64,000 nt of DNA from Octopus bimaculoides. Taxonomy: Eukaryota. The translations under genes were made by a program, and so were the position numbers. Under the pieces are notes generated by a model that made no database searches, had not been told where the DNA came from, and was given only the letters and a program-made list of their open reading frames with translations. The stretch spans positions 3,304,502-3,368,501 of the forward strand of contig NC_069001.1 of NCBI RefSeq assembly GCF_001194135.2, read 5' to 3'. This document shows positions 1 to 64,000 of this stretch, in pieces. The first letter of the stretch is position 1. The number at the start of each line of letters is the position of its first letter.

Positions 1-33
1 ACACAAACGCAATCACTCACAGAAGCTCGCAAA

Positions 34-39
34 TTTATT
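34..39 (-). terminator. Candidate TMEM203 polyadenylation signal
   Basis: AATAAA on the minus strand, ~108 nt downstream of the TMEM203 stop. Confidence 0.5.
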
Positions 40-146
40 ATATATAAATATATAACTCCTAAATTTTTTTTTTCTTTTCTTTTTTTTTTCTGACCAGTCA
101 TTATATATATATACAAATATTACAGTAGACTGTGGCATTTGAAAGG

Positions 147-554
147 CTAGTGTACTTGGCAGGCCCGAAACATGATAATCTGTAACAGTATAAACAAGGG
201 AATCATTATCTCAGAACACGAGATCATCTTTTCATGGCTGAGTTTCTGGCACAGTAGAGTTTTGAATATAAAGATCAGCATGACAACTAGCAGAGATGAG
301 ACCAGTCGAATGCCGGCTGGACGTAGCAAGTCCAGTTCTTTTATAGTTCGGATGAACACGATGATGATGAAGTAAGCATCGATGGCGTCGATGGCGAACA
401 TGGGTGCAAACACCATCCACCACGACGTATCCATCACGCGTTCGTACTTCAGTGCAGCCATTATAGAGAAGACAAACACCGCTATCAGGTGCATCCAGAT
501 CTCAAAGGCCGTCAGACCAATCCATTGTACAAGTTCTCGTAGAGTGAAGAGCAT
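147..554 (-). CDS. TMEM203: Transmembrane protein 203, single coding exon, 135 aa
   Basis: MLFTLRELVQWIGLTAFEIWMHL...WWMVFAPMFAIDAIDAYF...LLCQKL...PLFILLQIIMFRACQVH closely matches human TMEM203 as recalled (MLFSLRELVQWLG...PLFILLQLLMIRACRVN). ATG at 554 has A at -3. The ORF-track start at 614 adds a poly-Thr extension. Confidence 0.93.
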   Translation of the reverse strand: MLFTLRELVQWIGLTAFEIWMHLIAVFVFSIMAALKYERVMDTSWWMVFAPMFAIDAIDAYFIIIVFIRTIKELDLLRPAGIRLVSSLLVVMLIFIFKTLLCQKLSHEKMISCSEIMIPLFILLQIIMFRACQVH

Positions 555-1004
555 GATGGTAGTGGTAGTGGTGGTGGTGGTGGTGGTGGTGATGGTGCTG
601 AAGTAGACATTCACGGTACCGACAGCTGCAATACAGCAAGCTTGGCTGAACGGCAGGCGGTTGTCTCGTTAACGATGAAATCTGCATGTAGGCAACGGGC
701 TGCTACCACCCCCGACACGAAAGTGTTGGTGGTAGTATGGTTCTGATCGGCTTAAATTGTAGATACTAGTTGTTTTATTATTTTTTTTTTGTTTTTCTGT
801 GATTTTTTTTTAAAGATTGTTTTTGTTGTTGTTGTAGTTGTTTTGGTTGTGATTCATGTGGGTTCTTTTCCTGAAGTAATCCTTATTGTTAGGTTTAGAA
901 GTCCTGGTGACATGAGTGGAACTGACTTTGGTGTGCCACGTAGACATTAGATCAGAGCAGGTAGATTCCATATCCCTGAGCCAATGACAACATTCTAGGT
1001 GCAC

Positions 1005-1040
1005 CTATGGAATATAGAAAAAGAGAGTAAATGTTAGCAC
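1005..1040 (-). promoter_or_regulatory. Splice acceptor upstream of TMEM203 (5'UTR intron end; exon begins at 1004)
   Basis: Minus strand reads gtgCTAACatttactctctttttctatattccatAG|gtgc: branch point, pyrimidine tract and AG. Confidence 0.55.
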
Positions 1041-1276
1041 AGGACACATGATGGGAAGGGAACAAGGTTTGCTGAGTAACAAATGGTAGTGGTGGTGGTG
1101 ATGGGGAGAGTGAAGCCCAGGAGGGAAAGAGTAAAGAAATCAGGGCTTCAAAGTTGAGAGGAGATGGGATGAAGTGCAAGGGGGACAAGAAAGGATGAGA
1201 TGAAAGGGGAGAGAATATGGTGAGAGATGACACAGGATGGATAGGGAGAGGATGTGATGAGACAGTATGAGTAGGA

Positions 1277-1500
1277 GGTGCATGGCTTAGTGGTTAGGGT
1301 ATTGGACTCATGATAATAAGGCTGTGGTTTCGATTCCTGGATCAGGCGATGTGTGGTGTTCTTGAGCAAAACACTTCATTTCATGTCCACTCAAATGGTA
1401 AGAATAAGTAATCCTGCACGGTACCAGCATCTTATCCAGGGAGGATTATATACGTCAGAGAATCCAGGAAAGTGGTCCTATGCTCCGTATGGTGTAATGT
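1277..1500 (+). mobile_element. tRNA-derived SINE, family C (related copies ~5138-5255 +, 16568-16740 +, 44572-44880 +, 38560-38760 -, 60470-60610 -)
   Basis: Shared head gcatggcttagtggttagg...ttcgattcc (A/B-box-like) followed by gtgttcttgagcaaaacacttcatttc in several copies. Confidence 0.7.
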
Positions 1501-2122
1501 GGACTAACGAGTAGAGACTAGATGAGGCTCAACACATGGGGTGAAGCAAGCAATGTTTGCTGAGTAACAGAAGAGGTGGGATGAGACAGGAGGAAATAAG
1601 GTTAAGATAAAAAACGGCAGAGGATGGGATGAGGCAGAGTGAGATAAAAAGGGGATGATGAGAAATGATATAGGATGAACAGGGAGTGTACAATAATAGG
1701 AGACAGTACGAGATGAGACAAGACGAGTGTAAATTTGCATATTACAAAGCTGTTCAACTCATTCTAACAGTGGAAGGGAGGGGAGGAAATGTTAAAATAA
1801 TGATAGTGATGATGTTTGTTTATGATATTTTGACATTATTAACATCAGTTCATCAGTTTGTGACAGAAAAACAAGAGCCCCACTAACAAAACTACAACCA
1901 CTTACCAATTGTGTGTGTGTGTGTGTATGTGTATGTATAGTACAATATCAATAATAACAAGAATGAAAAATTTGAACTTCGTTTATTTCCAGTTTATTCA
2001 TAATAATTGTTCAACACATGTTTACCAAAAACATACCATCTGAAGGAACCAGCCTTGGTATTTTACACAGAAAAATTTGGTATCTGCCTAGATATTATAT
2101 CCCTCCTCTTACTATATATATT

Positions 2123-2184
<62 letters not shown>

Positions 2185-2629
2185 GGTTAGTTCTAGCTAC
2201 AAACATCATACTAAGGTGGGACAACTTGTTATGTTGGACTTTAGTATTGTAAATTATCTTGCTAGCACTAAGTGACAGATAAATTGACTTGTGAAGATAA
2301 CACAGAACAGATAATATAACAGAAACAATATGGTTCTAAACTACTTTGGTTTTCGGTTCAGCCTCATGATATGACACCATGGGCATGTCTTCTACTATAG
2401 CCCTGGGCTGACCAAAGTCATGTGCAATACATTACCATGTTTATAGTAAGGGTCAAACTCCTGATCATGTTTGCTGTTATTTAGTCCCAGGTCGGCATCA
2501 ACTAAGTAATCCTATAATGAAAGGCCTTCCAGCTATGATCTTTGCTATGTTATCTCATGTAGTCTTATTTAGTTCCTTGTTCAAACCTACTCTCATTTGT
2601 ATCCAATATAGAGTGAATTTGAACTAAGG

Positions 2630-2755
2630 CACAGGCATGACTGTGTGGTAAAAAGCTTACTTCCCAACCACATGGTTCCAGGTTCAGTTCCACTGCGTGG
2701 CAGTCTCAGGCTGACCAAGGCTTTGTGAGTGGATCTGGAAACTGAAAGAAGCCCA
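2630..2755 (+). mobile_element. tRNA-derived SINE, family A, plus copy (others + at ~9352-9510, 17600-17720, 20640-20795, 49420-49565, 59530-59665, 60165-60325, 62512-62660)
   Basis: Consensus ggcatggctgtgtggtaagaagcttgcttcccaaccacatggttccaggttcagtcccactg...ccttgggcaagtgtcttctactatagcc...gtgagtggatttggtagacggaaactgaaagaagcc recurs more than 15 times. Confidence 0.8.
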
Positions 2756-3354
2756 TTCTATATATATATCTATGTGCATGGTCCCCCCAACCACCTGACA
2801 ATTGGTGTTGGTGCGTTTATATCCCTGTAACTTAGCAGTTCAGCGAAAGAGACCAATAGAATAAATACCAGGTTTTAAAACCTAAGTTCAACAAAAAACC
2901 CTTCAAGGCAGTGCCCCAGCATGGCCACACTCTAATGACTGAAACATATAAAAGATAAGAGCTTAGATTTCTAAATTAAAAAGTAAATAGCATATTTACC
3001 CGGAAGGCCACCAACACACCAAACATGTCATTATGTGCCAAACACGAACATTTAATAATATCAATAACAAAAAGATCATGTACTGACAAGAAAGTCTTAT
3101 TATCGTTATAATTTAAAGTCCATTTTTCCATGCTTGCACGAGTCAAATGGAATCTTTTGAGGCAGGTTACCTATGACAGGATATTCTCTCTGCTGTGTCC
3201 TGCCACAGAGAGAACATCCTACCATAGAAAATCCTTATTGGTTGCCAAGCAAGGTAATATTTCTGACGGTCAGGCTATGTTTTTCCAAGGAATACTGGAA
3301 ATAAACACTATCATCTGTATGAGAGTGACGCACATTTAAAACTATCACGTGACA

Positions 3355-3510
3355 GGCTTCTTTCAGTTTCCATTCCACAGAATCCACTCACAAGGCTTTG
3401 GTTAGCGTGGGGCTCTAGTAGAAGACACTTGCTCAAAGTGCTATACGGTGGGACTGAACCCAAGACCACATGGTTGATAAGCAAGCTTCTTTAGCACAAA
3501 GCCAGGTTTG
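3355..3510 (-). mobile_element. SINE family A, minus copy (others - at ~10610-10755, 11512-11665, 12655-12800, 23520-23650, 23685-23815, 30860-31020, 46385-46510, 56088-56245)
   Basis: Reverse complement of the family A consensus (ggcttctttcagtttcc...aatccactcacaaggctttgg...gaagacacttgc...gtgggactgaaccc). Confidence 0.8.
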
Positions 3511-4544
3511 TGTCTATATATGAAGTGTGTTGTAGTTTACTAGAAGCATTGTAGTATAATAGTAGAAAAAAAATGAATGAAATAAGAAAGATTCTAACAA
3601 TACAGAAAGTTTGAAAACCCTTTATATCTCAGGTGCAAAGGCCTATCTTCAGAAGGAAGCAGTCAAAGAAATGTGTATTTACATAGATTTTGGATATGAA
3701 TATATATATAATCATCCTCATTTAATGCCTGTTTTCTATGATGGCATGAGTTGGACAGCTTGACAGGGGCTGGCAAGCCAGAGGACTGCACCAATGTTGG
3801 GCCATGAAGTGGCCCATAACTTAACCATTTGAAAATAAAGATAAAATAAACATGGAGGTTGATATCATCAATGAAACAAAGGAAAGTGATGTCCCAGCAT
3901 GGCCACAGTCCAATAACTGAAACCAGTAAATAACAAACAGGATATAGCAACAAAATATACAAATACACACACACACAAGTATTGATTTCTCACATTACAT
4001 TACAAACATTGATTCCTTGTGACTGGTCATGAAGGACAATTGTGGCTGGGGAGACAACACACGAGAGAGAGAGGGGGGGAGTGAGAGAGTGAGAGAGAAT
4101 AAAAGAGGAAAGAAAGAGATAGAGAAAGGACAGGGTGGGAGTGTATGTATGTTTGTAAATGGGTGTTTGTGAATGAGTGTATGAATGTTTATGAGTGAAT
4201 GCATATACAGGGTAATAGAAAATTAACTCTCTATTTTAAAATACTTAGAAATTATTTATTAATTGTAATTTTATTCTCAAAATTTTTTTTGTGTTTGTTT
4301 TTTGAAGTACGAGAATTTATTCTTTAATTGTATTGTTCATGTCATTCACAAATGACTGAATACCTGCTTCCCTAGTACTAAGCAGTAACTAGACCATGGT
4401 ACTAATTAGTAATAAGACAACACTACTATTTAGCCCTTTTGACACCAACCCACCTGAAGTAGTACTTCATTCTATGATAGAAATTTCCATTCTTAAAATG
4501 CTCTAAATTAAAACCGTCCATCAAAATTTTGTTAGTTTATATTT

Positions 4545-4670
4545 CAAACCCCAGCTTAATAACAACAAAGTTATTTTCATAATTTTTTTTATTTTCGAAA
4601 TTAATTGAAAGAAGGGCAGTATATTTCAGCATAAATATGGTAACAACAGGACTAAACCAAGACAACTTCA
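4545..4670 (+). mobile_element. Non-autonomous DNA transposon fragment, possibly piggyBac-like (related pieces ~5885-6010, 10090-10240; left end at ~41052-41085)
   Basis: Repeated cagcttaataa..caaagttatttt...atatggtaac end; ttaaccct(a/t)tcgttacc at ~41053 is its inverted counterpart with a TTAA terminus. Confidence 0.4.
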
Positions 4671-6547
4671 CCAATACGTTAACTGCCAATGGCCTGTTAC
4701 TGGAACTTATTGGTGACACTACATATTTCTGGTGACACTGTAAACTGTTAAATCACAAGGAAATGTATTTTTTCGCATTTTTACAATATTTCATAATTAA
4801 ATTTTAATATTTAGAATTTATGTTATTTAAATATCCTTGAAACCATGACAAAGATACAGAATAAGATATTTTCTCACATTACGAAAATGTACCACCGGTT
4901 GTGCATATAATGATTGTGTGAAGTTTGCAAGGAACCACCAGCAGGAAAATGTGGCAGCTAACATGTTAAAACCTGCAGTATGTTTTAACATGTATGTTTT
5001 GTAAGCCTTTCCATTCTGAGTTCAAAACCAGCTAAAGTCAACTTCATTTATGTTTCTGCATTTGATGAAATAAAGAACCAGCCAAGCACTGGCATGGGCT
5101 GATCGATTATTTTTATAAAGTATCCAGCATGTGTGTAGGTGCATGGCCTAGTGGTTAGGCTGCTACACTTACTATTGCTAGATTGTGGGTTTGCTTCCCC
5201 GAGTGGACGGCATATTGTGTTTTTGAGCAAAACTCTTCATTTCACATAGCTCCTGTTCCTCCCTTTCGATCAGATAGGAATGGTGACCTGTTAGCCTAGC
5301 CAGCAGGGTGGCATCATTTGAAGGCTAAAGCAATGCAAATGTGCATTGTGACCAGCGATGTGTAACAACATCTGACAACCCAATCGGTCACGCGTGATCC
5401 AAGATGTGAATGGCATAATAACAGAAGACTCCTACACTCTTATCACACTATCAACCTGTAATGAAACAGCATATCAGGTAGTTGAGGGCCAGTTAGTAGT
5501 GATGGCTTTCTGGTAGCAAAGGGGTTAATAACGACACCGCAATACTAATTAGTAATGTAAGCACAATACTAATTAGTAACCAGTCCACAGTACTAGATGG
5601 TAACAAGGAGTACAAAAACCAGTTACCACCTGGGAAATGGCCAAGTTCAATATGAAGGAAGTTGGCAAGAACTTAATGTAATGTTCTCAGTCATTCAATT
5701 ATTGCTCATATGCAAAGATGCTGTGGGATCTCTGGCAGACTGACAGGAAATCAGGGCTTCAGATGAGCCAAATATAAAAGATATACAAGAATAAAAGATA
5801 TACAAGAATAGTTATCTCTGATGACAACTCATACAATGAAGACGACAAAATGTTTAAAACAAGCAAAAAAGAAAAAAAAAACCCCCAAGTGTCATGCTTT
5901 AAGTGAACTAAATTAAAACCCTCCATTTTATGTTTCAAAGACCTGTTATTTTACTAAATTCTTCATTATTTTCAAAAATAACTGTGAAACGAAAGTGTAT
6001 TTCACCAGAGACCTGAAAGGACAAAAGGCAAAGTCGACCTCGGCAGAATAATAATAATAATGAAGTATTACTTTAGCCAAAGGCTAAGATGATAAAGCAG
6101 ACAAATGGTAGATGTTGAGTAGGGTGGCAGGTGATTGAAAGTATAATAGAAATATATTTCTCCCAGTAAATGTGTTTACTACTTTTGGAATGGATGGATG
6201 GATGGTAGGGCAATGACTGCAGAGAAAGAAAAGAAGAGATAGGGGAGGATGTACAAGGAGGAGAAAGCAAGGAAACAACAACAACAAACAGCCAACAGGA
6301 TTTTTAAAATTTTATTCATCTCCATACAATCTGCCCTGCCAACGAGCAGGTGGTTCAGTTTGAACCTTTGTCTCAGCCACTACCACACCTACATTCATCT
6401 CTCCTCCATAAAAGACATTGCTGAAGTTGAGGAAGACAAAAATAACAACCTCCAGAAATAACACTGAACTAAGAGAGAAGTCCAACAGTTCCCTGCTGTA
6501 TATGTATACACACACTTATATATATATATATATACATACACATATGA

Positions 6548-6612
<65 letters not shown>

Positions 6613-6917
6613 TCATCATCATATACGTATATATTCATACACACATACATAAATATACACACATAGATACATATATATATATACATACATACATACATAC
6701 ACACATGTAATATATACACACAAACGCACACACATATATAAATGTACACTCACATATATATTTGCTAAAGTTTGTTTTTAACAAAGTTATATATAAAAAC
6801 AGTTTAACATTAAACTGAAGGATTAGTCAATGCTTTTAGTAGAGAGAATCTATTTATTAAACTTTAACAAGGGGACTGACTGTGACTTTGAAGTTTTGAC
6901 TTGATGGCCTTCATCAG

Positions 6918-6966
<49 letters not shown>

Positions 6967-8469
6967 TTATATGCGTATGTATATAGAGGCCTACATTGTC
7001 ATTAGATATGATGTGCCAGTACAATGAGGGTGTAGAAAGAGAGGGCTGGCAAGAGGAAAAAGGATTAAGGACCACTTATAAAGTCTGTGTTTATATCACA
7101 CACACACATATCTAAAGTTGCATTCATATCCTAGTCACTACACACACACAAGCAAATATAACAAAAGCTTTAAGCTATTCTGAACCAGGAAATCATGGAC
7201 CACCCTGATTAAATCCACATGATGCACCCTTTCATCTACCACATGTCAACCTGCCCTTTGCTCAGTCTTTTCACCTCACAGACCTACAACTCTCTAGAAT
7301 TTTCTATCTTCGTATAAATAGGATACAAGTTGACCATTAACTTATGTTCACTTCTCTAATCTAAAAAGGGAAGGACTTACAAGCAGCACCCACTTTTCAG
7401 CGAACTAAATTAAAAACCAGAGCAAAAAACAATAGGTTAGACAGTGTGTGTGTGTACACAGCACATTAAACCTCTTGTGTGAGGTTTGTATAGTTGTTAC
7501 CTGTTCACATAGGTATGTGCACAAGGAAAGAAAGGTGTGTTCATGAGCAAGTAAGAAAATATGTGGTATTGTTTGTGAGAAATACATGTGTGTGTGTTTG
7601 TAAATATATACCCACACATATACGCAGAAAGAGATATAAGACCATATGCTTAGAAAGAGAGAAAGGGGGAAAGGGAGAGTTAGGCAGCAGTAGAAACGTT
7701 TTAAACTTGGAACTATCTTCATTTATTATTTGTTCTCAGTTGTCAGTTTAAATTTCAACCTCACAAAAAATTTAGCAACTGAATTACTGAAACAGACAAA
7801 TATTAAATGACTGTATGATCACAAGATTAATAGTTGTTATTAAGGGAGATTATAATAATTGTTAGGGATAGATTAAAGCTATATGTGAGATGTTTTTGTA
7901 CATGCACACACACACACATCTGTGTTTGTGTGAGTCTGTCTATCATCATTTAGAATCTAAGTTTCATGCTGACATGGGTTGGAGGGGTTGACACGATTCA
8001 AATGTGTCCATGGACTGCATTGCACTCCAGTATCTGCTTTGGCATGGTTCCTACAGCTGGATACCTTTCTTGATATCAACTGTATTACAGAATGGACTGG
8101 GTGCTTTTTTTTTTTTGTTTTTATGTTACCTGCACTATTAAGACTACCATGCAGTCCGCAAGATTACAAACCCTGGGGGGGAGATATGGAGGAGCAGTTT
8201 CATGCAAGAGGACAAAGTGATTACTATGAGGGTGGGATAGAACAGGTTTTTGTGAAGGGATCTGCATGGTAGAGAGAGAGAGAGAGAGAATGATCAGTAG
8301 GAGCAACACAAGATAAATAACAGCAATGAAGTGCCCAGGTCAAAGCACAAGCTGAGAAATAGGTGGCTGGGTGGGCAGTTTGTAAGATNNNNNNNNNNAA
8401 AGCACAATTGAGCTGGGAAAGTTAGAGGGTGCAGAAGTGAGAGTGAGGGGGGGGGGGCAAGTAGCAGGA

Positions 8470-8940
8470 GTAGTAAAGATGATACGGTACAGCGTACACC
8501 TACCCTTTTGCTGCATACTGAGTAAGGCCATTTTCCTGAAGGTACCAGGGTCCCACTTTCTTTCCTACTTACTAAAAAACCTTTGCCTTTGTTAGATTTA
8601 CCACAAGGCCTCTCTATTCTAGGTTCAGCCTCCATCCCTAAACTTTCTTTTTTAATTCCCCCATAGACTCAGGTATGAGAACTAGATCATCAGCATGGAC
8701 AGCCAGTTTTCAACTTTTCTATGATGGTTTGTAGGACTACTATGAATTAGAGAGAACTGAGGACTGAACCTTGGTGAACCCCCACTTTCATGCCAAATTC
8801 ATTACAACAGTGCTTGCCAACTCTCACTTTACATACTGCATCATCGTACATAGCTTGAACTGCCTGCACAAGCCATTCATCAACACCTAGTTTCCTCAGA
8901 GCCCACCAAATTACCGAACATGGTACATCAGGCCAAGAGG
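8470..8940 (-). mobile_element. Degenerate RTE-clade LINE reverse-transcriptase fragment
   Basis: VPCSVIWWALRKLGVDEWLVQAVQAMYDDAVCKVRVG...VGVHQGSVLS followed by a decayed (Y)ADDL segment, typical of RTE RT. Confidence 0.85.
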
Positions 8941-11900
8941 AAATAGAAACCTTGCTTGGAATTAGGTGAGGATCAGTGGACAAGAAGGGCACCCAGCCAT
9001 GGAAAATCTACTTCAACAAACTAAATAGATAGTATGGTCATGGCTGGAATGCTTTTGATCAGAGGCCTGCTCAATCAGAAGTGACCTGGCAACGGTAAAA
9101 ACAATATCAAAACATCCTGTTTCCAAATAAGATAATATTTCCAAGTGGTCAGAAAATGTCATTTGCAGAATACTGGCAATGAATGACATTCATTTACAAC
9201 AATCACATGATGTCAAAACAAGGAGACAGAAAAATGCACATTCACATGCATACACACACACACACACATCTAGAATCACAAGTTGTAACTTGCCTGAAGA
9301 CCCTATGCACCTACAGGTGAAACTCAAAGTAGCAACAGACTGACTTCACCATAGGCGCAGACATGGCTGTGTGGTAAGAAGCTTGCTTCCCAACCACATG
9401 GTTCCAGGTTCAGACCCACTGCATGGCACCTTGGGCAAGTGTCTTCTACTATAGCCTCGGGCCGACCAAAGCCCTGTGAGTGGATTGGGTAGACGGAAAC
9501 TGAAAGAAGTGTGATGTATACATAAATATATATGTATATAAAAGCAAAACATTCTTAATTTATCGACCCCAGAAGGATGAAAGGCAGAGTCAACCTTGGA
9601 AGAATTTGAAAATAATAGGAGAGAGAGAGTAGTGTGAAACTAGATTTGTTAGGAGAGGAAAATACTTTAATTCCTTTTTATATCAACCCACTTGAGACCA
9701 CTTCTCATTCTAGGATACAAATTCCATTTCAAAGTGGTTAAGAATCATGCTTTCCAGCTACATGGTTTCATGTTCAGTCCCACCATGTAGCACAAGGGGC
9801 AAGTATTATCTACTACAGCCATGGGCTGAACTAAACCAGAAAGTGAAAATAACCATTTGTGTATGTGTATGTGTGTGTGTGTGTGTTTGTCTTGACATCA
9901 AGTGACTGATGTATATGAATGCCATTCATCTTCAATATTCTGCAAAAATGCATTCAACCATGGGGAAATATTACCTTGCTTGGAAACAGGTAAGGAAGAG
10001 CATCCAGCTGTAGAAGATTTGCCTCAATAAACTCTGTCGAACCCATGTAAGCATTGAAGAGCAGTCGTTAAAATAATGACAGTGAAAATGATCTAAATTA
10101 AAAGCTGCTATCAAGTTATGTTCCAAACACGCAGCTTAATAATGACAAAGTTATTTTGATAAATTCTTCATTATTTTCAAAATTAACTGCAACAAAAGCA
10201 GTGTACTTCAACAGAAATATGGTAACAAAAGTGCTAAGTGGGCGAAATCTGAAGCAGATGGGAAAAACTGAAGGATGATTATCATTATTAGTGGAAAGGT
10301 ATCAAGAAGAATATGAAACAAAGAAACAAAGTGTTCATCATCATAATAATTGTAGCAACGTCCACTTTGTCATTTCTCCATGAGCTGGACAGAGTTTACT
10401 GAGCGAGATGTTTTATGGCTGTGTACCCTTTTTGCCACCAACAGTTATCTGTTTTCAAGCAAGCCCCAAGGCCAGACATGTTTTTGTAGAATACTGGAAA
10501 TAAAGGAGACTGTTTATGTTATTCATTTACAAGTATCACACAATGTCAAGACAAGGAGACAAACACAGGCACACATATATATGTTTATATGTACATACAT
10601 GCACACAACTGGCTTCTTTCAGTTTCCATCCACCAAATCCACTCACAAATTTTTGTTGGCCCAGGGCTATAGTAGAAGACACTTGCCCATGGTGCCACAC
10701 AGTGGAAGAGAACCTGAAACCATGTTGTTGGGAAACAGACTTCTTAAGTCCACAGCCACACCCCTCCTCTGTTCCCTGCTATGTTCCTTCCCCAATTAGT
10801 AACTACTAATCTCTAACTCTCCCTAGTACCACCTGATTACTATTATAAATCTGTTCCTCTCATCTTACTCTCCCTCATTGCCTTGGCATAAAGTCATCAC
10901 CCACTCTCTCATCTGTTCTCTTTCAGTTACAGGGGTCACTTTATGACATGATTTTCACTAGTGTTGGTGTAACTTTATAAGTGTACACATTATATAATCT
11001 ATAAAGTGGTTGGCATTAAGAAGGGTATCCAGTTGCAGAAACCATGTCAAAGTAGACACTGGATCACAACACAATCCCCGGACTTGTCAGAGCTTGTTGA
11101 AAAACCCAACCTATCTCAGCATTGTATGTTGGACATTAAATAACGATGATGATTATATATATAATTCTATTTTTGCTGTACATGCACATAACTTAATATC
11201 ATTTTCCAGCTGACATATTTTCCATCCACATTTCCCACTCTTAAATATTTTATCTCATATATCACAAAGTGAACTGTGATATCCATGAAGATGAGTAATG
11301 ATAGAGAGGAATGTCTTTTTACATGTTCCAGTCATTAGGCTGTGGCCATGCTGGGGCAGTCATATGGATTGACCCCAGTGCCTTTTTTTCTTCTAAAGCC
11401 TAGTACTTATTCTATTGATCATTTTTGCTGAACCACTAAGCCACAGGGACATAAACACATCAACACCGGTTGTCAAGTGGTGGTGGGGGACAGACAGACA
11501 CACACACACGATGGGTTTCTTTCAGTTCCCATCTACTAAATCCATTCACAAGGCTTTGGTCAGCCCAAGGTTATAGAAGACACTTGCCCAAGGTGCCATG
11601 CAGTTGATTGAACCTAAAACCATGTGGTTGGAAAGCAAGCTTCTTACCACACAACCGTGTCTGCACCTAATGTTGGTGCAGAACAACCCAAAAGACTGTT
11701 CGCACTGTGAATTTATGTCTTTGTGAATTACACAAACAGGAAGAATAACACACAAATATACTATATAAAGGAATCCTGAAATATCTGAGTTCCCTTGAAG
11801 GACTCCTAGACGTTTCAGTGACCCCTCAACTTTTCGGCCAGCATTGAACTAAAGACAGTTGGTTACTTGTTTAACAACACAATATATAGTAATTGTTGAC

Positions 11901-12557
11901 ATAACAAACGACTTGTATATAACTCACTCATGAACAGATAATGAGATGATGCAGTCTACAAATATACAAGTATGTATATCAATAAAAAATAAAGGCTGTC
12001 ACAGAACGGTTGTAAAAATTCTTGACTTATAATGTAAACAAATACCTCCATAGATGAACTCATGCTTGTTTGAGTTGATATGCATGAAGACCCATATATC
12101 TGTGCATCTCTTTCTCTCTCTCTAAATATATATTTATATATATATACACACACAACACTCTACCCAGGCCTCTGGGTGTGTTTAGTAGAATTCACTCAAT
12201 TACAAGAATTCGAGTCAGGTTCCTAGTTTGAAAAAACTATACTTTCCTCCACCTTCCACATGCCTCGGAGACACTGAAAAGGGTCTCTGGGAACTGCACT
12301 ATCTCTTGACCAAGTAATTGTATGTGTCTGTCTGTCTATATATATATATATACACACACACACACTTGTGAAAACAATACATACATACACACATTTCGGC
12401 CATTGACTTGTGACAAACGAGGTTGATAACATCGCTCTCACCCCGCCTAGTACGTATTTTGACGATATCTATTTGTCGTACAGCTATGCAACGGCATAAA
12501 GGGACGTAACATGAAAAACACCGGTTTTGAGACCGGTGTAGCAGAAATACACACACC

Positions 12558-12643
<86 letters not shown>

Positions 12644-13066
12644 TATTTGCGTGTGTACAATTTCCGTCTACTAAATTACACTCACAAGGTAGTTTGTCAA
12701 ATCGAGGCTATAGTTGAAGACGCTAACCAGAGATGTCGCGCAGTAGGATCGAACACCGATCCACGTGGTTGCAAAGGAAACTTCTTAGGCACACAGCCAT
12801 GATTGTACCCATATATGTATGTGTATATACGTGCATGTGATTTCACATATATATAAACATCACATAAGCATATATGCATACACACATGTGGATTTATAAA
12901 TACACACAGATTATGCATAGCGCTTATTGTGTTTCCTCTCCCTTAACCGTAACGACCATAACCCTTTTGGTGATGGTGGGGAAGCGAATAAACGCCGAAT
13001 TGTAACATAAATTATATTTAACTCGAGATCATATATTGAGTGATCTTTCATGACATGTGAACACCA

Positions 13067-13098
<32 letters not shown>

Positions 13099-13219
13099 CT
13101 GTGTGTGTGTACACACATATATATAGACATATACACTATAGATATACATATATAGAGTTTGTATAATAAAAAAAAAACACTGTCGAGGTAATACAAAATT
13201 AATTAAATATACGTAATGT

Positions 13220-13283
<64 letters not shown>

Positions 13284-13869
13284 CGTAATAAATGTACGGG
13301 AATATAAAGACAAACACACATAGATGCATAGCAATATAACACAACGTTCATAATAAATGGGGAAAATATATTAATGTCTTAATAAACCTGAGGAGATATG
13401 ATATAATGAGTGTATTTTACACTATATCTCGCCTCCACCACCACGACACTATCGCTAGTGATATATAGTATTTCTAAATCCTGCTACTGCCACCATCACT
13501 ACTACTACTACTACTACTACTATACGGACATGTTCGTGTTATTACATATCAACTCGCATACTAATGTCCTTCTATATAAACACATAGAACACTAACGAAA
13601 GGCTACTAACCCGTCGACACCACTAATAGCTGATAGTGTTCCTTTTAATAATATCGCTAGGTCGAGCTTTGCAAGGACTTCCTATTATACTTCATCTATA
13701 GCAATATTTTCTATTATCATTGCCATCATGAAACATATAATTAAAAGAATAACCCCGCTTTATCGTTAAAAACTATCAAACGGGTTGATTGAAACGAAAG
13801 ATGATACATACAAGTACACATATGAATATATATATAGAAAAGGGGAAGAGATGGTTGATTCCGACATAC

Positions 13870-14050
13870 CTTTGATCAGTTTAACAAGACAGCATCCCTC
13901 TCTGTGAAATTGTGTATCAAATTTGGGTCTTAAAATCTGTTGGTCTTCTTTATCCTCTTCTTTTTTTTAGTAATGAATTAATAAGAAATGAAGAGACGAT
14001 GTTAGTGAGTGAGAAAGAGAAGCTGTCAATCTCACAAGCCGTCTTTCTCT
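13870..14050 (-). promoter_or_regulatory. Candidate non-coding first exon on the TMEM203 strand (donor at 13869; 5' end approximate)
   Basis: Minus strand aaag|GTATGT, a near-consensus donor in locally CpG-enriched unique sequence. Confidence 0.4.
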
Positions 14051-14712
14051 CTCGGTATGTCCCTCTCTATCTCTCTCCCGATCTCTCTCTCTCTCTCTCT
14101 CTGAATCTATGTAAGTCCCTCTCTCGATCTCTCTTTGTCTCTCCCTCCCCCTCTCTCTATGTCCTCCTCTCTCTATATCTCTCTGCTCCTCACTCCTACC
14201 CCGATCTCACTTTCACTCGCTGCTCACTCAGCAAACGTAAGTAAAGCTACAACGAACACTTCGTTTCGTAACAACCTTTGCATTCCTTCTCCCGTGAATT
14301 TACTAAAACTGCTAGTTAAAAAAAATCAAATGTTTAACTGAATAAAATAATCTTTCAGAAAAAATTATACATACTAATATTTTACAAATAAATGGGTTCT
14401 TAGAAAAACACTGGAATTATTAGCTTTAACTGAACAATCAGTAAAATATCACGTTTTGAGAACAAACCGGTCCTCCACTGAAAATAGTTACCGAATTAAA
14501 AGAATTCTGAGCACTTAATTAATAAGTTTAAAAAATTAAATTTTGTTTGAAAAAATTACAGAAAGTTTGATTTTATTAGTTTATCTACTCTTTAGTGTCC
14601 AAACTGTTTGTAATTTTAATAAAATTATGTTTTGTTCAACTTTAGTATTTTAAAATAATCAATACTGTGAAAGAATTCACCGGTGCTTTCAAGAGGCGAT
14701 AATATTGTTTCG
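14050..14712. promoter_or_regulatory. Putative bidirectional promoter / NDOR1 5'UTR exon region
   Basis: Plus-strand donors at 14055 (g|gtatgt), 14111, 14237 and 14713 (cg|gtaagt); CpG-richer than flanks; CT tract at ~14040-14190; lies between two divergent genes. Confidence 0.45.
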
Positions 14713-15049
14713 GTAAGTAGAAACGTTGAAACGTTAAGAGGTCTGTGTACCTGAGCGATCTTCCTAGTCATCATTCACCATTATCTTCATCTATCATTGT
14801 AAATTAAATTGACATCTACTCAGTGGCCACTGAGCATGAAAACTATTCGTTATTTCAGCGACGATCATTTCCAACAAGTGCTTTGTGGGGCAACGAGGAA
14901 ATTTTCTCACATGCTATGGATATTTATTGATAGTACTGGATAAGGCAGAGCAGTAGCTATTGTTATATATAATTTTATACTGCATATATATCACATGTCG
15001 GACTTTTATATATATATAGTTTTAAGATACACCTAGTAGATGCTCTCAG

Positions 15050-15270
15050 ATGCATCATGAGAAATATTTCTGGAGTCTAAATGGAGAGGGTTCAGGTCTT
15101 TCAACATCAGATTCTCTTGCCCGGAAGAGGTACAAAGAAAATGTGAAGTGTGCAAGTCCAGAGCCAACTTCACCCCTTCACTCCCTGCAGACCACCAGTG
15201 TGTGTCCTGTGGTGGAGCCTTCCAAACACATCAGACTGATCAGCCATAGCCGGGTGCACTGTGCCCTGTT
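15050..15270 (+). mobile_element. RTE/BovB-like LINE 3' end remnant with C-terminal C2H2 finger
   Basis: Frameshifted ...HQCVSCGGAFQTH(I)RLISHSRVH resembles the C-x2-C...H-x3-H tail of RTE ORFs. Confidence 0.5.
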
Positions 15271-15334
15271 TTCTTCTCCCAATTGATGTCCTTGTTCATT
15301 GTCAATGACAGATGAACTAATAATAATAATAAGG

Positions 15335-15925
15335 ACATGTACCGAGAGTGATAAAAATCAAACATTCAGTCAACATCATGGTGTTTGGAGTGATCATTAG
15401 TGATGGAGATGTTATACCTCCATTCATTTTCCTACACGGCCTCAGACTCAATACAGAGGCCTACATCAAGTGCCTAGAGGAGGTAGTGCTGCCGTGGGTC
15501 AAAAGCATGGCTGCTGGAGGTCCTATGTCTGGCAACAGGGCTCTGCACCATGCCACACAAGCAGGAGGACCCAGCCATGGCTGTCAGTCAATTTCTGAAA
15601 CCACATCACTCCTAACATCTGGCCACCTAACTCCCCAGACTGCAACCCCCTTGATTATTATGCATGAGACACAGTTGAGCAAGAGACCAACAAAACTCNN
15701 NNNNNNNNTAACTCCCCAGACTCCAACCCCCTTGATTATTATGCATGAGACACAGTTGAGCAAGAGACCAACAAAACTCCTTGTAACACTAAAGGTGAAA
15801 TGAAGGCAAGGATTATGGCAGCATTCACCAACTTAAACAAGGAGACTGTCCAGAAGAGTTGCAGGAGATTCCGAAGCTGTCTGGAGGCTGTGGTTGAAGC
15901 CAATGGTGATTTTATTGAATAAATT
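15335..15925 (+). mobile_element. Fossil Tc1/mariner transposase, maT (DD37D) type
   Basis: KHSVNIMVFGVIISDG...YVWQQ(G)SAPCHT...WPPNSPDCNPLDY...NGDFIE*. There are 37 residues between the second catalytic position (here D>G) and the third D; frameshifts and stops present. Confidence 0.8.
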
Positions 15926-17439
15926 CACTGTTTAATATTTCAAGATATTTTTATGTAGTTTTGGTAAATATATCTGTTTAAAATGAGATGTCATACATAT
16001 ATATCATACATACTTCTGAAACACACATCCACTTATATATGAACATGCATGCAAGTATACATGCTTACATAATTGTATGCATCCATACACACACACACAC
16101 ATCACTTGTTTGGAGGTATGACTTGGTAACATGTACTGTCATCATCATCATCATCATTTAACGTCCACTTTCCATGCTGGCATAGTGTTGGATGGTTTGA
16201 CAGGAGCTAGCAAACTGGAAAGCTGCTCCAGACCCCATTGTCTGTTTTGGCATGATTTCTACAGCTGGGTGCCCTTCCTAACACCAGTCACCTTACAAAG
16301 TGTACTGGATGCTTTTCACATGGTACCAGTACCAACAGATACAAAAAAAAAAGTTGTTTTAGGTACCTATGCAGGTGTGTACAGACATAGATACTCTCTT
16401 AATCTTCCATGTGGCACATTGAGGATGTAACACCTAGAGAGTGAGTGAGAGTTGTATTAGCATGCAGCTGGTAATAATTTCCATATGAACTGACTGGAGG
16501 AGTAGGAAATGAAGTGTGTTGCTCAAAGAGTCAATGTGTCACCTCTGTATGTGTGTGTGTGTGAAGGTACGTGGCTTAGTGGTTAGGGTTATTGCACTCA
16601 CATTCTAGCAATTGTGGTTCGATTCCTGGACTGAGTAATGCATTGTGCTTTTGAGCAGAACACTTCATTTCACATTGCTCCAGTCCACTCAACCATAACC
16701 CTGTGATGGGCTTCTGATTTGGGATAATGTTGGCCTGCTCACCCAGCCAACAAATTTCACTCACAAGGTATTCATCTACCTGTGGCTATAGTAGAAAAAC
16801 TTACCCAAGGTGTCGTGTTGGATAGAATGCCTTATGGTATTTAACTATCTGTAATCCAGGTTCAAATTCTGTTGAGGTCAATTTTATCTTTTATCCTTGC
16901 AGAGTTGTTAAAAAAAATACAAGCCTAGAGCAGAAGATTGACGGAATGATAAGAACGTCAGACCAGATGCCTTGCGTTGTTTGTTGCATCTCTTTACATT
17001 CTGAGTTCAAATCTCACCATGGCCAACTTGGTGGTAGATTTAATCCATAGCCTGGTTTATCACATGCACCTGGACCCTTGGGTGCCTTTAGCAGAGCCCA
17101 TTCCATTGCAAGTATTTGGGCCTGGTTTCTAGTTTGAGGGTTCATTCCTCCTTCTCTCACTAGTTTCAGAAGCCCTGCAAAGGGTCATTGTTTTCTCTTT
17201 AAAACAATAGCTCTCAACCATTTTTTTGCCTATGGACCTCATTGGTTCCTATTTTACTCTATGGGACCCCATAGCCATTTAAAAAATCCCATTATATTTT
17301 TATAATCAAATATCTTTTGGGAACATTTTTTGGGGAAAAAACTACATATTTACCATCATAGGATAATTTTAATTATATGATAATTTAGATAAAATCTAAA
17401 TTTTATCTCCATTTTCTTCATTTCTTTCATCAGCTTGTC

Positions 17440-17580
17440 ATGATTGAAAAAGAGAACCAAATCTGTGTTCTGTATGGCAGTCAAACTGGTACAGCTCAAG
17501 AAGTCGCTGAACAAATCGGACGGGATGCAAAGAAACGACATTTCTCGACAAAAGTTCTTCCTTTGGATGCATACCCCCTG
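17440..17580 (+). CDS. NDOR1: NDOR1 coding exon 1 (flavodoxin domain start)
   Basis: Acceptor at 17433, ATG at 17440; MIEKENQICVLYGSQTGTAQEVAEQIGRDAKKRHFSTKVLPLDAYPL|gtaag. FMN-binding YGSQTGTA; no N-terminal membrane anchor, unlike POR. Confidence 0.95.
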
Positions 17581-18049
17581 GTAAGATTTTGTTAATGCTT
17601 CCCACTACATTGTTTCAGGTTCAGTTCCACTGTGTAGTACTTTGGGCTAGCATATGCTACTATAGCCCTGGGCTGGTCAAAGCCTTGTGAGTGGATTTGG
17701 TTGACAGAAACAGAAAAGACCACCCAGGGTCAAGAAAAGTAGAAAAAATCATCAAGGGCTTATTCTCCATAAGGAGCAAAAGGCTTAAGTAATTCGTTAT
17801 CACTGATACTAATTTCAGCTGAGTAGATTGAAACAATACTAAACAAAGTGTTTTGCTAAAGTACAGAATATGCTGCCTGATTTTAGAATTGAACCCACAA
17901 TTTAATGATTATCAGCCCAACACTGTAACCATTAGGCCACATGGTGATCCATATAAGCTATTAATTGCTTAACTATTAATTCCCCTCAGACAGTTGATTG
18001 ATAGCTCAGTCGTTCTTATTCATTTACAACTTGTGACTGGTCCCAGTGA

Positions 18050-18166
<117 letters not shown>

Positions 18167-18499
18167 TGATATTTCTGTTCCATCATTGAAATAGTTTGTT
18201 GTCGTATCATGCAAATTCATTCCCCATCTCAGTCACATCACTTAGATACACCACCTCTGTGCCATATCACTCAAAAGCACTCACTTTCTGCTATATCACT
18301 TAAATAAACTCCTCTCTCCCTCTCTCTACTATATCATATAAATATCAATCACACACACACACTCTCTCTCTCTGTCACTATGATATCACTCCCCTCCCTG
18401 ACATTTCACTCAAATGCATCCTGCCTTTTAAGTAAATCTTTAATTCTGTTAGTTTCCTAACCAAACATTGTCATTTAGTTCTGTTCCAATTTATTCCAG

Positions 18500-18597
18500 A
18501 CATTTTGGAAATTTATTTTGAAAAAGAGTTTGCCTTCAAATTCTTTGAGTCTTTTAAATTATGCTGTTCTGGGACTGGGAGATTCCTCATACCAAAA
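18500..18597 (+). CDS. NDOR1: NDOR1 coding exon 3
   Basis: TFWKFILKKSLPSNSLSLLNYAVLGLGDSSYQK; phase 0-2. Confidence 0.95.
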
Positions 18598-18939
18598 GTG
18601 AGTATCTGTGGTTAGTTATTTGTTCACTGTGTATGTCTGCATGAGATTGTGTGTGTGTGTGTTGGTGTGTGCCTGAGTGTGTGAGTTTTGGCATATGTGT
18701 GTGCAAGTCCTTGTATATGTGTGTGTGTATGTGCAAGTCCTCATATATATGTGTGTGGTTGTGTCAGATGTGAATGTGTGTGCACGTGTGTGTGTTGGCA
18801 TCTAAATTTTAATGCATATATGTGTCTGTGAATATGAATATATGGCTGTGTATATGAATATCCAAGTGAGTGTATGGTGTTGTTTTGCATTTATAATAAA
18901 ATAAATATATACAAATTATAAAAATAGTAAAAAAAAAAT

Positions 18940-19031
18940 ATACAGTACAGTGCTGTTTCTATTTTGTAGATTTTCACCTATTGCAGGGTGTTTTGGAATG
19001 TAACACCTGCGATAGTCGAGGGATTACTGTA
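18940..19031. mobile_element. Tigger-like DNA transposon remnant
   Basis: Ends in cgatagtcgagggattactgta, a Tigger-like terminal inverted repeat with TA. Confidence 0.4.
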
Positions 19032-19332
19032 TAGAAATTTTAACCACAAAATCTTACATGGACTCCCAAGGGTCATATGAACCCTGGTTGAGAACCATTG
19101 ATGTATATGGACCCCTTTGATTCCATTTTTATTCACAGCTATTCAATGTTTAAAAAAGTCCTATTGTATTTTTACAATTAAATATTATTAGGAATTGTAT
19201 AAAAATAATTATTAAAATATTTTGTGCATCGTTGAAGTATAACTAATTTATTGCAGATAAATTTTAGCAACAAAATCTTGTATGGACCCCACCAAGGGCC
19301 ATTTGGGCTTTTGCTGAGAACCACTAATTTAA

Positions 19333-19494
<162 letters not shown>

Positions 19495-20377
19495 TAGAGT
19501 TGTTGTTGATGTTGTTTCACCCAGGACAGATCTCATGAAGCAGAACTATAATCAAATCATTCCAGCCATGACCATCTCATCATGTATATGGAATTACTTA
19601 TCCATGGCCTTCGTTCTTTAAGACGGTAAGGTTTGATTTGAGAGGGAGATTTTGTGACCATAAAGAGCCTTTGTCTTCCATGCTGGCATGAGTTGGAAGG
19701 TTTGACAGGAGCTGGCCAGGTGGAAGACTACCCCAGGCGACTGTGCCAGTTTTGGTAGGGTTTTTACGGCTGGATGCGCTCTTCCTAACACCAACCACCC
19801 TGCAGAGTGGACTGAGTGCTTTTTATCTGGCACCATCACAGGCGAGGTCAGTTTTGGCATGGCTTTTACAGCTGGATGCCCTTCCAAATGCCAACCACTT
19901 CATAGTGTGGACAGGATGCTTTTTCTGTGTACATATAGATATCTTTGTGTGTCTCTGTGTGTGTGTGTGTATGTACACACACACATATATATATATAGAG
20001 AGAGAAGGGGGATGTGTATGCATGTGTGTGTGTATGTATATATATATNNNNNNNNNNNNNNNNNNNNNNNNNNNNNNNNNNNNNNNNNNNNNNNNNNNNN
20101 NNNNNNNNNNNNNNNNNNNNNNNNNNNNNNNNNNNNNNNNNNNNNNNNNNNNNNNNNNNNNNNNNNNNNNNNNNNNNNNNNNNNNNNNNNNNNNNNNNNN
20201 NNNNNNNNNNNNNNNTATATATGCACTTATGTATATGTATTTATTTATCATTTTAATGTCATGTCCCTCTCTTTCTATATCTGTCTTTTCCTCTTTGTAT
20301 CTGTCTATCTGTCTGTCTGTCTGTTTATATACTTATATGTCTATCTAACTCTCTATCTGTGCACCTCACTCTTCCAG

Positions 20378-20479
20378 GCCTGATGCAGTAATAGACCCTT
20401 GGATCCAACAGTTATGGCAGAACGTCTTATCTCTCTTCCCAATGTCTCCAGGACTAACACAGCTGCCTGATGATTATCG
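20378..20479 (+). CDS. NDOR1: NDOR1 coding exon 5
   Basis: PDAVIDPWIQQLWQNVLSLFPMSPGLTQLPDDYR; phase 2-2. Confidence 0.93.
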
Positions 20480-20787
20480 GTCAGTGGAACTTTGTTATTC
20501 TTGTTGATAATACAAATTCTTGTTTGGGTTAATGCTAAAAAACTGTCATATGTGTCTGAATATGTTTGTGTGCATGATGGCTGGGTGGTTTGTTTGCATA
20601 GCCTGAGAAATTACTACTGCAGTATATGAGAAGTACTTGAACATGGCTGTGTGGTTAGGAAGTTCATGTCCCAGCTATGTGGTTTCAGGTTCAGTTCCAC
20701 TGTATGGCACCACCTTGGGCAAGTGTCCTCTACTATAGCTCCCAGCCGACCAGTGGCTTGTGAGTGATTTTTGATAGATGAAGATTG

Positions 20788-20837
<50 letters not shown>

Positions 20838-20847
20838 NNNNNNNNNN

Positions 20848-20899
<52 letters not shown>

Positions 20900-21289
20900 C
20901 AACATCATGCAATAATTGTGTCTTCCATGAAAACATGTCTGGCCATAGAGAAATGTTATCTTGCTTGGAAACAGGTGAGAGTTGGTGACAGGAAAGGCAT
21001 CAAGCCATAGAAAATCTGCCTGAGTGAATTCTATCTGACCCAAGCAAGCATGGAAATGTGGATATAACAATGATGATGATGATTATTTAGTGTGTATGTC
21101 TGCATACTATACCTGTAATTAAAAGGGTTGTCTTTGATGTAACCCTTTTTCTTCTTCATGCATGTGTAGTTGTATATGTAGGCAAAGGCCATATTCCTAC
21201 CTCCCTGCATGCAGTTATTAATTATTATATCATATGATACACCAAGTGCTTATTTGTTATCACTGATATCTATCTGCTGTCTTCTTCAG

Positions 21290-21469
21290 TTTATCTCCTA
21301 AATATGAACTGAAATACCTTGATCCTGAGGAATCAACTGAAAGACCAGTTAGTGTTACTGACTCCAAGATGCACCTGGCTGAAGTTCTTGTTAATCAAAG
21401 AGTCACAGCAACCAACCATTTTCAAGATGTGCGATTAGTGACTGTCGATATTTCCAATTCTGGATTTAG
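21290..21469 (+). CDS. NDOR1: NDOR1 coding exon 6
   Basis: LSPKYELKY...NQRVTATNHFQDVRLVTVDISNSGFS; phase 2-2. Confidence 0.93.
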
Positions 21470-21775
21470 GTAAGTTTCAAAAATATTTTTTTAATTAAAT
21501 TTGCTGCAGTCAATACCATTGCTGTGAGACTTCTTTGATATTTATAGCCATCCCCAATTGTCCGTTAGAGAATGAATTATAATGGTTTTAGAGTCATGCC
21601 TATGTGGTCAAGAAGCTTGCTTCCCAATCTTGTTTTCTTGGGATTGCACCTGGTCATTTTGTCAATTATCTATGTGCCTCAGGTCTGCTCAGTCAGGGTT
21701 CATTTGGCATGGCGTGGGTGTTATACAAGAACCACTTCAACAAGAATTTATAAGAAATTTTCAATTACTTTTCAG

Positions 21776-21897
21776 TTATTCTCCTGGAGATGTGTTGATG
21801 GTTCAGCCTGAAAATAGTTCTGAATCTGTGCAAGAATTTATTGAATGTCTGCAGCTTGATCCAAACAAGCTTTTCATTCTGAAACAAAATGACCCTG
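21776..21897 (+). CDS. NDOR1: NDOR1 coding exon 7
   Basis: YSPGDVLMVQPENSSESVQEFIECLQLDPNKLFILKQNDP; phase 2-1. Confidence 0.93.
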
Positions 21898-22184
21898 GTA
21901 AGACATTATTTACCCTCTGTCCAGTGACAACTTTGGCCACCTTTTTGAATTCAATATCTCCACCACGTATGAACATGCTTATAAAATCAAAAACCAGTCG
22001 AGCACTCATGATCTTTCTGTGCTTCACTTATTACTGCTTTCTGTCCTCTCTTTTAACTTTTTCTACCTTTGTCCTTCATCCTTTCAGGGTCAATAAAATA
22101 AGTACCGGTTGAGCACTGGGGTCAATATAATTGACTTATCTCTTTCCTGGAAAGGGCTGACCTTGTACCAAAATTTGAAACCAT

Positions 22185-22191
22185 TATTATT

Positions 22192-22281
<90 letters not shown>

Positions 22282-22292
22282 GNNNNNNNNNN

Positions 22293-22389
<97 letters not shown>

Positions 22390-22390
22390 G
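22185..22390 (+). repeat. (TTG)n microsatellite spanning an N-gap
   Basis: About 200 bp of TTG repeats. Confidence 0.95.
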
Positions 22391-22569
22391 AAAAGCAAAG
22401 TTGAGGTTGACTTTGCCTTTCATCCTTTCGGGGTCGATAAATCAAGTGCCAGTGAATCACTGTGGTCAATGTAATCAGCTAGTCCCCTCCTGCCAAATTT
22501 CAGGCCTTGTGCCTTTAGCAGAAAGGATTATCATGACCATGATGATGATCATCATCATCATCCTCATCA

Positions 22570-22710
22570 AGGTGGTGAGCTGGCAGAGTTGTTAGCACAC
22601 CGGGCGGAATACTTAGTGGTATTTCGTCTGTCTTCGTGTTCTGAGTTCAAATTCTGCTGAGGTTGACTTTGCCTTTCATCCTTTCAGGGTTGATAAACTA
22701 AATACCATGG
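22570..22710 (+). mobile_element. SINE family B (others ~47310-47515 +, 50360-50570 +, 28645-28860 -)
   Basis: ggtgagctggcaga.tcgttagcac.ccgggc.aaatgcttagc...ttctgagttcaaattc...gactttgcctttcatcctttcggggtcgataaa recurs. Confidence 0.75.
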
Positions 22711-22930
22711 CTAGAAGTGTTTTCACAGAATATTTGAAGTGAATGACACTGTTGCACACTGTCAAGACAAGGAAACACATGCATGCACATGTGCACGCAC
22801 ACATGAGCATTTCCCTCTAGGTGGGTCAGTATTATAAAGGATAAACTCCAAATCCCTAACCCTTCCCCTGCCTGCCAAGTTATGCTACAGTTATCTCAAC
22901 AGCCTTAATGACCTATCTCTCTACCTCCAG

Positions 22931-23103
22931 ATGTCTCGTTGCCAGCAGAACTTCCTCAGCCATGTTCCATTTACCATTTACTCAAGACATATCTGGATAT
23001 CAATGCCATCCCACGGAGATATTTCTTTGAACTTATGGCTTCTTTCTCAGAAGATGAGCTTGAGAAGGAGAAATTACAAGAATTCACCACAGCAGAAGGT
23101 CAA
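22931..23103 (+). CDS. NDOR1: NDOR1 coding exon 8
   Basis: DVSLPAELPQPCSIYHLLKTYLDINAIPRRYFFELMASFSEDELEKEKLQEFTTAEGQ; phase 1-0. Confidence 0.95.
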
Positions 23104-23944
23104 GTGAGTAATACTCGAGTGCGGACATGCTTGAGTACAACTGTAGTTGAGTGGAATGTTTGCAGATCACATTGGTGTTATACTTGTATGAATGATTGAG
23201 TTAAACTACCATATATGGCAGTAATTCTCGAGTGAAGTAATGAGACCATCATAATCTGTACGAGAAGATGCTGAAAAGTTCCTGACTTTAGAGGTATTGG
23301 GAAAGGCCTGGCTGGAAGCCCAACCTTCTGAGTTCTTTTACAGGGCTTAGAAAAACTGAAGGGCCTCTGCAATAAGTGAGTGAATCTGAGAGGGAAATAT
23401 GTTATTCAAAACCATAATTAACTGATCCTCTTGTATTTTCTTTTACCCAAAGCCAGGAACTTTTCAGTACCCCCCTCGTAGTAGCACTAATATTTGAATG
23501 AATGAATGATTGAGTAAAGCTACAAATCCACTCACAAGGCTTTGTTCAGTCCGAGGCTATAATAGAAGATACTTGCCTAAGATGCCATGTAGTGGGACTG
23601 AACCCAGAACCATGTGGTTAGGAAACAAGCTTCTTACCACACAGCCACTCCTGCACATATATATATATATGATGCACTTCCATATAGTTTCAATATACCA
23701 AGTTCTCTCACAAGGCATTGATTGTCCCAGGGCTATAGTGGGAGGTGCCATGCAGTGGGACTGAACCCAAATCCACATGCTTGCAAAGTGAGCGTCTTAA
23801 CCACACAGCCATTCCTTGCAAGCAATTCTTGAGGGAACCATTACAGGTCAGAATTGAGAGGATCTTTAGAGATGATTTTTGACTAAACCCGTCTGTGTCA
23901 GTCATAAAAATATTATGGATTCCTGTCTGTTCTCTAAATTTCAG

Positions 23945-23992
23945 TCTGACCGATACGACTATTGCAATCGAGTACGAAGAACAACTCTTGAA
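23945..23992 (+). CDS. NDOR1: NDOR1 coding exon 9
   Basis: SDRYDYCNRVRRTTLE; phase 0-0. Confidence 0.92.
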
Positions 23993-24677
23993 GTAAGTGG
24001 AATTCTTAGATTTCTTTCATTGTTTCATTTTTGTCAATGTTTTGAAAGATTCTTAATGGGAACTCATGTGTTGAAATAGGTTTTGTTGAATCTTGGGAAG
24101 GTCATTATTCTTTTATTCCTTTACTTGTTTCAGTCATTTGACTGTGGCCTTGCACTGGTTGTATTTCACTTCTTTACTATTATTTTCAATCAGTTAGCTA
24201 TTTAGCCAACTAACTAATCAATTGTTTGATTAATCATTCTTGTACTGGTGCCACATTAAAAGCACCCCTGCTGGTGCCATGTAAAAAGCATCCATAATAG
24301 TACCACGTAACAAGCAGTAGAGAGGTCATGTCATTGAAGAGGTCGCAAACGACAGCAGAAGTACTTTGGCAAACTTGTTAGATTGATTGATTAGTTGAAT
24401 GATTAATCAAAACAATTGGTTTGTTAGTTAGATAGTTAACCAATTGACAAATAACAATAGAAACTATAGTGTGTCTGTGTGTGTGTTTATCATTGGCATA
24501 ATAACCCTCCCAAGATATAACTAATTATTGATCATTCATTTAAATTATGATTAAAAAAAGCCTTGTGATTGAATATTTCAGGCAGAAGTTCCGTTCTGAG
24601 TATATGCGTGTGTGAAAGTGCTTGTACCTCTTTTAATAGGAGGGAAATACAGTTTTTTTATTTAATATTATTATCAT

Positions 24678-24721
<44 letters not shown>

Positions 24722-24746
24722 ATTTTCTTCATTTTATTCCTTCCAG

Positions 24747-24854
24747 GTTCTCCAAGACTTCAAACAGACTGTTCCTAAAATTCCTTTTGAATATATTTTT
24801 GATCTAATTTCTCCTTTGAAGCCACGCGCATATTCAATTGCTTCTTCCCAAAAG
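24747..24854 (+). CDS. NDOR1: NDOR1 coding exon 10
   Basis: VLQDFKQTVPKIPFEYIFDLISPLKPRAYSIASSQK with the FAD-binding RxYSIAS motif. Confidence 0.95.
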
Positions 24855-24889
24855 GTAAAAGTATTTGTTCTTTTATCGTGCCAATAGTG

Positions 24890-25165
24890 TTACTGCTGCT
24901 GCCGCCACCACCATTGCCATCATCATCATCATCATCATCATCATTGTCATCGTCATCATCAACATCAATAGCATTACCATCATCATCATCTTCATCATAA
25001 CCATCATCACTGCTACTATCATCATTTTTGTTATCATCATCTTTGTCAGTGTCGTTTTCGTCATTGTTGTCATCACCATCATCATCATCGTCGTCATTAT
25101 CATCTTTGTCATCATCATCATCATTATCATCATCATCGTCATCAGTAACATCAACAACAGTAACA
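24890..25165 (+). repeat. Degenerate (CAT)n trinucleotide tract
   Basis: Source of several poly-D/I/M pseudo-ORFs. Confidence 0.9.
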
Positions 25166-26269
25166 GCTGTCTGCATGCTGGTATCACAAAAAAAGCCCAA
25201 CTGGTTCATTGGGGTAAGCCACAATAACAGCAGCAACTGTGAAATTTAAATTTAACAAGTGCTTTGCTACCTCACAGTGCTAGGGTACATCTTCCCCTGG
25301 ATAAGAGGATAGTCTATCACAGATAGCTTTCCCTGTCAACAGAATTGAATGCCAGCAACACTGCAAGCCAACAAAACATTCCTTAATTTTACAGACTCAC
25401 TGATAATTTTTTGAGTAGCAGACTGTACTGAGTATGCATGCACACATACAGGTGTAGATGCACACTCATGCATGTGCAAATGCACACACACACAGACACA
25501 CACACAAAATTTGAATGCAAATACTTCAGAGTAAAGAAGGAGCAAAAGGGAGTGCTCAATGTTAAAAGTAGAGTATTAAAATATATTACATTCATTTAGA
25601 TGAATGTATAAAGAGGAGAAATGAAAGCTTATGGGAGAATTTATTCATTCATTTGATTCATTCTTTAATGTTCTGAGTCTTTAAATGAACACATATGTGT
25701 GTCGTCATCATCATCATCATTTAACATCCATTGGTCATGCTGGTATGGGTTGGACAGTTTGACCAGGTTTCGTAGGCTGAGGGGCTGCACTAGACTCCAG
25801 TCTGATTTGTTATGGTTTCTACGGCTGGATGACCTTCACTACACCAACCACTCCAAGAGTGTAATGGGTGCTTTTACGTGCCACCAGCTCAGGTGCCAGT
25901 TGCGTGACACCAGTATCTGCCATGACTACAATTTCACTTGGCTTGATGGGTCTTCTTCTCAATCACAGCATATTGCTGAAGGTCTCTCTCATTTGTCATT
26001 GCCTCCCTGAGGCCTAGCACTCAAAAGGTGCTTTTTACATGCCACCAGCACAGGTGCTAGTTACCCAACACTGGCATTGGTTACATTGCCTCTGTGAGGC
26101 CCGTGTATATAATATATACCCCAGAAATACAACTTATTAGCGACTATATAAAGCCAAGATGAACCCAAATGTATCACAGTCCAATGAACGCTAAGAGGTT
26201 GAGACTTGACATAAAAATAAACAAACCACATATTTTATTCTAGAAACTAATATATGATCTTACTTACAG

Positions 26270-26462
26270 AAATCTGCTATGACTGTGGATATTTTAGTGG
26301 CTGCTGTAAAATATCGGACCAAAATTCAAAGACCAAGACTTGGCATCTGTTCCAACTGGATTACCAGCAGAGAACCACATTCCACTCTGCCTGTTTGGAT
26401 AAAACCTGGCTCATTTGTCTTTCCTGCAAATCCGGACATTCCTGTGATAATGGTTGGACCAG
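26270..26462 (+). CDS. NDOR1: NDOR1 coding exon 11
   Basis: KSAMTVDILVAAVKYRTKIQRPRLGICSNW...PVIMVGPG; phase 0-1. Confidence 0.93.
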
Positions 26463-27764
26463 GTAAGATAGATATATTCACAACCATTTGTCATTATTTT
26501 ATTACGTATTTTTATTTATTCATATATCAGTGGTTCATAATTAAGGCAGCTAATTAGTACAATTGTTACAGCAAGGACAGATTGTTTTGTGGTTATTATC
26601 CTGGCTCTGAATTCAAATCTTATAGAAATCAACTTTGCTTTTCATCCTTTTGGGGTTGATGAATAAAGTACCAGTTCTGTACTAGGATCAATTCTTCTCT
26701 TTCTCTCAACCATTTTTCTATCTATCACTCTCTTTCTGGAAGAAATTGGCTCCACCAGATCCAAAGTTGTTCAAGATATGTTATATTTTACAACAGTGCC
26801 TCTCCAATTCTATCAAAAAGTCGAGGGCCTAAAGGAGGATGAAGTTTATATTATAGTATAATTGTGATGACTTATTGGACAAGATCTTGTATTACTGGTT
26901 AATAAGTCATGAATTCAAAAATGCTGTGTACATTTCATGATGTTACTCAATAAAACATTTCCGTCTATCTACTTTGTAGACATATATATAATTTCTCTGT
27001 TTTACATTCAGTTTCTCCAATACACAATTAATTTCTGAAACCCATTAGCACTATTACTACTTTCACCTTGATGTCATGCACATTTCAACTTGTCCTCAGC
27101 TTTCTCTTATATATTTTGGCTTGCACTCAGGTTATATGACACCCTCTCTTAGGCTGCTATATCGTTATAATACATTAACCAGCCTATCCTTCACATGCAA
27201 CTGTCTCTCAAATTACGTGACATATTGTTGAAACTGATCCCTACTTGACATGAAATTTCAATGGAATTGAATGCCAGCTCCTGGCAGGGCTTCCCATGTT
27301 GAACAGGTTAAAGGATAGAGGTCAGACTAATACTGGTTTCGAATAACTTTGTCCTTAAGTATGTGTATATATGAATATAAGTATATGTATCTGTATATAT
27401 ATGTGTGTGTGTGTATATTTATATACATTTATATGTATGTGTTTACACACACACACACACACACACACTGACAAACACATATCATTAATCTTTTTCTCTT
27501 TTTACATAACAACTGACCTCTACATGACATAGAATTTCCCAGGATTTGCACCCTGTGACATCTCTCAGATTGCCCACATGTTATGTGAACATACATTCTT
27601 TAGTCTGTACCTTCAAATTTACATTGCATGCTCCTTAAAGTGATACATTGTTCAGACTGTCCTTACGCCACACAATACAATGATCCAATTGTCTTTGCTG
27701 TCCTTCAGGCTGACCCCACTTTTGCTATCCGAACTTAGCTTAGTGATTTACTATTTGTTTACAG

Positions 27765-27824
27765 GAACTGGTTGTGCCCCTTTCAGGAGTTTCATTCAAG
27801 AAAGAACATCACAGAATATTGGAG
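27765..27824 (+). CDS. NDOR1: NDOR1 coding exon 12
   Basis: TGCAPFRSFIQERTSQNIG, completing the GPGTGxAPFR NADPH-binding motif; phase 1-1. Confidence 0.95.
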
Positions 27825-28029
27825 GTGAGTTATACTTAACCAGGCGGGGTCCCAGGAATCTTTTGAATGGAGGGCAGAAGGTCAGAAGGGAATACAATTC
27901 CAGGAGAAAAGGGCATAATAATGTTATTTAGAAGGGTGCATTTCTTTCCTTGAAGGGATCACATGCTCCTCAGTCCCCACTTGGGTCCACAGAAAACTCA
28001 TGCTTTATGTTCAACACACTGACTTACTT

Positions 28030-28190
28030 AAAGCCTTCACTTCCAATAGAGCATAGGCCATTGATGATCCTTCTCCACTGTTGTTGACTCTGGGCTGTCC
28101 CTTCTACTTCTCTCAAGCTGGATCCTTGGTTTCTCAGCTCTTCCTCATTGTCCTGCCTTCCCTAAGGGATGGCCTTCCTCTCCTAGTTCT
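28030..28190 (-). mobile_element. RTE LINE 3' end fragment (inverted relative of ~29545-29650 +)
   Basis: Minus strand agagtcaacaacagtggagaaggatcatcaatggcctatgctctattggaagtgaaggctttaagta matches the plus copy at ~29585-29650. Confidence 0.6.
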
Positions 28191-28420
28191 TGTTGCTTTT
28201 GAATTGTCATCAACACTTCTGTTATTTTGGCAGGGTGTTGGCCCTATATAAACCCATTTTTACCTCTGGGAACAGGTGGTCAGTATTAGTCTGGCCTAAG
28301 GTGGTGAGCTAGCGGCATCATTAGCATGCTGGACAAAATGATTAGTGGCATTTCGTTTATGCACAAACACACTAATAAAAACACGTCATTAATCTTTCAT
28401 TTTCTCTTTTAATTTTTCAG

Positions 28421-28539
28421 AAACTTATATTTTCTTTGGCTGCAGAAATCAGAAGAAAGATTATTTTTTTCAGGAAGAATGGGAAAAACTTGAGCAATCA
28501 AATCTTCTTCATGTATTTCCAGCATTCTCTAGGGACCAG
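28421..28539 (+). CDS. NDOR1: NDOR1 coding exon 13
   Basis: ETYIFFGCRNQKKDYFFQEEW...FPAFSRDQ; FFGCR and AFSR motifs; phase 1-0. Confidence 0.95.
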
Positions 28540-29219
28540 GTAAAAATGACATTTCTCTTCAGTTTTTTCACCATTTTGTTCTTTGAATTGTCATTACTCT
28601 TTTAAAAATATCATAAATTAGCAACTAAGATTTTAATGGAAATATTGGTTTCAAATTTTAGCACAAGGCCAGCAAGTTCAGGGAGGGGGGAAAGTCTATT
28701 ACATCACCTCCAGTATTCACCTGGTACTTATTTTATCAACCCTAAAAGGATGAAAGACTAAGTTAACCTTAATGGAATTTGAACTCAGAACGTAAAGACG
28801 GATGAAACGTTGCCAAGCATTTTGCCAGTTCTGTCAGCTAACTGCCTTAATAATCCTTTCTACTAAAGCACAAGGCCTGAAATTTTAAGGGAGGAGGCAC
28901 TTCAATTATATTGACCCCAGTGCTCAACTGGTAATTATTTTATTAAAGGATGAAAGACCAAGAAGTCCTTCACTTCAGGTTAGTATTACAGTATGTAAGA
29001 GTTACTTAGTAGATGGGGTGGGGTAGAAGCATGAAAGTAATAAGCGGGGAAGTGAGGAAAAAAATTGTCTTTTATTACTAGAAATATGATTCTCTCTCCC
29101 TTATTTCTCTCTCTCTCTCTCTTACTCACTCAATCACTCTCTCGTATCTCTCCCTTTTATTTATTAGCTTTCTCTTCCTTTCACTCACTCACTCATCTGT
29201 TTTTCTCACTCCTACACAG

Positions 29220-29314
29220 GAAGACAAAGTCTACGTCCAACATGTACTACTGAAACAGAAAGCTTTGGTGTGGAATCTGTTGGAGGTAGAAAAGGCTTAT
29301 TTCTATATTGCTGG
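29220..29314 (+). CDS. NDOR1: NDOR1 coding exon 14
   Basis: EDKVYVQHVLLKQKALVWNLLEVEKAYFYIAG; Ala where POR has the catalytic Cys (CGD), as in NDOR1. Confidence 0.95.
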
Positions 29315-29864
29315 GTAAGTTGTTTTCTCCAGATATTCTGGGACTGAATGAGAAATATTTTTACATTGCTAGGTTAAGTTCGCTCCTCCAGATATTCAAT
29401 GACAGGATGGGAAATCTTGTTATTGAACCCCATATCATCTGTGGTCCAGTTGTACTGGACCACAGCCTGCACCCATTTGAGCGAAATTTAGCTGCAATTT
29501 TTAGCAGGTCAAACAACAGAAGCATTGATGACAGTTCAACACCAACAAAGCCTGGGAGTAGAAGGCCTTCCCTTGGGGACAACTCAGAGTCAAGAACAGT
29601 GGAGAAAAATCTTTGGTGGCCTCTGCTTCATAGGGAGTGAAGGGCTTAAGTATGATGTACAACAGCATTGTTATATCTGATGTATAACAGCCTTGTATGA
29701 TATATATCAATAATGATGTATGGGTGTATATTAGCTGAACATAATGAGTTTGAAGAGAATGACTTAAAAGATTTCATAAAATGATTTTTATTTCCAAACA
29801 AGAATTACAAAATTAAAAATTTTTTTACAAAAATGGTAACGCAAAATAATAATAATAATAAAAA

Positions 29865-29905
<41 letters not shown>

Positions 29906-29947
29906 GGTAAAAAATATTTATAAAAAATTGCTTGTCTGTGATTTCAG

Positions 29948-30092
29948 GAACGCCAACCAGATGCCAAATAATGTGCGGGATGCTGTCGTTGAAATAGTCG
30001 AAACAGAAGGAGGAAAGTCAAAGAATGATGCCGACGAATATGTAAAATATCTTGAACAGACCAAACGATACCAAGTTGAATGTTGGTCTTGA
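29948..30092 (+). CDS. NDOR1: NDOR1 coding exon 15 (terminal)
   Basis: NANQMPNNVRDAV...RYQVECWS*; penultimate Trp. Summed CDS is 1761 nt (586 aa plus stop). Confidence 0.95.
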
Positions 30093-30115
30093 CCTAATTT
30101 ATATTGTTTGTTAGT

Positions 30116-30125
30116 AATAAATAAA
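30116..30125 (+). terminator. Candidate NDOR1 polyadenylation signals
   Basis: Overlapping AATAAA at 30116 and 30120; further copies near 30357 and 30423. Confidence 0.5.
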
Positions 30126-32239
30126 CGAATGAGTAAACATTTAGTCTTTGATTAGGTCATTGTCATTACTTGAAGACCAAGACATCCCTGCTGCAAAAAC
30201 AATGTCTCAATACATATTCATCCAACCCATGCTAACGTAGAAAAGCTGATGTAAACTGAACAAACAAGTTATTATTATTGGTCATTCCTTAACAGTTTAT
30301 TCATTAATCAGTGAAATCAATTTTAGTCTTGATTACTCATCACAATGAATAAGACAAATAAAAAGCATTGATTTTAATCAACAGATAAAACAATGAGCAT
30401 ATATTTGCTGTTTTCCATGTCAAATAAATTTATTTTAGCTATCTGTTGTTACTGATAAACATCTAACTAATTAGTTTCCTCATTAATAAACTACAGATTT
30501 AAACAGTTGTTTGCAATACTAATTAAATTGGTCAGCTTTTTGCCAAGGATTAACTCTTTAACATTTAATCCAACCATATCTGGCCCAAATATTTTACCTG
30601 TTTTATGTTCAAACTAACCAGATCCAGCCTCTCACGCCTACCCTACAATGTCATTCTAAAAATAAACAATCATATCGTCAAAATCTTGAAGCTACAAGAG
30701 AATACATGATAAATTCAAAACAATGTAAATAAATGAGGATGTAATCAAACCAACATTGATTGTCAAATGATAGGAAGTGGGGGAAGTAGCACAAAGGCAC
30801 ATGCACACACACACACACACACACACACACGTATATATATATATATATATATATATATGACAAGCTTCCACACAGCATCTACCAAATTCATTCACAAAGC
30901 ATTGGTCAGCCTTGGGCTATAGCAGAAGACACTTGCCCAAGGTGCTGCAAAGTGGGATTGAACCCCAAACCACATACATGCTTGCAAAGCGAGCGTCTTA
31001 ACCACACAGCCATGCCTGTGTCTATGTAGGAGAAGAAAAAAAAGCTTGAAATCAACCAGTCTAGTACAACTGCTAATATTTGACTTTAGTTCTTTACACT
31101 TTCAACATAAATTACTGTTCCTCATTTGAGACACATATGCACATACACACCACACAGATACACATTCACACACATGTGCACATAAACTACATCCATATTT
31201 GCTTCTGCTGGTATTACTGCTACACACACCAGCATCCTTGGCCAAAATCTCACAAAAGAGTACCTGACTGACTGGCATGGGGTCACTCACCAACACACTC
31301 CCACCTCTTTGGTACACAGGCATGCTGTCTCCTCACCCTGCTTCTTCTATTGCTACTACAGTAGTTTCGGCTCTTTTGGAGCTAACTGATTTATGTCACC
31401 ATTTCCATTCAAGCTTTCTCGACTCATCCTTCTGTCCTCTTTTCGTATCACTCCACTAAACCACCCACAAGCCTTGAACTAAACCACTTTCTCATTCCTT
31501 CCACCCAAGAACATCCCTGCTCATCCTTTAAGTCCTTTCACTCTCAGCAACAATAAACTAAGTCTTCTCCCTCTCTGTTTACTACAATAAACTCACCCCT
31601 TTAAGTTTTCTCTCTTGGTTACAATCGAAAATTAGAGAGGAAAATGTAGGGAGCTAAGGTCATTCCATGTAGGTATGCCCTTCACTCTAAAAAAATATTA
31701 CTCTACAGTTAAAGGGTGATAGATAGAGAGAGACTGGTTAATTAGCAATATTAATGATGAAGTTATCTCAATTCCATATTTTTCAATAAAACTCTTATCG
31801 AAAGTCCGAAATAAGAGTTCTTTTTTAACATCTTCTCCATCAAAAGATGTGAACTTGTTAAAATAAAAATATGGCATAAACATTCACATATATAATGCTT
31901 AGTGGCAGATGTTGGCCCCATGATGAGATGTGGATTGTTGCCTAGATGTCATCATCATTGTTTTAATATTCACTTTTCCATGCTTGCACAGGTCAGATGG
32001 AATTTGTTTCCAGGTAAGGTGATATTTCTCCATGATTAGACATGTTTTCACAGAAGGTTGAAAATGATGGACACCATATGCATGATGGGAAATTACAAGT
32101 ATGACATGAAGTAGCGGCAAAGAGATAGGAACACACACACATACATGCATACATATGTAAGCAAGCATGCACACATGCCTATATATATATATATACATGA
32201 CAGGCTTCTTTCAGTTTTCATCTACCAATTCCACTCAAA

Positions 32240-32964
32240 AGGCTTTGGTCAACCATGAAAAGGAATGAAGAAGGATTAATGAATTGGGATTCTATGATGC
32301 AGATGATCTAGCCATTTGTGACACTAACTATAAGAAACCAACCATCCACCTGATCCCCTACCACTTAGGTGAATATACAAACCAGAAAGATTTCATACTC
32401 ACCAGAAAATTTGACGAATGGTTGTGAAGAACATACTGCTTAACATAAACTTATTATCAGTGACATCAGAATAAAATCAAGATAGACTCAGAAATATATT
32501 TCTGACAATATGGAGAAGGAAGGTATGGAAGTTGAATGATGCCATCAGTTAAATGGAAATTGAAAGAAAATATTAGGTGATGCCAAAGACAAGAAGGAAG
32601 AAGAAGTGTAGGGTTTATAGATACAGAAAGTCATTTGGAGTTTCTTGAAGGCATTTTACTGCAAGCAACAGACTAGACTGGAGCAAGATTCCAGTTAAGC
32701 AGGAGTTAATATTCTTGTGAAATGGCAGAGTAGACAGAGCCACAAAGGAGCTTAATTCTCAGTTCCCCCTGTGTCTACAATACAGGAGTTCACAATTAGT
32801 TGTTTATGGGAATTTCTGTATGCTGATAACCTAATTCTCAAGCTGCAAACATGGAAGCAGAGCCTAGAATTGACAGGCACCAAAGTAAATCTAGCAATGA
32901 CAAAAGCTTTAGTTAACAGGAAACAAAACTCTGCTGTCAACTAGGAAGTGCCTATGCTTGATAT

Positions 32965-33005
<41 letters not shown>

Positions 33006-33910
33006 AAGATTTTATACAGTCTGTCCAATGTAAATTATGGGTATATATGAGATGTAGTGGGATCACAGGCATGATAAGAGAGAAGGAAGACTTCATATGT
33101 GGCAGTTGCACATAGAACTGAGCATGGCAAGGAAGTGGCCCACCCTGGGCAATTCTTTTTACAGAGTAGTACTTTTGGGTTTATTGTATAAGCCTATATA
33201 AGGCTTAGGGGCCTGAGGTGGTGGGCTAACTCGGGGACTATTCCAGGTGGTTCACACCCTTGTTATGTCACTGGATACACAGGAATAATTAGCAGGAAGA
33301 GCACCATTGAAATATATTCTTTCAAATGCTTGGAAGGTTCCATAGAAGTAGTTGATGGCTTATGGCTTAATCAGCAATGGAAGTTGGAGGGTGGGTGTTA
33401 TGAAAGGATAATAGTGAAAGTAAGAATGAAGTGGAGAAGGCTGGCTCAGTAAGCTGTTACCTCTGCTGGTAAAAAATGGTTCTGTCTCTAAATGAAGGGT
33501 AGATTGCATGATGCTTGTGTACAAAGCGCAATGTTGCATGATAGTAAAACATGAAATGAACAGGATGTGCAAAGACTGGAAAGAAAAGTGGACATGCTCT
33601 GTTGCATGTGTAATGTTAGTATGCATGAATGACAAGGCACAGATAGGTTTAGAGATAAACTGAATATAAGAAGAAATAGATGTAGTGTGCAAGAGATATG
33701 ACTGAACTGGTATGGACACGTGATGTATACAAAGGATAACAGACAGTTATGTGAAAGGAGTGCTAAATGATCCCAGTGGAAGAAACCTGTGGAAAAGGAA
33801 GACATGGAAAGAAAAGTCTGACCTCACGAGACTGGAACTTACCAAAAAGAGATGGCAAGTGACATGACCCTGTGCTGAAGAAGATCCACTGAACCAATGA
33901 AAGCATGGAA
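32240..33910 (+). mobile_element. Degenerate, internally deleted RTE-clade LINE
   Basis: Decayed endonuclease end (DLAICDTNYKKP..HLI.Y), RT end (LE..G.KVNLA.TK), C..C..W...RCSG finger and C-terminal KGRLHDACV...MLH segment; many stops. Confidence 0.75.
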
Positions 33911-34489
33911 AAGTCGACATAAAATGATGATGGTGATGCTGTTGCTGTCACTGATGATGAGGATGATGGTGACTCTGCTTCTGCCGACAATAAGGTTTTT
34001 GAAGCTTTGATTGTAATTCCTTTTTATCTTGCTAATGCCTTTTGGAAAACGCATGAATGTTGCAACTTAAAACTCAGACAAGGCATTTTAAGAAAGGCAA
34101 TAAACAAAAAAATATATTATCATTACAATTTTCAATAACATCAAACGAGAAGGTAAATTTAAATCTTCCAAGATGTCAAATTATGAAATCAAACCAACTG
34201 ACACATACAAACTTTGAATTTTATGAAAATCAATATTTTTCATCCATCAAAGACAATCTAAAATGTCAAGTTTAGAACTTCAAACAACACACTACCATCA
34301 CTAGCTCCTCAATTTAACATTTCTGTGTTATAATGGCAAAGAGGGACAGGACATATTTTCCTACAAGCTTGAAGTATTCAACTATATAATTACTGAATCA
34401 TGAAGCTAAGCTTTTGGTTTGATTTCATGAAGGGAAGCCATTTTAATTTGTCTTCTCTTTTTTTTCAAGCTGCTCCATTAGATGAAGCA

Positions 34490-34840
34490 AACATACTGGA
34501 GTATGAGGGCAGGAAGCAGTATTGTTCCTCTACTAGATTAAATGGATATACTAAAGGAGAGGGAAAGAATGAAAAAGAGGGTTAATAATGTTCCTCCACT
34601 ATAGGAAAGAAACATACTGGAGGACAGAGCAACATGACAATGTCATTCATCCACCATAAGCAGACATGTTGGAGGATGAAGTAAAAAAAAAAGTCATTAT
34701 TTTCTCAAAATATTAATCAGACATGTTGGAGAAGAAGAATTAGCAGTGTTATTCTCTTACTAAATTACACATCCATACTGGAGGATAAAGAATCAAGGCA
34801 GTGTCATTCTTCCATTTATACGTTTATATTTTGGAGGACA
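34490..34840. repeat. Degenerate ~55-bp tandem array with internal GGAG(G)A...TTCYTC complementarity
   Basis: CAT(A/G)YTGGAG-like cores at 34492, ~34546, 34613, 34665, 34722, 34774, ~34827. Confidence 0.65.
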
Positions 34841-35229
34841 GACTACTTTCAAACAGCATATTTTCATCAATATCATAACAGCAACCATCTCACTGAACAT
34901 GTTTTACATGTTTCAATTCATTGAGAATTAATTATTACCAGAAGTATTCTATTCATTAGAAATTAATTAACTGGGACTATCAGCATGAGTGCAACAGGAA
35001 TGACATTTCAGTCTGAACTAAATCCCTGGTAGGTGGAGTGATTGTATTAATATATGAACGTTGTATCATGAAGTGCTGGGCTTAAGTTTTCTATAGTAAC
35101 AAATTGTGCCACCTCTTACATGTCTACAAGGATTTGTCCCACCATGGATTAGACTAATCCAACCTGGTCTTCAATCTCTAAAACAAATTACAAAGAGCAG
35201 AAGCTAGATCGGTTCACATTATCATAGCT

Positions 35230-35460
35230 AACACACACCACACACAAGACTACACTCATGGACCACACTCACAGACCATGTTCATGGATCACATTGACAG
35301 ACCTTGCTCACAGAACACACTCACATACAATGCTCACAGGCCAAATTGTCAGAACATAGTCCAATACTATACTCACAGACCACACTCATGGATGACATTG
35401 ATGGCCCATACTCACAGACCACACTCAGATAATACACTCACAAACTGCACTCACAGACCA
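35230..35460 (+). repeat. Degenerate ~13-14 bp minisatellite (ACACTCACAGACC-like)
   Basis: More than 12 diverged units. Confidence 0.75.
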
Positions 35461-36430
35461 TCTAAACAATGAAGCAAAAATACCTAAAATGAAAGACCTT
35501 CAATATTGTTCATGTCAATAGTGGTGATGATTTGGTCACGGTCTTGAGATTGATCAGCCCTAAGATAAAAGGCACTCCAGCCATAACCATCCCATCTTTT
35601 TAGAGAGTAGGACTAAATCTTTTTAAGATGCTAGGGTATAATTTGAAGGAAATTTGGCTCTTTGGTTTGCTAACACTGGTATACTTGTACCAGGACCAAA
35701 TGGGGCATACCTATACCTGTATGTCTCACCTCAAAAAAAAAAAAGAAATTTGTTTCCTCATAATTTTTGAAAAAATAGGTTTCTTTAAGTGAGTTACTAC
35801 AAATATCATTCAGATGGTGTAGATTCCAATTATATCTGAATTTGTGGTAGAAAAATGTTTTCAGACGGGTGGTGGGAAGAGGAGTTTCAGTCAAATTCAC
35901 ACAAGCTGACAATATCTTTCAAACGGTGTAGATTATGGTTAATCAGAATTTCACATGAAAAAAACTGATGGGTGCACACACACACACTGATACACACAAC
36001 ATACATTGTCTGAGAAGTATTTGAAGAAAATTTCATTGAAAAATACCTATTTTTGTCTATGTCATGAGGAAACAAAGTCAAGGGAGGCATACTTGTGTAG
36101 GTATGTCTCAAATGGCATACATTTTTCACAAAATATAAAATACAAAATATTGTAGAGTCTTTTTTGTTTTTTTTCATAATCTCTGCACCATTATTTTAGT
36201 ACAGGAACTGGATATGAAAGAATCATATTCTGAAACTCCAAGAGTGATAATATCATAAAAACAACTGAATCACATTTCCAACCCCATAAAAAAAAAATTA
36301 AAAAAACGAAAAACAAAACAAAAAAAACTGGTGAACATCCATCATAGATGAAAGTCTTTCTTGGAGTAGACAGCTATTCGAAATTCTATAAAAAAAAAAA
36401 AAAATGAAACTGAGTTGGTAGTGCCTTTTG

Positions 36431-36457
36431 TCATGGGCCTTTGTTGGAGATGAAAAC
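36431..36457 (-). CDS. CNTRL: Centriolin candidate terminal exon (VFISNKGP*); alternative 36374-36385 (NFE*)
   Basis: tatctttcag|GTT TTC ATC TCC AAC AAA GGC CCA TGA in phase 0; a second strong acceptor at 36386 also gives phase 0. Confidence 0.4.
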   Translation of the reverse strand, partial: VFISNKGP

Positions 36458-37140
36458 CTGAAAGATAATTGATTTTCAATAAATTTCTTGTAAGAAACGG
36501 AAGAATTTCTGCAGCAAAAGAATCAATGTTAAAGTGCAATGATAATGATAATCCTGACCGGCATTGAATGAGAATAGCAGAGACAATAGAGTACTGGACA
36601 AAATTTTTTGCAGTACAGTATTTAGTTCTGAGTTCAAATCCTGCCAGTGGCGACTTACCCTTTCCTCCTTCTTGGGTCAAGTAAAAAAAATGTGTCTCTA
36701 ATTTACTATGGCTGATTGTGTCAACACATCCCCACACCTACAGTGTGGTTTGTAGCCTTGTATTAATGTAAGAAATCAATATTAGCTTCACTGTGGTTGT
36801 TGTTCCTTAGCCCTAGATCAACACTGTTCCAGTAAATAAGCAGTGGAATCAATTCAATATGATGACTGAAATGTTTGGAGATGGTGTTTCAGCATGACCA
36901 CAAACTAATTACTAATTACAACCACTATACTTTAAGCCTATACTTTGATCCAAATCTGAAATGATTTGAGATCAAAAGGGATCCTACTTCAAAAGTGATC
37001 CAAGATCAATAGCAACCTATGATCAAAATTAATAAAAGATCAAATGTAATCCAAAATTAAAATTGAAGCCATTTGAATCATAATCACATGTACATACATG
37101 CAACACACGGGTATAGACATTGTATAAGTTTTCAACTCAC

Positions 37141-37251
37141 ATCTTGAAGGATGTTCAACTTATGTTTCAATTTGTTGAGGACTCCTTCTGACTGCTGCTT
37201 TGTTGAATCAAGCACATCAAAATGGTGGTGCATCTTTTGTTGTAATTGCAT
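37141..37251 (-). CDS. CNTRL: Centriolin exon
   Basis: MQLQQKMHHHFDVLDSTKQQSEGVLNKLKHKLNILQD; phase 0-0; resembles human AQLRHCMSKQAEVLIKGKRQTEGTL as recalled. Confidence 0.85.
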
Positions 37252-37655
37252 CTGCAAATAAATACAATAGATTTTTTTTCTTCTCACAAATTGTTTAGTA
37301 ATAATACAACCCCTATGCTCTCTGAGCTTATTTTAAATCTATACTTTGATCCAAATCTGAAGTGATTCAAGATCAGAAGTTTATTGATGATAAATATGAT
37401 CCTAGATCAAAACGGAACCTACATCAAAAGGTAATCCAAGGTAAAAAAAAAAATCCTAATCCAAAGTAATAAAAGATCAGATGTAATCCAAAATCAAACT
37501 TGATCCTAGATCAAAATATTGCAAAACAAGAAGTAATCCAAGATCAAAAGTAATTTTTGATAGAAATTGATCAAAGATTAGAAGTGACGGGTTACAAAAT
37601 AAGTTGTGAGATGGATTAATCACAGATTAAATTAGGAATGAAAGACATTACTAAC

Positions 37656-37778
37656 CCTAACATGATCCTGTTCTTCTATGAGTTTCTCTTTCAGGGCCTC
37701 ACGACGCCATTCCTCATCGTTGTAACGTATTATGTTCTCAAGATTCTCTTTCTCTGGTTGGTGTTCCAGAAACAGTTG
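37656..37778 (-). CDS. CNTRL: Centriolin exon
   Basis: QLFLEHQPEKENLENIIRYNDEEWRREALKEKLIEEQDHVR; WRxEAL(K/R)EKL C-terminal motif; phase 0-0. Confidence 0.85.
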
Positions 37779-38853
37779 CTGCAAAAAGATGCATCCAATT
37801 ATCATTCCATATCAACACTCACACCATTTTACCTTTATACACTCACACATACATCTTTTTACCTTTGTATACACACACACACACACAAACTCATCCACAT
37901 TTTCTCATGCTCACACATTTTTCTACTTTTATACACATATGATCAGTTATTGTTATTCTACAAATCCAAGTAAGAATCCTCTTCTCCTTCATTTGTGGAT
38001 CTTTGGATGTTTCTAGCCCCAATCCTCAATGTACAGCTTCAGTCACAGACAGGATAGCTTTTATCTTTTGTCTTGTACTCGTTTCAGCCATTAGACTGTG
38101 GCCATGCTGGGGCACTGCCTTGAGGAATTTTAGCCAAATGAATCAACCCCAGCACTTCTTTTTTAAAGCTGGGTACTTATTCTATTGGTCTCTTTTGCCA
38201 AACTGCTAAGTTATGCGGGGGTTAACACACCAACAATCATTGTCACGCATTCTTTCTTTTGAAAACAGCCATAGTCACAGAGCTACTCCTCATAATGCAA
38301 TTCTTGACTATAAATGTTGTTGTTGTTTAGAGCAGGTGAGCCATGACCAACTAGTTGGTGGTGCATGACTTAATATTTTTGATATGAAATTATCCTAAAG
38401 ACAGGTGACTACCACAGAGAAAGAGAGAAAGAGGGACATTGCAGATTGGTTCCACTTGCCAGCTGAAGTAATTTCAGTTGAGTTATGTGGCTAATTTCAT
38501 GAGAAAGGCATGAATGTTGCAGCATTCCCTTCCTACTCTATATCGGTTAGTCCACATTACTCTGGTTTCTCTGGCCTATATATTCCTGCTGGACAGGACA
38601 CTGGTCCATTGCAGGATTACTCATTTTTAAATGAGTGGACTGGTGTAACATGAAATGAAGTATTTTGCTCAAGAACACAATGTATCACCTGGTTCAGGGA
38701 TTGAAACCACAATCTGGCAATCGTGAGTCCAACACCCTAACTACTAAGCTATGCACCTCCAGTCCCACACTATATATTATATAAAATATGGTGTCCTTTT
38801 ATATCTCGTCAAAAATTAGTTCCTCTAAACCCATGTAAAGCAGTTAATCTTAC

Positions 38854-38982
38854 CCGAGTAATATCTTTCTTGAGTTCATTGAGATGTAATTCTAGAGAAG
38901 ATTTTTGTTCATTCAAAAGTTTTACATCAATTTTCAACTCATTTTTCAGTTGTTCAACATCTTTGATTTCAGTTGAGTGTTT
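38854..38982 (-). CDS. CNTRL: Centriolin exon
   Basis: KHSTEIKDVEQLKNELK...LKKDITR; phase 0-0. Confidence 0.85.
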
Positions 38983-39172
38983 CTGAAAAAAAAAAAAAAA
39001 AAAAATTCAAGAACATGTTTGATCAAGGAAAAATATTATCTTGCTTGGAAACAGGTGAGCGTTGGCAACAGAAAAGGCATCTGGCCATAGAAAAACTGCC
39101 TTAATAAACCCTGTCTGACCCATGCAAGCAAGGGAAAGTGGATGTTAAAATGACAACAATGACGACGATGAA

Positions 39173-39221
<49 letters not shown>

Positions 39222-39256
39222 TGTGTTGATATCATAACTGAGAAAGTAAAATTTAC

Positions 39257-39358
39257 TTGAAAGATTCCAATTTTATTTCTGAGTTCCTGTAGTTGGTGCT
39301 CTGCCTCCTTTATTTCATTCATCATGGAGTCTAACTTCTCTCTTGCTTCAGAATTGCT
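39257..39358 (-). CDS. CNTRL: Centriolin exon
   Basis: SNSEAREKLDSMMNEIKEAEHQLQELRNKIGIFQ; phase 0-0. Confidence 0.88.
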
Positions 39359-39926
39359 CTGGAATAGAGGAGAAAATAAATAATGTAAGCACGACAGAGG
39401 AAAGAAGGAATGAAATACATAATGCAAGTATACATACACACATACATTGTTTTACTGGATTCAATCACTGCATTATTGCCATGCTGGGGCAACACATTTG
39501 AGAGCTTTTGTCAATCACATCTACCACATTACTTATTTCAGTTTGAAACCTGTTTTATTGATCTCTGTTTGTTAAACTGCCAAGTCATAGGAAAATAAAG
39601 CGACACAAAGAAAACAAGAGAGTAAACATACATGCACACACACATAACAATATATACATACAATCAATTTACATAAAGCTAGAAAGATGTACGAAGGGGT
39701 GTTGAAAAGTCTCTGGCTTTGGGTTAAAAGAAAATACAGAAGGATCAGTTTATTATGATTTTTATTCAACGTATTACCTTCTCAGATTCACACACTTGCA
39801 GCAGTCCTTTAGTTTTTCTAAGCCTTGTAAAACAACTGGGAAATTTGTGCCTCCAGCCAGGCCTTTCCCAATACCCTTAAAGCCAGGAACTTTTCAGCAC
39901 CCCCTTGTACAAATATAGAAATACAA

Positions 39927-39970
<44 letters not shown>

Positions 39971-40181
39971 TAAATATANNNNNNNNNNNNNNNNNNNNNN
40001 NNNNNNNNNNNNNNNNNNNNNNNNNNNNNNNNNNNNNNNNNNNNNNNNNNNNNNNNNNNNNNNNNNNNNNNNNNNNNNNNNNNNNNNNNNNNNNNNNNNN
40101 NNNNNNNNNNNNNNNNNNNNNNNNNNNNNNNNNNNNNNNNNNNNNNNNNNNNNNNNNNNNNNNNNNNNNNNNNNNNNNNNN

Positions 40182-40249
<68 letters not shown>

Positions 40250-40413
40250 ATTGTATGCGTGTGTATACTTACATACATGTATACACACATAAGTAGATAT
40301 ATATCAACATATGCTTCAGAGATTCACACAAATATATCAATAGTGGATGATGATTGTGTGTGTGGGTGTGTGTGCACATATGTGTTTGCGTAAGTGTGTG
40401 CACTTTTGGTTAC

Positions 40414-40602
40414 CATAGAAATTTTTTCCATTTCCGTAGTCTTCTCCTCAAAAGAGTAAGTCAATTGTTCCAGCTGTTTCTGCAACACTTTGACCTGATT
40501 TTGTTGATTACAACGAAGAATTCTTTGTTGTTTAATCTCAGAGGTTAAATGGTCAAGAATCACCTGAGAATCAATATTTGCTGAATTGATCTGTTCAGAT
40601 TT
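40414..40602 (-). CDS. CNTRL: Centriolin exon
   Basis: KSEQINSANIDSQVILDHL...TTEMEKISM; phase 0-0; an alternative in-frame acceptor is possible at 40563. Confidence 0.8.
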
Positions 40603-41298
40603 CTGTAAGATATAGAAATAAAGATATAGAATTATTTGTGTTTTATGTCAGCTATACAAACAATCACCATTTATTCATTGTTACAGTGATACTGAGAGAT
40701 TGTTTCAAAATACAGGAATTACATTGTAAACTGCATTGAAAATTTTTAAATAAAAGAAAACAACAGAAAGAAAGAATAAAGAGAAACAAAGACAAAAGGC
40801 AGACTTATTTTGGGTCATCACATCATTGTTTTCATCTTCACTTAATCACCTACCAATAACCAAGTGTAACCCAGTTGAGCACTTGGGTCGATGTAATCGA
40901 CAGACCCCCTCCCCCCAAAATCACAGACCTTGTGCCTAGAGTAGAAAGGATTATGATTATTATTATCAACATCATCATCATCAGTAGTAGTAGTAGTAAG
41001 CTGGTGCTTTGAGACTAATTAACATTTTGTATGAAGGTTTCTAATTTTGATCCCTTTAACCCTATCGTTACCAACCCAGCTGAAACCAAAAGTAAAAGAC
41101 AAAAGATATGCTAAATGGATGTAAAGACTAGAGAAAAATAAAATGCATTATAGAGAAGAAATGCTTAGGGAGTGGATACCCCCACCCACATCATTAGCTA
41201 CATAGGTTGTTGGTAATGGCTATGTAGTAACAGGAAAGAAAATAAATATGCATGGAAAGATATCTTTTAAAAAACACAGTATGAAACTGTCTACAAAC

Positions 41299-41372
41299 CT
41301 CTTTAGAATTTGACATTTGAATCTCAGCATCTTGGAGTGATTTTTCTATCGTGTTTAATTCCTTCTGCCGTT
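41299..41372 (-). CDS. CNTRL: Centriolin exon
   Basis: ERQKELNTIEKSLQDAEIQMSNSKE; phase 1-0. Confidence 0.88.
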
Positions 41373-41387
41373 CTGGAACAAACAATA

Positions 41388-41447
<60 letters not shown>

Positions 41448-42434
41448 GAACACTGACTATATATAACATACACATGCAACATACATAGACAAGATAACTT
41501 TTGCCTGCATACATACACTATACGCATGCACTCTAGTCACAGACACACAGATATAGACACACACACACATATGTGCACACACCATGTGAAAAAGCACACA
41601 TCAACTGCTACACACAACACACATACACATGCACACACTCACACACACCATTCTCACATACACACACACACACACACACATGCATCTTCTCTTGTTGGGA
41701 TCACCAGCACTTTATTATTTCCCTTTCATTCAAGCTCTACTTTTATTATTATCTCCCTTTCCTTCAACCTCATTTTTTTCCAATCATTCGCCATGTTGGA
41801 CTGCTGCTGACCTCTACAAGTTTTTTTTCAATCTCTCTCTGTTTATTTTCTCTTATTCCTTTCTACTGAAAAGCATGGGCTCGAAACGTAAAAGACTTTT
41901 TCATTTTTTTCTATCATTTCAATTCCCCTGATTGAAATGATAGTTCATTGCAGGGTTATTTATTTACTGTTGTGTAGACTGGAGTAACGTGAAAATGAAA
42001 TGTTTGGTTCAAGAACACAACATGCCACCCCGTTTGGGAATTGAATGCACAATCTAGCAACTGAAAGAACCACAACCTAACCTCTAGACCTCAAGCCTAG
42101 TGGTTAGGGTGTGTGTGTGTGTGTGTGTGTGTGTATGTACTTTACAGATGCATACATACACCACTGCTGCTGCTGTTGTCACCACCACCCACTGTCAACA
42201 ACAACTACTACCACCACTACCACCACCACCACTACCACCACCACCACTAACACCACCATTACCACTGCCAGTATTGCCCCATGATAATACCCCAACCAAA
42301 TGACCCCTTGTACATCACCAGAACAGAATTTAACAATACCACTACTGTGATACTGTAAAATATGTTCTCACATGAAGAGAAGGATACAAAACACGACAAA
42401 GTTTTTTTAAAAGAAAAAAGTAATTTCATCAGAC

Positions 42435-42592
42435 CTGAGATATTTTCTTGAAGAGATTCCAGTTCTGTTTCTAACATTGTTTTCTTATTCTGACATTGAC
42501 TAATGAGATCTTCTTCATGCTGGATGTCATCTTGTAAGGAGTTTAGATGACCGGTTTTCTCTTTTATGGTAGTTTCAACACTGTAGAGTTCC
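42435..42592 (-). CDS. CNTRL: Centriolin exon
   Basis: ELYSVETTIKEKTGHLNSLQDDIQHEE...LESLQENIS; phase 2-1. Confidence 0.88.
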
Positions 42593-42997
42593 CTGTAAAA
42601 GAAAAATTAAATTAGATCTCAAAATAAAGACAGGACAAATTATTGAAGTTTATGTTCTGTGATATAGTAACAAGGTTTTAATGTAAATGATGCTAGACAT
42701 TATAATTCCATTCACAGAGTTATTGTTCTTATCAAACATTGAATCAAAGTGGGATAACTTGTTATGTTGGAGATTAGTTAAATAACCTATCCTGCTGGCA
42801 CTAAGTGAAATTATCTTATGTTGACTGCGTTTAAGTTAAAGCTACAGCTTTAAAATCTGCCCAGAGTTATTTCTCTTTGGTATTTCTCATTGATAATGGG
42901 TAAAGAGCTAGAAAATGTTTGCCCAAAAGTGATGAACATGGAGCAAACCCAGAATTATGCCTTGCATAAAATTATGCAAAATATAACAAATACTGAC

Positions 42998-43215
42998 GTT
43001 TTAGCTTCATTTAACTTTGTATCAAATTCACTGTGGTTCTTCACTAATTGGTTATGTTCTCTAGACAGACTTGAAACCTTCTCTTGCAAATTGCCTCTTT
43101 CTACCATAAGCTTATCCAAACAGCTACGTTCCTCTATCACAGACTGTTGTAGAAGCTTCAGTTCTTTCTTATGATGGTCTGTTTCTTTCACAACATTGCT
43201 CAGATTAAGTTTTTC
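42998..43215 (-). CDS. CNTRL: Centriolin exon
   Basis: EKLNLSNVVKETDHHKKEL...DTKLNEAKT; phase 0-2. Confidence 0.88.
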
Positions 43216-44363
43216 CTGAAAATATGTCAGAAATTAAGAAAGGTTTGAATATATTGCAGGACATTATAGCTAAATAATTTTAATCTTTTCATTGTTTCTC
43301 TGGTTATGAAGAGGATATAACTCTGTTATCATTGTTACATATACGTGTGATGAAAGCATGGAAAAATCGATGGAAATTGTACAGCTTAGCATTTAAAGAT
43401 TTTAATCTTTAGTCCTCTCGGGCAACTTCACCGAGCTTCAAAACTATAAAATTGGAAAACAGTAAGGTGAGGGGAAATAAACATCAGTAATGCATTGCCC
43501 CATGCACTGACTGCAGGAGCAACCTAGAGGTTTTTGCAAACACTTCTAAATCCATTGCAATGCTGGAAACAACTTCTGTATCATCAGCAGGTATCTCAAG
43601 GTCACAAGTGTTTCACCCCTGCCCCCCAATAAAGCAGCAAGGACTGAGCTAGTCTTCACTTATGGAAGGGTTTCACTTGGAGTCTCTTATTAACCATTGC
43701 CACCTTGAGCTTGGAAAACAGTAACAGTTAATTTCACAATTTATTCAAATTTTAATAATTCATGGATAGATATTATGTCATTATTATTCAAATTTTCATA
43801 TGGTAAAGTATAGCGTCAAAAGAACTTTTTTGATGCTGTTTTACATTCATTTTTCTAAGCAAAGATAGTAGGTATGATTTTTTTTATGAGAATTAATTGC
43901 TAACCCCACATCTACCAAGTTAGACTGGAACATGGTTGACAGTGTGCTAAACTGAGAAGAAAGTATGTTTGCTGTTCTGAGGCCCACATCACAATGGATA
44001 TAGAACTAATGTTTGAACACATGACTATATCAGTAGTGACCGTCTTAACCACGGAGCTAAGGTGCTTTATCATAATCCAAGATTATCAGTGTAATCTCTT
44101 AGGAATGCATTTTTGTCTCACTGTAGTCATTTTTTGAAATATCATATCAGGTAGCTAGAGATCAGGCTTACCATTAATCTTTAACAATAAGATAAGTGGG
44201 GTGAATGGAAAGGTGGGTAAATAGGAAGAGTTGTTGTTCATGTATGTAAGTATGTATGTATGTATGTATGTATGTATGTATGTATGTATGTATATGTTTC
44301 ATCGGTAAAACATAAATTTGAAAGAGAAGCACACTCTAAGTTATAGAGCAGTATATAATATAA

Positions 44364-44474
44364 ATAAAGTTAGATAAGGCCTGTTTATGGGATTACCCTG
44401 GGTTTCATGTCCATAAGCACTTTATGGATGTGAAACCCAGGGTAATACCATAAACCACCCTTATCTAACTTTAT
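44364..44474. repeat. Long inverted repeat (53-bp arms, 5-nt loop)
   Basis: Arms 44364-44416 and 44422-44474 match at 47 of 53 positions. Confidence 0.9.
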
Positions 44475-44917
44475 ATATATATATATATATATATAATTAT
44501 TATCATTTAATGTGTTTTCCATGCTGAGGTGCCATGTATAAGTGTGTATGTATATATATGTACACCCAGAAGGCATGTAGCTTAGTGGGTAGGGTATTTG
44601 GCTCATGATCACAAGGTTGTGAGTTCAATTCCAATCAGCTCGTTGTGTCCTTGGGCAAGGCACTTTATTTCATGTTGTTCCAGTCCACTCAGCTGTCAAA
44701 AATCAGTAGTACCTCTATTTCAAAGGGCCAGCCTTGTCAAGCTGAATCACCCTGAGAACTACATTGAGAGTATGCATGTCTGTGGAGTACTCAACTACCT
44801 TCACAGTAATTTCACGTGCAGGCTGTTTTGCTAATCGGATCAACTGGAACCCTTCTTATTGTAATCAACAGAGTGCGTTATATATGTACACCCTCAGAAC
44901 AACCACATCAACCATAC

Positions 44918-45193
44918 CTCTGATAAATGCTTGAATGTTTTTTCTAGTTCAGCATATTTCTGTTCCATTTGATTCTTCAGAGCATCAGTATTGGCTTGAA
45001 CAATCTTGCGTTGGTCAATAGCAGTCTGAAGAGTTTGCTTCTCTTCATTAATATTTGAATTAAGAACACTAGCAGCTTGGCGCTGCTTTTCCAATTCCTT
45101 TGTCACTTCTTCAAGTTCCCCTTTTTTGTTTCGAGTAACTGTTGCAAGTTCAAGATGGCAGCCCTCAAGTTTAACAAGTTTTTCATGACATGC
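44918..45193 (-). CDS. CNTRL: Centriolin exon
   Basis: ACHEKLVKLEGCHLEL...AELEKTFKHLSE; phase 0-0. Confidence 0.9.
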
Positions 45194-45341
45194 CTGTGAA
45201 GTATAGACAGCAGACACATATACTAACAAATAATGGATAATGATAAGACAAAAAGAAAATCTACTGAGTCAATCTACATGGCATTTGGTCTGTTATAGAA
45301 ATAGAATTTGTATTGTAAACTTTCATTCTCCTGGCTATACC

Positions 45342-45385
<44 letters not shown>

Positions 45386-45911
45386 NNNNNNNNNNATATA
45401 TATATACATATATACATACATACATACATACATACATACATGAATGTCTACCTACCTATCTATCTACTTACCTACCTACTTACGTACCCACCCAAAACCT
45501 ACATACATGCATACATACATACATACATACATACATACATACATACATACCCTGTTGTTGATGTTGAAATTCCAATGAAGGAGCCTTGGATCTAGGTTAG
45601 AAACCAGTTCTTTCTCTATTGGCAAGAAATCTTGAAATTAAACTGAATAATGATACACACATACACAAACACACACTTGCACACACACACACTTGCACAC
45701 ACACACACATCAGTATTTATACATATGCATACATACACACATATACATACGCATATATACACATAAAACATATAACTGGTTTTTATACAGTTTAGTCGAA
45801 CAATCCTGTACCAGTTGTACTCCTTCAGCCAATCTGAAACTATTATAATTTAACTTCTTTGATTACATCCCACCTGAACTGATTCTTGTTTTACTTCACT
45901 AAATGACTTAC

Positions 45912-46076
45912 CTTTAACTCTCTCTGTTTTAATACAACTGCCGTTTGTGCTTCCCTCAATAAATTGTCGATGTCTGACTTCTTCTTCCCCACGTCCTCTT
46001 GTATGTTTGATAGTTCTTTCTGTTTTTGACACACATGCTTATTTAGGTCTTTCACTTGCAAGGCCAGGATTTCACC
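45912..46076 (-). CDS. CNTRL: Centriolin exon
   Basis: GEILALQVKDLNKHVCQKQKEL...LKQRELK; phase 0-0. Confidence 0.88.
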
Positions 46077-46844
46077 CTTAAAAATATGCATATATAATTA
46101 CACATACATACATACATACATATACATACAGCAATGTAACTACATACATGCTGTTGGTAATTTTTTTCCTTCTTTGGACTTTTCCCTTTTCCTTTCCAAT
46201 GAAGAGCTATGCTTGATTTGTCAAAAACCCTCTCTTCTTACCAAGCACACTCTAAGATGTAGAACAGGATATATATCTTTTACTGGGGAAGGCTGGTTTA
46301 TGGTATTACCCTGCATTTCCCATCCATAAACTGTTTACCTTTATGATGTATTGTCAGACCCTGAAACCTGTTGACTTAAGACCTCTTCAAAATATATTGG
46401 CTGACCTATGGTTATAGTAGAAGACACTCACCAAAGTGGCATGCAGTGGGACTGAACCAGGAACAATGTGGTTAGGAAGCAAGCTTTTTACCACACAGCC
46501 ATGTCTGTGCCTGGGTTGTAAAGATAATTTATGAACACCTGAATACTTTAAAAAGATATGTGTATTTATAATTATACAGAAATCAATTGTTCTGATCTGT
46601 CAAACTCCCATTTCAAATTATGTCTTCATCTTTGTTTTTAATCAATAAGTCCTACTCCTTGTATTACCCTGTCCTCATTCCCATCCCCACCTCTGAATTC
46701 CTTGTCTTATTTACCAAAGGCATCAATAATGTCAACATTTGACAACTGTTTAAATATTGGGGATTGATGGCATTTCTTAATGTCTAGTTTTGATGTGGGA
46801 GTAACGAGGTAGGAGTTGGAATGAAGTCAATAAAAATGAGGAAA

Positions 46845-47060
46845 CAGAGGAGGAGAAGAGGGAGGACAGGAGGAGGTGGAGGAGATGGAGGAGGGGAGGA
46901 GAAAGACGAAGAAGAGGAAAAAGAGGAGGAAAAGAAGAAGGAAGAGAAAGAAAACGTAGAAGGAAGAGGAGGAGAAAGAAGAGGAGGAGGAGAAAGAGGA
47001 GGAAGAGAAGGAAAAAGAGGAGAATGAAGAGAAGGAGAAAGAGGAGGAGAAGGAGGAAAA
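46845..47060 (+). repeat. Purine-rich (GAG/AAG) low-complexity tract
   Basis: More than 200 bp almost purely A/G. Confidence 0.9.
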
Positions 47061-48238
47061 GACAACATTACCTCCATCATATCATCACCAAAAACAACAC
47101 CAACGGAAACAATGAAAGCATCAACACCCCACCACCACCACTACACCATCTGTTTACATTCTGAGTTCAAATTCCACCGAGGTCAACTTTGTCTTTTACC
47201 TTTTTGGGGTCTTTGAAAATAAGTACCAGTTGAGCACTGGGATCAATATGATCAACTTGCCCCTCCTCTAAAATTGTTGGACTTATGCCAACTTATCATT
47301 ATTACTGACTAAGGTGGTGAGCTAGCAGAATCGTTAGCACGCCGGGCAAAATGCTTAGCAGTATTTTACCTGCCTTTATGTTCCGAGTTCAAATTCCTCC
47401 AAGATTGACTTTGCCTTTGAACTTTTCGGGGTCAATTAAATAAGTACCAGTTAGTCACAGGGGTTGATGTAATCGACAAATCCTCACATCCCTCAAGCTA
47501 CCCTTGTGGCAAAAATTTGAAATAATTATTATTATTATTATTATCCACTGATTGTTGTTGTTGTTGTTCCTTTATGACAGCTGCCAGTTGATGATGCTGG
47601 AGTGGATAATTCCACGAGAAAGACTTTTGAAATAAATGTAATTTGGATTATAAAGAAAACCGATTAACATTTTAGTGACAAGTTCTTCACGGTGAAATAG
47701 GTTAAGAATTCTATGAAACCATTTAAAGCATTTAACAATGGTTTCATTTCATAGACAGACACAGCTGTGTAATGACACTGCTACAACCGTTGTTGTTGTT
47801 GCTGTTGTTGTTGTTCTTGTTGCTATGCTGTTGCTGCTTACAGTTCTGCAGTTATTGTTGTTGTTCCTGTGCTGCTGTTGCTCTTCAGTTGCAATTACTG
47901 CAATTGTTGTTGTTGTCGTCGTCCTCCTCCTCATCATCATCATCTTCATCCTCATATTCGTCTTCATCATCATCAGCCTTCTTCTTCTTCTTCTTCTTCT
48001 TCTTCTTCTGTTGATGTTGTTGCTGTTGCTATTCTGTTTTTGATGTTGCTATTATACTGGGGAGATAAGGTGGGATGGTAGTGGTGTTGCAGTTGTTGCT
48101 GCTGCTGCTGCTACTGCTGCCATTGCTTAGCCTCCAAAGTAAGGACCCGATTCAACTGATCAGACCCTAACTTGGGAACTAAGCTACAAACACACTTCAA
48201 CAGTTACTATACTGTCTTTACTTTAGCACAAGGAAATA

Positions 48239-48530
48239 TGTTCTGTTTATCACATGTGATATCCAGGACATATTTCCCTGGCGTCCATGCATCATATATG
48301 ATACACATTCCCAATTTTATCTGTCCCGTTTATCACATTTGATACCCAGGACATATCTCCCTGGTGTCCATGCATCTTACATAATACATGTTCGCAATTT
48401 AGCCTGTCCGGGACATATACATGGGATACATGTATATGATACATGGACATATTTATTTCCCTGGCGTCCAAGCATCATATATGATACACATTCCCAATTT
48501 TGCCTGTCCTGTTTACCACATGTGATACAC
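48239..48530 (+). repeat. About three diverged ~85-bp tandem units
   Basis: ggacatatttccctggcgtccatgcatcatatatgatacacattcccaatttt..ctgtcc recurs near 48266, 48349 and 48450. Confidence 0.75.
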
Positions 48531-49218
48531 AAAGCATATTCCTCTAGTGTTGTAGGACTGCAGCCATACTGGAGCACTGTGTTAAAAACATTCAGGACAA
48601 AATTATGAAAATGTTTTGCACAGGCAAAGATTTAAAACATAAAGTAATCAAAGGCTCACATTATCTAATTAATAAATCATTCAAAAAATGGTTAGGAAAA
48701 AAATGTCACATAGTAAATGTGACAATAAAACATCGCAACAAATGCATCAAAAGTGCATGAAAATGTGTGTAAGTGTGTATATATGTATGGGTATGTATCT
48801 GTATGTGAAAATATGCATAAGCTTGTATATATGTATGTGTGTGCATGTGTGTGTATGTGTGTTGTGTGTGCATTGTGTGATTTTGTGTGCATTGCATGTT
48901 TTTTGTGTGTATATGCAATATGTGTATGATATAATATGAAGTATTGTAAAACTTATATAACTGCATCAAGCCATGTGATATGAAATAAAGATCCATGCAA
49001 GGTAAGCCTCTATGTTTATAAATGCTATATAAAAAATTGGTGTGAACACAAGCAATATGATATGCAAAAGATATCAAATATTATGTCATGCAATAAATAT
49101 ACATGGAAGAAACATTAAATAATAATGATAAATGTGATGCCCCAATGTACATGTATGTATACATGCACACGCACACATGCACATACACACATATGAAATA
49201 TCTTGTATATACACTCAC

Positions 49219-49224
49219 CTGCCT
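49219..49224 (-). CDS. CNTRL: Candidate 6-nt centriolin microexon (Arg-Gln)
   Basis: Minus strand ttttgtacttttcttttccttaaatcCAG|AGGCAG|GTGAGT; phase 0-0 between two phase-0 exons. Confidence 0.5.
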
Positions 49225-49749
49225 CTGGATTTAAGGAAAAGAAAAGTACAAAAATAGAATTTAAAAATAAATACATGAATAAATGATAATTTTATTGTAT
49301 CAAGAGATACAGGAAGACATAAGAAGCACAAACATCTCAGCTCAATTTCACCCCATTTTCTCTGAAATATTTAGGGACTTTTGTAAATTACTTAACAATA
49401 GCAAAAAATATAATTTTGTGGATGTGTGGTAAGAAGCTTGTTTCCCATCCACATGGTTCCTGGTTCAGTCCCACTGTGTGACACCTTGGGCAAGTGTCTT
49501 CTATCTTAGTCTTGGGCCAACCAAAGCCTTGTGAGTGGATTTGGTAACTGAAACTGAAAGAAGTCCATTATATCCATCCATCCATACATACATACATATG
49601 AACAAGAAGACTGAGAGCTGGCAGAATTGCTAAATCATACAAAACAAAAAAATGTTTTGCATTATTTGCTCTAGCTTTTTACACTCTAAGACATGCTATG
49701 TTTTGCTCTCTAAGGAACAATGAAAGGTTAAAAAGTAAATAGTCTATAC

Positions 49750-49876
49750 CTGTTCTCTTAATTTGCTGATCTCCAGTTTTGTCTTTTCTAATTTTCCTCT
49801 AGAATTTATCAAAGACTTTGTAGCTTCTCTCTCTGCCTCAGATGTCACTGTCAGCTCCCTCTGCACCAATTGTAGT
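49750..49876 (-). CDS. CNTRL: Centriolin exon
   Basis: LQLVQRELTVTSEAEREATKSL...ISKLREQ; phase 2-0. Confidence 0.88.
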
Positions 49877-50648
49877 CTATAATTAAAGAAGAAAACTGTT
49901 TCATATATTCATTTGTAAATTTTTTGAAAAAAAAAATGGCTGATCATTATTACTTCATAATAATTATTTGGGCATCCAGCTGTAGGAACACTGCCAGATC
50001 AGACTGGAGTCTGGTGCAGCCTCCTGGCTTCCCAGACCTGAGTCGAAACATCCAACCCAAGCATGGAAAACGGACATTAGATGATGATGATGATGATGAT
50101 GATAATGATGAACCACAAAGCCAGTAGGGTACAAGTTAGTTGATTTTATCAATCCCAGTGTTTGATTGGTATTACATGTTGTCTGCCACAGAAAGATGGA
50201 GGCCAAAATTGACCTTGGTGGTATATGAGCTCAAAACATAAAGAGCTAGAAAAACTGCTGCTAAGCATTTTGTCCTACATACAAGTATTTCTGCCAGTTC
50301 ACCACCTTATTCGTCGCAATATAATAGTTTGTATTCTGTACAATATTATTCAGTTATTTGGTGAGCTGGCAGTATTGTAACTATGCCAACCAAAATGCTT
50401 AGCAGCATTTCATCTGTCTTTGCATTCTGAGTTCAAATTCCATCAAGGTCGACTTTGCCTTTCATCCTGTTGGAGGTGATAAAATAAGTAGTAGTTCAAT
50501 ACTGGGGTCGATGTAATCGACTTACACCCTCCTCCAAACTTGCTGGCCTTGTGCCAAAATTTTAAACCAATATTATTCAGTTCTTTCAAATTAAAAAGAC
50601 AAAAGAAAAAAAAAACAGAAAATATTTTTAAAAAATCAACATGCTTGC

Positions 50649-50713
50649 CTTTGATTTGAGGTTTGGATTTTACTATCAAGCTTTCGAAATTCCCTATCTT
50701 TTTCAGTAATGAT
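50649..50713 (-). CDS. CNTRL: Centriolin exon with GC donor
   Basis: IITEKDREFRKLDSKIQTSNQ(R); ends AAG|GCAAGC; phase 0-2 is required by both neighbours. Confidence 0.8.
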
Positions 50714-51222
50714 CTAAAATAAGTACAAATGGTACATGGTTTAAATATGATGAACAACAACGACAACAACAACATCATGGCTACTGAATAAGTGTCATAT
50801 ATTTCTACAGATAAATTCCTCTATTTGCATAATATCGAGGTCTCTTTCTTTCTTTTATTGTCATTCCTGTCAANNNNNNNNNNNNNNNNNNNNNNNNNNN
50901 NNNNNNNNNNNNNNNNNNNNNNNNNNNNNNNNNNNNNNNNNNNNNNNNNNNNNNNNNNNNNNNNNNNNNNNNNNNNNNNNNNNNNNNNNNNNNNNNNNNN
51001 NNNNNNNNNNNNNNNNNNNNNNNNNNNNNNNNNNNNNNNNNNNNNNNNNNNNNNNNNNNNNNNNNNNNNNNNNNNNNNNNNNNNNNNNNNNNNNNNNNNN
51101 NNNNNNNNNNNNNNNNNNNNNNNNNNNNNNNNNNNNNNNNNNNNNTCAGCAACCCTTTCCATCTACGTGTATCCTCATGCTCCACCTAGTCCATTCTGTC
51201 CTTCTACGATGTGTATCCTTAT

Positions 51223-51281
<59 letters not shown>

Positions 51282-51493
51282 CATATACATACACACACAC
51301 ACACATACATATACATATACATACACACTTGCACATAATAAAGTTTTATACAGTTTCCATTGAGCAAATTTTACTCACAAGACATTAGTCAACCCAAAGC
51401 CATAGTAGAAGACACTTGCCCAAGCTGCCACCAAACAAATCAAACCAGAATGTATATGACCTGCACCACAACATGTCAAATATGTCAACTGAC

Positions 51494-51700
51494 CACATTT
51501 ATATCTGCCAGTATTTTCTCCAATGTGCTTTTTTTCTGCTGCATCTCTTTGTATTCTGTTTTAATCATCTTCAGGTTCCCAGATTCTGTGATAAGTTGTA
51601 GCCCTGCCTTGTTTGCTCGTTCTTCCAGTTCTCGAGTCTCTTTCCTGACAGTGTGTAAAGAGGAAGAAGCACTGTCATGTTTTCTAACTGTTTCTTCAGC
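51494..51700 (-). CDS. CNTRL: Centriolin exon
   Basis: AEETVRKHDSASSSL...ELEERANK...EKILADINV; phase 0-0. Confidence 0.88.
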
Positions 51701-51903
51701 CTAAAAGACAAAAACATGTGGCTATGGAATTTCAAGGTTGAGAGGCAGAAAACAGAAAGACAGAGAGATAGACAAATATATATGTATGTGTGTGTGTGTG
51801 CTGGTGCTACATAAAAAGCATCTAGTCCACTCTGTGGTGGTTGCATTGGAAAGAAAGGGTATCCAGCCATAAAAAATACAATGCCAAGACAGACAGTGGA
51901 GCT

Positions 51904-51972
<69 letters not shown>

Positions 51973-52435
51973 TAGGTAGGTAGGTAGGTACATAGATAGA
52001 TACACAGGCAAGCAGATAGACAGACAGAGAGCTAGAAGGTAGATAGATAGATAGACAGACAGACAGCTTTGAAACCTGCAATGGACTGGCATCCCATTCA
52101 AGGGAATGCTGTGATCTTGGTAATTTATATGCAATGGATATTGTGTAACTGGCCTTATGAGTCTCTTATGAAAAACTAAGAAAGAAAAAAGGAGAGACAC
52201 TATCTTAAAATTTATCTCCCTGTTAAAGAAAGATCATTGCCCTTAGCTTTAAGTTTCAATTGAAGAAATACCAAAATCTCAATAATTAACCCCCAGTCAA
52301 AGACAGTTTATTACCCGCTATGTTAAGTCCCAAATGTAGATGACTTGTTGCCTACTACAGCATTATGTCCAAACTTAGAAGTACCAAAACCTCAAGATTA
52401 AACAACAACTGAAAATGTATTAAGAATCTTTGAAC

Positions 52436-52640
52436 CTGTAATTTTGCATCATTTAAATTCTGTTTGTATTCTTTGAGTTTTGCGTCTGCATCCTTCAGCT
52501 GTGCCTGTCGTTTAAACAGAGTCTTTTCCAAGCATTTGATTTCATCTTGAAGTTTCAGCTGTTTCTTATAAGACTCTCGGTCTTCAAAGCTGGAGTCAGA
52601 TGAACTGTCAGTTTCTATGTAGTTGTGGGGGATGTGTTTC
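52436..52640 (-). CDS. CNTRL: Centriolin exon
   Basis: KHIPHNY...DEIKCLEKTLFKRQAQLKDAD...AKLQ versus human DEIECIEKTLLKRRSELREAD as recalled; weak donor CAG|gttcaa; phase 2-0. Confidence 0.85.
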
Positions 52641-52985
52641 CTTGAGAAGTAGAAACAGAAGAACAGGTAAAACTTAGCTGTAAAGAAGTTATCAAGACAC
52701 AAGAAATATTTCAGGGAGAAGAACAAAGTATGAAATTATCTTAGTCCTCTCTAATACATAACTACATTAAGTCATGTGCCTTCACATGGCTTAATATGAA
52801 GTGTTTGTCTCTAGACTTCTTGCACGAATCCACCACACTCATTCTTTCACCATAGCCACCAGCACAATGAAAACTGCCTTGCCTTCCCAATTAAAAGAAG
52901 GTGGCAGGGTAATATTCATGATAGACTCAGCCGATAACCGAAATCGTCCCACATGTGACAGCAGCTGTTTGACATAAGCCCACAG

Positions 52986-53034
<49 letters not shown>

Positions 53035-53121
53035 NNNNNNNNNNAAGGAGGAGGAGAAGAAAAAGAAGAAGAGGAGGAGCCAGTAAAAGTTAGATGCATA
53101 TGCTGTATAGCTCTAGTTTAC

Positions 53122-53282
53122 CGTTTCCTGTTCTGCAACGAAGCACGTTGTAGACGTAACAGTTCTTCTTTAGCCAGCTTATGGTCACACATCAGTTGTC
53201 TCTCCTCCTTCATCATCTTCTCCTGATTCCTCTTTTGACGTTCTATTGCCAAGTCCAAACCTTCCAGCTCATTCCGCCGTTC
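53122..53282 (-). CDS. CNTRL: Centriolin exon
   Basis: ERRNELEGLDLAIERQKRNQEK...SLQNRKR; phase 0-2. Confidence 0.85.
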
Positions 53283-53726
53283 CTAGAATATGCAAGATAG
53301 GTCAGAGTTTACACTAGGTTGTTAGGGAGAGGCTATCAGTAAGGGATACAGGTCCAGAAAAAAGGAGAAAGGTGTTAATGAAGATGACTATGGCAACAAT
53401 GATGATGATGATGATGATGGCGATGGTGATAAGGAGGCAAGGGGAAGGATAGTGAGGAAGGAGGGAGTTGTGATAATGATGATAATGTTGAAGTTGATAT
53501 CAAGGATAATGATGATGTTTATGATGAATATGATGATGATAAGGATGATGATGATGGTGATGATGATCATCATCATCATATTGATGAAGATGGTGAGATA
53601 TCAATGATGATGGTGATTATAATAATGATAACAACGATGTTGCCAATGATGACAACAATGATGTTGATGATGAATATGACGATGACCTCAGTGATAACAA
53701 TGATGATGAAGATGGTATCATCTTAC

Positions 53727-53798
53727 CTCCAGCTGTTCTTTCAGTTTGTACATCAACTTGCTCTTTTTCTGTAAAGTATCAGCTTCTTCCCTCTGCAT
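53727..53798 (-). CDS. CNTRL: Centriolin exon
   Basis: MQREEADTLQKKSKLMYKLKEQLE; phase 0-0. Confidence 0.85.
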
Positions 53799-54599
53799 CT
53801 GTCGGGAGGAATATCACAATTGAAGTAATTGAAGTTTAATGCAGCAGCCACAGGATATGTTATTAACAACCAGCATCTCATTTGAAGCAATTCACTGGTA
53901 ACTTTGAAGCAAATTTGGGAGACCACATAAAAGCACTGGTGATGGCGCCATGTAAAATGCATTGCTGCTGGTGCCTTGTGAAAAGTACTGGTGATGGTGC
54001 CACATAAAAAGCCCTGATACCACATAAAAAGCACTGGTGCTGGTGCCATGTGAAAAGTACTGGTGATGGTGCCACATAAAAGGCACTGGTGCCACATAAA
54101 AATCACTGGTGATGGTGTCACATAAAAACACTGGTGCTGGCTGGTTCTACATAAAAAGCACTGCCATGTAAGAAGTTCCCAGTACACTCTATGAAGTGGT
54201 TGGTATTAGGAAGGGCATCCAGTTGTAGAAACCATACCAAAGCAAACTATGGGACCTGGTTCAGCCCCTGGCCTTGCCAACTCCTGTCAAGCTGTCCAGC
54301 CCATGCCAGTATGAAAAACAGACATTAAATGAGGATGCTGATAATGATGATGATGATGAAAACATTTGTAAGTCTGAAAAATGTTATTCAGCCTTAGATC
54401 AGCAGTAATAAAGTCATTCCAGCTGTTCTTTTCTTCTAGAATAATATACCTTCGGCAATATTATCAGATGCAACCCTTTCATAATATGATTGGGTCTAGT
54501 TTGAAGGGACATTATGTCAGAATATATGGTTACCTGATAGAGGAGGCAGTGGGGGAAACAATAATATGAAATTAAAATCCAATATGAAATTATAATTGA

Positions 54600-55380
54600 T
54601 AAGTACACTAAATGACCACCACTGGAATTGACCAATAGAGTAAATTATCTAAATGGCCAACACTAATAGAGCAGTAAAATAGATTACCAACCCTGTAACT
54701 AACCACTACACTAAATGATTGCCACTATAATTGACCAGTAGAGTTAATGATCATCACTGGAATAGAGTAGTAAAATAAATTACCACTACTGTAACCGACC
54801 AGTAGATTAGATGACCACCAACCAACCAGTAGATTAAATGACCACCAATTATAACTGATTGATACGTCAAATGATCACCAACTGTAACTGACCATTATAG
54901 TAAATGACCGCCAACAGTTAGAGAATAGTAAAATAAATTCTCACCACTGTAACTGACCAATAAATTAAATGACCACCAACAATAATTAACAAACCATTAA
55001 ATGACTGCCAATATGATTCACCAGTAGGGTTAATGATCAGCAACAGTAATAGAGTAGGAAAATATTTTGCCATCAACCATATTTGGCCAGCAAATTAAAT
55101 TATTGCTACAGTAATTGACCAGTATATTTAATGACTATGAGCTAGAAAGAATCTAAAATGACTGCTGTTATATTTGAACAGTGCATGAAATGACCACCAG
55201 TGTAATTGTCACTGTAACAGACCAGTAAATTAAATGACCATCAACAGTTAACTGACCAGTAGATTAAATCGCTACCAACTGCAATTATCACCTCTGTAAT
55301 TGTACAGTGCATAAATGACCACTGTTATAGTTCAATAGTGCAAGAGATGACTTCCTGTGTAATTTTTAATGACCAATATA
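54600..55380 (+). repeat. Degenerate ~30-33 bp minisatellite (taaatgaccaccaactgtaactgaccagtagat-like)
   Basis: More than 20 diverged units over ~780 bp. Confidence 0.85.
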
Positions 55381-55671
55381 AGAGGAAATCATGGATAAAG
55401 TATCAGACAGTTAGTTCATAGCTCCTAGAGTTCATTTCCCATTGCAAGTGTTCAGTTTAGCCTCTAAGCTGTTGACCAAATATTACTTCGCCTGAGTATG
55501 GTGTGGATTACTACCAGGTCATCTAGGAATGTTACATAGAAAAAAAAAAGACTGGTGTCCTATCCAGGAGGAGAATGATTTTTCATCCACCAAACATTGG
55601 AGAATACTTAAAGTTAGGCAGTGGTCCTATGAATTCCCCATGGATTGGAAAAAAGAAAAAAATTACTTTAC

Positions 55672-55734
55672 CTGGTATTGAAACCTCGATTTCCATCGAG
55701 CCAGTTTCCGTTGTAGTTTGTTGACTAGATGTTC
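55672..55734 (-). CDS. CNTRL: Centriolin exon
   Basis: EHLVNKLQRKLARWKSRFQYQ; phase 0-0. Confidence 0.82.
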
Positions 55735-56474
55735 CTATCCAAACAGGAAAAAAAAAAAATGTCATTTTATCAATATCACTACAAGGTTATAATAATTGAT
55801 CTAATGTTTCAATATGCTTAAATATATCACCATAAAACAGCTCATTCACATTAATATTGTTTTAGCATCATAGAAGTATCGTGTCAACCATTTTAAAATA
55901 CATTCTTGCCTTGAAGAATTTTTAGCCAAATAAATTGACTCTAGCACTTATTTTTTGTTTCAAAGCCTGATAATTATTCCACCAGTGTCTTTTTACCAAA
56001 CTGCGAAGTTATGGGGACATACACAAACCAACACTGGTTGTTGAGCAGTAGTGGGAGACACACACACACACACACAAATATACACAACAGTCTTCTTTCA
56101 GTTTCTGTCAACCAAATCCACTCACAAAGTTTTGGTTGGCCTGAGACTTTAGCAGAAGAGACTTTCCCAAGGTGCCATGCAGTGGGACTGAACCTGTAAC
56201 CATGTGGTTGGGAAGCAAACTTCTTACCAGACAGCCATGCCTGTACCCATACTTCAAGTTCCGTGATTGGATAGTGTAGTAATCAGATAGGCTTGTTTAG
56301 TTTACAGTCTGGCAATTGTTCAGATTCTAAAACCTGAATGATTGCCAGATCAGGCATGATATGCCACACAAGTCTATCCAATTGCTGGATCATGCATAGC
56401 ATGTTATAAAGCCTTTACAATTACTGCACTATCAAAGCAGGAAACTTTAAATAGCTCACATATAACTCTTGTAA

Positions 56475-56532
<58 letters not shown>

Positions 56533-56566
56533 CAAAGGAAATATAGGAAAAGCCTAATAATTTTAC

Positions 56567-56673
56567 CAAATTGCTGTGTTCTGGAATATTACAGAACATT
56601 CCCTCATGTTCTGGATGGTAGAGTGTTCTAGAAGAAGGAAAAGTACGTTGCACATTTGATTCCAAAACAGTCT
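56567..56673 (-). CDS. CNTRL: Centriolin exon with the CNxPEH motif
   Basis: ...GMFCNIPEHSNL versus human VLHCNVPEHHNLE as recalled; phase 1-0. Confidence 0.88.
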
Positions 56674-57197
56674 CTGAAAGAGAATTTCAAATCTTAAGAA
56701 CATAACCCAATATATACATTCTATATACATTATATTTAAGCTTTAATCCTGACTGCTCTGATGAAATTTTTGCTAATGGTGTAACATGCTAATCATATGC
56801 AAATCATTTCTTATGACCACTTTCCGTTGGCCAGTAAAAATAAAATGTGTGTACTATATGATAGTGAAGGTGCATGGCTCAGTGGTTACAGTGTTGAGCT
56901 CACAATCACAAGGTAGTGAGTTCAATTCCTGGACTGGGCTGCATGTTGTGTATGCACATGCATATACACACATGTAAACATAAACATACATAATACATAC
57001 ATGCATGCATACATACATGTATGTATTGTATAGCAAGAAAATAAATAAATAAAAAAATTGAATAATAAGAACAAATTCAAGTTGAACTCTTAACCATGGG
57101 ATAAACATTAATCCAGCACCTTCACCTCACAACTACAATATTTCATATAATCTACGTTGCAGAAACAGCAACAACAAAAAATACTAAAAAAACCTAC

Positions 57198-58535
57198 TTA
57201 TTGGACTAAATTGTTTCCCATGTTGCCTTCCATAGTCTTTTGTGTGCAAGTTGACCGGTGAACTTGAAGCCACTGGTGGGCCAGGAATTGCTGTGTGGTA
57301 CTGTATGTTTCCATTTGGATGTATATGTGTCTGGACATCAGGTGGTACTTGAGGGTGGATTGGTGCTTGTACACTGTATAATTTCTGTGGTTCATTGTTT
57401 GCTGTTGTAAATATCTGCTGAGGCTGATAGCTTGACACAGCATGTAACTGTTGAGGTTGATGGTTTGATGCAGTATATGGTTGCTGTGGTTGATAGCTTG
57501 AAGTGTTATGTACCTGTTGTGGTTGATGGCTTGTCGTGTTATATAGCTGTTGAGGCTGCTGTGTTTGATAGTTTGTGGAATTATACAGCTGCTGTCTTTG
57601 GTTTGTTGTAGAATATAGTTGTTGTGGTTGCTGTTCTATTTCAGTATATAACTGTTGTGGTTGATGGTTTGTAACAGTATATAGTTGCTGTGGTTGATGG
57701 TTTACTGAGTGTCTATATGGCTCCCTGTATTGTGATCCTGAAGTAAACCTAATAGGGCGTCTAGGCAGAAGGGTTCCTGTTAAATTTGAACCTGCAGTAT
57801 CATGGCTTTCTGAAGTAGACTGAACAAATGGTTGTTTGAAAGATACTGTTTTCAGAGGATTATAATTTTGGTAGTGACTTCCAGTGGAATTTACTGGATG
57901 CATTGAGTTTTCAGGTTGTGTTAAATGTTCTTCAGCGCCAGCAGTTAATAAACATGAATTCTTCACAGGTTGTGAGGAAATCCTCTGTGTGATAACCCCT
58001 GCCTGAGTGTGATTCCTATGGTCTACCTTTTCAGGTGAAGCCACATACAATATTGGCTGTGTCTGCAGTGGTTGTATAATTTTAGGAGATGAAGTTACAA
58101 CCTCAGAAGGAAACTTTGTAGATACACCCTGCCAAGTGGGTGAATTACCAGATGAAATGATATCAGTAAGAAAGGGGTTTTGAGGAGCAATATCTAAATT
58201 TCTGTTTGTATGAGGGGTCAAATGTACTGTTGTTGATTTCTCTGGCACTAGGTGATTAGGTGCATCATACTGTTCTGCTTCATTGGTGAATTGCTGCACT
58301 GACTCACTCCCTACATGGTCTGGTTGCACCAATATACTGCCAAAGTTTGATGGCTGTTTTGAAGGTATGTAAGCCATATCCATTCTTCTGTCCTTACTGT
58401 TTACCAAGACAGGTTGGGGTTGGATATATACGTTTGTAGGAGGAGAGACTTGTTGAAGAGTTGGTGATAGTTCTGGAGGTACTTGTGGGGCAGCAGTCTG
58501 ATTGAATGGTGAAGGTGATATCTGGTAGTCTAAAG
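57198..58535 (-). CDS. CNTRL: Centriolin large low-complexity exon (1338 nt)
   Basis: Open frame through the 407-aa ORF plus 43 upstream codons; acceptor cttcag at 58536, donor ataa|gtaggt; phase 1-1. Confidence 0.82.
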
Positions 58536-59313
58536 CTGAAGAAAGATATTAAATTGTTTGTGAGATACATGGGTAAAAAAAATATAAAAATTAAATACAC
58601 AATATGCATATAATTATAAATACAGTAGTTGTGTAAAGCACACATGGTGGTGCCACATAGAAGTGCCCATGCGGCAGCACATAAAAGGCACCTGTGTGGT
58701 GCCATGTAAAAGTGCCCATGCAGTGCCATGTAAAAGCATCCAGTACACTCGGTAAAGTGGTTGGCATGTTAGGAAGGGCATCCAACCATAGAAACCATAC
58801 CAAATCAGAGTGGAATCTGGTGCACCCCCCCACCTCCTCCAGCTTGCCATTAACAACCATTAACAACCATATGACAGTGAAAATGCCTTAAGGCAGTGTT
58901 GTACATACAAAATACAAATATAACATGGTTTCACTTATGCAATATAGTGAAATGAAAAATCTTGGTTAACTGAGATTATCTATACAATTAGTAGGAAAAA
59001 ACTCCCTTTAGGTATATTTAAAATATTTAAAAAAACATGATAATTAAGGGAGATAATTCCTATAAGGTCAGCTGACTGAAATTGTTGGACGATATAGACA
59101 ATGTAGAATAGAGTGGATCTGCTCTTTAAAGTGAACTGGTGAAAATAATGGACATTTTTCAGTTTTATTAAACTTCACTCTTCCTTGAAGCATATTCTGC
59201 ACAGTCAACAAAACCAACAGTGACCAATAGATATATAGACATAGGGGGAAATGTAGTGACTTTTACAATACTGTTATTTGACAACAATAATAAATCATTA
59301 AAAGTAAGGTTAC

Positions 59314-59407
59314 CATTGTCACTTGGAAAAGCTTGAAATCCATTAAAATGACCCAGGTCATCAGAGATGTATTGAGTGTTGCTGACTTGTGGTAAAGTGG
59401 GTTGTGT
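59314..59407 (-). CDS. CNTRL: Centriolin exon
   Basis: TQPTLPQVSNTQYISDDLGHFNGFQAFPSDN; phase 0-1, which reconciles its neighbours. Confidence 0.72.
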
Positions 59408-59866
59408 CTGTAGAATATAATTATGGAAATATATAAACTATTTGGAAGTCCAGTGAGTTAAGATGATGGATAAAAAACAAAACACAAAAAAAATCTCAAA
59501 AAAACCGGTGTATTAAATAAAATAAATGTGGCTGGGTGGTAAGAAGTTTGATTCCTAAGTACATGGTACCTGGTTCAATCCCTTGGGCAAGTGTTTTCTG
59601 CAATAGACTTGATGCTCACCAAAGTCTTGTGAGTGCATTTGGTTGACAGAAACTGAAATAAACGCATAGTGTGTGTGTGTGTGTATGTGTCCATCACCAC
59701 CACTGACTGCTTGACAATCAGTGTTAGTTTGTTTATTTCCCCGTAACCAAGCATTTTGGCAACAGAGACCAATAGAATACTTACCAGGGCAAAGACCTGA
59801 AGCTTTAAATTTATTCACTGCTTATCATGAATCAGCCTACACCATAGCAGAATATATGCTACTAAC

Positions 59867-60009
59867 CTGAGGTAGATGGGGATCTGTTGAGGTACCTGTT
59901 GAAAATTTGGGCATATTTTCCATATAAGAAGATTGCATGGCTAGTGTCTCTCTCAAAGAGTTGACTTCATCACGAAGTCTGTTCACTTCTGCATCATAAG
60001 ATGGCCCTC
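59867..60009 (-). CDS. CNTRL: Centriolin exon
   Basis: GPSYDAEVNRLRDEVNSLRETLAMQ...PHLPQ; phase 1-0. Confidence 0.85.
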
Positions 60010-60950
60010 CTGGAAGAAAGAAAAAGAGAAAAAGAGGAAAGATTTGTTTGATGATATTCCTAAATCTTCCTTTACTGAAATTGTTAGGACCCTTAGTTTA
60101 AGGTCAGGAATTGGGATGCAAAAAGATTGGTTAATTTAAATGTGAGTTACATAGGTTACATAGGTGTAACATGGCTGCTTGGTCAAGAAGCTTGCTTTCC
60201 AGTAATGTGGTGTTAGGTTCAGTCCCACTGCACAATACCGTGGTCAAGTGCCTTCTATTGTAATACCAAGCTAGCCAAAGCTTTGTAAGTGCATCTGGTC
60301 AATGGAAACTAAAAGAAGCCCATCACACACACACACAGTTGTGGAACATTGAATGAAACAACTGGTTTATTTCAGTATAGTAAAGTTGTAAAAATTGTAA
60401 ATAATAAAATGTGAAAATCAGATTAAGTTGGAACTTCATTGATTCATACATTCTTCTGTACACAATCGTACAAGCTTCTGTGAGCCAAAGGCTTATAAGG
60501 CAAGTTTCCCAGATTCCGCAGTGTGTATATTCCTTCCCTGGATGGGACACTGGTCTGTAACAGGATTACTCATGCTTGCCAACTGAATGAACTGGAGCAA
60601 CGTGAAATGAAGTGTATTGCTCGGTGCTCCAGCATGACCACAGCCACTTGGCTGAAACCCATAAATAAATAAATAAATATGTATGTGTGTTTGCACATAG
60701 ATGCTTGCATACATACATATACACACACACATACATGCACACGTGTACATACATATATACATTCACACACACACATATGCTCACACTCACACACACACAC
60801 ACACATACACATGCATACATACATATATGCATTCACACACACACACATACGCTCACACTCACACACACACACATACACATGCATACATACATATATACAC
60901 ACACACATACATACATACATACATATCGGGCATAATGAACTTTTTCATAC

Positions 60951-61064
60951 TTGCGTCTGGGTTTTGGCCGTAAAGTTGATCTAAGCCACCATTCAAGTTA
61001 CTGATCTCGTCTCGCTGCTGTTCCAGAATGTTATACAGATGGCTCAGTTCTTCTTCTTGACCAG
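60951..61064 (-). CDS. CNTRL: Centriolin exon
   Basis: GQEEELSHLYNILEQQRDEISNLNGGLDQLYGQNPDA; phase 1-1. Confidence 0.85.
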
Positions 61065-61763
61065 CTGAAGGATTCCAAAAAGAAAAACAAACGGGTAGTC
61101 AGTTTTGGCAACTTCCTTCAGAAGAGGAGAACACAGAATTAGTTGTTGTTGTTGTTTAACCCAAGGTCACACCTAATTGAGTTGATCTATTATGAAAAGT
61201 ATTCTTATTTTATTTTGGAAGATGTCTATGTATGGAGTAAAGCAGTAAAGAATGACCATGGGATTGCATCTTCCTTGGTCATCTGTCTGGACTGTCTGCT
61301 GACAAGAGTGGAGGCACATATTGCTCAGCCATCTTTCAACACTCTGCAATTAATTACTGTCAAAAGCAGCCTTTTATAGGACACAAGAAGATTCTAGAAG
61401 ATTGAATCATGCAATGGCTTCATGCTGATTGGTTATTTAATACACTGACCACATGAAAGTTTTGCAACTTGATTATGGTGTCTGACCAGTTACCTAGTGG
61501 TTAGGTTTCAAATCACCACCACGCCTTTTGTTTTGTAAAGGGATAGACACAGTGCTTAAATATATTTCTAGCTATGCAATTCCTGAGAAAAGGTGGGGAC
61601 GATCATTGTTGGAAACACTTTTGATTATAGGTCAGCTCTTATTGAGCTGACCAAATAGTGTGGTGAGGAATAAACAGCAACAACAACAAAACAACAACAG
61701 CAGCAGTAACAATATCAACAAGAAAAGCATTAGTAAATAGCTAAAATTCATTTATGCACTGAC

Positions 61764-61911
61764 CAATCATTTGTTCTGACATGTTAGCATTTTCCATTTC
61801 CGACTGCAACTGTTTCTGGCGTTCATCAAGCAGTTTCTGGAGGTCATCAGCAGTTCTCCTGGCATTGTCCAAATCTTGAGAAATCACTTGGATACAAGCC
61901 TGTTGTTGAGC
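61764..61911 (-). CDS. CNTRL: Centriolin exon
   Basis: AQQQACIQVISQDLDNARRTADDLQKLLDERQKQL...; phase 0-1. Confidence 0.85.
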
Positions 61912-62210
61912 CTGGACGGGTAGCAGAACATAATAGAGAGTATTCTAATTAGTGTTATGTTGATTTGATACCAAATAGCTATTTCTAATTTTGGTAGAAG
62001 GACAGGAGTTTTGAGGGGAGTAGAGTGGAGGGGTGGGGCAATTGCATTAACCTCCAATACTTAACACTGAAAGGGTGAAAGACAAAGCTGGCCTCAGCAG
62101 GAATTGAACCACCAGATTGTAAATATCACAAAATACTTGAAGTATTGTGAGCCCAACGATCCAACCACTGAAGGGGGTCTTTACTTTTTAAGACTATTTA
62201 CTCTACTTAC

Positions 62211-62321
62211 TTTATGTAGATTGTTTTCCAATTGTTTCCCTTTTAATTCATCAGAATATTGTTGTTGTTGTTGTTTGGCTTGAGATTCCCAGTGTGCAGC
62301 ATGGGCTTCTGTGGCAGCGAG
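62211..62321 (-). CDS. CNTRL: Centriolin exon (most 5' exon found; the gene continues beyond the window)
   Basis: LAATEAHAAHWESQAKQQQQQYSDELKGKQLENNLHK; phase 0-0. Confidence 0.85.
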
Positions 62322-63839
62322 CTGGGGCAGGGAAAACAAGAAAACAAGGATTGTCAAGAGGATCTTGAAAGTGTTATATACATTATACATGATGCATGTA
62401 TTGTTCACACACACACACATACACACACACATACATACACGTATGTATATATTTATATCATATGAAATTAAATAACTAACTTGGGAACAGGAATTATGTA
62501 TTCAACTTCAGGCATAGACATGGTTGTGTCGTTAAAAAACTTGCTTCCCAACCACTTGATCTCAGGTTCAGTCCCACTGTGTGAAACCTTTTACTATAGC
62601 CTTGGGGCTGACCAATGCCTTGTGAGCGAATTTGGTAGATGGAAACTGTGTGGAAGCTCACCATACACACACACACATGTGTGTGTGTGTATAAGCAGTG
62701 GTGATGATGCCACATAAAAAGCACCCAGTACAATCTATAAAATGGTTGGTGTTAAGAAGGGCATCCAACTGCAGAAACCAACCCAAAACAAACTATGGAA
62801 CCTGGTGTGACCCCTGACCTTCCCAGCTCCTGTCAAGCCTGCAATCCATACCAACATGGAAAATGGACGTTAAATGACGATGATGATATTGTATGTGTGT
62901 GTGTGTGCGTGTGTGTGTGTGTTTATGTTTGTGTTTGGCCTCATCACTGCTTGACTACCATTGTTGATTTGTTTACATCCCCACAACTTAGTAGTTTGGC
63001 AAAAGAGACCAGACTTGCAAAAAAACATAAGTATTGAGGTCAAGTTGTTCAAGTAAAAACTCTTCGAGGCTGTATCTCAGAATGGCTGCAATCCAATGAC
63101 TGAAACAAGTAAAAGATAAAAGATAAAATGGAATGAATTATTTTTCTCTGAGAAAGAAGAGTAGGAGGAAAAAATTCTTTCCAGAATCATTAGAGTTTTT
63201 CTTCTTCCTCACAGAAAACAAATTGATTCCAGATTGTAAAATTTTTGTAATTTGTTACTATGCAATTAAGACTAATTAAAAACATCAGCAAATCTATGAA
63301 ATATTGCACTGTACTTTAAATTTCCATTCAGCTTGGTTTTATTGCCAGGCATGAAAAAGGATGTTGAAGAAGATGGTGGTAGTGGTGGAGATAGAAAGGA
63401 TGGTGGTGATGTTATCAGTGCTGGTTGAGATGCTGGTGTGGTAATGGTCGAGGTTGAAATAATCAGGCTGGTAATGGTGATGGTCATGGTTGTACTGATG
63501 GTAATGATGGTGACAAAAATGACGATGCTAATTGTAATGACAATGGTGATGATGATTGTGATACACAGCAATAAACTTCAGAAACTTCAATAAACCATTT
63601 ACAAGTAGTTCCTGTGTTTCCAAAGTTACGAGCAGGAGACATTAAATTATGAAGTAAAACATACACACCCACATACATCTATAATAATAAAATAAAAAAA
63701 GAAAATGGAAAGATGTTCTATCATCCCCTTGGGGCATTTGAACACTACACCTGCTGCAGACCATACAAATGTGCTAACCACTACATCAAAGCAACATCAC
63801 AATCCTTGATTGCCTTAATGATTATTGCACAGGAACCAA

Positions 63840-63892
<53 letters not shown>

Positions 63893-63913
63893 ATAGATAT
63901 ATATATATATTTA

Positions 63914-63969
<56 letters not shown>

Positions 63970-64000
63970 TATATATACCTAGCCAAGGATAAACCTCTGT

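Follow-up and report, generated by a model that had tools for sequence, protein, structure and literature searches.

The hexanucleotide AGGCAG at positions 49224-49219 on the minus strand of the window (the whole 64,000-nt stretch of Octopus bimaculoides DNA analysed here) is, on balance, probably a genuine cassette microexon of the gene LOC106873177, which some transcripts include and others skip. With more assurance, we consider it likely that these six nucleotides are truly spliced into transcripts; the coexistence of inclusion and skipping forms is something that we infer. The exon itself is not new, as it is already contained in a public, superseded RefSeq protein, and as a representative of a well-described class it is unremarkable.

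The probable microexon and its flanking exons

As read from the sequence, the 6-nt exon encodes Arg-Gln and lies in phase 0 (the gene and all its features are on the minus strand). It is preceded by a 14-nt pyrimidine run, CTTTTCTTTTCCTT (49246-49233), which together with the adjoining AAATCCAG (49232-49225) forms the 3′ splice site (49225..49246), and it is followed by the donor hexamer GTGAGT (49218-49213). The complete 5′ splice site, CAG/GTGAGT (49213..49221), agrees with the consensus at 9 of 9 positions. On the 5′ side of the acceptor, a stretch of 109 nt (49227..49335) is free of AG. A first-pass annotation of the window had placed AGGCAG, the pyrimidine tract, the CAG and the GTGAGT donor at the same coordinates and on the same strand, and had located them in a 3.7-kb phase-0 intron; both descriptions proved accurate, the intron that separates 49750 and 46076 being 3673 nt long and bounded by the exons 49876-49750 and 46076-45912, whose junction positions it had named.

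The upstream constitutive exon (49750..49876), identical to the corresponding part of the two O. bimaculoides models described below, encodes ...LEISKLREQ, ends in phase 0 with ...AAA TTA AGA GAA CAG and has a weak donor, CAG/GTATAG. The downstream constitutive exon (45912..46076, 165 nt, phase 0 to 0) starts with GGT GAA ATC and encodes GEILALQVKD...; its acceptor is weak and lies behind a TATG microsatellite. Inclusion of AGGCAG divides the intron into an upstream part of 525 nt (49225..49749), which contains a SINE-like repeat at 49420-49570, and a downstream part of 3142 nt (46077..49218). The reading frame then runs GAA CAG/AGG CAG/GGT GAA, translates as E Q R Q G E and meets no stop codon. 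In-frame microexons are defined as exons of at most 27 nt (51 nt by wider definitions) whose length is a multiple of 3 and which create no stop codon; at 6 nt and stop-free, AGGCAG falls within this size and frame class, and it carries its own canonical CAG/ and /GTGAGT sites inside the intron. The inclusion junction reads GAGAACAG-AGGCAG-GGTGAAAT and the skipping junction GAGAACAG-GGTGAAAT, with AAGAGAACAGAGGCAGGGTGAAATCC and AAGAGAACAGGGTGAAATCC as the respective diagnostic k-mers. An origin of the microexon from a repeat was ruled out, as the segment 49190-49420 is single-copy in the window.

Splice-site strength and chance expectation

Splice sites were scored with a crude custom consensus matrix, so that the values are relative and are not MaxEnt scores. 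On this scale the microexon acceptor reached 10.5 bits and its donor 13.2 bits, compared with 9.0 and 5.0 bits for the upstream exon and 2.8 and 11.8 bits for the downstream exon. In a ranking of all AG-N-GT pairs that enclose 3 to 27 nt in frame, made over the two strands of the window, the microexon pair came first, with a total of 23.7 bits vs. 19.1 bits for the runner-up. Markov models of order 1, 3, and 5 predicted 0, 0, and 0.02 pairs as strong per 64-kb strand. The motif MAG/GTRAGT occurs twice on the sense strand, at the microexon and at the real donor at 45912, and is absent from the opposite strand. Of 3632 AG sites, 29 score at least as high as the microexon acceptor. The 109-nt AG-free stretch belongs to the top 1.2% of AG-free gaps on its strand, and the corresponding stretches of real exons in the window measure 17-94 nt.

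Extrapolated roughly to a genome of a few Gb, these figures would correspond to tens to hundreds of chance pairs of this strength in sense-strand introns. The rarity of the pair in one window is for that reason not a proof of its use.

The probable exon in public gene models

A 50%-clustered protein library was searched with a single exon of the gene (45193-44918) as the query. The search returned a 1528-aa protein, 97% identical over the exon, whose cluster holds the gene models considered here. Two models of O. bimaculoides LOC106873177, originating from different annotation runs, have Arg-Gln at the junction as their sole difference: XP_014775929.1 (P0007, 1881 aa) contains KLREQRQGEILALQ and reads KLREQRQGEILALQ, whereas XP_052831309.1 (P0004, 1879 aa) skips the two residues and reads KLREQGEILALQ. 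It is exactly the difference expected from the frame-preserving 6-nt exon that the first-pass annotation had proposed. The longer model carries a 'PREDICTED:' prefix and is now listed by EukProt and MetaClust only. Exons in the window agree with both models, and the window spans residues 369-1874 of the 1881. AGGCAG is also skipped in UPI0006958D4D (P0009, source MetaClust), a 565-aa fragment identical to part of XP_052831309.1 and taken to be the assembly's original gene model, as well as in O. sinensis isoform X2 (XP_029648959.2, P0005, 1517 aa). The O. sinensis isoform X1 (XP_036367725.1, P0001, 1528 aa) has a 13-residue insert instead.

Within the 3673-nt intron, AGGCAG is the only site at which Arg-Gln codons are enclosed by AG and GT (or GC), and an extension of either neighboring exon cannot yield RQ. 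We thus concluded that the older RefSeq model used this microexon. The exon directly upstream of the junction exon (50713-50649, minus strand), which encodes IITEKDREFRKLDSKIQTSNQ, bears on the origin of that model. It ends with ...CAAAG/GCAAGC, so that its donor is GC (50648-50647) and the intron downstream of it is of the GC-AG type; the exon is common to XP_014775929.1 and XP_052831309.1. To our knowledge, HMM gene finders do not place GC-AG introns without alignments. The presence of this exon in the older model therefore indicates read support next to the junction, and we infer that XP_014775929.1 rested on reads.

In the older NCBI annotation, RNA-seq reads were aligned by Splign and collapsed, rare introns were dropped, and the remaining alignments were chained by Gnomon (PMC5737279). 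Gnomon also extends partial models and may use an HMM of the GenScan type to close small gaps inside them (PMC5737279), and the 6-nt exon of the older model may possibly have had such an ab initio origin. The present NCBI pipeline aligns reads with STAR (PMC13077969), and standard aligners often miss microexons, according to the MicroExonator article (PMC7821500).

Junction k-mers (with a gap of 0-6 nt) and a degenerate back-translation of the downstream exon gave no match in metagenome scans. A 97-aa spliced junction peptide likewise had no match in a word-indexed protein search, which is insensitive to short queries, as the collection does contain proteins with exact matches of 25-28 residues. 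The searched literature yielded no paper that combines CNTRL with a microexon, and CNTRL is not mentioned in the single preprint that provides a set of exons for O. bimaculoides.

The assembly has gaps at 50874-51145, 39979-40181, and 20048-20215 of the window, in addition to six runs of 10 N. The first of these, of 272 N, is located in the intron that directly precedes the GC-AG exon, and the 565-aa fragment UPI0006958D4D starts right after it; a 795-aa fragment (P0006) terminates immediately ahead of another gap. We take the two models to have been split because assembly gaps adjoin their ends.

TGCATG motifs downstream of the probable microexon

Four TGCATG hexamers follow the microexon on the minus strand. 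Those at +38 (49176..49181) and +52 (49162..49167) from the donor are the two that the first-pass annotation had listed, correctly, at 49181-49176 and 49167-49162; both lie inside a TG/CA-type microsatellite, and the second aligns with a TGCATG of O. sinensis. The other two, at +127 (49087..49092) and +220 (48994..48999), are outside the microsatellite. The motif at +127 is part of a 78-nt run identical in O. sinensis, and the one at +220 recurs there at +239. All four are thus located in the downstream intron within ~300 nt of the exon. RBFOX proteins enhance the inclusion of an exon when UGCAUG lies in the intron downstream of it.

The sense strand of the window is rich in this hexamer, with 51 copies vs. 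12.8 expected from base composition (~4-fold), and 14 of the 51 occur in a microsatellite-like context. Against this background, two or more TGCATG within +10 to +100 were found at 1.8% of GT sites, and at least four copies per 230 nt in 0.1% of windows of that size. Two such clusters exist in the 64 kb, one being that of the microexon. The other (41684-41478, minus strand) is located in the intron upstream of the exon ending at 41299 and is partly microsatellite. The orthologous O. sinensis site has six TGCATG motifs (+40, +64, +70, +145, +171, and +239), in a background of 90-100% identity, and again forms one of two such clusters in its locus.

UGC between the pyrimidine tract and the AG, the mark of the SRRM4/eMIC type, was not found: the 90 nt that precede the exon contain no TGC, so this type is not indicated. 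The first-pass annotation had rightly reported this absence; the nearest copy is ~95 nt upstream. In human genes, TGCATG is over-represented downstream of alternative micro-exons, while the constitutive class is distinguished by the strongest splice sites, together with short flanking introns and a U-tract of the U2AF type at a distance of 10-20 nt upstream (PMC4317164). The octopus microexon carries both signatures, and the sequence therefore does not separate an alternative from a constitutive exon. Control of the microexon by RBFOX, for which the motifs speak, is a tentative proposal to which we would assign a rather low probability.

Two Rfam matches to mir-297, at 49138-49201 and 46088-46151 (both on the minus strand), scored 36 and 28 bits vs. 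a gathering score of 90. They fall on TG/CA microsatellites and are read as composition effects, not as microRNA genes; with such sub-threshold, microsatellite-driven matches, a non-coding RNA reading was ruled out.

Comparison with O. sinensis and a more distant locus

In the orthologous locus of O. sinensis (L001), where the intron measures 7257 nt, the exon is found at 20140-20145 with an identical CAG/AGGCAG/GTGAGT. Its 3′ splice site differs by one substitution in the pyrimidine tract, and the donor is identical. Single-copy intron sequence of the two species is 90-100% identical throughout, no less than the exons, and the conservation in O. sinensis consequently says nothing about selection. 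Conservation of the AG/GT flanks had been put forward as a test of the exon: the flanks are indeed intact in O. sinensis, but this carries no weight, given that the introns match like exons.

Two segments near the microexon do differ between the species. The TG/CA/TA-type microsatellite on the 3′ side of the donor (49146..49191, minus strand) differs in length by 18 nt, and the orthologous O. sinensis site lacks any equivalent of the segment 49420-49690. The latter segment (minus strand) belongs to a SINE-like family with copies in at least 18 other places in the window, e.g., 9365-9510, 56092-56236, and 11511-11656. This copy, 200 nt upstream of the microexon, is missing from the O. sinensis site and is therefore an insertion or deletion confined to one lineage.

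The 13-residue insert of O. sinensis isoform X1 is encoded by a separate 39-nt cassette exon, DTLCFSSFCGQEN (L001 25110-25148), in the same intron as the microexon, and its explanation as read-through of the upstream donor was ruled out. This exon has a good acceptor and a GTAAGT donor, lies 5.3 kb into the intron and is part of a ~2.3-kb segment without a counterpart in the O. bimaculoides window; it overlaps weak repeat-family matches and looks lineage-specific, possibly repeat-derived. Three exons 31-41% identical to octopus exons downstream of the microexon were found at 9992-15670 of a further locus (L002; ENA ERZ21867824, contig ctg120613l), which belongs to an unannotated eukaryotic contig, has an amino-acid identity of 38-41% and is presumably a more distant mollusc orthologue. 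The two exons flanking the microexon were not present in its 10-kb upstream flank, and the relevant intron was not reached.

Relationship to centriolin and predicted consequences for the coiled coil

With XP_014775929.1 as the query, all 51 of the 51 matches outside octopus were vertebrate centriolin/CNTRL (E-values 5e-41 to 1e-8). The alignment with pig CNTRL comprised a collinear BLASTP alignment of 710 residues as well as C-terminal and N-terminal blocks; the best relatives outside the genus are thus centriolins, with a long collinear alignment. The N-terminal leucine-rich repeat domain of an orthologue is absent from the octopus model in Pfam searches. XP_014775929.1 has no Pfam match, while pig CNTRL has LRR_9, LRR_4, and LRR_8 at residues 131-278. 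The octopus model begins opposite residue 619 of pig CNTRL in the alignment, and it may be N-terminally truncated or the leucine-rich part may be a separate gene. The first-pass identification of the gene as centriolin accordingly stands as far as its relatives are concerned, but in the absence of the domain 'centriolin-like' is the safe name.

Skipping of the microexon preserves the vertebrate arrangement, as the first-pass annotation had stated for human CNTRL: KLREQ and KQKEL are separated by 17 residues in octopus, as are KLKSQ and KKEEL in pig, and inclusion of RQ forces a 2-residue gap in the alignment. The heptad register was assessed by a simple a/d hydrophobicity score of the two 28-residue stretches that flank the junction. 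Both sides share one register in the skipped form. In the RQ form the best downstream register moves by two positions, with the exon at a g/a boundary, and the shift of coiled-coil register that had been predicted for Arg-Gln inclusion was thereby recovered with this score.

Two further features of the gene were noted. A single exon of ~1.3 kb (58535-57199, minus strand) encodes a Gln/Pro-rich, low-complexity sequence with repeated NHQPQQLYT-like units and shows no alignment to pig CNTRL. A tandem acceptor (58535-58529, minus strand; ttcttcag/CTTTAG/AC) gives either SDN-AL-DYQ or SDN-DYQ, a second 6-nt splicing difference in the gene; exactly these two residues, Ala-Leu, also distinguish isoform X1 from isoform X2 in O. 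sinensis.

Proposed mode of inclusion and competing explanations

We propose that an exon of only 6 nt would be visible to the spliceosome owing to the unusual strength of its two sites, with a U-rich tract 9-22 nt upstream of the CAG and a donor fully complementary to U1. The weakness of the neighboring sites, i.e., the upstream donor CAG/GTATAG and the downstream acceptor behind the TATG repeat, would act in the same direction, as might the short upstream intron of 525 nt. Inclusion would put Arg-Gln between Gln1356 and Gly (numbering of XP_014775929.1), between positions g and a of a heptad repeat that is unbroken apart from this, so that everything downstream would shift by two register positions, and skipping would give the vertebrate centriolin spacing. 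As the four UGCAUG motifs (+38 to +220) lie in the RBFOX enhancing position, RBFOX-dependent, tissue-regulated inclusion would be the favored mode of control. Several observations speak against a cassette exon: four models skip AGGCAG (XP_052831309.1, UPI0006958D4D, and both O. sinensis isoforms), an insertion of two residues is an awkward break in a coiled coil and departs from the vertebrate spacing, half of the TGCATG motifs belong to a microsatellite of variable length, the acceptor has no UGC nearby, and the inclusion form comes from a predicted model.

Much of the same evidence would also suit a microexon that is real but constitutive, the skipping models being artefacts of aligners and model builders faced with 6-nt exons. 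Strong sites, a short flanking intron, and a U-tract are all present, as in the human constitutive class (PMC4317164), the competing neighboring sites are weak, the older model has a single product, the inclusion form, and the pipeline moved from Splign to STAR between the annotations (PMC5737279, PMC13077969). Yet AGGCAG is skipped by four independent models from two species, the skipped form preserves both the heptad register and the vertebrate spacing, and dense downstream TGCATG is the signature of alternative micro-exons (PMC4317164); we hold constitutive inclusion to be unlikely. A low probability is likewise given to the opposite view, in which AGGCAG is bounded by an unused chance acceptor and donor, entered the older RefSeq model by HMM gap-filling, and was later corrected. 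Gnomon does fill small gaps with a GenScan-type HMM (PMC5737279), base composition predicts about one consensus donor on each 64-kb strand, tens to hundreds of equal chance pairs may exist in sense-strand introns genome-wide by our rough estimate, every later model skips AGGCAG, and the O. sinensis conservation is uninformative. Against such an artefact, the other exons of the two models are identical, including the GC-AG neighbor, which argues for reads; a 6-nt exon is by our reasoning without a coding score and bears length and extra-intron penalties in an HMM of this type; a pair of this strength is expected at most 0.02 times per strand in the window; and the pair coincides with a TGCATG cluster of 0.1% frequency.

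An explanation of a different kind would make the site a recursive one, with the 3.7-kb intron removed in two steps and nothing left in the mRNA, or else a decoy whose consensus donor merely recruits U1. A pyrimidine tract with CAG/GTGAGT does correspond to the consensus of recursive sites, and AG and GT are juxtaposed at 49219/49218. However, the AG abutting the donor (49220-49219) reaches no more than 4.6 bits and comes third, after two other AGs, and a zero-length site cannot account for the Arg-Gln of XP_014775929.1. At 3.7 kb, the intron is also short by the standard of those known to be spliced recursively. A recursive site is a zero-length AG/GTRAGT, typically in a very long intron, and the site does not conform to this, as the annotated product keeps the 6 nt; we therefore regard this explanation as very improbable. 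Among all these readings, a cassette microexon remains the one that we prefer.

Relation to known systems and significance

The octopus microexon resembles the in-frame microexons of 3-27 nt described in vertebrates and insects in being 6 nt long, frame-preserving, alone in its intron, and bounded by canonical AG/GT, and in adding two residues to a structured protein region. It differs in its host, a centrosomal coiled-coil protein and not a typical neuronal signaling or trafficking protein. With the RBFOX-enhanced alternative micro-exons (Li et al., 2015; PMC4317164) it shares downstream TGCATG within ~200 nt and a strong pyrimidine tract, with four copies in O. bimaculoides and six in O. sinensis, but two of the octopus motifs lie in a microsatellite, and the splice sites are stronger than is typical of the alternative class. 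SRRM4/eMIC-dependent neural microexons of fly and mammal (PMC8797185) are alike in size class and in the upstream pyrimidine tract; the octopus exon lacks their UGC near the acceptor and is not to be classed with them. Constitutive micro-exons (PMC4317164), such as the 4-nt exon of MPC1 (PMC9929638), offer a parallel in the consensus donor, the U-rich tract 9-22 nt upstream, and the upstream intron of 525 nt, whereas the octopus exon is skipped in several models and its skipped form has the ancestral spacing. Recursive splice sites (ratchet points) are similar in having AG/GTGAGT behind a pyrimidine tract; the octopus intron is short by comparison, its zero-length AG is weak and preceded by others, and the product retains the 6 nt. 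Finally, the octopus exon resembles microexons lost or misannotated by pipelines (plants, PMC8831610; MicroExonator, PMC7821500) in that one annotation release of the gene contains it and the next, otherwise unchanged, does not; in octopus the cause of the loss is deduced from the change of pipeline.

A more far-reaching reading would make the exon an octopod-lineage, RBFOX-driven switch, in neurons and/or muscle, that moves the heptad register of the central centriolin coiled coil by two residues; its disappearance from present annotations would then be due solely to short-read aligners, which are unable to place 6 nt. This is speculative and less probable still than RBFOX control as such. 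From one annotation release to the other, a 6-nt exon disappeared from the model of this gene while all else stayed unchanged, which is a warning for studies of cephalopod microexons that rely on current gene sets. If inclusion is tissue-regulated, the two-residue register shift in a centrosomal coiled coil would offer a simple means of testing how long coiled-coil scaffolds are tuned by microexons beyond vertebrates and insects. And if the octopod switch were real, further exons of this kind would probably have been lost in the same way from current cephalopod gene sets.
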